From sequence record MK327936.1: a DNA stretch of 64,000 nucleotides. The stretch is one strand, 5' to 3'. Shown here one piece after another: positions 1 to 64,000 of the stretch. The notes under the pieces are model-generated. The model was not told where the DNA came from. It did not search any database and worked only from the letters and a program-made list of their open reading frames with translations. A program made the position numbers and the translations under genes. This DNA is from Escherichia phage vB_EcoM_G2540. The stretch's first letter is position 1, and each line of letters opens with the position of its first letter.

Positions 1-2
1 CT

Positions 3-809
3 AGATTTCAGATTAATAAATGGCAAACCGCGGTTAAATCTCGTAAACTTAAAACTGGTATCACAGTTGAATTAGCGCAAGATTTAGAAGCAAATGGATT
101 CGATGCTCCTAATTTCTTGGAAGATTTGCTTGCAACTGAAATGGCAGATGAAATCAATAAAGACATTCTGCAGTCTTTGATTACAGTGTCAAAACGCTAT
201 AAAGTTACAGGAATTACTGATAGTGGATTCATCGATTTGAGTTATGCATCTGCTCCTGAAGCTGGTCGTTCATTATACCGAATGGTATGTGAAATGGTTT
301 CGCATATCCAAAAAGAATCAACTTATACAGCAACGTTCTGTGTTGCTTCAGCTCGTGCCGCTGCGATTCTTGCTGCATCAGGTTGGTTAAAACATAAACC
401 AGAAGATGATAAATATCTTTCACAAAATGCCTATGGGTTCTTAGCTAATGGTTTACCGCTTTATTGCGATACTAACAGCCCATTAGATTATGTAATCGTT
501 GGCGTAGTAGAAAATATCGGTGAAAAAGAAATTGTTGGATCAATTTTCTATGCTCCGTATACAGAAGGTCTCGACTTAGATGACCCTGAACATGTAGGTG
601 CATTTAAAGTTGTGGTTGATCCAGAAAGCTTACAACCGTCTATCGGTTTATTAGTTAGATATGCTTTATCTGCAAATCCTTACACCGTAGCAAAAGATGA
701 AAAAGAAGCAAGAATAATTGACGGTGGAGACATGGATAAAATGGCGGGTCGTTCAGATTTGTCTGTTTTATTAGGTGTTAAATTACCAAAAATTATTATT
801 GATGAATAA
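3..809 (+). CDS. 24: Head vertex protein gp24, C-terminal portion (5' end lies outside window)
   Basis: Frame is open from the window edge to the stop at 809 (ORF-track start at 117 is a TTG inside the same frame); capsid-family C-terminus; followed by hairpin terminator; sits upstream of rnlB as in T4. Confidence 0.55.
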   Translation, partial: RFQINKWQTAVKSRKLKTGITVELAQDLEANGFDAPNFLEDLLATEMADEINKDILQSLITVSKRYKVTGITDSGFIDLSYASAPEAGRSLYRMVCEMVSHIQKESTYTATFCVASARAAAILAASGWLKHKPEDDKYLSQNAYGFLANGLPLYCDTNSPLDYVIVGVVENIGEKEIVGSIFYAPYTEGLDLDDPEHVGAFKVVVDPESLQPSIGLLVRYALSANPYTVAKDEKEARIIDGGDMDKMAGRSDLSVLLGVKLPKIIIDE

Positions 810-810
810 A

Positions 811-838
811 GCAAAGGGACCGAAAGGTCCCTTTTTAT
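811..838. terminator. Rho-independent terminator shared by convergent genes 24 and rnlB
   Basis: GGGACC-GAAA-GGTCCC hairpin flanked by A-run upstream and TTTTTATTT downstream. Confidence 0.7.
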
Positions 839-1843
839 TTAGCTCACCAACTCAATCCAAGCTGGACGAAGTACATCTTGTACCATTTTAACTAATTCCT
901 TTTTAATCAAAGAAGGATTATCTGCTTGAGTTAGAGTAATACCTTCACGAGAAGTTTCTTCCAAAATATCTTGAACAGTTAGCCCCATCACCTTTCCAAA
1001 ATCTTTAGGACCAATTTCGCCAATTTTAGAAATAACGTTATTTACTCGGTTCAGTGTAACGTAACAAGCTAAAATTCCCACCAATTTGTTATCAGCTTCT
1101 GATAGCTCAACTTTAGCTTTAATAGGCTTATCAGACTTTTTCTTTTCACTAAATTTGGAATTCTTGCATTTAATTGCTACACGATTTCCATTACGAAGCC
1201 AAGAAGGATAACAAGGTTTCAATACATATCCTTCAGCGGTAAATACTTCGCCTTTTGCTTCGGCATTCCAAACGCATTTATTTGCATCAACTAATCCAGC
1301 ATGGTCTACTGTAAAATTATAATCTTGGACGACAGAATCTAAATCATTTGGCAATTTAATAAGCTCTTCAAATTTACCGCGACCTAAAAGTTGAGCCATT
1401 TTAAATTTAAATGTATTGCAGAATGATTCCATCATATAATCGTCGACATAAGTCACATCACCACTTTCTGTAGTGACAATAATGTCAAATACATAAAAAT
1501 CTTTATCGCCATAATCGACATTCTTCTGAATGCCAGGTCCAGCGAATTCGCCAAAGACTTGATAAGATACAACCGCTGAAGTTTCCATAATATCTTGCAC
1601 TGCTTTAATGGAATCAGCGTAATTCTTTAGAATAATTTCATACCCAAAGAAATCTTCAGCAGGAAGAATAGGACCAGTACGTTTAGCGCAAGTCACTTTA
1701 TCACGCTCAATAATCAACGAGAAATTTGTGCCGTGAATCTTTTCACGAGCTACCCATTCGCCGCCAGTCAATCCCAAGCTGTAAAGTTTTTCAATAAATT
1801 TAGAGTTGTAATGATTTTCAAGACTGCTATACTTTTTAAACAT
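839..1843 (-). CDS. rnlB: RNA ligase 2 (Rnl2)
   Basis: 334 aa, same length as T4 Rnl2; N-terminal nucleotidyltransferase lysine motif EKIHGTNF (KxHG); synteny after gene 24. Confidence 0.85.
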
Positions 1844-1852
1844 AATTAATCC

Positions 1853-2131
1853 TCAAAATGTAATTTCTAACCAATCACCATCACGCTGATCACTATTGAC
1901 TTTAAAGCTAAATCCTTCTTTTCTAAGCCAATCACCAATTTCTTCAGTAATCAATTTATCGCGAGCAGTACAATAATAACTAAAATGTGTTTTACCTTGT
2001 TCAGCTGCTTTATTAGCAAGTTCCGAAAAATCTTTAATAAAACACTCTAGCTTAAACTGTTTACTTTTAAGTGCTTTTTCGCGTAATTGATTAGCAAAAG
2101 ATTCATTTTCATAAAGATCATACTGTTCCAT
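1853..2131 (-). CDS. Hypothetical protein (24.2-like position)
   Basis: 92-aa ORF tightly packed between rnlB and hoc on the coding strand. Confidence 0.45.
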   Translation of the reverse strand: MEQYDLYENESFANQLREKALKSKQFKLECFIKDFSELANKAAEQGKTHFSYYCTARDKLITEEIGDWLRKEGFSFKVNSDQRDGDWLEITF

Positions 2132-2333
2132 TTTTCACCTTTTTATTGATATGTCTTTTTCTATAGACAACTTTTTCTCGAGTTTCAAACTTATTCTTAG
2201 CAGTCATAGCTCGAGCCCATAATACAGCTACTTCTTTCGCCTGTAAGTTTAATTCACGAGCAATTTCAATGAATGACTTTCCAGACTCATGAAGAGTAAA
2301 CACCACAACCTCAGTTCTCATAATCAATCTCAT
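2118..2333 (-). CDS. Hypothetical protein (24.3-like position)
   Basis: 71-aa ORF, overlaps downstream ORF by 14 nt in typical T4 fashion. Confidence 0.4.
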   Translation of the reverse strand: MRLIMRTEVVVFTLHESGKSFIEIARELNLQAKEVAVLWARAMTAKNKFETREKVVYRKRHINKKVKNGTV

Positions 2334-2388
2334 GTTATCGAGTTGGTGCCATTATATACATCATTTTCTGAGTGTGTTTTGTGTGCTT

Positions 2389-2417
2389 TCAAAATGAAGA
2401 AAGGGGGCCGAAGCCCC
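2389..2417 (-). terminator. Rho-independent terminator downstream of hoc
   Basis: GGGGC-CGAA-GCCCC hairpin (2404-2417) followed on minus strand by T-rich tract. Confidence 0.6.
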
Positions 2418-2423
2418 TTATGA

Positions 2424-3842
2424 TTATGGATAGGTATAGATAATACCAGTTTCTAAAGCAGTTTTATGAATGATGTATCCATTACGTGATTCTTGGACAT
2501 CAACTTCTGGATAGTCTTTCATCATCTTCTGAAGAGTGTAACGATGCAGGTAGTATTTACTATCTGGATCTTCAGTTTTCCAATCTTTACCTTCTTCAGT
2601 CATTTTTTGGATTTCATCCATGACCCACCAACCGCACCAGATGTAAGCTGAGCTACGGTGTGGAAGAGGATGAACATAAGGTAATTCACCTTCTGGTTCT
2701 GGAGCAACTTTATCAGTCACTTGAACTTGACCTTCTGCCGTAATAGTTTTGCTATCATAATCAGCAGCAGTAACAGTCGCAGTAACTTCAATAGTTTGAC
2801 TTCCAATAGATGAGGTATCAACGGTATATACATTAGTTGACCCTTCTACAGGAGAAGAATCTTTCTTCCATGAATACTCAATTTGCGCTTCTTCTGGAGC
2901 ATCAGTAACATTAGCAGTAAATGTAGCCGAAGCATCTTGTTGAACGTTAATAGAAGGAGGAGTCAATGTAACCTGTGGATTCATTGTCTTCTTATTAACT
3001 GTTAATGATACTTCATTAGAAGTAACTTCCTTTTCATTGTAATTTTCAGCAGTTACTTGGGCTACGCATTTAATTCTTTTTACTCCACTTGTAGTTGGAG
3101 TATAGCTAAATGTAGAGTTAGTTTCTCCACCAACTTGTGAATCATCTACATACCACTGATACGTAGCAGATGCTCCATCAGGTTGAGAAACTAAAGTAGC
3201 GGTAAATTCAACAGCTGTTCCGATTACTCCAGCTGAAGGACTATCGGGAGTTACTGCCAAGGTAGTTGTCTGTGTCTTTTTATTAACAGTCAGTGACACT
3301 TCATTAGAAGTAACTTCTTTTGCATCATAATCTGTCGCGGTTACTTGAGCCACACACTTAATTGTTTTAACTCCGCTTGTGGTAGGAGTGTAATTGAATG
3401 TAGCAGAAGTTGCTTCGCCCACAGGAGAACCGTCAACGTGCCATTGATACGTAGCAGATGCACCTGGTGGCTGCGAAGCTAAAGCGGCAGTAAATTCAAT
3501 AGCTGTTCCGATTACTCCAGCGTCAGGGCTATTAGGAGTTACAGCTAAGGTGGTCGTTTGTGTCTTATTTTGAACTGTGATAGTTGTAGTAGCTTCTGCT
3601 GTTTCAGCTTCAGCTTCTGGAACTGTATTTGTTGCAACTACTTTAATAGTCTTTTGACCGGCAGGTCCTTTTAATACATAACTAAAAGTTGCTTCAGCTC
3701 CATCTTGTGGAACATCATCTACAGTCCAAGCATAGGTAATAGGTCCATCTCCAGTTTGACCACTGGGTGTAGCAGTAAACTGCTGAGTCTGATCTATAAC
3801 TCCAGTAGGTGTTTTAGGAGTTATATCAACTGTAAAAGCCAT
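2424..3842 (-). CDS. hoc: Highly immunogenic outer capsid protein Hoc, with four Ig-like domains
   Basis: 472 aa; repeated Ig-like modules (e.g. ...KTQTTTLAVTP...TSGVK.IKCVAQVTA...); conserved C-terminal capsid-binding region (EPEGELPYVHPLPHRSSAYIWCGWW); synteny. Confidence 0.85.
   Translation of the reverse strand: MAFTVDITPKTPTGVIDQTQQFTATPSGQTGDGPITYAWTVDDVPQDGAEATFSYVLKGPAGQKTIKVVATNTVPEAEAETAEATTTITVQNKTQTTTLAVTPNSPDAGVIGTAIEFTAALASQPPGASATYQWHVDGSPVGEATSATFNYTPTTSGVKTIKCVAQVTATDYDAKEVTSNEVSLTVNKKTQTTTLAVTPDSPSAGVIGTAVEFTATLVSQPDGASATYQWYVDDSQVGGETNSTFSYTPTTSGVKRIKCVAQVTAENYNEKEVTSNEVSLTVNKKTMNPQVTLTPPSINVQQDASATFTANVTDAPEEAQIEYSWKKDSSPVEGSTNVYTVDTSSIGSQTIEVTATVTAADYDSKTITAEGQVQVTDKVAPEPEGELPYVHPLPHRSSAYIWCGWWVMDEIQKMTEEGKDWKTEDPDSKYYLHRYTLQKMMKDYPEVDVQESRNGYIIHKTALETGIIYTYP
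2993..3565. repeat. Tandem direct repeat (2 x ~288 bp) inside hoc encoding two near-identical Ig-like domains
   Basis: Units ~2993-3277 and ~3278-3565 align base for base with high identity; protein units of 96 aa. Confidence 0.7.
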
Positions 3843-3851
3843 AAGTTATCC

Positions 3852-4532
3852 TTATTTTAATGTTACGAAAGAAGAATTGCGTGTTTCACGAATTAAAACT
3901 GATCCGTCGCGGTTAATGTAATAAATTAAGCTAAATAAAGTTTGGTGTGCTGACGCATGTTCAAAACTAGTTGGGTGAGATTTCCAATCCGGAGTTTCAG
4001 CAATCCATTGATAAATCCACCAAGGAACAGTACAGAATCCTGGATTTTTTCCAATCAGCTGAAGATTCGGACTAAAGTTTTCCGGAAGAGTAAATACAGA
4101 CGGCTTTTCAGATTCAACAATCTCAGCTACAGCCTGTTCGAATTTTTCTTCAACAAAAGGAGTATCTTCAATCAAAACTGAGGTATTTTCAGGAATTTTA
4201 TCCGTTTCTACTACTTCAATTTTAATGTCAGATTTAACCGGAGAATCAATCAGAAGTGCTGCTTCTGGATTGACTTCTTCATCGTCATATTTTAATCCCT
4301 CTGCGGCATCAGCAGCATCAATTAGGTCTTTAATAGATAACCCATCAGTCTCTGGCATAGGTTCACTAGCGAGCTTCTGGAGGGCTTCTTCAATATCAAC
4401 AACGATATTATCAAAAGATTTATTCTTTTTGACCTTTATACCAAACTGTTCAGCATATTCAGCTAATTTAGCTTTAGCTTCTTTGTTATCATCAAGAGCC
4501 TTCAGCTCTGCAATATAATCTTTATCTATCAT
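3852..4532 (-). CDS. inh: Inh-like protein (inhibitor of prohead protease), acidic
   Basis: 226 aa; position between hoc and uvsW as in T4; assignment by synteny and size only. Confidence 0.5.
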   Translation of the reverse strand: MIDKDYIAELKALDDNKEAKAKLAEYAEQFGIKVKKNKSFDNIVVDIEEALQKLASEPMPETDGLSIKDLIDAADAAEGLKYDDEEVNPEAALLIDSPVKSDIKIEVVETDKIPENTSVLIEDTPFVEEKFEQAVAEIVESEKPSVFTLPENFSPNLQLIGKNPGFCTVPWWIYQWIAETPDWKSHPTSFEHASAHQTLFSLIYYINRDGSVLIRETRNSSFVTLK

Positions 4533-4546
4533 AATATTTCCTCAGT

Positions 4547-4554
4547 ATAAATAT
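4547..4554 (+). promoter_or_regulatory. T4 late promoter (TATAAATA) for uvsW
   Basis: Exact TATAAATA 29 nt upstream of uvsW ATG. Confidence 0.6.
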
Positions 4555-4582
4555 AGATATATTTATTACATGGTATTTAGAC

Positions 4583-6094
4583 ATGACTGACATTAAAGTA
4601 CATTTTTATGATTTTAGTCACGTGAGAATTGACTGTGAAGAAAGTACATTTCATGAACTCCGTGATTTCTTTAGCTTTGAAGCTGATGGGTATCGTTTTA
4701 ATCCGAAATACAAATATGGCCACTGGGATGGACGAATCCGTCTTTTAGATTATAATCGTCTTCTTCCATTCGGCTTAGTCGGGCAAATTAAAAAGTTCTG
4801 TGATAACTTTGGCTATAAAGCCTGGATTGACCCACAAATTAACGAAAAAGAAGAATTATCAAGAAAAGATTTTGATGAATGGCTTTCTAAATTAGAAATC
4901 TATTCAGGAAATAAAAGAATTGAACCACACTGGTATCAAAAAGATGCAGTGTTCGAAGGATTAGTTAATCGTCGTAGAATTCTTAATCTTCCAACATCTG
5001 CAGGTAAATCTTTAATTCAAGCTTTGCTTGCGCGGTATTATTTGGAAAATTATGAAGGTAAAATTCTTATCATTGTTCCAACAACTGCTCTGACAACTCA
5101 GATGGCTGATGACTTCGTCGACTATCGTTTATTCAGCCATGCAATGATAAAGAAAATTGGTGGCGGAGCATCAAAAGATGATAAATATAAAAATGATGCA
5201 CCAGTCGTTGTTGGTACATGGCAAACTGTAGTTAAACAACCAAAAGAATGGTTCTCACAGTTTGGAATGATGATGAATGATGAATGCCATCTTGCTACAG
5301 GAAAAAGTATTTCATCTATCATATCAGGTTTAAATAACTGTATGTTTAAATTTGGTCTATCTGGTTCATTACGTGATGGCAAAGCCAATATCATGCAGTA
5401 TGTTGGAATGTTTGGTGAAATATTTAAGCCAGTAACGACTTCTAAGTTAATGGAAGATGGACAAGTAACTGAGCTAAAAATTAATAGTATTTTTCTTCGC
5501 TATCCCGATGAGTTCACTACTAAATTAAAGGGAAAAACTTATCAAGAAGAAATAAAAATTATTACTGGGCTTAGTAAAAGAAATAAATGGATCGCTAAAT
5601 TAGCTATTAAGCTTGCGCAAAAAGATGAAAACGCTTTTGTCATGTTTAAACATGTATCACATGGTAAAGCTATTTTCGATTTAATTAAAAATGAATACGA
5701 TAAAGTTTATTACGTATCAGGGGAAGTTGATACCGAAACCCGCAATATAATGAAAACCTTAGCTGAAAATGGTAAAGGAATAATTATAGTAGCTAGTTAT
5801 GGTGTATTTTCTACTGGTATTTCAGTTAAAAATCTGCATCATGTTGTTTTAGCGCACGGTGTTAAATCAAAAATCATTGTATTACAAACAATCGGTCGTG
5901 TATTACGTAAGCATGGTTCTAAGACAATAGCAACCGTCTGGGACCTCATAGATGATTGTGGCGTTAAGCCAAAATCTGCTAATACGAAAAAGAAATATGT
6001 TCATTTGAACTATCTTTTAAAACACGGCATTGATCGTATTCAGCGCTACGCAGATGAAAAATTTAATTACGTAATGAAAACAGTTAATTTATAA
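4583..6094 (+). CDS. uvsW: UvsW DNA/RNA helicase
   Basis: 503 aa; Walker A PTSAGKS and DExH box MNDECH; synteny. Confidence 0.9.
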   Translation: MTDIKVHFYDFSHVRIDCEESTFHELRDFFSFEADGYRFNPKYKYGHWDGRIRLLDYNRLLPFGLVGQIKKFCDNFGYKAWIDPQINEKEELSRKDFDEWLSKLEIYSGNKRIEPHWYQKDAVFEGLVNRRRILNLPTSAGKSLIQALLARYYLENYEGKILIIVPTTALTTQMADDFVDYRLFSHAMIKKIGGGASKDDKYKNDAPVVVGTWQTVVKQPKEWFSQFGMMMNDECHLATGKSISSIISGLNNCMFKFGLSGSLRDGKANIMQYVGMFGEIFKPVTTSKLMEDGQVTELKINSIFLRYPDEFTTKLKGKTYQEEIKIITGLSKRNKWIAKLAIKLAQKDENAFVMFKHVSHGKAIFDLIKNEYDKVYYVSGEVDTETRNIMKTLAENGKGIIIVASYGVFSTGISVKNLHHVVLAHGVKSKIIVLQTIGRVLRKHGSKTIATVWDLIDDCGVKPKSANTKKKYVHLNYLLKHGIDRIQRYADEKFNYVMKTVNL

Positions 6095-6119
6095 GGGCTT
6101 CGGCCCTTTGGAGAAAAAG

Positions 6120-6350
6120 ATGTTACTAGAATTTAAACAATTTCTTTATGAAGCTTCTATTGATGAATTTATGGGTAAAATTGCCTCTTGTCAAACATTA
6201 GAAGGTTTAGAAGAACTTGAAGCTTATTATAAGAAAAGAGTTAAAGAAACTGAATTAAAAGATACTGATGACATCTCTGTGAGAGATGCTTTGGCAGGAA
6301 AAAGAGCTGAATTAGAAGATTCAGATGATGAAGTAGAAGAAAGCTTTTAA
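6120..6350 (+). CDS. uvsW.1: UvsW.1 small acidic protein
   Basis: 76 aa from ATG at 6120 with GGAG SD 7 nt upstream (ORF-track start at 6108 is TTG); directly downstream of uvsW. Confidence 0.55.
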   Translation: MLLEFKQFLYEASIDEFMGKIASCQTLEGLEELEAYYKKRVKETELKDTDDISVRDALAGKRAELEDSDDEVEESF

Positions 6351-6365
6351 ATTAAAAAAGGCCCA

Positions 6366-6392
6366 ACCAAAAAGGAAGGGCCAAAACTATAG
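6366..6392 (-). terminator. Putative terminator downstream of uvsY.-2-like ORF
   Basis: GGCCC...GGGCC hairpin with long loop, followed on minus strand by TTTTTTAATTT. Confidence 0.4.
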
Positions 6393-6405
6393 ACTAAAGG
6401 TCACA

Positions 6406-6573
6406 CTATAGCAAAAGTTGTGTTTCATTTAATTGTTCTTCCGAACTTTCTGAAACTGGTAGTTCTTTAATGTAATTATAGCAAGGCCCAGGATGTACAG
6501 GACCTTTGTCTGTTTCAACAACCAATGCAGAATCGATTGGAGTTTTACAGACAACACAAATCTTATCTGACAT
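6406..6573 (-). CDS. Small Cys-containing protein (uvsY.-2-like), 55 aa
   Basis: ATG at 6573 with GAGGAG SD; MSDKICVVCKTP...; below ORF-track cutoff; own late promoter. Confidence 0.45.
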   Translation of the reverse strand: MSDKICVVCKTPIDSALVVETDKGPVHPGPCYNYIKELPVSESSEEQLNETQLLL

Positions 6574-6598
6574 GATTGTCTCCTCTGAATTATATATC

Positions 6599-6606
6599 TA
6601 TTTATA
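6599..6606 (-). promoter_or_regulatory. T4 late promoter (TATAAATA) for uvsY.-2-like ORF
   Basis: Reverse complement of 6599-6606 is TATAAATA, 26 nt upstream of the ATG at 6573. Confidence 0.5.
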
Positions 6607-6826
6607 CAACTCTCATATGCATATCAATGCCCATATCTTTAGAATAAAAATATTCATCAAGATATCCGGCAAATTTTCCTTTAATATAAAGGACATCTTC
6701 ACCACACGGGTGGTCGGCCAGGATACGAATATCCTGACGCTTAAGATTATGCTTTTTCATTAAGAATTGAATTTCCGTTTCAAATTCTTCTTCATAATTA
6801 AAAGCATCATCAATGCTATATCTCAT
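6602..6826 (-). CDS. Hypothetical protein (uvsY.-1-like)
   Basis: 74-aa ORF immediately downstream of uvsY, stop/start overlap. Confidence 0.5.
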   Translation of the reverse strand: MRYSIDDAFNYEEEFETEIQFLMKKHNLKRQDIRILADHPCGEDVLYIKGKFAGYLDEYFYSKDMGIDMHMRVV

Positions 6827-7239
6827 TATTTTCCAGCCTCAAAAGCCCGCATGTCTTGAATATGCTTAATAGCAAATCCGCGTGATTTGATAGCATCAAG
6901 AGCTCCGCTACAGAAATCTAATAAAATTCCCCAATATTGTAATGAAGTATCAACCTTTAAAACATCCTTATCAGCTGATAGAACTGTCTTCATTTCTGAT
7001 TTCTCGTAACGATCCATACTAAATTCATCACCATCTCCTCGTCCCGAGTAGTAGTCTAATTTAGCTTTAAGAGCAACTTTCTTTTGCGCGTCAATTCTAA
7101 GCATTTCCTTTTTAATACTTGAATGCTTATTAAGCCATTTACTATATAACATCACATTATTAGCTGCTTCATACTGTAATTTAGTCGAATCTATAAACAC
7201 ATCTTTCTTCAATTCTTCTTGAAGATCTTCTAATCTCAT
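6826..7239 (-). CDS. uvsY: UvsY recombination mediator
   Basis: 137 aa, same as T4 UvsY; preceded by canonical middle promoter; synteny. Confidence 0.9.
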   Translation of the reverse strand: MRLEDLQEELKKDVFIDSTKLQYEAANNVMLYSKWLNKHSSIKKEMLRIDAQKKVALKAKLDYYSGRGDGDEFSMDRYEKSEMKTVLSADKDVLKVDTSLQYWGILLDFCSGALDAIKSRGFAIKHIQDMRAFEAGK

Positions 7240-7279
7240 ATTGTTCTCTATTCAATTGTTATTGGATGGACTTAGATTC

Positions 7280-7307
7280 ATTATACCACGTTTTAACGTG
7301 AAGCATT
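7280..7307 (-). promoter_or_regulatory. MotA-dependent middle promoter for uvsY
   Basis: MotA box AATGCTTCA (rc of 7299-7307), 13 bp spacer, -10 TATAAT (rc of 7280-7285). Confidence 0.6.
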
Positions 7308-7704
7308 ATACTCTATTACTAGAAGCCAGTTGCAGTTTTATCTGCTCAATATCATCAGGGTTATCGATGACCGAAAAACGTATTTCTACTATCAGAGTAT
7401 AATCATCATAAACGGGTATCACATTAACTGCTAATTTATCAATACGTGGCTCATAGTTTCTTACTGCGCTTTCGATATTACGCTCAACTGTGTCAGCAGT
7501 AAGAGGAGTCATATTTTCAAAAAGCTGGTCTGATAAATCACATCCAAATTCAGGGTCAAACGGTCTTGAACCTTTTCTTGTTGTAATAATTCCCAAAAGA
7601 CTGTTTTTAATTGACCTTAATCCAAGTGATCTGGAAACGTCTTTGTTCCAATCCATTTTCATTTCCGGGTCAATGTCAGAATAAAGCTTATTAATATTTG
7701 ACAT
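7306..7704 (-). CDS. 25: Baseplate wedge protein gp25
   Basis: 132 aa as T4 gp25; synteny uvsY-25-26. Confidence 0.85.
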   Translation of the reverse strand: MSNINKLYSDIDPEMKMDWNKDVSRSLGLRSIKNSLLGIITTRKGSRPFDPEFGCDLSDQLFENMTPLTADTVERNIESAVRNYEPRIDKLAVNVIPVYDDYTLIVEIRFSVIDNPDDIEQIKLQLASSNRV

Positions 7705-8330
7705 TATAGTAACTCAAAGAACTCTTTGAGGCCTCTTATTACGTGAGCATGGGTTTTTCCACACTCTGGACACTTAATTGGAACAGCCAAATAAACAGTA
7801 GGCTTTAAAAGCATATCTTTTATAGCTACAATATCTGACTCTGTGATGATAGAATATAAATCTTCCAGTTCTTTTTCATTTAAGTCTTCAACTGGAATGC
7901 TTTCCCCGTTAGCATGAATCGTTTCTATACATGATACTATCATGTGGGCTATATTTTTATCATCAAAAATTTTAGGGTATCGGAATTTAATTTTAATGTC
8001 ACCCAGTGTATACCAGAGGTCTTCTGGTGCATCTATTTGTGTATGTAATAGATTTATATGGGTTGGTATTTCAGTTCCACAGGTGCACTTCCAGGAGTTT
8101 TCGTGATTAACTTCACCGAGAGAATGTGCCCATAAATGAATCAACAATAGTTCTGATTCTTGGCGGTTTAAATCTTTTGCATTTGTGCAGTCTTTGATTA
8201 GCTTTTTAACAATTACTTCTACGGAACCATTATTTTTGGCAGTAATAAGTTCTAGATATTCTTTAAGCGTGAATGCGCGACAATTGATTATTTTAGAACC
8301 AACTCTCACATCAAATTTGTATTCATACAT
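7704..8330 (-). CDS. 26: Baseplate hub protein gp26
   Basis: 208 aa as T4 gp26; divergent from gene 51. Confidence 0.8.
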
Positions 8331-8351
8331 ATTTAGCTCCTTTATTTATCA

Positions 8352-8363
8352 TATTTATAAATA
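8352..8363. promoter_or_regulatory. Palindromic pair of overlapping late promoters (TATTTATAAATA) serving divergent genes 26 and 51
   Basis: TATAAATA reads on the plus strand at 8356-8363 and on the minus strand at 8352-8359. Confidence 0.6.
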
Positions 8364-8380
8364 GAATAAAAGGAGCATCT

Positions 8381-9130
8381 ATGGCAAACATTATTCGTTG
8401 TAAATTACCAGATGGTGTTCATCGTTTTAAACCATTTACGGTAGAAGATTATCGAGATTTTTTGTTAGTTCGAAACGATATAGAACATCGGTCACCGCAA
8501 GAACAAAAAGAAATAATTACTGATTTAATTGATGATTATTTTGGAGACTATCCGAAGACTTGGCAACCATTTATATTTTTGCAGGTATTTGTAGGGTCAA
8601 TAGGTAAAACAAAAGTACCGGTCACATTTGTATGTCCAAAATGTAAAAAAGAAAAGACAGTTCCATTTGAAATATATCAAAAAGAATTAAAGGAACCTGT
8701 TTTTGATGTAGCTAATGTTAAAATTAAATTAAAGTTTCCTTCTGAGTTTTATGAAAATAAAGCAAAGATGATTACTGAAAATATTCATTCTGTTCAAGTA
8801 GATGAAATATGGTATGATTGGAAGGAAATTAGTGAATCCAGTCAAATAGAACTTGTTGATGCCATCGAGATAGAAACATTAGAAAAAATTCTCGATGCAA
8901 TGAATCCTATTAATTTAACTCTACATATGTCATGCTGTAATAAGTACATTAAAAAATACACTGATATAGTAGACGTGTTTAAGCTATTAGTTAACCCAGA
9001 TGAGATATTTACTTTTTATCAAATTAATCACACACTCGTAAAAAGTAATTATAGCTTAAATTCAATAATGAAAATGATTCCTGCTGAGCGCGGATTCGTA
9101 TTAAAACTGATTGAGAAGGATAAACAATAA
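8381..9130 (+). CDS. 51: Baseplate hub assembly protein gp51
   Basis: 249 aa as T4 gp51; AAGGAG SD; first gene of the plus-strand hub operon. Confidence 0.8.
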
Positions 9131-10305
9131 TGAGTATGTTGCAACGCCCCGGATATCCAAATCTCAGCGTTAAATTATTTGATAGCTACGACGCTTGGAG
9201 TAATAATAGATTTGTTGAATTAGCTGCTACTATTACCACATTAACTATGCGGGATTCTCTTTATGGACGAAATGAAGGAATGCTGCAGTTTTATGATTCT
9301 AAAAACATCCATACAAAAATGGATGGAAATGAAATAATTCAGATTTCTGTAGCTAATGCAAACGATATTAATAATGTTAAAACACGAATTTATGGATGTA
9401 AGCATTTTTCCGTGTCAGTAGATTCAAAAGGTGATAACATCATTGCTATTGAATTGGGAACTATTCATTCTATAGAAAATCTTAAATTTGGCCGACCATT
9501 TTTCCCTGATGCAGGTGAATCTATAAAAGAAATGCTTGGCGTCATTTATCAAGACCGCACATTATTAACTCCAGCAATAAATGCTATAAATGCTTATGTT
9601 CCTGATATTCCATGGACTAGTACATTTGAAAATTATTTGTCATATGTAAGAGAAGTTGCTCTAGCTGTAGGAAGCGACAAATTTGTATTTGTATGGCAAG
9701 ACATCATGGGAGTTAACATGATGGACTATGATATGATGATAAATCAAGAACCATATCCAATGATTGTCGGTGAGCCATCTTTAATAGGTCAATTTGTCCA
9801 AGAATTAAAATATCCATTAGCATATGATTTTGTTTGGTTGACTAAATCGAATCCTCACAAACGTGACCCAATGAAAAATGCTACTATCTATGCGCATTCA
9901 TTTTTAGATTCTTCACTGCCAATGATTACTACAGGAAAGGGCGAAAACTCTATTGTAGTGTCAAGATCAGGTGCTTATTCTGAAATGACTTATAGGAATG
10001 GATATGAAGAAGCTATTCGTCTTCAAACTATGGCACAATATGACGGCTATGCTAAATGTTCTACTGTCGGTAATTTTAACTTGACTCCTGGCGTTAAAAT
10101 TATTTTTAATGATAGTAAAAACCAATTTAAAACAGAATTTTACGTTGATGAAGTTATCCATGAATTATCAAATAATAATTCAGTAACTCATCTATATATG
10201 TTCACTAATGCAACGAAACTGGAAACAATAGACCCAGTTAAGGTTAAAAATGAATTTAAATCTGATACTACCACTGAAGAAAGTAGTTCTTCCAATAAGC
10301 AATAA
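9130..10305 (+). CDS. 27: Baseplate hub protein gp27
   Basis: 391 aa as T4 gp27; TAATG stop-start overlap with gene 51. Confidence 0.85.
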
Positions 10306-10783
10306 AGAAGTTTCTATTCCTAAAATGGGTCTTAAACATTATAACATTTTAAAAGATGTTAAAGGTCCTGATGAAAATTTAAAACTTCTTATTGATTCTA
10401 TTTGTCCGAATTTATCACCGGCAGAAGTTGATTTCGTTTCTATTCATTTATTGGAATTTAATAGAAAGATTAAATCTCGTAAAGAAATAGATGGCTATAC
10501 TTATGACATTAATGATGTTTATGTGTGCCAAAGATTAGAATTTCAATACCAAGGAAATACATTTTATTTTAGACCTCCTGGAAAATTTGAACAATTTTTA
10601 ACGGTGAGCGATATGTTGTCTAAATGCTTGCTTAGGGTCAACGATGAAGTTAAAGAAATTAATTTTCTTGAGATGCCAGCATTCGTTTTAAAATGGGCAA
10701 ATGATATTTTTACAACTTTAGCAATTCCTGGCCCTAATGGTCCAATAACTGGAATTGGCAATATTATTGGATTATTTGAATGA
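10250..10783 (+). CDS. 28: Baseplate hub distal subunit gp28
   Basis: 177 aa as T4 gp28; ATG at 10250 overlaps the 3' end of gene 27. Confidence 0.7.
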
Positions 10784-12552
10784 AAAAGCCACAAGAAATG
10801 CAAACGATGCGTAGAAAAGTTATTTCAGATAATAAACCAACACAAGAAGCGGCTAAATCCGCTTCTAACACTTTATCTGGACTTAATGATATATCTACGA
10901 AATTGGATGATGCTCAAGCTGCTTCTGAATTAATAGCTCAAACTGTCGAAGAAAAATCGAATGAAATAGTTGGAGCAATTGGTAACGTAGAAAGCGCAGT
11001 GAGTGATACTACTGCCGGTTCTGAGTTAATTGCTGAAACTGTCGAAATTGGCAACAATATTAATAAAGAAATCGGTGAATCACTCGGAAGCAAATTAGAT
11101 AAATTAACAAGTTTACTAGAGCAAAAAATCCAGACAGCTGGAATTCAACAGACTGGAACTAGTTTAGCCACTGTTGAAAGCGCTATTCCTGTTAAAGTCG
11201 TTGAGGATGATACTGCCGAATCTGTGGGTCCTTTATTACCAGCTCCCGAAGCAGTTAATAATGATCCTGACGCTGATTTTTTCCCTACCCCTCAGCCAGT
11301 TGAACCCAAACAAGAATCGCCAGAAGAAAAACAGAAAAAAGAAGCATTTAACTTAAAATTATCTCAAGCTTTAGATAAATTAACGAAGACTGTTGATTTC
11401 GGATTTAAAAAATCCATTTCAATTACTGATAAAATATCAAGCATGTTATTTAAGTACACCATCAGTGCTGCTATTGAAGCTGCTAAAATGACTGCAATGA
11501 TATTGGCTGTTGTTGTTGGAATAGACCTGTTGATGGTTCATTTTAAATACTGGTCAGATAAATTTTCAAAAGCCTGGGATTTATTTAATACTGACTTTAC
11601 TAAATTCTCTAGCGAAACCGGAACATGGGGTCCTTTATTACAGAGCATCTTTGATTCTATTGATAAAATTAAACAACTTTGGGAAGCGGGAGATTGGGGT
11701 GGATTGACAGCAGCTATTGTTGAAGGACTCGGAAGTGTTCTTTTTAATTTAGGTGAACTTATTCAATTAGGTATGGCTAAATTATCTGCAGCAATTCTTC
11801 GAGTCATTCCTGGTATGAAGGATACTGCTGATGAAGTAGAAGGAAGAGCATTAGAAAATTTCCAAAATTCTACTGGAGCATCTCTCAATAAAGAAGACCA
11901 GGAAAAAGTTGCAAATTATCAAGATAAACGAATGAACGGAGACCTTGGTCCGATAGCAAAAGGATTAGATAAAATTGCTAATTGGAAAACTCGTGCATCT
12001 AATTGGATTCGTGGGGTTGATAATAAAGAAGCACTAACGACTGATGAAGAGAGAGCAGAGGAAGAAGAAAAATTAAAGCAACTTTCACCTGAAGAAAGAA
12101 AAAATGCTTTAATGAAGGCTAATGAAGCCCGTGCCGCAATGATTCGCTTTGAAAAATATGCTGATTCAGCTGATATGAGTAAAGACTCAACAGTTAAATC
12201 AGTTGAATCTGCCTATGAAGACCTTAAAAAACGGATGGATGACCCGGATTTAAATAATTCACCGGCAGTTAAAAAAGAACTTGCTGCTAGATTTTCTAAA
12301 ATTGATGCTACTTATCAAGAGCTCAAGAAAAATCAGCCTAATGCCAAACCTGAAACTTCTGCTAAATCGCCAGAAGCAAAACAAGTCCAGGTAATAGAAA
12401 AGAACAAAGCACAGCAAGCTCCTGTTCAACAAGCATCTCCTTCAATCAACAATACTAATAATGTTATTAAGAAAAATACTGTCGTTCATAATATGACACC
12501 TGTCACAAGCACAACTGCTCCTGGTGTATTTGATGCGACTGGAGTTAATTAA
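10780..12552 (+). CDS. 29: Baseplate hub / tail-tube length determinator gp29
   Basis: 590 aa as T4 gp29; ATGA overlap with gene 28. Confidence 0.85.
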   Translation: MKKPQEMQTMRRKVISDNKPTQEAAKSASNTLSGLNDISTKLDDAQAASELIAQTVEEKSNEIVGAIGNVESAVSDTTAGSELIAETVEIGNNINKEIGESLGSKLDKLTSLLEQKIQTAGIQQTGTSLATVESAIPVKVVEDDTAESVGPLLPAPEAVNNDPDADFFPTPQPVEPKQESPEEKQKKEAFNLKLSQALDKLTKTVDFGFKKSISITDKISSMLFKYTISAAIEAAKMTAMILAVVVGIDLLMVHFKYWSDKFSKAWDLFNTDFTKFSSETGTWGPLLQSIFDSIDKIKQLWEAGDWGGLTAAIVEGLGSVLFNLGELIQLGMAKLSAAILRVIPGMKDTADEVEGRALENFQNSTGASLNKEDQEKVANYQDKRMNGDLGPIAKGLDKIANWKTRASNWIRGVDNKEALTTDEERAEEEEKLKQLSPEERKNALMKANEARAAMIRFEKYADSADMSKDSTVKSVESAYEDLKKRMDDPDLNNSPAVKKELAARFSKIDATYQELKKNQPNAKPETSAKSPEAKQVQVIEKNKAQQAPVQQASPSINNTNNVIKKNTVVHNMTPVTSTTAPGVFDATGVN

Positions 12553-12560
12553 GGAATAAT

Positions 12561-13655
12561 ATGGCAATTGTTAAAGAAATAACTGCTGATTTAATTAAAA
12601 AGTCCGGTGAGAAAATTTCAGCCGGACAGAGTACTAAATCAGAAGTAGGAACTAAAACATACACAGCCCAGTTTCCAACTGGGCGTGCTAGTGGTAATGA
12701 CACTACAGGGGACTTCCAGGTAACAGATCTGTATAAGAATGGATTATTATTTACTGCATACAATATGTCATCTAGGGATTCTGGAAGTCTTAGATCGATG
12801 AGATCTAACTACTCTTCTTCATCTTCGAGTATTTTACGTACAGCCAGAAACACTATTAGTAGTACAGTATCAAAACTATCAAATGGATTAATATCAAATA
12901 ATAATTCAGGAACAATAAGTAAAGCTCCTATCGCAAACATTCTTTTACCGAGATCTAAATCTGATGTTGATACATCATCACATAGATTTAATGATGTTCA
13001 AGAAAGCCTTATCAGTAGAGGCGGAGGTACTGCTACTGGAGTGCTAAGTAATATTGCTTCAACCGCAGTATTTGGGGCACTGGAAAGTATAACACAAGGT
13101 ATAATGGCTGATAATAATGAACAGATTTATACGACAGCCAGAAGTATGTATGGTGGTGCTGAAAATAGAACTAAAGTGTTTACATGGGATTTGACTCCAC
13201 GTTCAACAGAAGATTTAATGGCTATTATTAATATCTATCAATATTTTAACTATTTTTCTTACGGTGAAACGGGTAAATCTCAATATGCTGCTGAAATAAA
13301 GGGGTATTTAGATGATTGGTATCGTTCTACGTTAATTGAACCTTTATCTCCGGAAGATGCAGCTAAAAATAAAACACTATTTGAGAAAATGACATCGAGT
13401 TTAACTAACGTTCTAGTAGTTTCAAACCCGACAATTTGGATGGTGAAAAACTTTGGTGCAACATCTAAGTTTGATGGAAAAACGGAAATATTTGGTCCAT
13501 GTCAAATCCAGAGTATCAGATTTGATAAAACACCTAATGGTAACTTTAACGGATTAGCTATTGCTCCAAACCTCCCTAGTACATTTACTCTCGAGATTAC
13601 TATGAGAGAAATTATCACGTTAAACCGTGCTTCTTTATATGCGGGGGCTTTTTAA
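12561..13655 (+). CDS. 48: Baseplate tail-tube junction protein gp48
   Basis: 364 aa as T4 gp48; AAGGA SD. Confidence 0.85.
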   Translation: MAIVKEITADLIKKSGEKISAGQSTKSEVGTKTYTAQFPTGRASGNDTTGDFQVTDLYKNGLLFTAYNMSSRDSGSLRSMRSNYSSSSSSILRTARNTISSTVSKLSNGLISNNNSGTISKAPIANILLPRSKSDVDTSSHRFNDVQESLISRGGGTATGVLSNIASTAVFGALESITQGIMADNNEQIYTTARSMYGGAENRTKVFTWDLTPRSTEDLMAIINIYQYFNYFSYGETGKSQYAAEIKGYLDDWYRSTLIEPLSPEDAAKNKTLFEKMTSSLTNVLVVSNPTIWMVKNFGATSKFDGKTEIFGPCQIQSIRFDKTPNGNFNGLAIAPNLPSTFTLEITMREIITLNRASLYAGAF

Positions 13656-14620
13656 TGTATTCTTTAGAGGAATTTAATAATCAAGCAATAAACGCAGATT
13701 TCCAACGTAATAATATGTTTAGCTGCGTTTTTGCAACAACTCCATCAACTAAAAGCTCTTCGTTGATAAGTTCAATTAGCAACTTTTCTTATAATAACTT
13801 GGGCCTAAATTCAGATTGGCTAGGATTAACTCAAGGTGATATTAATCAGGGAATTACCACGCTAATTACAGCTGGCACACAAAAACTGATAAGAAAATCA
13901 GGGGTTAGTAAATATCTTATTGGTGCCATGAGTCAACGTACAGTTCAAAGTTTATTAGGCTCATTTACAGTTGGTACATATTTAATTGACTTCTTTAACA
14001 TGGCATATAACTCATCTGGATTGATGATATACTCTGTAAAAATGCCAGAGAATAGATTATCCTATGAAACTGACTGGAACTACAACTCTCCTAATATTCG
14101 TATAACTGGGAGAGAATTAGACCCTTTGGTTATTTCATTTAGAATGGATTCAGAAGCTTGTAACTATCGTGCAATGCAAGACTGGGTTAACGCTGTTCAA
14201 GACCCAGTAACTGGACTGCGTGCTTTGCCACAAGATGTCGAGGCAGATATTCAGGTTAATCTTCATTCTCGCAATGGATTACCTCATACTGCGGTAATGT
14301 TCACCGGATGCATTCCAATGTCAGTGAGCGCTCCTGAATTATCATATGATGGAGATAACCAAATAACTACATTTGATGTTACTTTTGCGTATAGAGTCAT
14401 GCAGGCTGGAGCAGTTGATAGGCAAGCTGCGCTTGAATGGCTTGAATCTGCTGCTATAAATGGTATTCAAAGCGTTCTCGGAAATAGTGGAGGTGTTACT
14501 GGACTATCTAATTCGCTTTCACGACTCAGTAGATTAGGTGGAACTGCAGGAAGCATTTCAAACATTAATACTATGACAGGAATTGTCAATTCGCAAAGTA
14601 AAATATTAGGAGCAATATAA
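13655..14620 (+). CDS. 54: Baseplate tail-tube initiator gp54
   Basis: 321 aa (T4 gp54 320 aa); TAATG overlap with gene 48. Confidence 0.85.
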   Translation: MYSLEEFNNQAINADFQRNNMFSCVFATTPSTKSSSLISSISNFSYNNLGLNSDWLGLTQGDINQGITTLITAGTQKLIRKSGVSKYLIGAMSQRTVQSLLGSFTVGTYLIDFFNMAYNSSGLMIYSVKMPENRLSYETDWNYNSPNIRITGRELDPLVISFRMDSEACNYRAMQDWVNAVQDPVTGLRALPQDVEADIQVNLHSRNGLPHTAVMFTGCIPMSVSAPELSYDGDNQITTFDVTFAYRVMQAGAVDRQAALEWLESAAINGIQSVLGNSGGVTGLSNSLSRLSRLGGTAGSISNINTMTGIVNSQSKILGAI

Positions 14621-14624
14621 CAAT

Positions 14625-14654
14625 GGGGACCTTTCGGTCCCCATATTTTTATTT
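14625..14654 (+). terminator. Rho-independent terminator after gene 54
   Basis: GGGGACC-TTTC-GGTCCCC hairpin followed by ATATTTTTATTT. Confidence 0.7.
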
Positions 14655-14939
14655 ACGGAATGAAATGAAAGCAGCAACTGAAGCAACTAAACTGTCTTCA
14701 ATATAAACTTCAATTTTTACCGGAGCTTCTGACTCAAATTTACCTGTTACTACACCCTGAAAAATACTTTCAGTCTGTTCTGGCTTTGAAAAATTTTCAG
14801 AAGGAAAAATTCCGAACTTTTTATCTGTTCCAAAAATTTTAATAAATTCATCGTAAACTGCTTCATTAAAAGCGTTATCAGCAGGAATAACGCCTTCAAC
14901 TACAAGTTCTTGACCTAAAAAGCGCAAAGAAGATTTCAT
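14649..14939 (-). CDS. Hypothetical early protein, 96 aa
   Basis: ORF with GAGGAA SD, directly downstream of an early promoter. Confidence 0.5.
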   Translation of the reverse strand: MKSSLRFLGQELVVEGVIPADNAFNEAVYDEFIKIFGTDKKFGIFPSENFSKPEQTESIFQGVVTGKFESEAPVKIEVYIEDSLVASVAAFISFRK

Positions 14940-14970
14940 TTTGTGTTCCTCATGTTATGTCAGTAAGACT

Positions 14971-14999
14971 ACTATAACACAACATAAGGAACTTGTAAA
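14971..14999 (-). promoter_or_regulatory. T4 early (sigma70-type) promoter
   Basis: minus strand: -35 TTTACA, 17 bp spacer, TGT-TATAGT extended -10; nearly identical copy upstream of alc. Confidence 0.55.
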
Positions 15000-17057
15000 C
15001 TACATTTTGAACTTTTTAGACATTCCGTTGATGTTAACCAAAGAAGCTAATATTTGAGAAACTTCGTTTTCCTCTTCTTTTGATTCTTCTACAAGGAATT
15101 GATTAAATCCAGCCATTGGACGAACTTCACCAGTTTCCATTAAATGGTCGCCATCATATACTGATTCTTCTAATTGTTCAGAAGGAGGAACGATTGTACC
15201 TTCGATTAGATACTTGTTATAAGCAGTTTCTTTCATAAAGTACGTACTTACTTTATTAATCTTTAGTAAAATTCCGCGCGGTAGAATAACTTCAGCTTCT
15301 GATGGAAATCCTGATAAATGACCTGGAACGATAACTTTGATTCGCTCAGCTCCTTTAATTACCATACCCACGCTAGTTTCAGCATCTTCATTAGCATATG
15401 TAGAATGACTACCCATATGCATCAAATCTTCTGCATCAACGGAATCTTCTCCTTCACCAGAAAATACTGCGCCGGAATCATCTAGAGCCATATAGTTTTT
15501 ACCATGCTCACCGAAGATATTTGGTTTAAGCGATGTGGATACGAAGTTCTTGAAATAAAACATTTTATTTTCAATGTTATGACGCAAAGTTTTAAAGGTA
15601 ACTTCTTGTCCACGGTAAAGCGTAGTTCCTGGAGGAAGAACTGAACCTTTAGCGAATGCAGAATCCAACGTCTCGATGTGCTTAATAGCACGTTCCATAT
15701 ATTCTTCACGGGTAGAATCTGGTTTACCCAAAAGGAACGAGTTCATTTCAACATATGAATCAGCACAATAATCTTCAATTACGTCAGATTCAGCCTGAGT
15801 TAATCCTTTTGGAGTTACTTCGGTGCTTGCGTATTCATACGCCTGGGCGGCAGATTCATTAATCAATTTATAAATGCCATTCATGACGAATTGAATAATA
15901 GCTGTCTTTTCATCTGGCGTGGCTTTAGAACCTTTAACTAAATCATTAATAATTTTCTTAATAACATCAAAGCTATTAGAAATATTAATGTCAGCAAGAT
16001 CGCTTAAAATTTTATCAGTTTTATAATCAAAGAATTCTTTATTCTTTAAATATTCTTGAGAACCTTGATATGTTATATCGCTCTGCAGCTTGATAGATGG
16101 ATCACGTAAACGCGCATGGGCCAATGCGATATGATTTCGGAAGTTTTCTAGTTCATAATCGCTAGATTTAAAACGAGAAGCACTCCTCATACCACCAATA
16201 GCTCCTTTGCTGAAGTTTGAACCAATCTGAATAACGCCAGAGTTCATTGGTCCTTCTGCTTTATACACCGGAACTTTAAATTCAAACTCTTGATATTTCT
16301 TAGCAGCGAAGCTATCACCCTGAAGTGAAGCATCGACAGTAGAATATTGAGCTTGTGCTGCTAATCGACGACTGATTTTAGTTTTCTGAATAACAGCTTG
16401 GTCCGTGCGTTTATCATTTTCTAAAGCAATAGAAGCAGCAACAGCGACAGCTTTAGGAACAGCATTTCCTGTTTTAACGTCTACATAAACATCACCGACC
16501 TTTGATTCAACTTTTGTGAATAACTCAGTTGAAATAGGAGGTACACCTGGAATGTCTTCTAAATTGGCATTTTTACGGTAAACCATAATATATGCGTACT
16601 TTTTATCGTAATCCCAGATTTCCTTTAAAAGAACATATCGACCTGCTCCTTTAGTACGTACTAAACGGTCAGCAATAACTTGCATTTGACGAGCAGCGCC
16701 ATTTGTTTTACTCTTTAGTACGCGAAATAAGCATGCATCAATTTTATACTGTTTCATTGTTTGAAGAGCAGTATCAAAAACAGCATTAATGACGCCAATT
16801 GGATTTCCACCCAAGTTTTTAAGCTTAACTAACGATAATTTCTCGTTGACACCTATCATTACGATATGCATCATTTTATCGCCTGGCTTAACGTTTTTAT
16901 TCGTATCACCGCCAGAGGTGTATGTACAAAATCTAAATCCAGGAAGCACGCTTTCTTCACCGGCTTGAATAGCAAAAATTTGTGGTATTTTATGCTTAGG
17001 ATTTAAGTTAACAACCGGCGCCGAAGCGCCGTCAAATAATTCTGTAATAAGTTCCAT
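15000..17057 (-). CDS. Alt-like ADP-ribosyltransferase, second paralog
   Basis: 685 aa; N-terminus MELITELFD shared with adjacent alt; R-S-E motifs (TLYRGQ, FVSTSL, EAEVILPRG). Confidence 0.8.
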   Translation of the reverse strand: MELITELFDGASAPVVNLNPKHKIPQIFAIQAGEESVLPGFRFCTYTSGGDTNKNVKPGDKMMHIVMIGVNEKLSLVKLKNLGGNPIGVINAVFDTALQTMKQYKIDACLFRVLKSKTNGAARQMQVIADRLVRTKGAGRYVLLKEIWDYDKKYAYIMVYRKNANLEDIPGVPPISTELFTKVESKVGDVYVDVKTGNAVPKAVAVAASIALENDKRTDQAVIQKTKISRRLAAQAQYSTVDASLQGDSFAAKKYQEFEFKVPVYKAEGPMNSGVIQIGSNFSKGAIGGMRSASRFKSSDYELENFRNHIALAHARLRDPSIKLQSDITYQGSQEYLKNKEFFDYKTDKILSDLADINISNSFDVIKKIINDLVKGSKATPDEKTAIIQFVMNGIYKLINESAAQAYEYASTEVTPKGLTQAESDVIEDYCADSYVEMNSFLLGKPDSTREEYMERAIKHIETLDSAFAKGSVLPPGTTLYRGQEVTFKTLRHNIENKMFYFKNFVSTSLKPNIFGEHGKNYMALDDSGAVFSGEGEDSVDAEDLMHMGSHSTYANEDAETSVGMVIKGAERIKVIVPGHLSGFPSEAEVILPRGILLKINKVSTYFMKETAYNKYLIEGTIVPPSEQLEESVYDGDHLMETGEVRPMAGFNQFLVEESKEEENEVSQILASLVNINGMSKKFKM

Positions 17058-17060
17058 GAT

Positions 17061-19154
17061 TTATCCTTGAACGAACTTGTAAGGCATGTTTGTAATATCT
17101 ATGCAAGACGCAATAATTCCAAGAGATGATTCTACTTTCTGTTTAACGTTTGATGAAACAAATGATGCAAAGTCAACTCTGTCTTCTATTTCAATATCAC
17201 CTGTCATTGCAACCAATTCACCAGTTTCCATTAAATGGTCTCCATCATAGATTACCGATTCGGTGAGCTCTTCCGTGGTCATAACTTCAGCTTGAATGAG
17301 TTTTGTATTATTAGATGTTGTTCCGTCATTATTAGAAGCATCAGTTATTTTATTAACTTTGACCATCAATCCACGCGGTAGAATAACTTCAGCTTCTGTT
17401 GCTATTCCGAGACTTCCTGGATATACAACATTAACTTTATGAGCTCCATCAATTGCCCATCCTATTTGAACTTTAACGTATTCAGGATTTTCTTTATACG
17501 CTCTTATTTCGTTTGGATTAATAGTTATTCCTTCTTCATTTTTATCAACTGTTAATTCATTGCGAGCTTCTGGTTCTAAAAGACCAATACCAGCATGTGT
17601 AATTCCAAAACGTCCAAAAATGATAGGAGTTAAAGAAGTAGATACAAAATTTCTGAAGTAGAACACTTTATTTTTAACTAACGCTTCATATATAGGAGCA
17701 GTCATACTTTGAGCACGATAAACTGTAATGCCTTCTGGTATACGGTCACCATTTTCAAAAGCTGAATCTAAGTTATTTATAGCAGATTCAATTTCTTTTT
17801 CACTCATTACATCATATCGTTCTGGATTGTAACGACCTAAAAGAAGATTATTGATGTCAGTATATCCTGAACCGCAATATTCTCTAATGCCACGCTTTTG
17901 TGATGGAGTATATTTAGAACCATCGCGGGCAATAGTAATATCAATCATTGGACCAGCACCAATTCCAGAAAAACTGTAAATCATTCGTTTGAGGAATTTA
18001 GTTTTTGCTGCGTTCCAGGAATTTTTAGTTATTTCTTCCCAGACTTCATCTGGTTGTCCTTTACGATTTTTATTATGATTAGCAAGCCATTTATCTTTAT
18101 AATCTTCAAAGAATTGATTTACAGCTGCTGCGTATTTCTCTAAACATTTTATTGAAGTAGTTGGTTCATTTTTAATTGCATTAAAAATTACTTCTTTAAT
18201 TTTTTCTGAAACTTCACCGACTTGACTCATTGGAAAGAATTTATAATCATAGTGAAGTTCATCTGCCGTTCCTTCAGCAATAATTTTTGCTGCCTTTGTT
18301 TTAGAAGCTAATGAATTAATTCCAATTTTCATTTCTTCTGCTTCGGGAATTAAAGGTGCAGTAGCTGGTTTATTAAAATTAGCTGCTGTAGATTCATACT
18401 TCTGGAATAATTCACTTTCAAATCTAGAAGATTCCAATGACTGACTTTGTGCAATTGCTCTACGGGAAATTTTAACTTTAACGATTACGGCTTGGTCAGA
18501 ACGTTTATCATTTTCTTGTGCAATTGATGCTGCAATTGCCTCATTTTTAGTTACTTGGGCTCCAGTATCTTTATTGATATAAACATCACCAACCTTCGAT
18601 TCAACCTTAGTAAAGAGTTCAGTACTAATTTCTGGAACTCCTGGAATGTCTTCTAGTGATACGTTTTTACGATGTATAAGAATATATGCATACTTTTTAT
18701 CGTAATCCCAGAGTTCCTTAAGAAGGACGTATCTGCCACCTGAACGACTACGGATAAGTCTATCAGCAATAAGTTGAATTTGTCGAGCTTGACCGGCGGT
18801 TTTAGACTTAAGAATGCGTAGCATACATGCATCAATTTTATACTGTTTCATTGTTTGCATTGCTACGGTAAATACTGAATTGATGTAATTAATAGGACTC
18901 GGTCCAAGACCCTTTAATTTAGCAATTGACCCCTTTGCAGTTAATGTAAAAGGAACGATATGCATCATTTTATCGCCCATTTTTAAATCGCGATTAGTAT
19001 CACCTCCAGATGTATAGGTACATAAACGAAAGCCTGGTTGTTCAATTGCATCATCAACATGAACTGAAAAAATTTGTGGTATTTTCTTCTTTGGATTTAA
19101 GTTTGTAATCGGAAGAGTAGTATCTTCGTCAAATAATTCTGTAATGAGTTCCAT
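17061..19154 (-). CDS. alt: Alt ADP-ribosyltransferase
   Basis: 697 aa from second Met (MELITELFD...); R-S-E motifs (TVYRAQ, FVSTSL, EAEVILPRG); late promoter immediately upstream. Confidence 0.85.
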   Translation of the reverse strand: MELITELFDEDTTLPITNLNPKKKIPQIFSVHVDDAIEQPGFRLCTYTSGGDTNRDLKMGDKMMHIVPFTLTAKGSIAKLKGLGPSPINYINSVFTVAMQTMKQYKIDACMLRILKSKTAGQARQIQLIADRLIRSRSGGRYVLLKELWDYDKKYAYILIHRKNVSLEDIPGVPEISTELFTKVESKVGDVYINKDTGAQVTKNEAIAASIAQENDKRSDQAVIVKVKISRRAIAQSQSLESSRFESELFQKYESTAANFNKPATAPLIPEAEEMKIGINSLASKTKAAKIIAEGTADELHYDYKFFPMSQVGEVSEKIKEVIFNAIKNEPTTSIKCLEKYAAAVNQFFEDYKDKWLANHNKNRKGQPDEVWEEITKNSWNAAKTKFLKRMIYSFSGIGAGPMIDITIARDGSKYTPSQKRGIREYCGSGYTDINNLLLGRYNPERYDVMSEKEIESAINNLDSAFENGDRIPEGITVYRAQSMTAPIYEALVKNKVFYFRNFVSTSLTPIIFGRFGITHAGIGLLEPEARNELTVDKNEEGITINPNEIRAYKENPEYVKVQIGWAIDGAHKVNVVYPGSLGIATEAEVILPRGLMVKVNKITDASNNDGTTSNNTKLIQAEVMTTEELTESVIYDGDHLMETGELVAMTGDIEIEDRVDFASFVSSNVKQKVESSLGIIASCIDITNMPYKFVQG

Positions 19155-19179
19155 CATATCCTCTCTAGTGTTTATTCTA

Positions 19180-19187
19180 TTTATAAA
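19180..19187 (-). promoter_or_regulatory. T4 late promoter (TATAAATA) for alt
   Basis: rc of 19180-19187 is TATAAATA, 26 nt upstream of the alt ATG. Confidence 0.6.
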
Positions 19188-19206
19188 ATTAAAGGCCCGA
19201 AGGCCT

Positions 19207-19395
19207 TTAATAATCTATTGGTAAGAGAGTACGATATATTTCAAACTTTGGACCTTTTTCATAGGCATCAAATGTTTCTGTGAATTTATTATAAGCATAT
19301 GCATCTATAAATTCAATCATGATTTGTGATACAGAAGTAGAAACATCTCCACCTTCTTTTTGAGCCACGACAATTGTTTCTAAGTAAGCTTTCAT
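19207..19395 (-). CDS. Hypothetical protein, 62 aa
   Basis: ORF overlapping the ligase stop; followed by GGCC-CGAA-GGCC hairpin. Confidence 0.4.
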   Translation of the reverse strand: MKAYLETIVVAQKEGGDVSTSVSQIMIEFIDAYAYNKFTETFDAYEKGPKFEIYRTLLPIDY

Positions 19396-20855
19396 AAACC
19401 AGTTACCTCATGAAAATCACCAAATACATCCTCGAATGTATTAGCTTTAGTTTTATCTTCACGTAAACGAATCGCAATCGGAAGAAATAATTTAACGTAA
19501 TCAGTGCGGCCATCAGATTTTAACCAACCGTTGCATTCGCACTCTAGAATTTTTCCAATATAATAATTTTGATTTTCCATAATGCGAGTACGATCAAGTT
19601 CATGCGATTTTACACCGGCTTTATCTTTTAAGCCTGAACCAGCATTTACTTTAATTTTTCCACACTCTGATTCAAGAATGAAACCACCTGCTTTAGTAGG
19701 GTCTTTACGGTGAGGATAAATTCCTACAATTTTTAAATCAACATCAATTACTTCTTTAAATTTATAAAGATTTTTTGAACGAGCATTTTCCCATAATCCA
19801 TCGATATTTTTGAGAATAATACCTTCAAGACCTTGGTCAATATACTTTTTGTAAATTACCTTAGCTTCATCTAGGTTATTTACTACTTGGTTTTCAATTA
19901 AAATTACTTTATCATAGCCTGATGTCATTTGTTCTAGTTTAGAAAAACGTACATCATATTTTAAACGAAATGCTGGAAGACCATATATTTCTACTAATGG
20001 AACATAATCCCAGACCTGAAACTTCATGCATTGTGCTTCTTTTTCAGAAATGGTTCCCTTTAAAGATTTATTGGCGATGCCATTAGATGCAGTACGTGAT
20101 TCAGCTACTTCGGCGAATTCTTTAGCTTTACTAATTTCAGGATAAGCATCAAAAAGAAAATCTAGGCCTTCTGGTTCCTTTTCAACTTGCTCATGGTATA
20201 CCAATTCGCCATCAATTAACACACCTTCTGGATGAATCTGGCGGGCTTCAGCAGTCATTTTGATTAACTCTTCCTTAAGAAGATCTAATCCTAGATATTC
20301 ATTGCCAGCTCGTGATAAAAGACGAACATCATCTAATTCATCACCTCTGACTTCGGCAAAGCACCGAGCTCCATCAGCTTTTAACTGGGCAAAGGCTGGA
20401 AATTTGATATTCTTATTAATGCCTTTTTCATCATAAGAACTTGCAAGCATTTGAGGTTGTTCAGGAATTAAACCTGGCCAAACTTTGTTCGCAATAGATA
20501 CTGAAGCGCCACATTCAAGGTCTCGCATCATCACTCGACGCAAAACTTCAACATCATCTTTTTTACCATCGGTGATGTATCCAATTAATTCCTCAATCGC
20601 CGCATTTCCAGTCAATTTCCGAGTAGCTAACGTGAATTCAATGAAGTCAAGCATATCGGTAAGAGTCAACATTCCAAAACTCTGGGTAGCAATACCAGGT
20701 TTAGGCCATTTCTTGATATAATACTGTAACCCACGAGAATAAGTCAGACGATATACTCGTTTAAGCAATTCATTATCTTTATTCTTTTCAAGAATTGCTT
20801 GCTTCTGCTTAGTTGAACCAATAGATGCTATTTCGTTCAGAATTTTAAGAATCAT
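19392..20855 (-). CDS. 30: ATP-dependent DNA ligase gp30
   Basis: 487 aa as T4 gp30; adenylation motif KADGARC (KxDG). Confidence 0.9.
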   Translation of the reverse strand: MILKILNEIASIGSTKQKQAILEKNKDNELLKRVYRLTYSRGLQYYIKKWPKPGIATQSFGMLTLTDMLDFIEFTLATRKLTGNAAIEELIGYITDGKKDDVEVLRRVMMRDLECGASVSIANKVWPGLIPEQPQMLASSYDEKGINKNIKFPAFAQLKADGARCFAEVRGDELDDVRLLSRAGNEYLGLDLLKEELIKMTAEARQIHPEGVLIDGELVYHEQVEKEPEGLDFLFDAYPEISKAKEFAEVAESRTASNGIANKSLKGTISEKEAQCMKFQVWDYVPLVEIYGLPAFRLKYDVRFSKLEQMTSGYDKVILIENQVVNNLDEAKVIYKKYIDQGLEGIILKNIDGLWENARSKNLYKFKEVIDVDLKIVGIYPHRKDPTKAGGFILESECGKIKVNAGSGLKDKAGVKSHELDRTRIMENQNYYIGKILECECNGWLKSDGRTDYVKLFLPIAIRLREDKTKANTFEDVFGDFHEVTGL

Positions 20856-21121
20856 TGTTCATCCTTTAGAGTTTGGTTTACAGCTCTATTATAAATCAAT
20901 TCATCATTAAGCTCAGTCAAAGACCTGTGGTACGTTGTTCTAACTTTATTTCCTTGCATCCAGTGCTTGACGTAAATGAAACCTTGCTCTACACATTTTT
21001 TAAAAATTCGTTCGTCTTTTTGAGCTCGGAATTCTGGATTGCATCTAAAAAATTGATTTACGTGACCGTAATCACGTGTAGTATTACCTTCATTTTCATA
21101 AATAGTGTGAACGACAAACAT
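20852..21121 (-). CDS. Hypothetical protein, 89 aa (30.1-like position)
   Basis: ORF with stop/start overlaps on both sides. Confidence 0.4.
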   Translation of the reverse strand: MFVVHTIYENEGNTTRDYGHVNQFFRCNPEFRAQKDERIFKKCVEQGFIYVKHWMQGNKVRTTYHRSLTELNDELIYNRAVNQTLKDEQ

Positions 21122-21975
21122 TAGAATGCTCCTTGGAAAATATTATCACCACTACCACTAGTAAGTCTATTAAAATACCCTGCATCGCCAGGCTTAATAT
21201 AACTCCACGTATGGAATGGATGCATCTGGTGTGAGTGCGTATAATATGGATGATATGGATTATAAGGATTAAATCCAGGAGTTCTCCAGGTAGTGTTCCA
21301 AGGAAAAGAATCGTTTTTGATCATCTTCTCGATTGCATCTTTTATAGCTTTTTCACTATCAAAACTTTCTTTATTTTCCTTCGGTGAAAAAAGCTTATTC
21401 TCTACATCATTCCATGTATAAACTCGCTGAGCAGTTTTTGGAATACTGTCACGCTCCCCTCGAGCCATCCAATAAACAGGAACACTTAATATTTCACTCG
21501 CATGATCGCAGTGGTGAGCGAGATCGTCGATATAACAAATTACGTTATATTTCTCTTTTGCCTTTTTGAACAACTCTTCTTTTGAAGAATCATGACCACA
21601 CATCAATACTTCTGAGAAGGCACCAGGAAAAAGAGCATTCAAATTAAATTGACGATTCAACAAAGCATCAATAGAATCACCCAATGCTGTAACAGCTACA
21701 AAATTATAATCTTCTTTTAATTTGTTAATTACACACAGGGCATCTTTATATGGAGACAAATAGCGAATAAAATCTGAACGATTATACTTTTCGATTAATT
21801 TAACACCGAGTTCTTCATCGCAATTAAAGAGCTTACCAGGAGAAATAAATTTTTCGTCCTGAATCATTTTTAAAATATGTTCTAATGGAAGATTATATTT
21901 TTGGGCAAAATAAGGAAGACCTGATTGCCAGCTTAAACATACTCCATCAATATCAGTTAAAATAGTAGGCTTCAT
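21121..21975 (-). CDS. HAD-superfamily hydrolase-like protein (30.2-like)
   Basis: 284 aa; N-terminal DxDGV motif (LTDIDGVCL) typical of HAD phosphatases. Confidence 0.5.
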   Translation of the reverse strand: MKPTILTDIDGVCLSWQSGLPYFAQKYNLPLEHILKMIQDEKFISPGKLFNCDEELGVKLIEKYNRSDFIRYLSPYKDALCVINKLKEDYNFVAVTALGDSIDALLNRQFNLNALFPGAFSEVLMCGHDSSKEELFKKAKEKYNVICYIDDLAHHCDHASEILSVPVYWMARGERDSIPKTAQRVYTWNDVENKLFSPKENKESFDSEKAIKDAIEKMIKNDSFPWNTTWRTPGFNPYNPYHPYYTHSHQMHPFHTWSYIKPGDAGYFNRLTSGSGDNIFQGAF

Positions 21976-22436
21976 AGAGAGTCTCTTAATAGGTTTAACA
22001 CATCAATAAATTCAGCTTCGGTTAGTATTGTATCATCTTTTGTTAGACCACTAGCCATGCTGTGCTTCAAAACTTTTCCTTTCGAGGCTTGTAATGCATC
22101 GCGAAAGCCCCTATTTTGGATCGCTGCTTCAAAATATGCATTTGTGTATAATTCTTTCCACGCTGGGGAGTATCTTGAAAATGGAACTCCAAGCCAGAAG
22201 AGGGTCCCACGGTCCTGAGCTCTAGCATAAGACCTTCCAGCTTGTTGGGCGGCAAGCCCAGATAACCCAAATATACGACGTTGTTGTTCAACGTTTTTCA
22301 CCTTGCATCCTTGGAGGAATCCTTCAAGACCTCCAAATTGAATACCATCCATAACGAAAGGCCAATGGGCGAAATTACTTAATGCGCATGATGGCCACCT
22401 AAAATTGCTTCTAATCTCTAACTCAGACATTTTCAA
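21972..22436 (-). CDS. NADAR/YbiA-like (DUF1768) domain protein (30.3-like)
   Basis: 154 aa; motif SNFAHWPF...DG..F...E.FLQ..K resembles the NADAR signature. Confidence 0.5.
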   Translation of the reverse strand: MKMSELEIRSNFRWPSCALSNFAHWPFVMDGIQFGGLEGFLQGCKVKNVEQQRRIFGLSGLAAQQAGRSYARAQDRGTLFWLGVPFSRYSPAWKELYTNAYFEAAIQNRGFRDALQASKGKVLKHSMASGLTKDDTILTEAEFIDVLNLLRDSL

Positions 22437-22437
22437 T

Positions 22438-22611
22438 GCTTATAATTTCAACATCAGCCCAATGACCATAGCAAGGAAGACGAAATTCAACTGGCCATCT
22501 AATATAATAGACTCAACTTGTGGTTCTTCGTGTTCATCAGTATACGGATTTTTATCTGTTACTTTATATGTGACCTTAATGTACTGAATTCCAAAAATCT
22601 TATTAATTATA
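22438..22611 (-). CDS. Small hypothetical protein with C-terminal hydrophobic segment (~57 aa)
   Basis: ATG-initiated ORF filling the gap between neighbouring genes; below ORF-track cutoff. Confidence 0.3.
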
Positions 22612-22612
22612 T

Positions 22613-22810
22613 TCATACTAATTCCTTTAATCCGTAGATAGGAGATAATTCATCGCCCATATGAAGGTCTTCATTTCCATCTACCCAAGAAACAATATAA
22701 GCCTCTTTTACTTGAACGTCTCCCAATTTAAATGCGGGTAAAACCTTAGAAATTAATCCAGGTATACCAACTCCCTTTAATTCAACAGTTTGACCTAAAA
22801 AGAATTTCAT
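22613..22810 (-). CDS. Hypothetical protein, 65 aa
   Basis: ORF in 30.x block. Confidence 0.35.
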   Translation of the reverse strand: MKFFLGQTVELKGVGIPGLISKVLPAFKLGDVQVKEAYIVSWVDGNEDLHMGDELSPIYGLKELV

Positions 22811-23097
22811 TAAAACCTCATCTGAAAACCGTGCGATTTAACATTACCGCCATTAATATCAGAACTATTAATTTCACGTGCAATTGAGGGATCAATGTCA
22901 ATTTCGCGATTGAGTTTAGTGATAGCTAAAGTATCGCGCCCATTTACAGTACGGAACTCTAAAGGGCAGACTACATTAACGTAGTTTTTAATCGATTCAC
23001 TGGTAGGTTGCAAATGTGCAGGAAGGTCTTTAGGCGCCTTTGAGAAAACTACTTCGCAGAAGTTTTTACGGGTATCAAAATAAGTAGTCATAAACAT
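22810..23097 (-). CDS. Hypothetical protein, 95 aa
   Basis: ORF in 30.x block, preceded by intercistronic hairpin. Confidence 0.4.
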   Translation of the reverse strand: MFMTTYFDTRKNFCEVVFSKAPKDLPAHLQPTSESIKNYVNVVCPLEFRTVNGRDTLAITKLNREIDIDPSIAREINSSDINGGNVKSHGFQMRF

Positions 23098-23136
23098 AAC
23101 ATTTCCTCAGTAAGGGGCCAAAGCCCCTCATTTATT

Positions 23137-23514
23137 TTAAATATCAAATTCGTTAAGAACTACATCAAAGATTGCTTCAAGATGCTCAGGTTTAGCTCTG
23201 TTACTCAGAATATGACGAATCCAAGTTTTAACCAAAAGCTTGCGATTAACGCCATTCCAGCAAGGATGAGTCCCTAAATCGCGTTCACGGAAATCATCAT
23301 CCAGAGCGATTTTAAAGTTGGAACCTTCCATCGTGATTGAAACCGTGATACCGTTTTCAAATCGCATATAAACGTAATTAGGAGTCATATACTGCTCAAT
23401 TTCGCATACTGATCCATTTTGATGTTTCCAAAGGCAAATAGTATCAATAGAACCTGCAATACCATTAGAAACATATTTACGTTCAAAGTTGATGTAGTTC
23501 ATTTTATTCTCCAA
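23137..23514 (-). CDS. Hypothetical protein, 125 aa
   Basis: ORF directly downstream of an early promoter. Confidence 0.45.
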   Translation of the reverse strand: MENKMNYINFERKYVSNGIAGSIDTICLWKHQNGSVCEIEQYMTPNYVYMRFENGITVSITMEGSNFKIALDDDFRERDLGTHPCWNGVNRKLLVKTWIRHILSNRAKPEHLEAIFDVVLNEFDI

Positions 23515-23535
23515 GATGTTTAATTGCGGTACAGG

Positions 23536-23567
23536 TATATAATATCATATCCTGTACCAAAGTAAAC
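23536..23567 (-). promoter_or_regulatory. T4 early promoter
   Basis: minus strand: TTTACT -35 then TG-extended A/T-rich -10 (TATTAT). Confidence 0.45.
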
Positions 23568-23569
23568 AA

Positions 23570-23902
23570 TTATTTTACTACTTTCCAATGCTGCATGTCA
23601 AGTTTACCAACTTTTTTCATCTTCTCAATTAAGCGTTCGGCACGTTGGCGAGCTGTAACATAATACCATTCACCTAATTCATTTTGTTCAATTTTTCCAA
23701 CGATTACTGTATTCAATTCATAAATCCAACCAGTAAAGAAATTATGAACTTGAATTGTAAAGGTGAAATCTGTTCCCATACCTTCTGTTGTTTCTACTTC
23801 AATAATATCACCTTCAACTGCCATTAAGAACCACATAGTTTCATCATATTTACCATTGAAGCATTTAGTTTTAACTGCAGCGTTCAGATTAATCGTTTTC
23901 AT
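23570..23902 (-). CDS. Hypothetical protein, 110 aa
   Basis: ORF directly downstream of an early promoter. Confidence 0.45.
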   Translation of the reverse strand: MKTINLNAAVKTKCFNGKYDETMWFLMAVEGDIIEVETTEGMGTDFTFTIQVHNFFTGWIYELNTVIVGKIEQNELGEWYYVTARQRAERLIEKMKKVGKLDMQHWKVVK

Positions 23903-23929
23903 TTTATTCTCCTTTGTTTGTGTAAGATA

Positions 23930-23958
23930 ATACTATCACAAAGGAACCATACTGTAAA
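23930..23958 (-). promoter_or_regulatory. T4 early promoter
   Basis: minus strand: TTTACA -35, 17 bp spacer, TGA-TAGTAT extended -10. Confidence 0.5.
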
Positions 23959-23978
23959 CAACTTTATGCAATCTTTGG

Positions 23979-24007
23979 AAAATAAAAAAGGACTCCCGAA
24001 GGAGTCC
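23979..24007 (-). terminator. Rho-independent terminator
   Basis: GGACTCC-CGAA-GGAGTCC hairpin followed on minus strand by TTTTTTATTTT. Confidence 0.65.
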
Positions 24008-24012
24008 TCAAC

Positions 24013-24189
24013 TTATGCTTTCTGCTTACCAAAACGAGAAGCATCATCTCGAAGAACCGCACGTGCTCGGCGCATGATCTTCTCAACAGTTTGATTGATA
24101 CGAGAGTTCGACCCACGCTTGTAGCCAGCGCGTTTAGAATCACCAACTTTCTTTTCAACTGCTTTCTTTGCTTTAGCTTGTTTTGCCAT
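24013..24189 (-). CDS. Small basic Lys/Arg-rich protein, 58 aa
   Basis: Likely starts at internal ATG 24189 (MAKQAKAKK...); ORF-track version extends to 24231. Confidence 0.4.
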   Translation of the reverse strand: MAKQAKAKKAVEKKVGDSKRAGYKRGSNSRINQTVEKIMRRARAVLRDDASRFGKQKA

Positions 24190-24433
24190 TATAAATTCTC
24201 TTTTAAATGAAAATGCAGGACTTATTGGCATTGCCTGCGCAAGCCCTCAAGGGGAACATAGGTTTTTGGATATTTAACGACCAGGATAACCATAAACCCG
24301 TCATCATTCACATTCAAGAGGTACACCGTAAAACTGCCGGGGTCTTAAAACTATAATGATTCGCAAATCATTAATCAGACAGTTCGACGGCTCCTCGATT
24401 TAGCTCACACTAAGGCAGTGAATCTCCAATAAA

Positions 24434-24682
24434 TTACTTCAATGTTACCACAAAGTGACGAACTGCTTTTCGCGCAGCAGAAGCCAAAGGCTTAGCATAT
24501 TTAAGTTCATCTTTTTCCTGAAGCTCAGCAGCTAATGCAGTTTGAGCAGGATTCAGATGTTTGAAATAACGCAGGATTTCAAGAGCTTCGGCTTCAACAT
24601 CAATAGATGCGCCATAGTTTTCGTGACCATTATTCCATGCGTTTCGTTGCAGTTCAAGAGCGTGTTGTAATTGTTTAATCAT
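24434..24682 (-). CDS. rIII: rIII lysis-inhibition accessory protein (tentative)
   Basis: 82 aa; position immediately downstream of gene 31 as in T4. Confidence 0.5.
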   Translation of the reverse strand: MIKQLQHALELQRNAWNNGHENYGASIDVEAEALEILRYFKHLNPAQTALAAELQEKDELKYAKPLASAARKAVRHFVVTLK

Positions 24683-24821
24683 TTAAAAATTCTCGTTAGA
24701 GATTAAAACTCGGTAGTCACGTTCTTCTGAATTTCATCTTCTTTCGACAGATCTCTCAGTTGTAGACTACCACATAGAATTGTTCGGTTAACTTATTATT
24801 CCGACACCCAATTCATATTAT

Positions 24822-24829
24822 TATTTATA
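24822..24829 (-). promoter_or_regulatory. T4 late promoter (TATAAATA) upstream of rIII
   Basis: rc of 24822-24829 is TATAAATA, immediately after the gene 31 stop. Confidence 0.45.
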
Positions 24830-25165
24830 TCACTTATAAAGACACGGAATAGCTTTATAGTGACAAGTAACGAATTTTTGTTTAATTTCTTTTGGCTGCT
24901 TAAGACCCAGAGCTACAAAAGGATGCGGAACATTTCGAATTTGACCAACTGGAAGAGAAGTCAAATCACCAACTTCGCAGAAACCTTCAGGAACATCAGG
25001 ACCGACAGAGTGAACTACACACAGTTCAGGAACTTCACCTTGAACACGTTTACCGATAATAAGTCCTGATTCTGTAACTTCTTCATCACCGGCTTGTGCA
25101 GGTTCAGAAACTAAAATAACATATTCACCGACAGCACGAATTGGTAGCTGTTGTACTTCAGACAT
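24830..25165 (-). CDS. 31: Co-chaperonin gp31 (GroES-like)
   Basis: 111 aa as T4 gp31; middle promoter upstream. Confidence 0.9.
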
Positions 25166-25195
25166 CGTTTTTCCTTTTTGTTAACAGATGAATTA

Positions 25196-25222
25196 ATAAT
25201 AACAAATAATTCTTAAAGCATT
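25196..25222 (-). promoter_or_regulatory. MotA-dependent middle promoter for gene 31
   Basis: MotA box AATGCTTTA, 12 bp spacer, -10 TATTAT on minus strand. Confidence 0.5.
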
Positions 25223-25530
25223 TATTTACCAATAAATTGGAGCAAATGCTCAACTTTCATACCATTAACGGAAATCAATTTGTCAATAGAAAAACCTCGC
25301 CATGCACCAAGTTCAACATCAAATACTGGAATCATATCAGTAGATTCTTTCCGAGTAGATTCAGTCAATTTACCAGTTTGCATGGTTGGCATAAAGTCAG
25401 CATCGCGAGTACCTTTCATAACACGAATAGTACCATCAGACTTTTCAAAAACTACGTTTGAAACACCCATGGACAATTTAGTTTTCAAAATTTCACGAAT
25501 TGCTACTTTTTGTTCAGTCGTCAGTTTCAT
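25222..25530 (-). CDS. Hypothetical protein (31.1-like)
   Basis: 102-aa ORF between cd and 31. Confidence 0.5.
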   Translation of the reverse strand: MKLTTEQKVAIREILKTKLSMGVSNVVFEKSDGTIRVMKGTRDADFMPTMQTGKLTESTRKESTDMIPVFDVELGAWRGFSIDKLISVNGMKVEHLLQFIGK

Positions 25531-25767
25531 TTATTTACCTATTACAGTTTTAATATGAGTTGTTCCACGTTCTTTAAGAGTGGAAAGTAATTTTTGGCAT
25601 TTTTCTAAATCAGATTTCCAACTATGTGGTCTATCAATACAAACCCAGTTTGACTTATAATACTGCTTCCATTTAGAGAAAAAATACTTCTTATACTCTA
25701 CAGCAAATGAAATGTTCTCGTTGGAATAAGAACTAATTGCTGTGAGCTGTACCAAACGAAATTTCAT
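25531..25767 (-). CDS. Hypothetical protein (31.2-like)
   Basis: 78-aa ORF overlapping the cd stop. Confidence 0.45.
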   Translation of the reverse strand: MKFRLVQLTAISSYSNENISFAVEYKKYFFSKWKQYYKSNWVCIDRPHSWKSDLEKCQKLLSTLKERGTTHIKTVIGK

Positions 25768-26348
25768 TATTCACCACAGAATTCGTTGATATTTTCCCAG
25801 TTTAACTTATTTAAGTTTTTCTTAGGAACATTAAACACTTCAATACCTGCATTTCGCAGAATATCATCCCAGCCAGGTTTATTTTTATCGTATGTTTCAC
25901 AATAAACCAGCTTTTTAATTCCAGATTGAGCTATTGCTTTTGCACAATCTGGGCAAGGAGAAAGTGTTACATACATAGTAGCACCTTCAATTGAAGAACC
26001 GTTTCGTGCAGCAAACAAAATCGCATTTAGTTCAGCATGAATTTCATTTTTAGACGACCATTCAGAGTGCGCGCTACGATGTTCTTTCGCCAATACAAAA
26101 CGATCAGTTGAACCAAACGATACACATTCAGGCTTATGACCTTGAATGATAGTATGTTTAGGCTTATTCAGCAACCAACCTTGCTCAGCAGCATAATCAC
26201 AGCAGTTCACACCACCTGCAGGTGAACCATTATATCCAGTAGAAATAATACGTCCATTCTTTTCAATTACTGCTCCTACTTTCCAGGAGCAACATTTTGA
26301 TTCTTGTGATACTAAATATGCAATTTGAAGTACTGTACTCGCTTTCAT
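25767..26348 (-). CDS. cd: dCMP deaminase
   Basis: 193 aa as T4 Cd; zinc-binding deaminase motifs HAELNAI and PCPDCAKAI. Confidence 0.9.
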   Translation of the reverse strand: MKASTVLQIAYLVSQESKCCSWKVGAVIEKNGRIISTGYNGSPAGGVNCCDYAAEQGWLLNKPKHTIIQGHKPECVSFGSTDRFVLAKEHRSAHSEWSSKNEIHAELNAILFAARNGSSIEGATMYVTLSPCPDCAKAIAQSGIKKLVYCETYDKNKPGWDDILRNAGIEVFNVPKKNLNKLNWENINEFCGE

Positions 26349-26683
26349 TTCATAATCACCAGATAAGCAGATTTAGCAGTTTCAACACGATAAATTTCGT
26401 GACGAAGTTTAGTTATACTTTTAATAACAGAACTAATTATATTCTGCCCATCTTTAAAGCGGTTTTTCTTATCAATAAAAATTGCGCCAACCATCTTTTT
26501 GTGAAGCTCAACCGGATACTTCGTCACAATAATAGCATCATACACAGAAGGATGAATACTATTCACCAGAGTATCATTCATTAAAGTTATTCTAATGAAC
26601 TTTGCTGTTTCAGAGTCAAGCGCTCTATGATCGCCAGTATCATTTTCAAGACAATTATCAATTATATCAGTTAAATTCATCAT
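26345..26683 (-). CDS. Hypothetical protein, 112 aa
   Basis: ORF in cd-pseT ORFan block. Confidence 0.45.
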   Translation of the reverse strand: MMNLTDIIDNCLENDTGDHRALDSETAKFIRITLMNDTLVNSIHPSVYDAIIVTKYPVELHKKMVGAIFIDKKNRFKDGQNIISSVIKSITKLRHEIYRVETAKSAYLVIMK

Positions 26684-26916
26684 AGTACGCCATACACCCT
26701 TTGTGCTTCAACTAATCCATCAAAATCCAATTTGAGATGTGTTATTTGGTCACCATCACCTGGATTCACAATTACTAATACCGAACGAGGAGTTTCGGTA
26801 ATAACACGAACCGACGTTTCAGGAAATCGTTCAGAAACCTTATTTACCAATTCTTGAGCAAATAGTTTAACTTTTTCTTGGAATTCTTTAACAGTAATTG
26901 GTTTTTCGCTTAGCAT
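26680..26916 (-). CDS. Hypothetical protein, 78 aa
   Basis: ORF in cd-pseT ORFan block. Confidence 0.45.
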   Translation of the reverse strand: MLSEKPITVKEFQEKVKLFAQELVNKVSERFPETSVRVITETPRSVLVIVNPGDGDQITHLKLDFDGLVEAQRVYGVL

Positions 26917-27437
26917 GTTGATCCTAGCTCCTTACTTTCAACATTTTTAACTAATTTGACAGAAACTAATTCAGCATCTTGGGTAATCATTACCGGACCT
27001 TCTTCATGCTCTTCAAGATATTCTAGAGCTTTCTTTTTAGCTTCTTCCTTCGTATCAGTTTGAGCATAGATATAGAACATACAACCAGTAATACCTACTA
27101 CTTTCCACTTAATTTCTTTATCAGTTTTAATTTCAAATTTACTTACAGAATCATCTTTTTGAACTTCTTCGAAAAAAGAATATTCTAACATATAAGCAAT
27201 TGAAAATAACGGGCTAACTTTATAGGATTCACCCATTACATCAACAGCTTTATACCAACAATCATCAATTTCACGTTTAATGCTAATAACATTTTTCGCA
27301 GGATCTATTTTTACTTTAAATGAATTTTCCCCAATAAACTGGGCAATTCGTTTATTAGCCCCGCAAGTTTCATTAAAAATATCTTTATACCCAGTTTTAA
27401 AGCGATAAACCTTATCTTCTTCAAACCATTCGCTCAT
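26910..27437 (-). CDS. Hypothetical protein, 175 aa
   Basis: ORF directly downstream of an early promoter. Confidence 0.5.
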   Translation of the reverse strand: MSEWFEEDKVYRFKTGYKDIFNETCGANKRIAQFIGENSFKVKIDPAKNVISIKREIDDCWYKAVDVMGESYKVSPLFSIAYMLEYSFFEEVQKDDSVSKFEIKTDKEIKWKVVGITGCMFYIYAQTDTKEEAKKKALEYLEEHEEGPVMITQDAELVSVKLVKNVESKELGSTC

Positions 27438-27467
27438 TTCAATTTCCTCGTTTGTTTTGGTAGAGCT

Positions 27468-27496
27468 ATAATATCACAACTCTACCGTAAAGTAAA
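27468..27496 (-). promoter_or_regulatory. T4 early promoter
   Basis: minus strand: TTTACT -35, 17 bp spacer, TGA-TATTAT extended -10. Confidence 0.5.
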
Positions 27497-27498
27497 CT

Positions 27499-27774
27499 TT
27501 AAATTGCTTTGAATTCTGATGTCTGTGATTCAAAGCGAATATCGCCTTTGATGACTAGCTCAGCATCAAGACCGAATACGACAATGATATGCGCGGAACC
27601 TGGATACAACGTGATGGCAACAGAATCCACCTGGTCTGGAAGCAAAGTGTTCAATACATGAGTCACTTGAGCATGGATTCGAAGCTCAGCTGCGTTATCA
27701 AGTTTTTCAAACATATTATTAGCGATAATTTGGCTAAACACTACTTCTACGATTTTAGAGTAAGTCGGAAACAT
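27499..27774 (-). CDS. Hypothetical protein, 91 aa
   Basis: ORF in cd-pseT block. Confidence 0.45.
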   Translation of the reverse strand: MFPTYSKIVEVVFSQIIANNMFEKLDNAAELRIHAQVTHVLNTLLPDQVDSVAITLYPGSAHIIVVFGLDAELVIKGDIRFESQTSEFKAI

Positions 27775-27776
27775 AT

Positions 27777-27969
27777 TTACCTCACATAATTTTCTTCAAG
27801 CCAATCAATAACATCCAAAGCGTTATCAAAAGTTGCGCCATCTACTTTGTCTTCTGTTTCATAATCAAGAACATCTAGGCCTACTCTTCCGTCAACAATA
27901 GGCCATAGACAAAATAGATATTTCTTTTCTTTTTCAATTTTATCACAAAGACGATAAATCTTTTCTAGG

Positions 27970-27977
<8 letters not shown>
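27777..27977 (-). CDS. Hypothetical protein, 66 aa
   Basis: ORF in cd-pseT block. Confidence 0.4.
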
Positions 27978-29385
<1,408 letters not shown>

Positions 29386-29389
<4 letters not shown>

Positions 29390-29616
29390 TTATTTTTCTC
29401 AACTAATGATTGAATATAATCATGCAGGTCTTTAGATGCTTTACCCCACTTATTTTGATATTCATTTTTGAGATTAGCACGGGATTGAGCTAATAAAACA
29501 TCATTAGTTGGAGGTAAAGATTCTAACCGCTGAATCTGGCGTCCATAAATCATTGCAGCCATCTCGGATTCATAAATCAATCCTTTGAGATGTTCAAATT
29601 GATGCCATGAAATCAT
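29386..29616 (-). CDS. Hypothetical protein, 76 aa
   Basis: ORF between pseT and spanin pair. Confidence 0.45.
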
Positions 29617-29912
29617 TTACATTTATCCTCTTTTAACTCTTGACGATAATAACATATCATAGTTTTTTGGTCATGTACATATCGTTTTACATCATTAAGC
29701 CAAATACGAAATTCCTGGGAATCTTCAAATGGCATACCGACCCAAGCTTTACCATCAATAACTTTAACTTGCCAAGATAGTTTAGCTTCATCATATGACT
29801 TTATCTGTACAGGCCAATTAGGATGAACTGTTTCTTTCTTTACTTCTAGAGGCTTTGTCGAACAACCAGCTAGAAGACCGATAGATAATATTACTGCTGA
29901 TAGTCTAATCAT
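29613..29912 (-). CDS. Outer-membrane spanin candidate (lipoprotein)
   Basis: 99 aa; signal peptide with lipobox LLAGC; directly downstream of TM + coiled-coil partner. Confidence 0.55.
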   Translation of the reverse strand: MIRLSAVILSIGLLAGCSTKPLEVKKETVHPNWPVQIKSYDEAKLSWQVKVIDGKAWVGMPFEDSQEFRIWLNDVKRYVHDQKTMICYYRQELKEDKCK

Positions 29913-30262
29913 TTAGAAAGGTCCTGGATGTCTTCTGCGAACTTGTTGAAGGAGTTGTTGATTTGTTTTTCAACCAATCCTGGCTTACGAGCCACCACAT
30001 CTGCCTTCTTTGCATCTTTGCGCAGTTTTTCATTTTCACGCTCAATAGCAGCAATCGCCTCACGATTTTTATTATTCATCGCATCAATATAATTATACTG
30101 AATTCGCAAATTATTTAATGCTAAGGCGTTTTCATTGGCCGTTTTTGTAATTTCTACAACAGACGTTTCTAATCTTTCAATTTTATTTTTTAAAATTAAA
30201 GAAGTTCCGCCTAATGCAATTACAATTAATAGCAAACCTGCTGTCGTATTACTTAATTGCAT
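29909..30262 (-). CDS. Inner-membrane spanin candidate
   Basis: 117 aa; N-terminal TM helix (AGLLLIVIALGG) then charged coiled-coil-like periplasmic region; ATGA coupling to the lipoprotein gene. Confidence 0.55.
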   Translation of the reverse strand: MQLSNTTAGLLLIVIALGGTSLILKNKIERLETSVVEITKTANENALALNNLRIQYNYIDAMNNKNREAIAAIERENEKLRKDAKKADVVARKPGLVEKQINNSFNKFAEDIQDLSK

Positions 30263-30759
30263 AAAGTTTTAATAACCTCTATAATATCGTCTTGAGAAAG
30301 ACCGTTAATTAAAATATGATGTTCAGCCGGAGATTTAGAAATTTTAAAGCATGCCTCAACATCTTCTGCCATATCCGATGCGCTACGATTTGGATTACTA
30401 ATTCCAAGACGATGTTTTCCCGTTAAAGGATTAACGATGATATAGCATTTACAGTTGTTAATATGAACATTAGGTTGAGTCTGATTAATGAACACATCGC
30501 AATCATATTTCGCAAGCTGATTTTCTAAAAAGACTTTCATCTCCTCAACCGCATCAGGAAGCATATCACGGGCTTGCTCAAGACGACGATTTCGATATTC
30601 TTTAATGGTCGTTTTCCGCTTGACTTGCTTAGCTAAATCTTTCTTAAGATCGGTGATATATCCAACTCGACGATTTCCTTTAAATACAGAAATCCCATCT
30701 GTAGTATCACCGTATGCTTCAACGACCATTTCAGTAGTAATAAGCTGCAAATCCATCAT
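30253..30759 (-). CDS. alc: Alc, inhibitor of host transcription
   Basis: 168 aa (T4 Alc 167 aa); early promoter directly upstream; synteny pseT-alc-rnlA. Confidence 0.75.
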   Translation of the reverse strand: MMDLQLITTEMVVEAYGDTTDGISVFKGNRRVGYITDLKKDLAKQVKRKTTIKEYRNRRLEQARDMLPDAVEEMKVFLENQLAKYDCDVFINQTQPNVHINNCKCYIIVNPLTGKHRLGISNPNRSASDMAEDVEACFKISKSPAEHHILINGLSQDDIIEVIKTLCN

Positions 30760-30787
30760 AAAGTCCTCATGTTATGTCAGTAAGACT

Positions 30788-30816
30788 ACTATAACACAAC
30801 ACGAGGGACTTGTAAA
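30788..30816 (-). promoter_or_regulatory. T4 early promoter for alc
   Basis: minus strand: TTTACA -35, 17 bp spacer, TATAGT -10; ~50 bp nearly identical to the 14947-14999 copy. Confidence 0.55.
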
Positions 30817-30820
30817 CAGC

Positions 30821-32408
<1,588 letters not shown>

Positions 32409-32416
32409 AATAAAAT

Positions 32417-32446
32417 GGGCCTTGCGGCCCACTCCTTAAAAATATT
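32417..32446 (-). promoter_or_regulatory. Hairpin between the denA Shine-Dalgarno and start codon (possible split RBS or nrdB terminator)
   Basis: AAGGAG at 32432-32437 (minus), then GGGCC-GCAA-GGCCC hairpin, then ATTTTATT and the ATG at 32408. Confidence 0.4.
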
Positions 32447-33614
32447 TTTTAAAACTCATCATAACTTTATCATCAACGTCATTATCAATCTGTGCTACAA
32501 GATAAGATGACAGTTCTACTTCTTGTGGCGCGGATTGAACATTATCAGAATTAAGATATTCACGAATCCAAGGATATGGATGTTTAACAGGAGCATCGGT
32601 AATTGGGCATGGAAGACCGCACTGTTTCATACGAGATACAGTTAAGTAATCAATAAAGCTCCACATGCTATTTGTATTTAATCCAGGAACATCGCCATCT
32701 TTAAATAAATGAACTGCCCAATCTTTTTCTTGGCGATTAACTTCCATGAAAATATCAACTGCTTCTTGTTCACACTCTTGAGCAATTTTAACCCATTCAT
32801 CGCCATCAGTGCCAAGTTGAAGTTGACGAATAATATATTGGGTGCCTTTAAGGTGAAGCTGTTCATCGCGTGCAATGAACTTCATAATCTTGGCATTACC
32901 TTCCATGATTTCCATGTTCTTATGGAAGTTAAAGGTACATGCGAAAGATACATAAAAACGAATAGCTTCCAATGCGTTGATTACATGCAAACAGAGGTAA
33001 AGAGATTTCATTAGCTCACGCTTCCAATATGTCTCATGCTCAATAGCATCTTCAATAACGTCTTCGTCTGCATTAATTTCTTTTTGGTATTCGATATCAG
33101 CTTTAGCGTTTTCCCAATAACGAGTTTTAATCAGAACATCATCATAATAACGTCCAATGGATTCAGCACGTTTCATAATAGCTTCATCTAATACAATTTC
33201 ATCAAATACCTTCGATGGATCAGTATAAAGATTTCGCATGATATGTGTATATGAACGGCTGTGAATAGTTTCACTAAAAGTCCACGTAGCAACCCATGTA
33301 TCAAGGCTTGGGTCTGAAATTAATGACATAAGTACAGCAGACGGCGCACGACCCTGAATGCTATCCAAAAGTGATTGATACTTCAGGTTATTAGTAAAAA
33401 TATTTTGCTGGTACTGAGGAAGCTTATTAAACTGTGCAGCATCCATCATTAAGTTTACTTCTTCAGGACGCCAAAAAAATGATAAAGATTTCTCAATAAG
33501 TTCTTCAAATACTCTATGTCGTTGAATATCATATCGAGCTAAACCCAATCCAGAACCAAAAAACATCGGCTCAGTCAAAATATTAACAGGGGATGTATTA
33601 AAAACTGTACTCAT
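32436..33614 (-). CDS. nrdB: Ribonucleotide reductase small subunit, intronless
   Basis: 392 aa continuous ORF; size and synteny match T4 NrdB. Confidence 0.9.
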   Translation of the reverse strand: MSTVFNTSPVNILTEPMFFGSGLGLARYDIQRHRVFEELIEKSLSFFWRPEEVNLMMDAAQFNKLPQYQQNIFTNNLKYQSLLDSIQGRAPSAVLMSLISDPSLDTWVATWTFSETIHSRSYTHIMRNLYTDPSKVFDEIVLDEAIMKRAESIGRYYDDVLIKTRYWENAKADIEYQKEINADEDVIEDAIEHETYWKRELMKSLYLCLHVINALEAIRFYVSFACTFNFHKNMEIMEGNAKIMKFIARDEQLHLKGTQYIIRQLQLGTDGDEWVKIAQECEQEAVDIFMEVNRQEKDWAVHLFKDGDVPGLNTNSMWSFIDYLTVSRMKQCGLPCPITDAPVKHPYPWIREYLNSDNVQSAPQEVELSSYLVAQIDNDVDDKVMMSFKKYF

Positions 33615-34252
33615 TTAGAATCCTTAAATTTACATTTATCATAATGCCATCTTAAAGCATTGCCTTTATTAACTTTCTTGCCACAATGCGGACAAGGCGG
33701 ATACTCTGTACCTTGCTTAGTTCTCAAAGAAATCAAATCACGGGTTTCTTTAGTATGAGGAACATCTCTTGTCGGAGAGATTGTACCATACATCGGATTA
33801 AGCACGCCGACTTTAGCAGCAGCTATATTCTTTTTAGCTTCTTCGGTTTTAGGTTTTCTCATGCGAGCTAAATGCTCTTTGGTAAATTTCCTTCCTTTAA
33901 GGGCTCTACTTATCTTTTCTCTGGTTTCCATAGAAACTTCACGTCCTATAGCAGCTTCAGATAAACGTCGTCTACCTAATTCGTACAGTTGAGAAGAAAT
34001 TTTATATGAGCGATTTTTACCAGTCAAGCACATTAAACCAAAAGCTTTCTTTAATCCTGGGGTGTCATATATTTTACATAAAAGCCAATGAGCTATAAAA
34101 TGTTCTCTGGCTGTTAATTCAACTAAATTTTCCTTATCATCAGAACCTCCCATACATTTAGGGATTATATGATGTGTCTCTTTATATTCTAGTAAAGATT
34201 CCCGAGCCTGAGCTCGGGAAATTAGGTCGTTATAGATTTTTTGATAATTCAT
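33611..34252 (-). CDS. mobE: Free-standing HNH homing endonuclease (MobE-like)
   Basis: 213 aa; HNH motif HHIIPKCMGGSDDKENLVELTAREHFIAH; C-terminal CPHCG...C zinc finger; TAATG coupled to nrdA. Confidence 0.75.
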   Translation of the reverse strand: MNYQKIYNDLISRAQARESLLEYKETHHIIPKCMGGSDDKENLVELTAREHFIAHWLLCKIYDTPGLKKAFGLMCLTGKNRSYKISSQLYELGRRRLSEAAIGREVSMETREKISRALKGRKFTKEHLARMRKPKTEEAKKNIAAAKVGVLNPMYGTISPTRDVPHTKETRDLISLRTKQGTEYPPCPHCGKKVNKGNALRWHYDKCKFKDSK

Positions 34253-36516
34253 TACAATTTACACGCTGCGCAATCATCGGCTTTTGGAGTTTCTATTTCA
34301 TAATCATCAGTACCGGAACCATCACGAGTATTATGATAATAGAAATTTTTTCCGCCAAAATACCAGAAATACAAAAGGTCATCAATCATTATTGACATTG
34401 GAACCTTTCCTTTTGGAAAAATCTGCGGGTCATAGTATGTATTTGCTGAAGCTGATTGACATACCCATTTCAACATAATAGCTACCTGCGTAAGATAAGG
34501 TTTATTACCTTTCTTAGCTAATTTCCACGTATAATCATATAAGTCTATGTTATGCTCAATATTGGGCACGACTTGATTAAAGGAACCCTCTTTTGATTCT
34601 TTAACAGAGACTGGTCCACGTGGAGGCTCGATACCGTTTGTACTGTTAGAAACTTGGGAAGATGACTCACATGGCATAAGTGCTGATAATGTGCTATTAC
34701 GGATGCCAAAGAGCTTAAGGTCTTCCCGCAGCGACGACCAGTCACAAACGTATTTTGGAGCTGCGATTTGGTCAATCTTTTTATTGTACCAGTCGATAGG
34801 TAATTCGCCTCGAGACCAACGAGTGTCTGAATAATATTCGCAAGGTCCTTTTTCTTTGGCGAGCTTAATGGATGCTTTAATGAGTCCATACTGTAATCTC
34901 TCAAATAGTTCATGTGTTAAATCGTTAGCATCTTCATAAGAAGCAAAGTTACTTGCCAGCCAAGCCGCATAGTTAGTAACACCTACACCGAGGTTACGAC
35001 GCTTTTTAGCTTTTTCTGCTTCAGGAACTGGATATCCTTGGTAATCCAAAAGATTATCAAGAGCACGAACTTGAACTTCTGCCAATTCATTAATTTTATC
35101 TTGGTCTTGCCAGTCAAAATTATCTAATACGAATGCAGAGAGAGTACACAATCCAATTTCAGCATCAGGACTATTCACATCATTTGTTGGAATAGCAATT
35201 TCACAGCACAAGTTACTCTGACGAATAGGTGCCTTTTCACGAATAAACGGAGTGTAGTTATTCGTATTATCAATGAACTGCACATAAATCCTTGCTGTTC
35301 CTGAACGTTCAGTCATGAGCAATTCAAATAGTTCACGGGCTTTAATACGCTTTTTACGAATATTAGGGTCTTTTTCTGCTGCTTCGTATAATTCACGGAA
35401 ACGGTCTTGGTCTTTAAAATAAGAATAATAAAGCTCGCCACCCATTTCATGCGGACTGAACAAAGTAATGTAATCGTTCTTTCCAAAACGTTCCATCATT
35501 AGGTCATTCAGTTGAACACCATAATCCATATGACGAATGCGGTTTTCTTCTACGCCTTTGTTATTTTTCAAAACGAGAAGATTTTCAACTTCCAAATGCC
35601 AAATAGGATAATAAGCAGTAGCAGCGCCGCCACGAATTCCACCCTGTGAACATGATTTAACTGCAGTCTGAAAATGTTTCCAAAAAGGAATAACACCAGT
35701 ATGGCGTACTTCACCCATGCCAATCTTAGAACCTTCAGCACGAATCATACCAACGTTAATACCAATTCCAGCGCGTTTAGAGATATATTCAACAATTGAA
35801 GCGGAAGCCTTATTGATAGACTTCAATGAATCTCCTGCCTCAATAACAACACATGAACTAAACTGTCGAGTCGGAGTACGGCAACCAGCCATAATAGGAG
35901 TTGGCAATGAAATCTGTCGAGTAGATACTGCTTCATAAAAACGGATAACATGTTTTAATCTATCAACAGGTTCATCTTGATGCAATGCCATTCCAATAGC
36001 CATAAATGCAAACTGTGGAGTTTCATAAATTTGACCAGTGGTTTTATCTTTAACTAGATATTTTTCTTTTAATTGCATCGCCCCGGAATAAGTAAATTCC
36101 ATATCCCGTTCGTGCTTAATTTTTGATTCTAAAAATGTAATTTCTTCTGCTGAATATTTTGACAATAATTCAGGGTCATATTTACCTTCATTTACGCAGT
36201 AAGAAATATGGTCAATAAATGAACGTGGTTCATACTGCCCATAAACATGCTTACGAAGAGCAAACATTAAACAGCGGGCAGCTACATATTGGTAATCAGG
36301 CTCTTCAACCGAAATAGAATTCGCAGCAGCCTTAATGACAATAGTCTGAATATCATCAGTTGTCATTCCATCACGGAGATAAGATTTAATGTTTTCATAT
36401 AATTCATAAGGATCTACTGATGTTCCTTCAGCTGCCCAAGATAAAACTTTAATAATTTTTTGTGGGTCAAAGCTCTGAGAAACACCACTACTTTTGATAA
36501 CATTAATTAATTGCAT
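34252..36516 (-). CDS. nrdA: Ribonucleotide reductase large subunit
   Basis: 754 aa as T4 NrdA; active-site motif SNLCCEI. Confidence 0.9.
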   Translation of the reverse strand: MQLINVIKSSGVSQSFDPQKIIKVLSWAAEGTSVDPYELYENIKSYLRDGMTTDDIQTIVIKAAANSISVEEPDYQYVAARCLMFALRKHVYGQYEPRSFIDHISYCVNEGKYDPELLSKYSAEEITFLESKIKHERDMEFTYSGAMQLKEKYLVKDKTTGQIYETPQFAFMAIGMALHQDEPVDRLKHVIRFYEAVSTRQISLPTPIMAGCRTPTRQFSSCVVIEAGDSLKSINKASASIVEYISKRAGIGINVGMIRAEGSKIGMGEVRHTGVIPFWKHFQTAVKSCSQGGIRGGAATAYYPIWHLEVENLLVLKNNKGVEENRIRHMDYGVQLNDLMMERFGKNDYITLFSPHEMGGELYYSYFKDQDRFRELYEAAEKDPNIRKKRIKARELFELLMTERSGTARIYVQFIDNTNNYTPFIREKAPIRQSNLCCEIAIPTNDVNSPDAEIGLCTLSAFVLDNFDWQDQDKINELAEVQVRALDNLLDYQGYPVPEAEKAKKRRNLGVGVTNYAAWLASNFASYEDANDLTHELFERLQYGLIKASIKLAKEKGPCEYYSDTRWSRGELPIDWYNKKIDQIAAPKYVCDWSSLREDLKLFGIRNSTLSALMPCESSSQVSNSTNGIEPPRGPVSVKESKEGSFNQVVPNIEHNIDLYDYTWKLAKKGNKPYLTQVAIMLKWVCQSASANTYYDPQIFPKGKVPMSIMIDDLLYFWYFGGKNFYYHNTRDGSGTDDYEIETPKADDCAACKL

Positions 36517-36833
36517 AAGTCCTCAACTTGAAAATCGTCTTTAAACAATCGGTTAACTATATGAGCTATTATATCACCATGACACGGCTTTGGTTTACAT
36601 GTGCATCCTAGCCTCATTCCACGTAAAGGCTCTAAATGTGCTTTAGTTATTTCTCCGGATTTAATTCGACGTATAAAATCTTTTTTGAATAATTCAATGG
36701 CAGCCTCCCGGCTGCCAGCATCTTTACCGACGTAATTTCCCCAAAATGTACCGCGGTGAATATTAACATCAAAGTCGGATTTGTATTTATTCACTACCCG
36801 GCATAGACGGCCCGGTTGGTAATAATTCTTCAT
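36507..36833 (-). CDS. Hypothetical protein (nrdA.1-like), Cys/His-rich
   Basis: 108-aa ORF between td and nrdA. Confidence 0.45.
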
Positions 36834-37062
36834 ATTGTTTTTCCGTTAAAACAGTAATATCGTAGTAACAGTCAGAAGAAGTTTTAACTGTGGAAATTTT
36901 ATTATCAAAATACTCACGAGTCATTTTATGAGTATAATATTTTTTGCCATAAATGATAATAGGCTGATTTGGTCCTGGAACTTCTAACTCGCTTGGGTTA
37001 GGAAGTGTAAAAAGAACAACGTCAGAAGTATCTTTAAATCGTAAAATCATAAATCCTCGCAA
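36787..37062 (-). CDS. Hypothetical protein (nrdA.2-like)
   Basis: 91-aa ORF between td and nrdA. Confidence 0.45.
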
Positions 37063-37070
37063 TAATAAAA

Positions 37071-37382
37071 TTATACCGCCATCTTTCCTTTAATTGGCGG
37101 GTGAGATACATAGTCGTTAAGAACAAAATTATGCGGCTTTGCGAATTGACTCAACCAAAATACCTGTGATTCTGTGTCCCATTCATCAAATTCATCTGGG
37201 AATTTTAATTGTAATTCGCATAAATCCATAGGTTCACGACGCAAAATTTCTTTACATTGTTCTACGTGATTCATATAGATATGAGTATTACCGCCAGAAA
37301 ATATCAAATCTCCCGGAATAAGATTACATATCTTAGCTACAATATGAACTAACGTAGCATATGATGCAATATTAAACGGTAG
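37071..37382 (-). CDS. td: Thymidylate synthase, exon 2
   Basis: Encodes [13 protein letters not shown]...; the ATG at 37385-37383 is the intron 3' end (...CATAATG). Confidence 0.85.
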
Positions 37383-38398
37383 CATTATGTTCAGATAAGG
37401 TCGTTAATCTTACCCCGGAATTATATCCAGCTACATGTCACCATGCAGAGCAGACTATATCTCCAACTTGTTAAAGCAAGTTGTCTATCGTTTCGAGTCA
37501 CTTGACCCTACTCCCCAAAGGGATAGTCGTTAGGCATTTATGTAGAACCAATTCCATTTATCAGATTTTACACGATAAGTAACTAATCCAGACGAAATTT
37601 TAAAATGTCTAGCTGCATCTGCTGCACATTCAAAAATAACCCCATCACATGAAATCTTTTTAATATTACTAGGCTTTTTACCTTTCATCTTTTCTGATAT
37701 TTTAGATTTAGTTATGTCTGAATGCTTATGATTAAAGAATGAATTATTTTCACCTGAACGATTTCTGCATTTACTACAAGTATAAGCAGAAGTTTGTATG
37801 CGAACACCGCACTTACAAAACTTATGGGTTTCTGGATTCCAACGCCCATTTTTACTTCCGGGTTTACTGTAAAGAGCTTTCCGACCATCAGGTCCAAGTT
37901 TAAGCATCTTAGCTTTAACAGTTTCAGAACGTTTCTTAATAATTTCTTCTTTTAATGGATGCGTAGAACATGTATCACCAAACGTTGCATCAGCAATATT
38001 GTATCCATTAATTTTAGAATTAAGCTCTTTAATCCAAAAATTTTCTCGTTCAATAATCAAATCTTTCTCATATGGAATTTCTTCCAAAATAGAACATTCA
38101 AACACATTACCATGTTTGTTAAAAGACCTCTGAAGTTTTATAGAAGAATGGCATCCTTTTTCTAAATCTTTAAAATGCCTCTTCCATCTCTTTTCAAAAT
38201 CTTTAGCACTTCCTACATATACTTTATTGTTTAAAGTATTTTTAATCTGATAAATTCCGCTTTTCATAAATACCTCTTTGAATATAGAAGTATTTATTAA
38301 AGGGCAGTCCTACAATTTAGCACGGGATTGTCTACTAGAGAGTTTCCCCGTTTAGATAGATTACAAGTATAAGTCACCTTATACTCAGGCCTCAATTA
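37383..38398 (-). mobile_element. Group I self-splicing intron in td, carrying I-TevI
   Basis: 1016 nt; 5' end TAATTGAGGCCTGAGTATAAGGTGACTTATACTTG... and 3' end ...CTGAACATAATG match the T4 td intron as I recall it. Confidence 0.85.
37530..38267 (-). CDS. I-TevI: Intron-encoded GIY-YIG homing endonuclease I-TevI
   Basis: 245 aa; N-terminal GIY-YIG (SGIYQIKN...KVYVGSA); zinc finger and C-terminal DNA-binding region; inside the td intron. Confidence 0.9.
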   Translation of the reverse strand: MKSGIYQIKNTLNNKVYVGSAKDFEKRWKRHFKDLEKGCHSSIKLQRSFNKHGNVFECSILEEIPYEKDLIIERENFWIKELNSKINGYNIADATFGDTCSTHPLKEEIIKKRSETVKAKMLKLGPDGRKALYSKPGSKNGRWNPETHKFCKCGVRIQTSAYTCSKCRNRSGENNSFFNHKHSDITKSKISEKMKGKKPSNIKKISCDGVIFECAADAARHFKISSGLVTYRVKSDKWNWFYINA

Positions 38399-38947
38399 AC
38401 CCAAGAAAACATCTACCGAACGTTGATACCACTGAAGGTCAAGGTATCCATTACGAACATTAAATTGATAGAACATATGACAAGGAGGTAATGCCATATA
38501 TTTAAGTTCAGCTGGATTCCATGCTGAAACAATTTGACGCCTATCATTTGGCAGTTTTTTAATACGATCAATAACTTCTATAATTTGGTCTACACCACCA
38601 AAATCACGCCACTGTTTTCCATAAATTGGACCAAGTTCACCGCTATGGTATCCTAAATCTTTTGCTTGATTTTCGTAATTTTCATCCCAAACTGTTTTGC
38701 CTTGGATTAACGAATCATGTTGAATTAATCGCAAATCATTGACATTTGTGCTTCCCGATAAAAACCATAGAAGCTCAGCAATACATGCATTCCACGCAAG
38801 CTTCTTAGTTGTTACCGCAGGAAAACCTTTAGTTAAATCCCAGCGTAATTTAGTACCGAACAAAGCAATTGTTCCTGTGCCTGTTCGGTCATCGGTTTCA
38901 TAGCCATTTTCAAAAATGTCTTTAATTAAATCTTGGTATTGTTTCAT
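38399..38947 (-). CDS. td: Thymidylate synthase, exon 1
   Basis: 183 codons ending ...QRSVDVFLG, then intron; exon1+exon2 = 286 aa. Confidence 0.85.
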
Positions 38948-38991
38948 TTAGTACCTTATATAAATTATAATACATTTTATGAAGCTAATAA

Positions 38992-39339
38992 TCAATACGG
39001 TTTAGCATCAAATTTTCTTTCAATTTCAGGCGTAAAATACAATTCTTTACCACGCTTGGAAAAGCGACCAATAATATGATAATTATTCTCATCAAACGTG
39101 ATATTGCCGATATCCATAGCTTTCAACCAAATATCGATATTTCTGTCAAGCTTTATATCAAAATTCCAATACGGAGAACTATTACCGAAAATACTGCAAG
39201 CGGATTCAGTGAAACAACTGCTATAAATTTTGTCTTTAGGAACTACTAATTGATAGACGCCTTTAATAAACTGAGGACCCTGCCATTTTGGTTGTTTCGC
39301 GTCTTTTTCTAATAGAATAGGGTAATAATTAAAATTCAT
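38992..39339 (-). CDS. Hypothetical protein, 115 aa, inserted between frd and td
   Basis: ATG-initiated ORF with its own weak SD; no motif I recognise. Confidence 0.5.
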   Translation of the reverse strand: MNFNYYPILLEKDAKQPKWQGPQFIKGVYQLVVPKDKIYSSCFTESACSIFGNSSPYWNFDIKLDRNIDIWLKAMDIGNITFDENNYHIIGRFSKRGKELYFTPEIERKFDAKPY

Positions 39340-39358
39340 ATTTTCCGCCAGTGTTATT

Positions 39359-40188
<830 letters not shown>

Positions 40189-40199
40189 ATTATCTCCTA

Positions 40200-40532
40200 T
40201 TAAAAAGGATCAGGAACATATCCACTAGCTTTAATCATTTTAACTAATGTTACCATTCCTTTGTTAACTGCTTGTGAGATTTCATCAAAAACTTCATCAT
40301 TAAAAAGTTCTAGCACACCCTTCTGAACTTTTAATTTACAGCCAACAATTTCGTCATCGCCTATAGTAAATTCATTACCGCCAATTCCACCGAAAAACTT
40401 AATTACACCAGTTAACTGTCTTCCACGAGAATATGGGTCATGTGATAAAGTAATATGAGTCACCCCAGGTACAGTTTTAAATTGACAGCGAATGTTTACT
40501 TGAGAAATTCCAGTTACATGAATGTCAGACAT
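40200..40532 (-). CDS. Hypothetical protein, 110 aa
   Basis: ORF in 32-frd interval. Confidence 0.45.
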   Translation of the reverse strand: MSDIHVTGISQVNIRCQFKTVPGVTHITLSHDPYSRGRQLTGVIKFFGGIGGNEFTIGDDEIVGCKLKVQKGVLELFNDEVFDEISQAVNKGMVTLVKMIKASGYVPDPF

Positions 40533-40542
40533 AATATTTTCC

Positions 40543-40785
40543 TCAAACAGACTTTTTCACAGTTTTCCAATCAGCTTTAAACTGCTCGACGTCAGAATGG
40601 TAAATCCAGAATCCTGCGCTTTCTCCGTCTTCATAAAGAGGACATCCATCGCATTCATCTTCCCATCCCATATCACGTAAAAGATGTTCAGCTTTTTCAA
40701 CAAGTTCAGAATCTTTACCGATGATATTAAAATACCATTTACCTCTAACTTCTGAATCTTTGATGCTCTGGCGTTGTAATCTCAT
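40543..40785 (-). CDS. Hypothetical protein, 80 aa
   Basis: ORF directly downstream of an early promoter. Confidence 0.45.
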   Translation of the reverse strand: MRLQRQSIKDSEVRGKWYFNIIGKDSELVEKAEHLLRDMGWEDECDGCPLYEDGESAGFWIYHSDVEQFKADWKTVKKSV

Positions 40786-40810
40786 TTTATTCTCCTTAAT
40801 TGATAGGGTA

Positions 40811-40839
40811 ATAGTATCACGCTACTACCCTTCTGTAAA
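40811..40839 (-). promoter_or_regulatory. T4 early promoter
   Basis: minus strand: TTTACA -35, 17 bp spacer, -10 TACTAT. Confidence 0.5.
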
Positions 40840-41049
40840 CTACTTTTTAAAAGTTTTTCGCAAAAGTTCAATGATTTCATCTACATTGTTTTCGTCAACA
40901 ATGCAGTGAATTTTTGTTACGCCAGAAACCGGGTCTTTGACTTCATCTTTTTCAGAAGTCGGTTCTTTATACTCACGAAAACAATGAAATTCGTCTTCGC
41001 AAATTTCTAAAAGTCTATCTTTGAGGTAAAATGTTTTCCATTTGCGCAT
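40840..41049 (-). CDS. Hypothetical protein, 69 aa
   Basis: ORF; 5' end overlaps upstream ORF by 43 nt. Confidence 0.35.
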   Translation of the reverse strand: MRKWKTFYLKDRLLEICEDEFHCFREYKEPTSEKDEVKDPVSGVTKIHCIVDENNVDEIIELLRKTFKK

Positions 41050-41219
41050 TCAATGTGTTTTACTGCTTTATATCCATTAGCGACGGAAACTTCTTTAACT
41101 TCAAACCATCCGCCATTCTCTCGAATGGCTTTAACTATTGATGAATTAGAACGTGGGCTATAATTAATAAATGTATCAATAAGTCTTGGAACAAGTTCAT
41201 ACTTTTTACCGGTATACAT
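41007..41219 (-). CDS. Hypothetical protein, 70 aa
   Basis: ORF; 3' end overlaps downstream ORF by 43 nt. Confidence 0.35.
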   Translation of the reverse strand: MYTGKKYELVPRLIDTFINYSPRSNSSIVKAIRENGGWFEVKEVSVANGYKAVKHIECANGKHFTSKIDF

Positions 41220-41263
41220 TACGGTTTCCTCATTTTAACGGGGCGGTAATAGCCCCTTGATAA

Positions 41264-41491
41264 TTATTGTTCAATCAGTCCCATGTAAAATTCTGCGTCT
41301 TCAGAATCCATGTCATCACAATATTCATTAGCCATAAAGAGGGTGAGGTCTTCAAGAGGACCTTTAATAACGATTTGAATACTCCAAAACTTAGAATCTT
41401 GCACGCTTGTGATACTAAGTTCAGGATAACGATTACGAATAATCTCTTCAATATATTCAAAATCAACGATGTCAATATCAACTTTAGCCAT
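41264..41491 (-). CDS. Hypothetical acidic protein, 75 aa
   Basis: Start at internal ATG 41491 (MAKVDIDIV...) with AGAGGA SD; promoter at 41535-41563 sits upstream of this start. Confidence 0.45.
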
Positions 41492-41534
41492 ATTATTTTC
41501 CTCTTTAATCATCAGCAGTATTGCCGATAGTTGT

Positions 41535-41563
41535 ATAGTACCATGGAAGGACAAGGATGTAAA
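41535..41563 (-). promoter_or_regulatory. T4 early promoter
   Basis: minus strand: TTTACA -35, 17 bp spacer, -10 TACTAT; member of the GTTGATAGTTGTATAGTACC repeat family. Confidence 0.55.
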
Positions 41564-41588
41564 CAGCTTTGTGAAAAATTTTTGAAAT

Positions 41589-41615
41589 AAAAAAAAGGGG
41601 ACCTCTAGGGTCCCC
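41589..41615 (-). terminator. Rho-independent terminator downstream of gene 32
   Basis: GGGGACC-TCTA-GGGTCCCC hairpin followed on minus strand by T8. Confidence 0.75.
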
Positions 41616-41639
41616 AATTAATTAGTATAATATAATCTG

Positions 41640-42545
41640 TTAAAGGTCATTCAAAAGGTCATCCAGGTCCGTGTCATCAGCACTAGATGAACTGCCAGAG
41701 CTTGAGCTCATAAAATCATCTTCAGTTTTTGTTTTGAAGTCATCAACATTGAATGCATCCAAATCATCAGCAACTTTATCAGCTTTCTTAGCGGCAGTTG
41801 CTGCGGCACCGCCCATCACAGCAGTTCCCATGACTTGACCGAATTTAGTGCTCAGTTCTTCAAATGATTTGAATTTATCTTTAGAAGTCATTTCAGAAAG
41901 GTCAACCATTTGTTCGAACAGTTCTTTCTGGAAAGATTCATCATCAATGTTTGGAATCGCAGATTGATTCAGGAATTTAGATTCGTCGTAGTTACTAAAT
42001 CCAGAAACCTGTTTAACTTTCAGTACAAAGTTAGCACCTTCCCACGGACAAGTTACATCAACTGGAGTTTCACCCATTTCAACATCAACCGCAATCATTG
42101 CATTGATTTTATCCCAGATTTTCTTACCAAAACGGTATTTAAATACTTTACCTTCATTTTCTGGAGCAGCTGGGTCTTTTACAACAAGAATGTTAGCCCA
42201 GTAAGAAGTTTTACGTTTAACAAGACTGTACTCTTTATTGTCAGTGTTGTACAGATCATTTTTACTGATGTATTGACATACTGGGCAAGAATCGTAATCA
42301 CCATGGGTAGATGAACATGTTTCAATATACCATTTACCATTTTTCTTGAAACCGTGATTTACAAGAATTGCGAATGGTGCTTGTTCATCATTTTTAGACG
42401 GAAGAAAACGAATTACTGCTTGACCGTTACCCGCATTATCGAGTTTCAGTTTCCACTCGCCTTTATCTTCAGAAGAAAAACCTTTATTGCCATTCAGTTT
42501 AGCCATTTGTGCAGCAAGTTCAGCAGTAGATTTACGTTTAAACAT
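41640..42545 (-). CDS. 32: Single-stranded DNA-binding protein gp32
   Basis: 301 aa as T4 gp32; zinc motif [14 protein letters not shown]; acidic Ser/Asp-rich C-terminal tail. Confidence 0.95.
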
Positions 42546-42595
42546 TTTTATTTCCTTTTTAATTTAATTAACAGTTGGTGCTATGACACTTTACC

Positions 42596-43228
42596 TCATA
42601 GCTGGCATAATTCGCAATACTCTGGGTCTTCGAGAGGTATCCAACCCGAGTTGAAATACTTTACCATCGATTTAGCAGTTGTATCAGTTATATTTATATT
42701 ACCTTTAACTCTTCGCCATCCAGGAGTTTTACCGTACAGATTAGAGGATAATAATAACACATAATTCTCGTAAGCAATATGAGATAATTTCCAAGACTCT
42801 ATATTAGCTCGTGATGTTTTCCAAGGTCTGAAATCGTCACGGTTCATATAATTAGCCAATCTCATATGCTCTCTAACTTCCGGGTCTTTAGCTGGGTGAG
42901 TTTCACCACTCACACCAAATCCGCCGCCAGCATATACCAGATTAAAATAGTCTGGATTATCTCTGGCATTTACTTCAAGTTGGTATTTTCGCTCTGCTTC
43001 AATAACATCCAAATCATCATCAATTTGAATTATTTTAACGCTCGGTTTTTGAAGCATTACCGCATTTAAAAATCTTTTTTGTTTACACGAACTCCAGTAT
43101 TCCTTTCCGGAAGAGTCATATATTATTCCGTTCTCAAATGAGCAATTTAATTTACTACCGATATAGTAGTATGGCGGAGTCTTATTTTTGACACGGTCTT
43201 CAAATGTAAACCAATATACTATATTCAT
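42596..43228 (-). CDS. segG: GIY-YIG homing endonuclease-like protein (SegG-like)
   Basis: 210 aa; N-terminal VYWFTF...YYYIGSK resembles GIY-YIG; located between 59 and 32. Confidence 0.55.
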   Translation of the reverse strand: MNIVYWFTFEDRVKNKTPPYYYIGSKLNCSFENGIIYDSSGKEYWSSCKQKRFLNAVMLQKPSVKIIQIDDDLDVIEAERKYQLEVNARDNPDYFNLVYAGGGFGVSGETHPAKDPEVREHMRLANYMNRDDFRPWKTSRANIESWKLSHIAYENYVLLLSSNLYGKTPGWRRVKGNINITDTTAKSMVKYFNSGWIPLEDPEYCELCQL

Positions 43229-43229
43229 A

Positions 43230-43883
43230 TCAATACTTGCAAGATTTCACAGTTTCAATGAAAACACTTTTAGCTTTCTGCGAATCAATATTTAAAATTT
43301 TTCTATAAGCCTTTAACTTTATAGAATAATTATTCCAGACTAAATTATCAGTCTGTTCATCATGTTTATCGATTATATTTAAAAACGAATCAAGCAAGAT
43401 AAACGTCTCAAACGAAATTATATTCGATTGAAGTAGTTTAAAAATATAACTTGATTGAACTTTTGGATTATATTCAAAAATTTCTTTAAAAGCAGAAACT
43501 TCAACTTTTTTACTAAAATAATAAATGTTGCGAATATCTTCTTCAAACTTAAATTTAATTTGCTTTAAGCGTCCGATATATTCACGATAAAACACAAGTG
43601 CATCAGCGTCAGAGATGTCACCAATCCAAGCATCTTGGTTAGCAACAAGATTGCTTATAAAGATTAAAGCAAGTTCCTTTAATTTATATTTTTCTGATAA
43701 CTTCTGGAAAAAATACTTATCCCTTCGCTTTTGATAAGCGGCATCAGACACCCGCATGCACCAATTGTACTTAATAACATCATATTTTCCATTCATATGT
43801 TGTTTTATCATTAAGTATAATTTATAAACTGATTTACCATCAATGTATCTTTCACCACCAGCAGGCATGCGGAGTTTAATCAT
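43230..43883 (-). CDS. 59: Helicase loader gp59
   Basis: 217 aa as T4 gp59; synteny 33-59-32. Confidence 0.85.
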   Translation of the reverse strand: MIKLRMPAGGERYIDGKSVYKLYLMIKQHMNGKYDVIKYNWCMRVSDAAYQKRRDKYFFQKLSEKYKLKELALIFISNLVANQDAWIGDISDADALVFYREYIGRLKQIKFKFEEDIRNIYYFSKKVEVSAFKEIFEYNPKVQSSYIFKLLQSNIISFETFILLDSFLNIIDKHDEQTDNLVWNNYSIKLKAYRKILNIDSQKAKSVFIETVKSCKY

Positions 43884-44218
43884 AGTAGAAAATCTAATGT
43901 ATTAGTTTTTTCACAACGAACAACAGAAGGACGTAAAAGATTTTCGTCAATAGCTTCTGACTGAATTTTTTCAATTATACCCGAAGGAATAAATTTAGCA
44001 AATTGAGTTTCAGGAATAGAATTTTCTTCCAAGAATGCTGTCGTAGCTTCAAGATAACTCATTCCAAACTCTTCTACCATTTTTTCAATAATAAATCCGT
44101 TTTCTTGACGATCAAGAAGCTTTGCTATTTCATCCTTTTCTTTCTTAATTGAAAGTTCTTTTTCTGAAAGACCGGTCTCATCGACCGGACGAATATCATT
44201 TAGAGAAAACTGTGTCAT
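43880..44218 (-). CDS. 33: Late transcription co-activator gp33
   Basis: 112 aa from ATG 44218 (MTQFSLNDI...); synteny. Confidence 0.75.
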   Translation of the reverse strand: MTQFSLNDIRPVDETGLSEKELSIKKEKDEIAKLLDRQENGFIIEKMVEEFGMSYLEATTAFLEENSIPETQFAKFIPSGIIEKIQSEAIDENLLRPSVVRCEKTNTLDFLL

Positions 44219-44465
44219 AAAGTTCAACTACCTCTTCAGTTTCAGCTTCAAACACATCACGGTTATCTTTATGATACAAAGCTAATAGACGATTAAACAT
44301 CTTACCATCAACGCCAAGTTCATCTTTGGCACGAATTCGAATATCTTTAATCAGTTCATTATAACCGGAAATTTTCAGTTTATGATCAGATGCTTCTTTA
44401 ATAAATTTAGCCAAGTCTTCGCCATGGATAGCTTCATCAAATTCAACCATTTCTTTTTTAGCCAT
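44196..44465 (-). CDS. dsbA: dsDNA-binding protein DsbA
   Basis: 89 aa as T4 DsbA; synteny rnh-dsbA-33. Confidence 0.75.
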   Translation of the reverse strand: MAKKEMVEFDEAIHGEDLAKFIKEASDHKLKISGYNELIKDIRIRAKDELGVDGKMFNRLLALYHKDNRDVFEAETEEVVELYDTVFSK

Positions 44466-44473
44466 TATTCACC

Positions 44474-45391
44474 TCAAAATTCATTAATGCTATTAGTTAA
44501 TTTAGAAAGACCCGCTTTTACAAAATATGAATAAATTTTGCCACGCGGTGGTAATTTATATGAATTATAGTAATTCACAATGTTTGAAGCAATATTATCA
44601 GGAATATAATCAAAATCAATTAGAACTAAATTTTCTTTATAACGATTATATTCAGATTCTGTGAGAAGCACCTTAGCTTGCTCACGGTCATTAGCAATAG
44701 CTTCAACGATTGAAGTTTTCATTGAAGGAGTTCGTTCACCTTCAACTTTGGTAAACCAAAAGTCAGATCGTACTTTAACTGAAGCAACGTTATCCTTTTT
44801 GTCGCCTTTAAGGATTTTAGTCATACAGTCAATTTCAGCAGAACCGCTTTTAATTTTAACCCATTTCTTGTGCATCGGTGACCATTGCTTAACATTTGGA
44901 TATTTGTGAAGTTGAGTAAAGTCACCGTCCGATGAAATGATTAAAATCTTATGTCCTTCTAAAGAGAACTTTTTAACAAGAACAGCAATGTGGTCATCTG
45001 CTTCATACTTATCAATATCCATAACAATGTATGGCATATAAGCTTTCAATTCATCTATAACTTTATGACTGGATTCAAAATAACCTTCCCAGTCCCAAGT
45101 AGATTCTTCTCGTGCTTTTCCACGGTTTTTCTTGTAATAATACGCGAAATCACGACGCCAATATCCAGATTTCGCGTTATCAATACACAGTACAATTTTA
45201 GTGTATCCAAGCGTTTTTGCTTTTTTGACATTAAACTTAATTGAGTTCAATATCAAATGACGAACCATCGATAAATTAATTTTTTCTTTATCTGGGAAGT
45301 TTACCAGAGCAGTTGAAAGAGCAATTTGACTAAAGTCAATAAAGCAAATTCCTTCTTTGTAATCTTCATCCAGCATCATTTCTAAATCCAT
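44474..45391 (-). CDS. rnh: RNase H / FEN-type 5'-3' exonuclease
   Basis: 305 aa from ATG 45391 (MDLEMM...) with GAGG SD; ORF-track start 45406 is TTG. Confidence 0.85.
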   Translation of the reverse strand: MDLEMMLDEDYKEGICFIDFSQIALSTALVNFPDKEKINLSMVRHLILNSIKFNVKKAKTLGYTKIVLCIDNAKSGYWRRDFAYYYKKNRGKAREESTWDWEGYFESSHKVIDELKAYMPYIVMDIDKYEADDHIAVLVKKFSLEGHKILIISSDGDFTQLHKYPNVKQWSPMHKKWVKIKSGSAEIDCMTKILKGDKKDNVASVKVRSDFWFTKVEGERTPSMKTSIVEAIANDREQAKVLLTESEYNRYKENLVLIDFDYIPDNIASNIVNYYNSYKLPPRGKIYSYFVKAGLSKLTNSINEF

Positions 45392-45420
45392 ATGAACCTC
45401 GTTCAATTAGTGAGATTTCT

Positions 45421-45449
45421 ATTATATACTATCTAAATCTTAAAGTAAA
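45421..45449 (-). promoter_or_regulatory. T4 early promoter for rnh
   Basis: minus strand: TTTACT -35, 17 bp spacer, -10 TATAAT. Confidence 0.55.
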
Positions 45450-45453
45450 CAGG

Positions 45454-45461
45454 TATAAATA
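45454..45461 (+). promoter_or_regulatory. T4 late promoter (TATAAATA) for gene 34
   Basis: Exact TATAAATA 35 nt upstream of the gene 34 ATG. Confidence 0.65.
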
Positions 45462-45495
45462 CTTATTATTGAAAACACAATAGGAGCCCGGGAGA

Positions 45496-48400
45496 ATGGC
45501 CGAGATTAAAAGAAAGTTCAGAGCAGAAGATGGTCTGGACGCAGGTGGCGATAAAATAATCAACGTAGCTTTAGCTGACCGTACCGTAGGAACTGACGGT
45601 GTTAACGTTGATTACTTAATTCAAGAAAACACAGTTCAGCAATATGATCCAACTCGTGGATATTTAAAAGATTTTGTAATCATTTATAATAATCGTTTTT
45701 GGGCAGCAACGGATAATATTCCAAAACCTGCTGGAAATTTTAATAGAATTCGTTGGAAAGCATTACGTACTGATGCCGTATATACAACCGTATCATCTGG
45801 ACCATATCAATTAAAATCCGGAGAAGCAATTTCAGTAGATACATCAGTTGGCAATGACATTGAGTTTACTTTACCACCTTCTCCGCTTGATGGAGAAACC
45901 GTAATAATTCAAGATATCGGTGGAAAACCTGGCATAAATCAGGTTAAAATAAATTCTTCAAATCAGAGTATTGTCAATTTTAGAGGTGAACAGGTACGTT
46001 CAGTTTTAATGACTCATCCAAAGTCACAGATGATATTCATTTTTAATAATCGTTTGTGGCAAATGTATGTTGCTGATTATAGCAGAGAAGCTGCGATTGT
46101 TACTCCATCGACTGCGTATCAAGCACAATCTAATGATTTTATCGTACGTAGATTTACTTCTGCTGCACCAATTAATGTTAAACTTCCGAGATTTGCTAAT
46201 CATGGCGATATTATTAATTTCGTTGATTTAGATAAACTGAATCCACTTTATCATACAATTGTTACTACATACGATGAAACGACTTCAGTACAAGAAGTTG
46301 GAACTCATTCCATTGAAGGCCGTACATCGATTGACGGTTTCTTGATGTTTGACGATAATGAGAAATTGTGGAGATTGTTTGACGGGGATAGTAAAGCACG
46401 TTTACGCATTATAACAACTAATTCAAATATTCGTCCAAATGAAGAAGTCATGGTATTTGGCGCGAATAATGGAACAACCCAAACAATTGAACTTCAGCTT
46501 CCGACTGATATTTCTGTTGGTGATACTGTTAAAATTTCCATGAATTACATGAGAAAAGGACAAACAGTTAAAATCAAAGCTGCTGGTGAAGATAAAATTG
46601 CTTCTTCAGTTCAATTGCTGCAATTCCCAAAACGTTCAGAATATCCGCCTGAAGCTGAATGGGTAACAGTTCAAGAATTAGTTTTTAATGGTGAAACTAA
46701 TTATGTACCAGTTTTGCAACTTGCTTATATAGAAGATTCTGATGGAAAATACTGGGTTGTACAGCAAAACGTTCCAACAGTTGAAAGAGTCGATTCTTTA
46801 AATAATTCTACTAGAGCAAGATTAGGCGTAATTGCTTTAGCTACACAAGCTCAAGCAAATGCTGATTTAGAAAATTCTCCACAAAAAGAATTAGCAATTA
46901 CTCCAGAAACGTTAGCTAATCGTACTGCTACTGAAACTCGCAGAGGTATTGCAAGAATAGCAACTACTGCTCAAGTAAATCAGAACACCACATTCTCTTT
47001 TGCAGATGACCTTATCATCACTCCTAAAAAGCTGAATGAAAGAACTGCTACAGAAACTCGTAGAGGTGTTGCTGAAATTGCTACGCAGCAGGAAACTAAT
47101 ACAGGTATCGATGATACTACAATCATCACTCCTAAAAAGCTTCAAGCTCGTCAAGGTTCTGAAACATTATCGGGTATTGTAACTTTTGTATCTACTGCAG
47201 GAGCTACTCCAGCTTCTAGTCGTGAATTAAATGGTACAAATGTTTATAATAAAAACACTAATAATTTAGTTGTTTCACCTAAAGCTTTGGATCAGTATAA
47301 AGCTACTCCAACGCAACAAGGCGCAGTAATTTTAGCAGTTGAAAGTGAAGTAATTGCTGGACAAAGCCAAGAAGGATGGGCAAATGCGGTTGTAACACCA
47401 GAAACGTTACATAAAAAGACATCAACTGATGGAAGAATTGGTTTAATTGAAATTGCTACGCAAAGCGAAGTTAATACAGGAACTGATTATACTCGCGCAG
47501 TCACTCCTAAAACTTTAAATGACCGTAGAGCAACTGAAAGTTTAAGTGGTATAGCTGAAATTGCTACGCAAGTTGAATTCGACGCAGGCGTCGACGATAC
47601 TCGTATCTCTACACCATTAAAAATTAAAACCAGATTTAATAGTACTGATCGTACTTCTGTTGTTGCTCTATCTGGATTAGTTGAATCAGGAACTCTCTGG
47701 GACCATTATACCCTTAATATTCTTGAAGCAAATGAGACACAGCGTGGTACACTTCGTGTAGCTACACAAGTTGAAGCTGCTGCAGGAACATTGGATAATG
47801 TTCTAATAACTCCTAAAAAGCTTTTAGGTACTAAATCTACTGAAGCACAGGAAGGCGTTATTAAAGTTGCAACTCGGTCTGAAACTGTAGCTGGAACGTC
47901 AGCAAATACTGCTGTATCTCCAAAAAATTTAAAATGGATTGTGCAGAGTGAACCTACTTGGGCAGCGACTACTGCGATAAGAGGTTTTGTTAAAACTTCG
48001 TCTGGTTCAATTACATTCGTTGGTAATGATACAGCTGGTTCAACACAGCCATTAGAATCATATGAGAAAAATGGTTATGCAGTATCACCATATGAATTAA
48101 ATCGCGTATTAGCAAATTATTTGCCATTAAAAGCAAAAGCCGTAGATAGTAATTTATTAGATGGTCTAGATTCGCTCCAGTTCATTCGTAGGGACATTGC
48201 ACAAACAGTTAATGGTTCACTAACCTTAACCCAACAAACGAATCTGAGTGCCCCTCTTGTATCATCTAGTACTGCTACATTCGGTGGATCAGTTTCAGCA
48301 AATAGTACATTAACTATTTCTAATACTGGAACGGCAACTCGTCTGATTTTTGAGAAAGGACCTCAAACTGGAACAAACCCGGCTCAAACGATGACAGTCA

Positions 48401-49365
48401 GAGTGTGGGGAAATCAATTTAGCGGGGAATCAGACACAACACGTTCTACCGTATTTGAAGTTAGTGATGAAACGTCTAGTCATTTTTATTCTCAGCGTAA
48501 TAAAGCTGGAAATATAACATTTAATATCAACGGTACAGTAACACCGATAAATGTTAATGCTTCAGGAACATTGAATGCAAATGGTGTAGCAACATTTGGT
48601 AATTCAGTCACTGCAACTGGTGAAATTATTTCTCGAAGCGCAAATGCTTTCCGTGCTATTAACGGAAATTATGGTTTCATTGTTCGCAATGATGGATCAG
48701 TAACGAATTTTATGCTTACTGCATCGGGTGATCAGACTGGTGGATTTAATGGATTACGTCCAGTATCAATTAATAATCAATCTGGTCAGGTTACAATTGG
48801 TGAAAGCTTAATCATTGCAAAAGGTGCTACTATAAGTTCAGGCGGTTTAACTGTTAACTCGAGAATTCGTTCTCAAGGTACTAAAACTTCTGATTTATAC
48901 ACTCGCGCACCAACATCTGATACAGTAGGATTCTGGTCAATTGATATTAATGATTCAGCCACTTATAATCAATTCCCTGGTTATTTTAAAATGGTTGAAA
49001 AAACTAATGAAGTGACTGGTCTTCCATATTTAGAACGTGGCGAAGAAGTTAAATCTCCTGGTACATTGACTCAGTTTGGTAACACACTTGATTCACTTTA
49101 CCAAGATTGGATTACTTATCCAACGACCCCAGAAGCACGTACCACTCGCTGGACACGTACATGGCAGAAAACCAAAAACTCTTGGTCAAGTTTTGTTCAG
49201 GTATTTGACGGAGGTAACCCTCCTCAACCTTCAGATATAGGAGCGATCCCATCTGATAATGGAATAATAGGTAATCTTACTATTCGCGATTTCTTGCGAA
49301 TTGGTAATGTTCGCATTATTCCTGACCCAGTGAATAAAACTGTTAAATTTGAGTGGATTGAATAA
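45496..49365 (+). CDS. 34: Long tail fibre proximal subunit gp34
   Basis: 1289 aa as T4 gp34; internal ITP(K/E)xL...ATQ repeats; first gene of the fibre operon. Confidence 0.9.
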   Translation: MAEIKRKFRAEDGLDAGGDKIINVALADRTVGTDGVNVDYLIQENTVQQYDPTRGYLKDFVIIYNNRFWAATDNIPKPAGNFNRIRWKALRTDAVYTTVSSGPYQLKSGEAISVDTSVGNDIEFTLPPSPLDGETVIIQDIGGKPGINQVKINSSNQSIVNFRGEQVRSVLMTHPKSQMIFIFNNRLWQMYVADYSREAAIVTPSTAYQAQSNDFIVRRFTSAAPINVKLPRFANHGDIINFVDLDKLNPLYHTIVTTYDETTSVQEVGTHSIEGRTSIDGFLMFDDNEKLWRLFDGDSKARLRIITTNSNIRPNEEVMVFGANNGTTQTIELQLPTDISVGDTVKISMNYMRKGQTVKIKAAGEDKIASSVQLLQFPKRSEYPPEAEWVTVQELVFNGETNYVPVLQLAYIEDSDGKYWVVQQNVPTVERVDSLNNSTRARLGVIALATQAQANADLENSPQKELAITPETLANRTATETRRGIARIATTAQVNQNTTFSFADDLIITPKKLNERTATETRRGVAEIATQQETNTGIDDTTIITPKKLQARQGSETLSGIVTFVSTAGATPASSRELNGTNVYNKNTNNLVVSPKALDQYKATPTQQGAVILAVESEVIAGQSQEGWANAVVTPETLHKKTSTDGRIGLIEIATQSEVNTGTDYTRAVTPKTLNDRRATESLSGIAEIATQVEFDAGVDDTRISTPLKIKTRFNSTDRTSVVALSGLVESGTLWDHYTLNILEANETQRGTLRVATQVEAAAGTLDNVLITPKKLLGTKSTEAQEGVIKVATRSETVAGTSANTAVSPKNLKWIVQSEPTWAATTAIRGFVKTSSGSITFVGNDTAGSTQPLESYEKNGYAVSPYELNRVLANYLPLKAKAVDSNLLDGLDSLQFIRRDIAQTVNGSLTLTQQTNLSAPLVSSSTATFGGSVSANSTLTISNTGTATRLIFEKGPQTGTNPAQTMTVRVWGNQFSGESDTTRSTVFEVSDETSSHFYSQRNKAGNITFNINGTVTPINVNASGTLNANGVATFGNSVTATGEIISRSANAFRAINGNYGFIVRNDGSVTNFMLTASGDQTGGFNGLRPVSINNQSGQVTIGESLIIAKGATISSGGLTVNSRIRSQGTKTSDLYTRAPTSDTVGFWSIDINDSATYNQFPGYFKMVEKTNEVTGLPYLERGEEVKSPGTLTQFGNTLDSLYQDWITYPTTPEARTTRWTRTWQKTKNSWSSFVQVFDGGNPPQPSDIGAIPSDNGIIGNLTIRDFLRIGNVRIIPDPVNKTVKFEWIE

Positions 49366-49373
49366 GAGGTATT

Positions 49374-50489
49374 ATGGAAAAATTTATGGCAGAGTTTGGA
49401 CAAGGATATGTCCAAACGCCATTTTTATCGGAAAGCAATTCAGTAAGATATAAAATAAGCATAGCGGGTTCTTGCCCGCTTTCTACTGCGGGGCCATATG
49501 TTAAATTTCAGGATAATCCCGTTGGAAATCAAACATTTAGTGCAGGTCTTCATTTAAGAGTTTTTGACCCTTCTACGGGAGCATTAGTTGATAGCAAGTC
49601 ATATGCTTTTTCTGCTTCAAACAATACAACATCTGCCGCTTTTGTTAGTTTCATGAATTCTTTGTCAAACAATAGACTTGTTGCTATATTAACTAGCGGA
49701 AAGGTTAATTTTCCTCCTGAAGTGGTATCTTGGTTAAGGGGAGCAGGAACTTCAGTTTTTCCATCAGATTCAGTATTGTCAAGATTTGACGTATCATATG
49801 CTGCTTTTTATACTTCTTCTAAAAGAGCTATTGCATTAGAGCATGTTAAACTAAGTAATAGAAAAAGCACAGATGATTATCAAACTATTTTAGATGTTGT
49901 ATTTGATAGTTTAGAAGACGTCGGAGCGACAGGATTTCCAAAAAGAACTTATGAAAGTGTCGAGCAATTCATGTCAGCAGTTGGTGGAACTAATAACGAA
50001 ATTGCGCGATTGCCAACTTCAGCTGCTATAAGTAAACTTTCTGACTATAATTTAATTCCTGGTGATGTTCTTTATCTTAAAGCACAGTTATATGCTGATG
50101 CTGATTTACTTGATCTTGGAACTACAAACATATCCATTCGTTTTTATGATGCATCAAATGGATATATTTCCTCGACCCAAGCTGAGTTTACTGGGCAAGC
50201 TGGGTCTTGGGAATTAAAAGAAGACTATGTAGTTGTTCCAGAAAACGCCGTAGGATTTACGATATATGCACAAAGAACTGCTCAAGCAGGTCAAGGCGGC
50301 ATGAGAAATTTAAGTTTTTCTGAAGTATCAAGAAATGGCGGCATTTCAAAACCTGCCGAATTTGGCGTCAACGGTATTCGCGTTAATTATGTCTGTGAAT
50401 CGGCTTCACCTCCAGATATAATGGTACTTCCTACACAAGCCTCTTCTAAAACTGGCAAAGTGTTTGGACAGGAATTTAGAGAAGTTTAA
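49374..50489 (+). CDS. 35: Long tail fibre hinge connector gp35
   Basis: 371 aa (T4 gp35 372 aa); synteny. Confidence 0.85.
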   Translation: MEKFMAEFGQGYVQTPFLSESNSVRYKISIAGSCPLSTAGPYVKFQDNPVGNQTFSAGLHLRVFDPSTGALVDSKSYAFSASNNTTSAAFVSFMNSLSNNRLVAILTSGKVNFPPEVVSWLRGAGTSVFPSDSVLSRFDVSYAAFYTSSKRAIALEHVKLSNRKSTDDYQTILDVVFDSLEDVGATGFPKRTYESVEQFMSAVGGTNNEIARLPTSAAISKLSDYNLIPGDVLYLKAQLYADADLLDLGTTNISIRFYDASNGYISSTQAEFTGQAGSWELKEDYVVVPENAVGFTIYAQRTAQAGQGGMRNLSFSEVSRNGGISKPAEFGVNGIRVNYVCESASPPDIMVLPTQASSKTGKVFGQEFREV

Positions 50490-50494
50490 ACTGA

Positions 50495-50520
50495 GGGAGC
50501 CTTCGGGTTCCCTTTTTCTT
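50495..50520 (+). terminator. Rho-independent terminator/attenuator after gene 35
   Basis: GGGAGCC-TTCG-GGTTCCC hairpin followed by TTTTTCTT. Confidence 0.6.
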
Positions 50521-50528
50521 TATAAATA
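50521..50528 (+). promoter_or_regulatory. T4 late promoter (TATAAATA) for gene 36
   Basis: Exact TATAAATA 24 nt upstream of the gene 36 ATG. Confidence 0.65.
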
Positions 50529-50551
50529 ATATTAAAATAAAGGGGCATATA

Positions 50552-51202
50552 ATGGCTGATTTAAAAGTAGGTTCAACTGTAGGTGGATCTGTCATTTGGC
50601 ATCAAGGAAATTTTCCATTGAATTCAGCCGGTGACGATGTACTCTACAAATCATTTAAAATATATTCAGAATATAATAAACCGCAGGCAGCTGATAACGA
50701 TTTCGTTTCTAAAGCTAATGGTGGTACTTACACCGGTCCAATTACTATTAATTACGGGGTAAATAGTTATCTTCAATTAAGTAATAATGAAACCCCCATC
50801 CGAATTCGTTCTGGTGGCGGCACTGGTAATACTCTTGTAGTTGGTGGCTCTTCTGGCGGTATTAGTTTTAGACCAGCAGGTAGTGAAATCACTACTGGAC
50901 AAATTACTATTACGCCAGAAGGTTTGACAACATTTACCAAAGCTGTAACGGCTCCATCTGTAACTGTTACATCTACTCCTTCCGCAGCATCTGATGTTAC
51001 TCGCAAAGATTATGTTGATGGAGCAATAAATACTGTTACAGCAAATGCAAACTCTAGGGTATTACGCTCTGGAGACACTATGACAGGAAATTTAACTGCG
51101 CCAAACCTTTTTTCACAGAATCCTGCATCTCAACCTTCACACGTTCCACGATTTGACCAAATCGTAATTAAGGATTCTGTTCAAGATTTCGGCTATTATT
51201 AA
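50552..51202 (+). CDS. 36: Long tail fibre distal connector gp36
   Basis: 216 aa (T4 gp36 221 aa); synteny. Confidence 0.85.
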
Positions 51203-51210
51203 GAGGACTT

Positions 51211-54159
51211 ATGGCTACTTTAAAACAAATACAATTTAAAAGAAGCAAAACTGCAGGTCAACGTCCTGCTGCTTCAGTATTAGCCGAAGGTGAATTGGCT
51301 ATAAACTTAAAAGATAAAACAATTTTCACAAAAGATGACTCAGGCAGTGTTATAGAATTAGGTTTAAAATATGGAGGAACAATTGATGGTTCTTTAACTG
51401 TTAATGGAAATATAATTGGAAATTTAACAGGTAACGCTGCAACTGCAACGAAATTAAAAACAGCACGAAAAATTAATGGTATATCCTTTGATGGGTCAAA
51501 AGATATCACGCTAACTCCATCTGACATAAATGTCAATAGCACAACGTTTATAAAAAATAATGGCGAATTACCTGTTGATGCTAATTTAGATACGTATGGG
51601 CCTGTTGAAGAATATCTTGGAGTTTGGTCGAAAGCAACTTCAACCAACGCTCAACCAGCAAATAAATTTCCAGAAGAAAATGCTGTAGGTGTGCTAGAAG
51701 TATTTGTGGCCGGTCAATTTGCTGGTACTCAGAGATATACAACTAGATACGGAAATGTTTATATTCGTTCCTTGACTGCTACATGGAACGGAGTAAATGG
51801 TCCGTGGAGTGTGTGGCGAAATATTCAATCCGGTACTCGTCCACTGTCAACAACAATTGATCTTAATGATCTAGGAGGCGCTGAACACTTTGGTTTGTGG
51901 CGAAATAGTTCAAATTCCATTGCTACCTTTGACAGAAATTTCCCAGAAGAGGGGTCGTCAGCTCAAGGTCTTTTGGAAGTATATGAAGGTGGAAACTATT
52001 CTCGTACACAAAGATATACAACCAGATTTGGTGTTGTATATACTCGTTGTCTTGCTGCCGCGTGGGATGCTTCCGCGCCTAAATGGGGACCGTGGCAACA
52101 AGTCGGTAATGTCACACCAGCGACTTTCTATGACGGAGATCTGAATGATTTTAAAACCCCTGGGTTATATAATATTTTAGGCACTGATGCCGTTATTAAC
52201 TGTCCTACAGGTGAAGGTTTGCCGACTGTTATTGTTGGTTTGCTGGAAGTTAAACAACGTGCTTCTGGCGGTGCTATTTTCCAAAAATTTACTACTGCCG
52301 GAACGGGTGCAACTACTCGCGATCGTATTTTTGAGCGTGCATATACTGGTGGTGTGTGGGGTGCATGGAACGAAGTATATACATCTTACTCTCTGCCAAT
52401 TACTTTAGGTATGGGTGGTATTAAAACTCAATTAGCGGAGCTAGATTGGCAAACATTTGATTTTGTTCCTGGTAGTATGTTTAGCGTTCCTTTGAACAAA
52501 ATAAAGAACATGCCAGCTAATATGAATTGGGGCACGATTGACGGAAACTTAATTATGTTTTCTGTTGGTCCTAGCGAGCACACCAGCACAGGACGTACTG
52601 TTCAGGTTTGGCGTGGAACTGTATCCCAGACAAACTATCGTTATTTTGTCGTTCGTGTGTTCGGTAATTCTGGAAATAGAACTTGCACAGTTCGCCGTGT
52701 TGTTCTTGAAGATGGATCACATACTTGGACTGCTCAACAAAACTTTAGGGGATTGTTGAATATCACTGCTGCTGTTAATCTTGGTGCTAATCAGAAAATT
52801 TCACTTGCTCCAGGAGCATATATTCAAGCCCCTGCTAGCGGTTCTGGTTCTAATACTTACGCGAATCAGAATACTACCATTGCACCATTATATCAGGCCA
52901 TTGACGATTCAAATAAAAACCAGTTTGCGCCAATTGTTAAACAGAAAAACACTGTAACAAATATTACTATGGCTTCTGGTATGGATATTGCTAGTTCAGA
53001 ATATCGTATCGTTGCTCAGGGTGATTTATCCGCTACTGGAACTACAGCCACTAAATTAGCTACATGGCGTTTCTTGCCGTCTGGCCGATTCATGTCACAA
53101 AGCCGAGTTTATGCTGGCGCAGCATTCTTGAACACTGATGGTAACATTGCTGGTTCAATCTGGAAGAAATACAACGATGCAACCAATTTAGATGCTGCCT
53201 TGAATACTCGCCTAGGTAAAGGCGGTGATACGATGACAGGTCGGTTAACAATCAATGCACCTAATGATTCTATCGTATTATCAACAACTGCTAGTAATTC
53301 TTTGCATATTCGCGGTGACATAGACGGGACTGGTAACTGGTATATTGGCAAGGGTGGTGCTGATAATTCGCTAGCATTTTATAGCTATGCTACTCAGGCG
53401 GCAGTACATATCACAAACAATGGTGAGATTTCGCTAAATCCACAAAATATCGCAATGGTTAACGTTAACCGCGATCGTGTACACATTAACGGTTCTGGAT
53501 GGATTGCTAGACAACCGGGTGATTGGGGCAACCAATGGCGAGTAGAAGCTCCATTATTCGTCGATCATGGTTATGTTTCACAGGATTGTTATTATCCAAT
53601 TATTAAAGGAAGAAGTGTAATCACCAATCAAGGGTTTGTAACTGCCGTCGATCTTGGTATTCGTCGTGTCCCTAACAATTGGGGGCAAGCAATTATTCGT
53701 GTTGGATCTGCAGAGGCATCGCCAGCGGCTGAACACCCTAACGCGGTATTTGAATTTCATTACGACGGTACTTTCTATTCTCCTGGTAATGGTAACTTTA
53801 ACGATGTGTATATTCGTTCCGATGGTCGTCTTAAGATTAATAAAAAAGAGCTAGAAAACGGAGCACTTGAAAAAGTATGTCGACTGAAAGTTTATATTTA
53901 CGATAAAGTTAAGTCTATTAAAGACCGTAGTGTTATTAAACGTGAAGTTGGTATTATTGCTCAGGACCTTGAAAAGGAATTACCGGAAGCTGTATCTAAA
54001 GTTGAAGTTGATGGATCTGATGTTCTGACAATTTCTAACTCTGCTGTGAATGCTCTTTTAATTAAGGCTATTCAGGAAATGAGTGAAGAAATTAAAGAAT
54101 TGAAAACGCCTCTCTTTACTAAAATTGCTCGCAAAATTAGTAAATATTTTAAATTCTAA
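51211..54159 (+). CDS. 37: Long tail fibre distal subunit gp37 (T2-type, with C-terminal chaperone-like segment)
   Basis: 982 aa (T4 gp37 is 1026 aa); conserved N-terminus; C-terminus ...[13 protein letters not shown]...[14 protein letters not shown]... resembles intramolecular chaperone domains. Confidence 0.85.
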
Positions 54160-54164
54160 CAACA

Positions 54165-54185
54165 AGGGGGAAATGCCCCCTTTGG
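54165..54185 (+). terminator. Weak hairpin after gene 37 (possible attenuator)
   Basis: GGGGG-AAATG-CCCCC hairpin followed by TTTGG. Confidence 0.3.
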
Positions 54186-54195
54186 AGTATAAATT

Positions 54196-54975
54196 ATGGC
54201 AGTAGTTGGTGTTCCTGGTTGGATTGGAAGTTCAGCCGCAAATGAAACAGGACAGCGCTGGATGAGTCAAGCGGCTGGTCAATTAAGATTGGGTGTTCCT
54301 TGCTGGATGAGTCAATTTGCAGGTCGCTCACGAGAAATTATTCACACGCTTGGAGCAGACCATAACTTCAATGGTCAATGGTTCCGAGATAGATGTTTTG
54401 AGGCAGGTAGTGCACCTATAGTGTTTAATATCACCGGAAATTTAGTATCATATAGTAAAGATGTTCCTTTATTCTTTATGTACGGCGATACGCCAAATGA
54501 ATATGTTACTTTGAATATTCATGGTGGAGTTCATATGTGGGGACGAGGTGGTAACGGTACTGTAAACGGAAACCCAGGCACAAATGGCGGCGATGTAATC
54601 CAAAATGATATCGGCGGAAGACTTCGTATTTGGAACTATGGCGTTATTGCATCAGGCGGTGGCGGTGGCGGTGCAGTGTCATTACAGAATAGCTGGGCGC
54701 CAAATGCTACAGCAGGTGGCGGCGGTGGTAGACCATTTGGCATCGGCGGTGGCGGCGTTAATTGGCCAGGTGGTAATGCTAGTTATGACGCGCCTGGTGG
54801 TGCCGGTTACACTTCCCAATTCGGCGGTGGTAATGGTGGCGATGCTGGGGGTCGGGGCGGAGATGGATGGGGTAATCACTTATCTAGATCTGGCGGTGGT
54901 GCTCCTGGCAGAGCAGTATTCGGAAGTTCACCGTCATGGGGTGCTACAGGCACAATCTACGGCTCCTGGATTTAA
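54196..54975 (+). CDS. 38: Receptor-recognising adhesin gp38, T2/T6 type with glycine-rich motifs
   Basis: 259 aa; N-terminus [14 protein letters not shown]...; polyglycine motifs (GGGGGG, GGGGG, GIGGGG) separating variable segments. Confidence 0.85.
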
Positions 54976-54994
54976 ACGATAATACCCTCTCAAT

Positions 54995-55002
54995 TATAAA
55001 TA
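54995..55002 (+). promoter_or_regulatory. T4 late promoter (TATAAATA) for holin t
   Basis: Exact TATAAATA 20 nt upstream of the t ATG. Confidence 0.6.
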
Positions 55003-55021
55003 TTGATAAATGGGAGGTAAT

Positions 55022-55681
55022 ATGGCAGCACCAAAAGTATCATTTTCGCCTAGTGATATTTTATTTGGGTTGCTAGACCGCATTTTCAAAGATAACGCCT
55101 CTGGAAATATTCTTATTTCCAGAGTTGCTGTTGTAGTTCTTTTGTTCCTAATGGCACTAATATGGTACAAAGGGAATATTTTTATGGATTATTACGTGAG
55201 GTCGAAATATGATACTTACACAGAAGTAATTCAAAAAGAAAGAAATACACGATTTGAATCTGCGGCTTTAGAACAACTACAAATAGTCCACGTCACATCA
55301 AGGGCGGATTTTAGTTCGGTGTATTCTTTCAGACCTAAAAATCTAAATTATTTCGTCGACCTTATTGCGTATGAAGGTAAGTTACCTAGCACAGTAACTG
55401 AAAAATCTATGGGAGGATTTCCTGTCGATAAAACGACAGCAGAATATTCGGTCCATTTAAGTGGACTTCACTTTACTTCTAAAACAGATTTTGCTTTCTT
55501 ACCTACCAAAACAAAAACTCCGGAACTGGCATATATGTATAGTTGTCCTTACTTCAATTTGGATAACATATATGCTGGAACTGTTTCTATGTATTGGTAT
55601 AAGGGGTCGGATGTGTTAAATGAAGAACGCTTGGTTGCAATATGCAACCAAGCTGCAAGGATATTAGGGCGGGCTAAATAA
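55022..55681 (+). CDS. t: Holin T
   Basis: 219 aa from ATG 55022 (GGGAGG SD); single N-terminal TM helix and large periplasmic domain; follows gene 38. Confidence 0.85.
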   Translation: MAAPKVSFSPSDILFGLLDRIFKDNASGNILISRVAVVVLLFLMALIWYKGNIFMDYYVRSKYDTYTEVIQKERNTRFESAALEQLQIVHVTSRADFSSVYSFRPKNLNYFVDLIAYEGKLPSTVTEKSMGGFPVDKTTAEYSVHLSGLHFTSKTDFAFLPTKTKTPELAYMYSCPYFNLDNIYAGTVSMYWYKGSDVLNEERLVAICNQAARILGRAK

Positions 55682-55954
55682 TTAGTTGTTAGAATACATC
55701 GTCAAATGGCGATAAATATTTTCAAAACCTTCATTGAATTCACTAATCAGTGTTTTCTTTTCTTCGGCAGTTAAATTTGTAATTAGTTTTCTGAACGAAT
55801 TCTGATTTAGCTGTCGACCATCTTTTTTAATTCCAATCTCATTCAAGAATCCGATGAAATTTGCTCGGTCTTCAACAATATCTTCCCTCGAGAATTTAAT
55901 CAAAATAGAAGCAACAGTAATAATTTCACGTACAATTTCAATATCTTTATTCAT
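55682..55954 (-). CDS. asiA: Anti-sigma70 factor AsiA
   Basis: 90 aa as T4 AsiA; early promoter directly upstream. Confidence 0.85.
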   Translation of the reverse strand: MNKDIEIVREIITVASILIKFSREDIVEDRANFIGFLNEIGIKKDGRQLNQNSFRKLITNLTAEEKKTLISEFNEGFENIYRHLTMYSNN

Positions 55955-55988
55955 AACGTTTTATTCATTCCATTTGGTTGATACGAGT

Positions 55989-56017
55989 ATAGTACCATTA
56001 TCAGTGTTGATTGTAAA
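55989..56017 (-). promoter_or_regulatory. T4 early promoter for asiA
   Basis: minus strand: TTTACA -35, 17 bp spacer, -10 TACTAT. Confidence 0.55.
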
Positions 56018-56162
56018 CAGCTTTTTCTACACTTTTAACGTAATCAGTGTAGTCTTCCTGTTCATACGAGTGTAAGGCCAAGAACGCGGCTAATAGTTCA
56101 TTATAGACTAAAGCCTCGCGCTCACGTTCTGCCTCTACTACGTTCTGAAGATTATGGCTCAT
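56001..56162 (-). CDS. Hypothetical protein, 53 aa
   Basis: Start at ATG 56162 (MSHNLQ...) with AAGGA SD; ORF-track version extends to 56216. Confidence 0.35.
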   Translation of the reverse strand: MSHNLQNVVEAEREREALVYNELLAAFLALHSYEQEDYTDYVKSVEKAVYNQH

Positions 56163-56163
56163 A

Positions 56164-56451
56164 TCATTCCTTATAACTATCAATGTAGTCCTGTATGTCA
56201 AAGAATGACATTTCATATTCTAGGACATTAAGAGCCCGTTCTTCAGTATAGTCAGAACCAAATACGATAGTGATTTCACCAGGCTTCATATGATTGAAAT
56301 CGACACTAAAAGGAATACGAGAACATACTTCGTCTGCCATATCCGCAACAACACTACGATATACTTCTCGGTTAACCTGATAAAGCTCTGCAAGTTCTTC
56401 ACAACGAATAACAAGTTCAGTGGCAGGATTTTCTTTTATTTTAGTAAGCAT
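56164..56451 (-). CDS. Acidic small protein, possibly Arn-like
   Basis: 95 aa, strongly acidic; sits in the asiA-motA interval where T4 encodes Arn; assignment tentative. Confidence 0.35.
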   Translation of the reverse strand: MLTKIKENPATELVIRCEELAELYQVNREVYRSVVADMADEVCSRIPFSVDFNHMKPGEITIVFGSDYTEERALNVLEYEMSFFDIQDYIDSYKE

Positions 56452-56525
56452 AGTCTTTACCCTTATGTTTTTGTTTACGTTTAGATTGAAGTTCTGATTT
56501 CTTCTTGTCCTTATGGACAGAAGCC

Positions 56526-56753
56526 TTATTGAAATCGTGTTTTGCTACAAGATTGTTCATAATGATTTATAACCTCATTTAAACATTTATCGGTAAAAGA
56601 AAACTTTTTAGCCACAGAACATTCGATAATGTGTTCTTTCAAATCTTTAGAGTCAGTATAACCCATCTCAGTAATAAAGTGGCGAATTAAAGCTTTATTC
56701 TTATCATTAACAGAATTAAAATAATCTGCTTTAGAATCAATTATTCTCATCAT
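56526..56753 (-). CDS. Hypothetical protein, 75 aa
   Basis: ORF in asiA-motA block. Confidence 0.4.
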   Translation of the reverse strand: MMRIIDSKADYFNSVNDKNKALIRHFITEMGYTDSKDLKEHIIECSVAKKFSFTDKCLNEVINHYEQSCSKTRFQ

Positions 56754-57018
56754 CTAATTTCCTTAATTGATATTGCAACGAGCTAATAATTTCTTCGTTC
56801 ATTTTAATATACATGTCACGCAAGAAAGGTTTTAACCCTTCACGAATAATTGCTAACGTATCACCTTTACATAGATTGACCAAATAAGGATGGTCTAAAG
56901 CATCCCAACCCGGCTGATTAGCATACATACCATAGTTTTCTTCCATCATATGATTAAGACGTTTGATATCTTGGATACGTGATTCAATAGCATCTTTCTG
57001 GAGTTGTTTAATATTCAT
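56737..57018 (-). CDS. Hypothetical protein, 93 aa
   Basis: ORF in asiA-motA block. Confidence 0.4.
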   Translation of the reverse strand: MNIKQLQKDAIESRIQDIKRLNHMMEENYGMYANQPGWDALDHPYLVNLCKGDTLAIIREGLKPFLRDMYIKMNEEIISSLQYQLRKLDDENN

Positions 57019-57479
57019 TAGTAAAGGTCCTCAGAGTAAAGTTCTTTTTCACTACCACCACGTTCAATACGTACTTGTCCAGCGTAAGTTGCAATAATCA
57101 TTGCTTCTTCACGTGTCCAATAATTACTATATTGGTCAATAAACCCTTGGTCATCATCACAAACTTGCTGAGTAACTAATTGAGGTTTAACTACATCTAA
57201 AACTTCTGCCATGTCTTTAGAATAATGACGAGCACCTGGAATAATAAGAGTTCGTCCATCTTTTAATTTAAAACGGTTGGCTGCACAGACAATTCGTCGT
57301 TGATACTTTTGATTTTCATCCCAGTACGCAGTCTGCCAACAAATTTCAGGAACTTCTTTCAGAATATCTTCTTCTGTGCATTTATAACCATGTGCTTTAA
57401 ACTTTTGAACAAGACTTTCTGGAGTTTCACGAGATAAAGGAACATTCAGCATTTTTAAACGATTAATAAATGGGTTCAT
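57018..57479 (-). CDS. Hypothetical protein, 153 aa
   Basis: ORF in asiA-motA block; ATGA coupling. Confidence 0.45.
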
Positions 57480-57805
57480 TTAAACCATCCTTTAATACGT
57501 TGCCACAAAGTTTTCTGCTGAGCTTTGTTAACGCCAATTGAGCGAATAACCGGTTGAGATTCCTGGAATTCTTTATAATCAGCAAGGTAAATTTCGTAAG
57601 CTGTATCAGTAAATGAACTTATCGCTGCCATGAAATTATTGCGAATACCTACTGGAGCATCTTTACTTTCACGAATAATCATGTATTTACCAGTCTTAAT
57701 CTTTACGATAGTTCCAAGATAAGCTCCATGATACCAGATGTCCCAACCCTCTTGAGTAGGTTCTGCACAGCGACGAAGTTCATTAACAATTTCTAACTTG
57801 TTCAT
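57476..57805 (-). CDS. Hypothetical protein, 109 aa
   Basis: ORF immediately downstream of motA. Confidence 0.45.
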
Positions 57806-57815
57806 TATTTATTCC

Positions 57816-58451
57816 TCACAGTTCAGATGCTACAGTGATTACTGCTTCAATGTTTTCTGCCGAACGTTTAATGTCAAGATACACATTACCGTTTTTAGCG
57901 ATTTTACATGACATTCCGATGTCAGTAAATTTCTGAATATGATGTTCCATCATTTTGTATCCAAAAATTCGCATGTTTCCATTGTTGTTAATTTCAAAAT
58001 TACGAATTCCGTGAGTGCGTTTTTCTAAAATAGCGAGATAGTTACTGCGATAAGTTTCAACCTTTTTAAGAACAAATCCATTTTCATCTAAAAGTTTTAA
58101 CATGAGGTCTTTATCTTCTTCCATATCGGAAGTAATCTCACGAGCTTTACGAGTTGCTCGTTTTTTCAGCAGTTCCGGAGCATTTTCCTGTGCGTATAAA
58201 GTTGCTGCATTTGAAATAATATCCTGAGCTTCACCTGTAATAATTAATCCATCACCAGATTTCTCCACCAGGCCTTTTTTAATCAATACCCCAATATTAC
58301 TATTAACTACTGCGTTACCTAAATCTGGATGCACCTCACGAACTTCCGCAGCTGTAATGAAATCTTTCTTAGCAATGGTAATTAAAATCGCAGCAGTTTT
58401 TTCATTCAGAACATCGTTAGAAGCTTTGATGATGTAAGTTACTTTAGACAT
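57816..58451 (-). CDS. motA: Middle-transcription activator MotA
   Basis: 211 aa as T4 MotA; early promoter upstream. Confidence 0.9.
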   Translation of the reverse strand: MSKVTYIIKASNDVLNEKTAAILITIAKKDFITAAEVREVHPDLGNAVVNSNIGVLIKKGLVEKSGDGLIITGEAQDIISNAATLYAQENAPELLKKRATRKAREITSDMEEDKDLMLKLLDENGFVLKKVETYRSNYLAILEKRTHGIRNFEINNNGNMRIFGYKMMEHHIQKFTDIGMSCKIAKNGNVYLDIKRSAENIEAVITVASEL

Positions 58452-58492
58452 TTTCTAATCTCCGTAATTCTGTATCAGTAGTTGATAGTTGT

Positions 58493-58521
58493 ATAGTACC
58501 ACAGTATGCTTTGGTTGTAAA
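58493..58521 (-). promoter_or_regulatory. T4 early promoter for motA
   Basis: minus strand: TTTACA -35, 17 bp spacer, TGG-TACTAT extended -10. Confidence 0.6.
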
Positions 58522-58543
58522 CCGTTTTGTGAAAAAATTTTAA

Positions 58544-58570
58544 AATAAAAAAGGAGAGCCGAGGCTCTCC
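58544..58570 (-). terminator. Rho-independent terminator
   Basis: GGAGAGCC-GAG-GCTCTCC hairpin followed on minus strand by TTTTTTATTTTA. Confidence 0.65.
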
Positions 58571-58576
58571 CTAAAA

Positions 58577-58726
58577 TTACTGCATGACAGTTATCACAGT
58601 CATGATAACACGTTGAATTCCGAACGCAAGAAGACCTCCTGCTACGGCTGGAACAACGCCTAACCCTGCCAGTAAAACGCTACCAGATACTAATGCAGCG
58701 CTTGTAATACCAATGAATGGACTCAT
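58577..58726 (-). CDS. Small hydrophobic membrane peptide, 49 aa
   Basis: MSPFIGITSAALVSGSVLLAGLGVVPAVAGGLLAFG...; start overlaps the gene 52 stop; below ORF-track cutoff. Confidence 0.4.
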   Translation of the reverse strand: MSPFIGITSAALVSGSVLLAGLGVVPAVAGGLLAFGIQRVIMTVITVMQ

Positions 58727-60051
58727 TTGATTTCCTCTAAATCTTTGGTGTATTCAGTAACTACATCAGTAGTTTTCCAATATTCGTTTTCTTCTTTTTT
58801 AGCTTTAGCTTCTTCAGCAAGTTTCTTCGCTTCATCGGAAGTCATATGAAAAATATTCATTCCAACTAGTTTATCAACATAAGAAGAATACATATCGATT
58901 TTCGAAAGTTCTTCGGTCAGTTCTTTACGAGTTTTACCCTGTACAACAATTTCACCTGAAATTACTTTCTTAATGAAATGTGCCTTGGCAAAGGCTAAAC
59001 GAAAAGCTGACTCAGTTTCTTTGATTTTGTTATCAATTCGTTTTTGGACATAAGTTTTACGAACTTCAACGAAGTCTTTGATTAAATCAACTACGTTATC
59101 GTAAACTTGTAGCTTTCCTTTCTCATTAATGACGGTAATATTCTGAGAACGACGCTCAATCAACCCGAAGTCTTTCATAATTTTTGCATGGCGTTCTTCT
59201 TCGTTATCGCTCAAAGAGTATTCTTTGCGGAATTTAACTTTGAAGCCAAAGCCATGCTCACCACAAGCATCATCCCATGTAATGAAGCCTTTATCTTCAA
59301 GCGGGTCTAAGATTTTACTCACATAAGTTTCACGATCATACTTATACGGAATCTCAGTGATATGCATTTGAGTTCGTGAAGTAAACTTGTACGTTCCACG
59401 AATTTCATATTGACCGTCAATCTCAACGACTTCACCACGAAATTCTGGGAATTCTACCTTCGGTTTAGTTACTTTCTTTCCTTGAATAGCTTGCAGTACA
59501 GCTTTCTTGACAGAAGAAACACTATGAGGAAGAATGTAAGTTGCATAACCAGTTGCAATACCGGAAACGCCATTAAGAAGAACAGTAGGAATAATAGGCA
59601 AATAGAAAGCAGGCGGAATGTGTTCTTTATCTTGATGTACCGGAGCATATTCAGTATCTTTATACACGTTATAGAAATTTTTACTTATACGAGCAAAAAT
59701 ATAACGACTCGCCGCTGCCTTTTGAACGGTACGAGAACCAAAGTTTCCTTGACCATCTAACAGAGGAAAGTTATTATTCCAAGTGTTAGCCATCAAAGCT
59801 CCCGCATCTTGCGCAGAGTTTTCGCCATGGTGATATCCAAGGTCCGCTACACCACCTGCGATAGAAGCGAGCTTATGAAACTTATCTTTATTTCCTCGTG
59901 CCAAATCAAGAGCTCGAGCAATAACAAATCGTTGAACTGGCTTAAATCCATCAATCATATTTGGGATAGCACGATTTTCAACCGTGTACATAGCATAAGC
60001 CAATGCTTCATTATCAATGATACTTTTTAAATCGCGATTATTCAGTTGCAT
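58723..60051 (-). CDS. 52: DNA topoisomerase II medium subunit gp52
   Basis: 442 aa as T4 gp52; synteny motA-52. Confidence 0.9.
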   Translation of the reverse strand: MQLNNRDLKSIIDNEALAYAMYTVENRAIPNMIDGFKPVQRFVIARALDLARGNKDKFHKLASIAGGVADLGYHHGENSAQDAGALMANTWNNNFPLLDGQGNFGSRTVQKAAASRYIFARISKNFYNVYKDTEYAPVHQDKEHIPPAFYLPIIPTVLLNGVSGIATGYATYILPHSVSSVKKAVLQAIQGKKVTKPKVEFPEFRGEVVEIDGQYEIRGTYKFTSRTQMHITEIPYKYDRETYVSKILDPLEDKGFITWDDACGEHGFGFKVKFRKEYSLSDNEEERHAKIMKDFGLIERRSQNITVINEKGKLQVYDNVVDLIKDFVEVRKTYVQKRIDNKIKETESAFRLAFAKAHFIKKVISGEIVVQGKTRKELTEELSKIDMYSSYVDKLVGMNIFHMTSDEAKKLAEEAKAKKEENEYWKTTDVVTEYTKDLEEIK

Positions 60052-60055
60052 AAAT

Positions 60056-60196
60056 TTACCATACTAGTGAATGTAGTGCCATAATAACATCAGAAATGAA
60101 AAGCACGACTTGAATTAATCCGAACATTACTCCATAATATAGTGCTACTAATAAAGTAGCAAGGGCTAATGAATAGCCCAAGATTTTCTTAATCAT
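60056..60196 (-). CDS. Small hydrophobic membrane peptide, 46 aa (52.1-like position)
   Basis: MIKKILGYSLALATLLVALYYGVMFG...; below ORF-track cutoff. Confidence 0.35.
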   Translation of the reverse strand: MIKKILGYSLALATLLVALYYGVMFGLIQVVLFISDVIMALHSLVW

Positions 60197-60347
60197 TAGT
60201 AGATAACAACACAAATGTTAAATATGCACACATACCCTGAGCTAAAGCTTGTGAAAACACGCTGCTGGCATCAATACAGATAGTTAAAACACATGCTACT
60301 ATCCAACAAATAAATGAAATAACTCCTAATAATTTTGCAATATTCAT
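60189..60347 (-). CDS. ac: Small membrane protein, 52 aa (Ac-like position)
   Basis: MNIAKLLGVISFICWIVACVLTIC...; position between stp and 52; T4 Ac is ~51 aa. Confidence 0.4.
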   Translation of the reverse strand: MNIAKLLGVISFICWIVACVLTICIDASSVFSQALAQGMCAYLTFVLLSTND

Positions 60348-60354
60348 ATTTTCC

Positions 60355-60435
60355 TCACTGGCGTCCGAAGACGCCTTTAGTTTTAAGATTATTACGATAG
60401 AACTGCATCACGTGTTCGTTGTGGAAATTACTCAT
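60355..60435 (-). CDS. stp: Stp peptide (26 aa)
   Basis: Translates to [26 protein letters not shown], matching T4 Stp as I recall it; TAATG overlap with ndd stop; missed by ORF track. Confidence 0.7.
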
Positions 60436-60893
60436 TAATATGCCTGCAAAACGAATTTAAAATTATCAGCCAACATACGGTTCATTTCTTCAAGTGTTTG
60501 ATACTCAGAATGATGATTACGAGTAAACGCTAAAGCTAACTGTCCTTTTCCAAATCCCGTCGTCAGAGGTTTCATCTTAGAAGCAGGCAGATAAAATACT
60601 GTGTATGGAACATTGTTATTTGCAATAGTACGTGCAAGCTGAGACCGACGTTGACGAATATGACTTAGAACTGCACTGAATCCTTGCTTAGAACGCTGAT
60701 TACCTACATAAAATCGTGCTGACACACATGGATTACTAAATGGACGACCATCTAATTTACTTACTAAAAAGTAAAATCCAGGTTTAGATAAAATATCTTT
60801 ATGCGGGGTTCCCAAAAACCATTCACCACCCTTGATTGTACCAATAACAGTAGCGCCTGCGTTGTTCAGATCAGTAACAGTCATGTATTTCAT
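60435..60893 (-). CDS. ndd: Nucleoid disruption protein Ndd
   Basis: 152 aa from ATG 60893 ([11 protein letters not shown]...) with GAGGA SD; ORF-track start 60947 is an upstream extension. Confidence 0.8.
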
Positions 60894-60951
60894 ATTAATT
60901 TCCTCTAAATTATTTTCTACTCCATGGCCGCATGAATACACGGCCATTAAA

Positions 60952-61167
60952 TTAATCGTCGCAGTCGACGCTCAATTCCCAAAACTCTTCTACGGTATAA
61001 GTTTCAGTATCATTTTCAATACAGAAACGTTCATTACTGTTATTTACTAAAGTAGCGTTAACTGTCATTTTCTCGCTGGTGCTCTTAAGAGGCGAAATAC
61101 GAATTAACTGATCACCGTTATCTAAACAGAAAATTTCGCCAACTTTTACATCTTTAAAACTTTTCAT
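60952..61167 (-). CDS. Hypothetical protein, 71 aa
   Basis: ORF upstream of ndd. Confidence 0.4.
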
Positions 61168-61282
61168 AATTCACCTCAAAGAGTATAAAATCCAAACGCA
61201 GTTGTTGACCATCCCATCCAATATGGAAAATTTGCACCAATGTAAAACATAAGAATATAAAACCAACCGCTCAGCAAATTCA

Positions 61283-61480
61283 TCATTTTACACCATTCCA
61301 AATTGTTTCAACCACGGATTTTAAACCATTTTGATGAATATCCATTCCGACTACTGCCATCAAATAGATTCCAACTACAACTGAACCTAAGGCAAAAATC
61401 AGCATGAAAATGAATAAAGCCGGAAAAATATTATCGAAAAACCATTCAATAAATGTAAAAGCACTGCGTTTACGCTTCAT
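61283..61480 (-). CDS. Small membrane protein, 65 aa
   Basis: Start at ATG 61480 with GAGGAA SD; strongly hydrophobic core. Confidence 0.4.
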   Translation of the reverse strand: MKRKRSAFTFIEWFFDNIFPALFIFMLIFALGSVVVGIYLMAVVGMDIHQNGLKSVVETIWNGVK

Positions 61481-61487
61481 ATTTTCC

Positions 61488-61601
61488 TCACATAAATCCA
61501 AAGTAAACGTTTAATACATCAATCATTAAAACGATTGGGAATATACTCAAAACTATTAGTATTATAACTACATTCCATATAGCTTTAACAATCTTTTTCA
61601 T
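61488..61601 (-). CDS. Small membrane peptide, 37 aa
   Basis: Start at ATG 61601 with GGAGGAA SD directly downstream of early promoter; MKKIVKAIWNVVIILIVLSIFPIVLMI... Confidence 0.4.
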   Translation of the reverse strand: MKKIVKAIWNVVIILIVLSIFPIVLMIDVLNVYFGFM

Positions 61602-61629
61602 TTTCTGTTCCTCCGTAGTTGATAGGGTA

Positions 61630-61658
61630 ATAGTACCACGGAAGAACAGTCTTGTAAA
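61630..61658 (-). promoter_or_regulatory. T4 early promoter
   Basis: minus strand: TTTACA -35, 17 bp spacer, -10 TACTAT. Confidence 0.5.
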
Positions 61659-61843
61659 CAACTTTTTAAAAATATTCGTAATAAATGTGAATACCAACTA
61701 CTACCGCTGAAACTTGCACAACCCACCACGCACAAGCAATAAGTACAGAATTCAAAATTTTCATAATAACCTCATTACAAAAGTAAATGTTAAACAAATT
61801 ACTGGAATACTAATTAACCAAACAAAACACCACCACAGTGAAC

Positions 61844-62107
61844 TCATAGTTCAATCTCAGCGATTTTCATTTCATTATTGTTAATAGCATTTTTAAGACT
61901 ATCCGAAAGAATTACATTCCAGTGGTCATTCATATGACCATTAACTAAGCGTGTAATTTCTTCGGGAGTTGAAAAATAAGGCGTATCAGACTCCCAATGC
62001 GATAATCCTAAGCGAGTATAAATCATACCTTCATCATCGCTAGAATATTCAACTGACACAAACTCATCAGTTATTTTATGCTTAGCATAATAAAATTTAA
62101 ATTTCAT
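61844..62107 (-). CDS. Hypothetical protein, 87 aa
   Basis: Start at ATG 62107 (MKFKFYYAK...) with GGAGAG SD downstream of early promoter. Confidence 0.45.
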   Translation of the reverse strand: MKFKFYYAKHKITDEFVSVEYSSDDEGMIYTRLGLSHWESDTPYFSTPEEITRLVNGHMNDHWNVILSDSLKNAINNNEMKIAEIEL

Positions 62108-62141
62108 TTTACTCTCCAAATCAGTATCAGTTGATAGTTGT

Positions 62142-62170
62142 ATAGTACCACGGTCCTTGTGGTATGTAAA
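62142..62170 (-). promoter_or_regulatory. T4 early promoter
   Basis: minus strand: TTTACA -35, 17 bp spacer, -10 TACTAT; repeat-family member. Confidence 0.55.
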
Positions 62171-62187
62171 CTGTTTTGTGAAATTTT

Positions 62188-62745
62188 TTAAATGGAAAGA
62201 TACCATCCGTTGTAGTTGCTTTTTCTTACAACCTTACGAAGGTCTTCTCTGTCACCGATGAACTTCGGAGTGTACTGGATGACACCTGGATGAATTTCTT
62301 TAGTGTTGAATATAATTATACAGTCAGCGACTTGATGATTTAGAATGGGCCCTAGATTTATTCCAGAACCGTATGGATACTCTCCGCTGCATCCTGTTGT
62401 TACAGAAATCCAACGTGAGTCAGTTTGATGTGTCTTAACTTCTACACGAAGCCCGCAGTATTTTGGATGCGCCAATACATCCCATGCATATGTGTACGGA
62501 TCATCGACATCTTCTTGGCCTTTATTGACATATCCGCTTAGCCAATCTGCCACAAAAAACTCTGCGTACACAGCGATACGGCATCTTTCGATAACTTCTG
62601 CCTTATCCTGATTTGGGTTTTGTTTTAAAGAGTATCTTGCAGTATCAGCAATTTTGACCTTCATTTCATTGGTTAAATCGCTGTTCGATAGAGTAAATGT
62701 CGGAATCTGAAATAGTCTCTGTAACCCAGGATTCGTTTTCTGCAT
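62188..62745 (-). CDS. denB: Endonuclease IV
   Basis: 185 aa as T4 DenB; synteny rIIB-denB-ndd. Confidence 0.8.
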   Translation of the reverse strand: MQKTNPGLQRLFQIPTFTLSNSDLTNEMKVKIADTARYSLKQNPNQDKAEVIERCRIAVYAEFFVADWLSGYVNKGQEDVDDPYTYAWDVLAHPKYCGLRVEVKTHQTDSRWISVTTGCSGEYPYGSGINLGPILNHQVADCIIIFNTKEIHPGVIQYTPKFIGDREDLRKVVRKSNYNGWYLSI

Positions 62746-62801
62746 TTAAACTTTCCTTTATGTCGGAATCACTGATATTCATATAAATCATAATTTCTCT
62801 T

Positions 62802-62824
62802 AAAACAAAAGGGCCGAAGCCCTT
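62802..62824 (-). terminator. Rho-independent terminator
   Basis: GGGC-CGAA-GCCC hairpin flanked by A/T runs on both sides. Confidence 0.5.
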
Positions 62825-62827
62825 ATT

Positions 62828-63022
62828 TTATTTGAATTGTGCAATTCTTTTCTCTAAACAGTCAGCATAAGATTTCATTGAGATAAACTGCGAAAGTAAT
62901 AGTTCTTGCTCAACTGCGTTAACTGTTAGAAATTTTGCGCTTTCTAAAAATTTACTCAGTGCATTAATTTTGAGCATTAATTGATCGTATTCTTCTTTTA
63001 CTCGTGCTTGATAACCTAACAT
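62828..63022 (-). CDS. Hypothetical protein, 64 aa (denB.1-like)
   Basis: ORF between rIIB and denB. Confidence 0.4.
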   Translation of the reverse strand: MLGYQARVKEEYDQLMLKINALSKFLESAKFLTVNAVEQELLLSQFISMKSYADCLEKRIAQFK

Positions 63023-63050
63023 AATTTTCCTTAGTTAAGGGCCGAAGTCC

Positions 63051-63989
63051 TTATTTAAATTGTTCAGTAACGTCTTCAACTACTTCGTATTGGCAGGTAC
63101 GCATTTTAGCATCGTTGTAATCAATCGGAATTGATACTACATCGCGAGGATGAACTTTAACTTTTACAACTCGGCTGGTTGAACTGCCAAAGTGACGAAT
63201 ATAAGATTTAGAACACACATGCAGACCGCGAGAACAAGTCTGTGTATCATCGTCATTCACACGAGTACGTGGCATTTTAACTACTTTACCGGGACTGTTA
63301 TCAAAAGTATTTGAGTGGCAGTCAAAGTAATTGCTGCGAACTACTTTCCAAGCATAGAAGTAACCATCTTCTGTAATTTCAATATCGTTTGCTACCAAGA
63401 AATCAAAGAGTCGAGATACCGCTTTTTGGCTTGGGTTTTCCAGCAGATTTTCCAAGAACGGAAAATAAAATTCAAAGTTTTCACCTTTTTCCATCGAGTC
63501 AAGAATACGATCAACCAAACCAGACCGCAATTCAATATTTTGATAGAACAAGCTTCCACCTTCAATTCGAACATCACCGGAAATATATTTTTCAACAGCG
63601 CGACGAACATTAATTTTTTGTGCCGCTTCTTCTAACTTATCTGCTACGAGCAGATTAAGAATTTCCTGGAAGTTTGAATGAGTATTAGGAGTTGCATTAT
63701 AAGTTACACCGTCAACAGTAATTGAAATGAATTTTTTAGATGCATTCCAAATAATGTCAGATTTAGCAACTGGAGCAATAACTTCATCGCTATTAACTTT
63801 AACTGTAATATCACCGCTAATAGTAACTTTAGGGCGTTTAGCTTCTTCAGCATTTTTCAAAACACGACGGATTGTGTCAACCGATACACCTTGCCAATCA
63901 GCCAATTCCTGTTGGGTGTAATTACCACTTGAATACAGCTTAACAATTTCAGCTTGTTCGTTTTTGGTCAGGCATTTAATATTGTACAT
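63051..63989 (-). CDS. rIIB: rIIB rapid-lysis protein
   Basis: 312 aa as T4 rIIB; last complete gene before window end. Confidence 0.85.
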   Translation of the reverse strand: MYNIKCLTKNEQAEIVKLYSSGNYTQQELADWQGVSVDTIRRVLKNAEEAKRPKVTISGDITVKVNSDEVIAPVAKSDIIWNASKKFISITVDGVTYNATPNTHSNFQEILNLLVADKLEEAAQKINVRRAVEKYISGDVRIEGGSLFYQNIELRSGLVDRILDSMEKGENFEFYFPFLENLLENPSQKAVSRLFDFLVANDIEITEDGYFYAWKVVRSNYFDCHSNTFDNSPGKVVKMPRTRVNDDDTQTCSRGLHVCSKSYIRHFGSSTSRVVKVKVHPRDVVSIPIDYNDAKMRTCQYEVVEDVTEQFK

Positions 63990-64000
63990 AATTTTCCTTA

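Follow-up and report, generated by a model that had tools for sequence, protein, structure and literature searches.

The short interval between ndd and gene 52 raises the question of whether the very small reading frames found there are genes, and of what purpose is served by a stable hairpin which lies inside the first of them. The locus was analyzed in a window of 64,000 nt from Escherichia phage vB_EcoM_G2540 (MK327936.1), in which the sequence and the ORF list gave five consecutive reading frames on the minus strand between positions 58723 and 60893 (Table 1). On this strand ndd is followed by stp, ac, 52.1 and 52, which is also the arrangement of T4, and comparison of annotated homologous regions gave the order motA.1, 52, 52.1, ac, stp, ndd in T4 (NC_000866, AF158101), RB27 and PP01. 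Bases 59900–60950 (1051 bp) were found to be 100% identical to Escherichia phage vB_EcoM_G10400 (MK327937.1, Tequatrovirus) and to share 99% identity with RB27 and RB3, with 574 phage records matching this stretch. By its sequence the window is Tequatrovirus, and the ndd-stp-ac-52.1-52 arrangement on the minus strand is almost certainly the canonical block of T4-type phages. An earlier note on this DNA had placed three genes of fewer than 60 aa between ndd and 52, and all three were located there on the minus strand. They are already known and named T4 genes at known places, which makes the proposal correct but ordinary, with nothing new in it. The same note held that the ORF track misses Stp; this is true in practice, as many GenBank records omit stp, but not of the ORF list itself, which shows all three genes at a minimum length of 20 aa, the absence of Stp from the track being due to the length cut-off of the list.

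Table 1. Features of the stp locus and related elements, in window coordinates.
Feature	Position	Strand	Evidence
ndd, nucleoid disruption protein, 152 aa from MKYM	60435..60893	-	PF06591 Phage_T4_Ndd, 317.8 bits
stp, 26-aa peptide	60355..60435	-	26/26 vs T4 Stp, PF08133, phrog_6763
Hairpin GGCGUC-UUCG-GACGCC (sense)	60360..60375	-	Sequence, fold, conservation in T4-like relatives
stp stop UGA overlapping ac Shine-Dalgarno GAGG, UGAGGAAAAUAUG	60353..60357	-	Read from sequence
ac, 52-aa hydrophobic peptide, acridine sensitivity/resistance locus	60189..60347	-	T4/RB27 Ac alignment, phrog_2501
52.1, 46-aa predicted membrane peptide, ATG start	60056..60196	-	T4 gp52.1 alignment, PF24129 DUF7396
Gene 52, topoisomerase II medium subunit, 442 aa	58723..60051	-	Annotated 52 in T4, RB27, PP01 at homologous position
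pseT/pnk, polynucleotide kinase-phosphatase	28170..29069	-	tblastn; PF25109 HAD_PNKP 200.5 bits + AAA_33 kinase domain
rnlA (gene 63, RNA ligase 1)	30824..31945	-	tblastn; PF09511 RNA_lig_T4_1 + PF20819 T4_Rnl1_C
UUCG hairpins	62824-62809, 60375-60360, 24008-23989, 19211-19188, 17031-17016, 6736-6719	-	
UUCG hairpins	6093-6108, 48677-48692	+	

The two flanks of the block were also inspected. T4, PP01 and G10400 all have ndd annotated at this position, and GAGGAAATTAATATG lies upstream of its start. The annotation of this start is inconsistent among records, with RB27 using an upstream ATG (170 aa, window position 60947) and T4, PP01 and G10400 the MKYM start (152 aa). A GAGGAAA ribosome-binding site is found upstream of the ATG of the MKYM form, and the upstream ATG sits in a GGCCG...CGGCC stem (60894–60947, minus strand). 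On the other side, directly after gene 52, motA.1 (58577–58726, minus strand) encodes a fourth small hydrophobic peptide of 49 aa with a GRAVY of 1.60. The end of gene 52 and the motA.1 frame have 4 nt in common, and after motA.1 comes a clear terminator consisting of a hairpin and a U-run (58572–58551, minus strand).

The first of the three small frames was found to be T4 Stp, as the earlier note had proposed. Exact alignment gave 26/26 identical residues against NP_049878.1 / AAD42660.1, and the gene differs from T4 stp by two synonymous codons only (CAC/CAT at His5 and AAT/AAC at Asn15), with no nonsynonymous change; the differences from PP01 are likewise all synonymous. No frameshift or substitution was found by alignment to T4 in residues 4–14, where loss-of-function (suppressor) mutations of Stp are reported to cluster (PMC3014915). 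The peptide matches PF08133 (Anticodon nuclease activator family; Nuclease_act) over positions 1–26 of 26 with 75.3 bits (cut-off 25) and phrog_6763 with E = 4e-21. With a GRAVY of −1.03 and a net charge of +3 it is a basic, hydrophilic peptide, and a PDB sequence search at E ≤ 10 returned no matching solved chain. By tblastn the Stp peptide was identified in 817 phage records.

As a search of IMG/VR with Ndd gave just five loci, further diversity was gathered with degenerate DNA patterns for the Stp N-terminus in IMG/VR and metagenomes, an approach which biases the sample towards conserved N-termini. Among T4-like phages, Stp is 80–100% identical where the adjoining Ndd is only about 60% identical. 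Comparison of the vB_EcoM_G2540 gene with that of the siphovirus K1ind2 over 25 codons gave 12 synonymous differences and 2 nonsynonymous ones, and comparison with other Kagunavirus-like contigs gave 8–9 and 1–2, respectively, although few amino-acid changes are expected by construction because the homologues were found by peptide similarity. The many synonymous changes indicate that the identity of Stp is not simply the result of recent DNA transfer. Judged from these codon comparisons, the Stp frame is under purifying selection across phage families. Variation among the relatives compared is concentrated after residue 18, in agreement with the published description of a nearly invariant N-terminus of 18 residues and a polymorphic tail (PMC3014915).

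Homologues of Stp were observed in unrelated siphoviruses (Kagunavirus, Rtpvirus and T1-like phages), with protein identity of up to 96% and many synonymous differences. The loci include NC_041898 K1ind2 (L013, 1501–1578) and NC_007603 Rtp (L014, 1483–1575), with eight more in our set (L024, L026, L027, L029, L034, L037, L040, and L049). In one Kagunavirus-like contig of 4022 bp, present in two collections (L023, 226–450, and L041), stp is fused in frame with a downstream 49-aa ORF to give 74 aa, which is either natural or the result of a 1-nt assembly error. The siphoviruses with Stp presumably have unmodified DNA, in which case type Ic anti-restriction would benefit these phages directly.

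The two further frames had been described beforehand as small membrane peptides of 52 and 46 aa. Alignments and PHROGs identified them as T4 Ac and gp52.1, and both are strongly hydrophobic (GRAVY 1.42 and 1.68, respectively). Ac is annotated as ac in RB27, PP01, and T4; the peptide is identical to RB27 Ac, matches phrog_2501 and has one extra residue compared with T4 Ac (NP_049877.1, 51 aa; 96% by MAFFT). A Pfam profile search with Ac returned no family. Knock-out of ac results in acriflavine resistance, Ac conferring acriflavine sensitivity on infection in T4 (bioRxiv 10.1101/2025.06.30.662393; PMC13250531), and interference of Ac with AcrAB-TolC was proposed in a 2025 preprint (bioRxiv 10.1101/2025.06.30.662393). 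The idea that Ac or gp52.1 could be mimics of AcrZ, a small partner of AcrB, was considered and dropped because neither aligned with E. coli AcrZ.

The third peptide is identical to T4 gp52.1 (NP_049876.1) at 45 of its 46 residues, with T14 here and A14 in T4, and belongs to phrog_3595. Its start could be placed at an upstream TTG (60214, giving 52 aa), which is the version in the mechanical ORF list, instead of at the ATG (60196, 46 aa). However, in all records compared that annotate this ORF, whether it is named 52.1 or called hypothetical, the protein begins at the ATG and has 46 aa, and the match to PF24129 DUF7396 (81.9 bits, cut-off 27) runs over residues 1–46 of 46, the profile itself having 46 positions and thus fitting the ATG-started form. 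The ATG also shares bases with the ac stop in ATGATTAA, an arrangement typical of coupled T4 genes. A TTG start is thus considered very unlikely.

Rearranged versions of this module exist in other phages. Two T4-like contigs, each about 170.5 kb long (L031, 3500–4350, minus strand, and L028, 5700–6575, plus strand), carry a partial duplication of the stp-ac-52.1 module. Here ndd is followed by an extra 57-aa ORF, stp of the QWHRHNLKLTGVFGRP type, a first ac-like ORF and a fragment of 52.1 with a frameshift. A junction at the shared heptamer GAGTAAT then leads to a start-less T4-type copy of stp (F4S), a second ac-like ORF, 52.1 and 52. An extra Ac-like hydrophobic ORF of 51 aa, located between stp and ac, was seen in some T4-like phages (L039, 4521–4676, and also L038), giving tandem ac paralogues, and the record KT184308 (Aplg8) lists "acridine resistance protein (x2)".

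The genes of the block are closely packed. The TAATG overlap of stp with ndd described in the earlier note is real, base 60435 being common to the stp ATG (60435–60433) and the ndd stop TAA (60437–60435), and its position is shared by T4, RB27, PP01, T2, VR7, and metagenomic relatives. The UGA of stp is the start of UGAGGAAAAUAUG, which holds both the ribosome-binding site and the start codon of ac, and this placing of a stop within the next Shine-Dalgarno (SD) sequence is also found in all T4-like relatives with a GVFGR tail. The end of ac and the ATG of 52.1 overlap by 8 nt (ATGATTAA), and the stop of 52.1 lies 4 nt before the gene 52 ATG. With the TAATG, the stop within the next SD, the 8-nt overlap and the 4-nt gap, the cistrons would form one translationally linked chain; such coupling of the small genes is suggested by their spacing. 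No usable ribosome-profiling evidence for the Stp, Ac and gp52.1 peptides was found in the literature on T4, and the T4 record AF158101 has no regulatory features in the stp-ac-52.1 stretch.

The late promoter motif TATAAATA was not enriched in the window and none was detected near the stp locus. A promoter-like match (TTGCTA-17-TATTAT) is present at 60162–60134 on the minus strand, inside 52.1 and upstream of gene 52. The equivalent position in T4 reads TGCTTTA, which resembles the MotA box of middle promoters, and this motif is altered in vB_EcoM_G2540 by the G-to-A change in the T14/A14 codon of gp52.1. No usable description of a middle promoter upstream of gene 52 was found in the literature.

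The hairpin reported within the coding sequence of stp was located at the 3′ end of the gene, reading GGCGTC-CGAA-GACGCC on the plus strand. It spans codons 21–26 (GGC GUC UUC GGA CGC C/AG) and ends 2 nt before the stp stop. Folding gave −10 kcal/mol for the hairpin alone and −11.5 kcal/mol in context, with an ensemble frequency of 95%, and only one of 200 shuffles folded as well. Over its full 121 nt the stp region shows no unusual degree of structure (z = −1.1); the 16-nt hairpin alone stands out, and in the fold in context both the SD and the AUG of ac remain unpaired. A scan of 59800–61200 against Rfam at E ≤ 1 returned no family.

In the record of the identical phage G10400 (MK327937.1, 166537–166617, which equals window 60355–60435) there is no stp CDS, and the hairpin inside the gene is labeled "putative transcriptional terminator, -10.30". 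On such an annotation the hairpin would be a transcription terminator and the 26-codon frame around it would not be a gene. The plus strand lends some support, as GGCGTCCGAAGACGCC followed by TTTAGTTTTA is listed as terminator-like in a simple consensus scan. The sense strand, however, continues after the hairpin with AGUGAGGAAAAUAUG, which contains no U-run, and so falls outside the definition of an intrinsic (Rho-independent) terminator. The frame is moreover identical throughout to the genetically defined T4 Stp, is subject to the purifying selection across phage families described above, and is annotated as stp in the curated records of T4, RB27, PP01, RB14, and RB18. That the hairpin is a terminator in place of a gene is extremely improbable, and termination of early transcription is not its role. 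On the plus strand the hairpin may act against antisense transcripts, in addition to stp and not instead of it.

With a UUCG loop, a C-G closing pair and a stable stem on the mRNA sense strand, the hairpin belongs to the C(UUCG)G tetraloop class. UUCG tetraloops were first found in T4 mRNA (PMC4371310). The stp hairpin shares with the C(UUCG)G hairpins of T4 mRNA the loop and closing pair, a G+C-rich stem of 6 bp and a position on the sense strand of early genes, but it lies within a coding sequence whereas those occupy intercistronic spacers. Perfect UUCG-loop hairpins with stems of at least 6 bp number eight in the window compared with 0.18 expected from first-order Markov simulations, a more than 40-fold enrichment, with six of them on the minus strand (Table 1). 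Several of these eight, which are followed by U-runs, are probably terminators. A further hairpin with a UUUG loop (23128–23113), which is not among the eight, is located directly before an SD sequence, like that of stp.

It could be argued that the stp hairpin has no function of its own and is a by-product of the codons for the conserved G-V-F-G-R tail. Removal of the last eight codons of Stp is reported to lower both of its activities only moderately (PMC3014915), in T2-type phages the tail differs (NFGILGFKK or NFGILGSKNS) and the hairpin is absent, and siphovirus homologues keep GVFGK with codons unable to pair (GGA GTG TTT GGA AAA). Compensatory double changes in the stem were looked for among the relatives compared and none was seen. 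On the other hand, every T4-like phage examined which has the GVFGR tail encodes it with pairing-competent codons, and this holds in several lineages whose Ndd is only about 60% identical. A G.U pair is retained in all three stem variants of these relatives, GGT (G.U), GGG (U.G), and GACGCT (G.U), and the only change seen in the loop is from UUCG to UUUG. The hairpin is also fixed in place, always directly before GAGGAAAAUAUG and immediately 5′ of the ac SD, and UUCG-loop hairpins are enriched in the window as given above. The by-product explanation is a possible one, although we are inclined to doubt it.

The reading which is preferred, and which we regard as somewhat probable, is that the hairpin is a structural element of the sense strand which protects the message or keeps the ac start open. 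As a stable mRNA structure placed directly in front of the ribosome-binding site of ac, it would hold this site single-stranded, act as a barrier to decay, or both. It would be unfolded by the ribosomes that translate stp to its end, and these would terminate inside the ac SD. The evidence for selection on the hairpin itself is suggestive, not strong, because compensatory double changes are lacking and single transitions at synonymous sites preserve the pairing anyway. That the hairpin is a selected RNA element, and that the GVFGR tail of T4-like Stp is held partly by selection at the RNA level, is consequently put forward tentatively, as something to be doubted sooner than relied on. If true, the hairpin would determine how strongly the ndd-stp / ac-52.1-52 message is expressed or how stable it is, or would stop antisense transcripts, and selection on the RNA would explain why a tail largely dispensable for Stp activity is so constant.

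The biological setting of Stp is well described, and the earlier statement that it interferes with EcoprrI and unmasks PrrC agrees with the literature (PMC3014915; PMC12707154). According to the former, Stp is both required and sufficient for the activation of PrrC, a latent anticodon nuclease acting on tRNA-Lys, and it relieves restriction by EcoprrI while leaving modification unaffected; EcoR124I is also inhibited, but the type Ia enzymes EcoKI and EcoBI are not (PMC3014915). The same source describes PrrC as being kept latent by the Hsd proteins, its activation needing GTP hydrolysis, DNA with unmodified sites and dTTP, and the cut tRNA as being repaired by T4 with Pnk and RNA ligase 1 (PMC3014915). 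Early in infection, Stp would bind the host type Ic complex (EcoprrI) and block DNA cleavage, not modification. In hosts with prrC in the hsd locus this binding would release latent PrrC, which would cut tRNA-Lys in the anticodon loop, and the phage Pnk (healing half) and RNA ligase 1 (sealing half) would then repair the cut tRNA.

The T4 prr counter-defense set is complete in the window, with stp, pnk, and rnlA all present (Table 1), and this allows the behavior of the phage towards type Ic restriction and prr+ hosts to be predicted. From the identity of its peptide, Stp of vB_EcoM_G2540 is expected to inhibit type Ic restriction and to activate PrrC. Stp together with Pnk and Rnl1 predicts survival on prr+ hosts, and escape from type Ic restriction is predicted if the DNA of vB_EcoM_G2540 were unmodified. 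The interplay of Stp, EcoprrI, PrrC and Pnk/Rnl1 is a classic story of phage-host conflict.

The locus has practical value for annotation and little for discovery. Gene stp is annotated in fewer than half of the top 40 of the 574 matching records, and in a spread sample of the tblastn matches it is listed as a CDS in only one of the 28 records with an identical full-length Stp. Most Tequatrovirus records sampled omit stp. Where the gene is omitted, or its hairpin is called a terminator, automated surveys of anti-restriction genes or of defense triggers will under-count Stp.

When compared with known systems, the locus is closest to that of T4, where the 26-aa length of Stp, its place after ndd, the TAATG overlap, the 3′ hairpin and the ac SD are all the same as here. 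T4 Ac occupies the same place between stp and 52.1 and is likewise a small hydrophobic peptide with its first 49 residues identical, but it ends in SND (51 aa) and not in STND (52 aa), the longer form being found also in RB27 and PP01. T4 gp52.1 is also 46 aa long, at the same place and with the same 8-nt overlap with ac. The siphovirus loci carry the same peptide family, K1ind2 (Kagunavirus) Stp being identical to the T4 type at 23 of 25 residues, in an ORF which is unannotated, and Rtp rtp6 at about 79%. Their context differs, as ndd, ac and 52.1 are absent and the GVFGK tail is encoded without a hairpin; stp of K1ind2 is ATGA-coupled to an unrelated 49-aa ORF, and that of Rtp is preceded, at a distance of about 450 bp, by a polynucleotide kinase gene. 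A wider parallel exists with T7 Ocr and other anti-restriction proteins that trigger the abortive-infection sensors PARIS and Ronin: there too, a phage inhibitor of type I restriction becomes the signal that sets free an effector, either tRNA-directed or toxic (PMC12409349). Stp, a basic peptide of 26 aa specific for type Ic enzymes, is unrelated in sequence to Ocr, which is a protein that mimics DNA.
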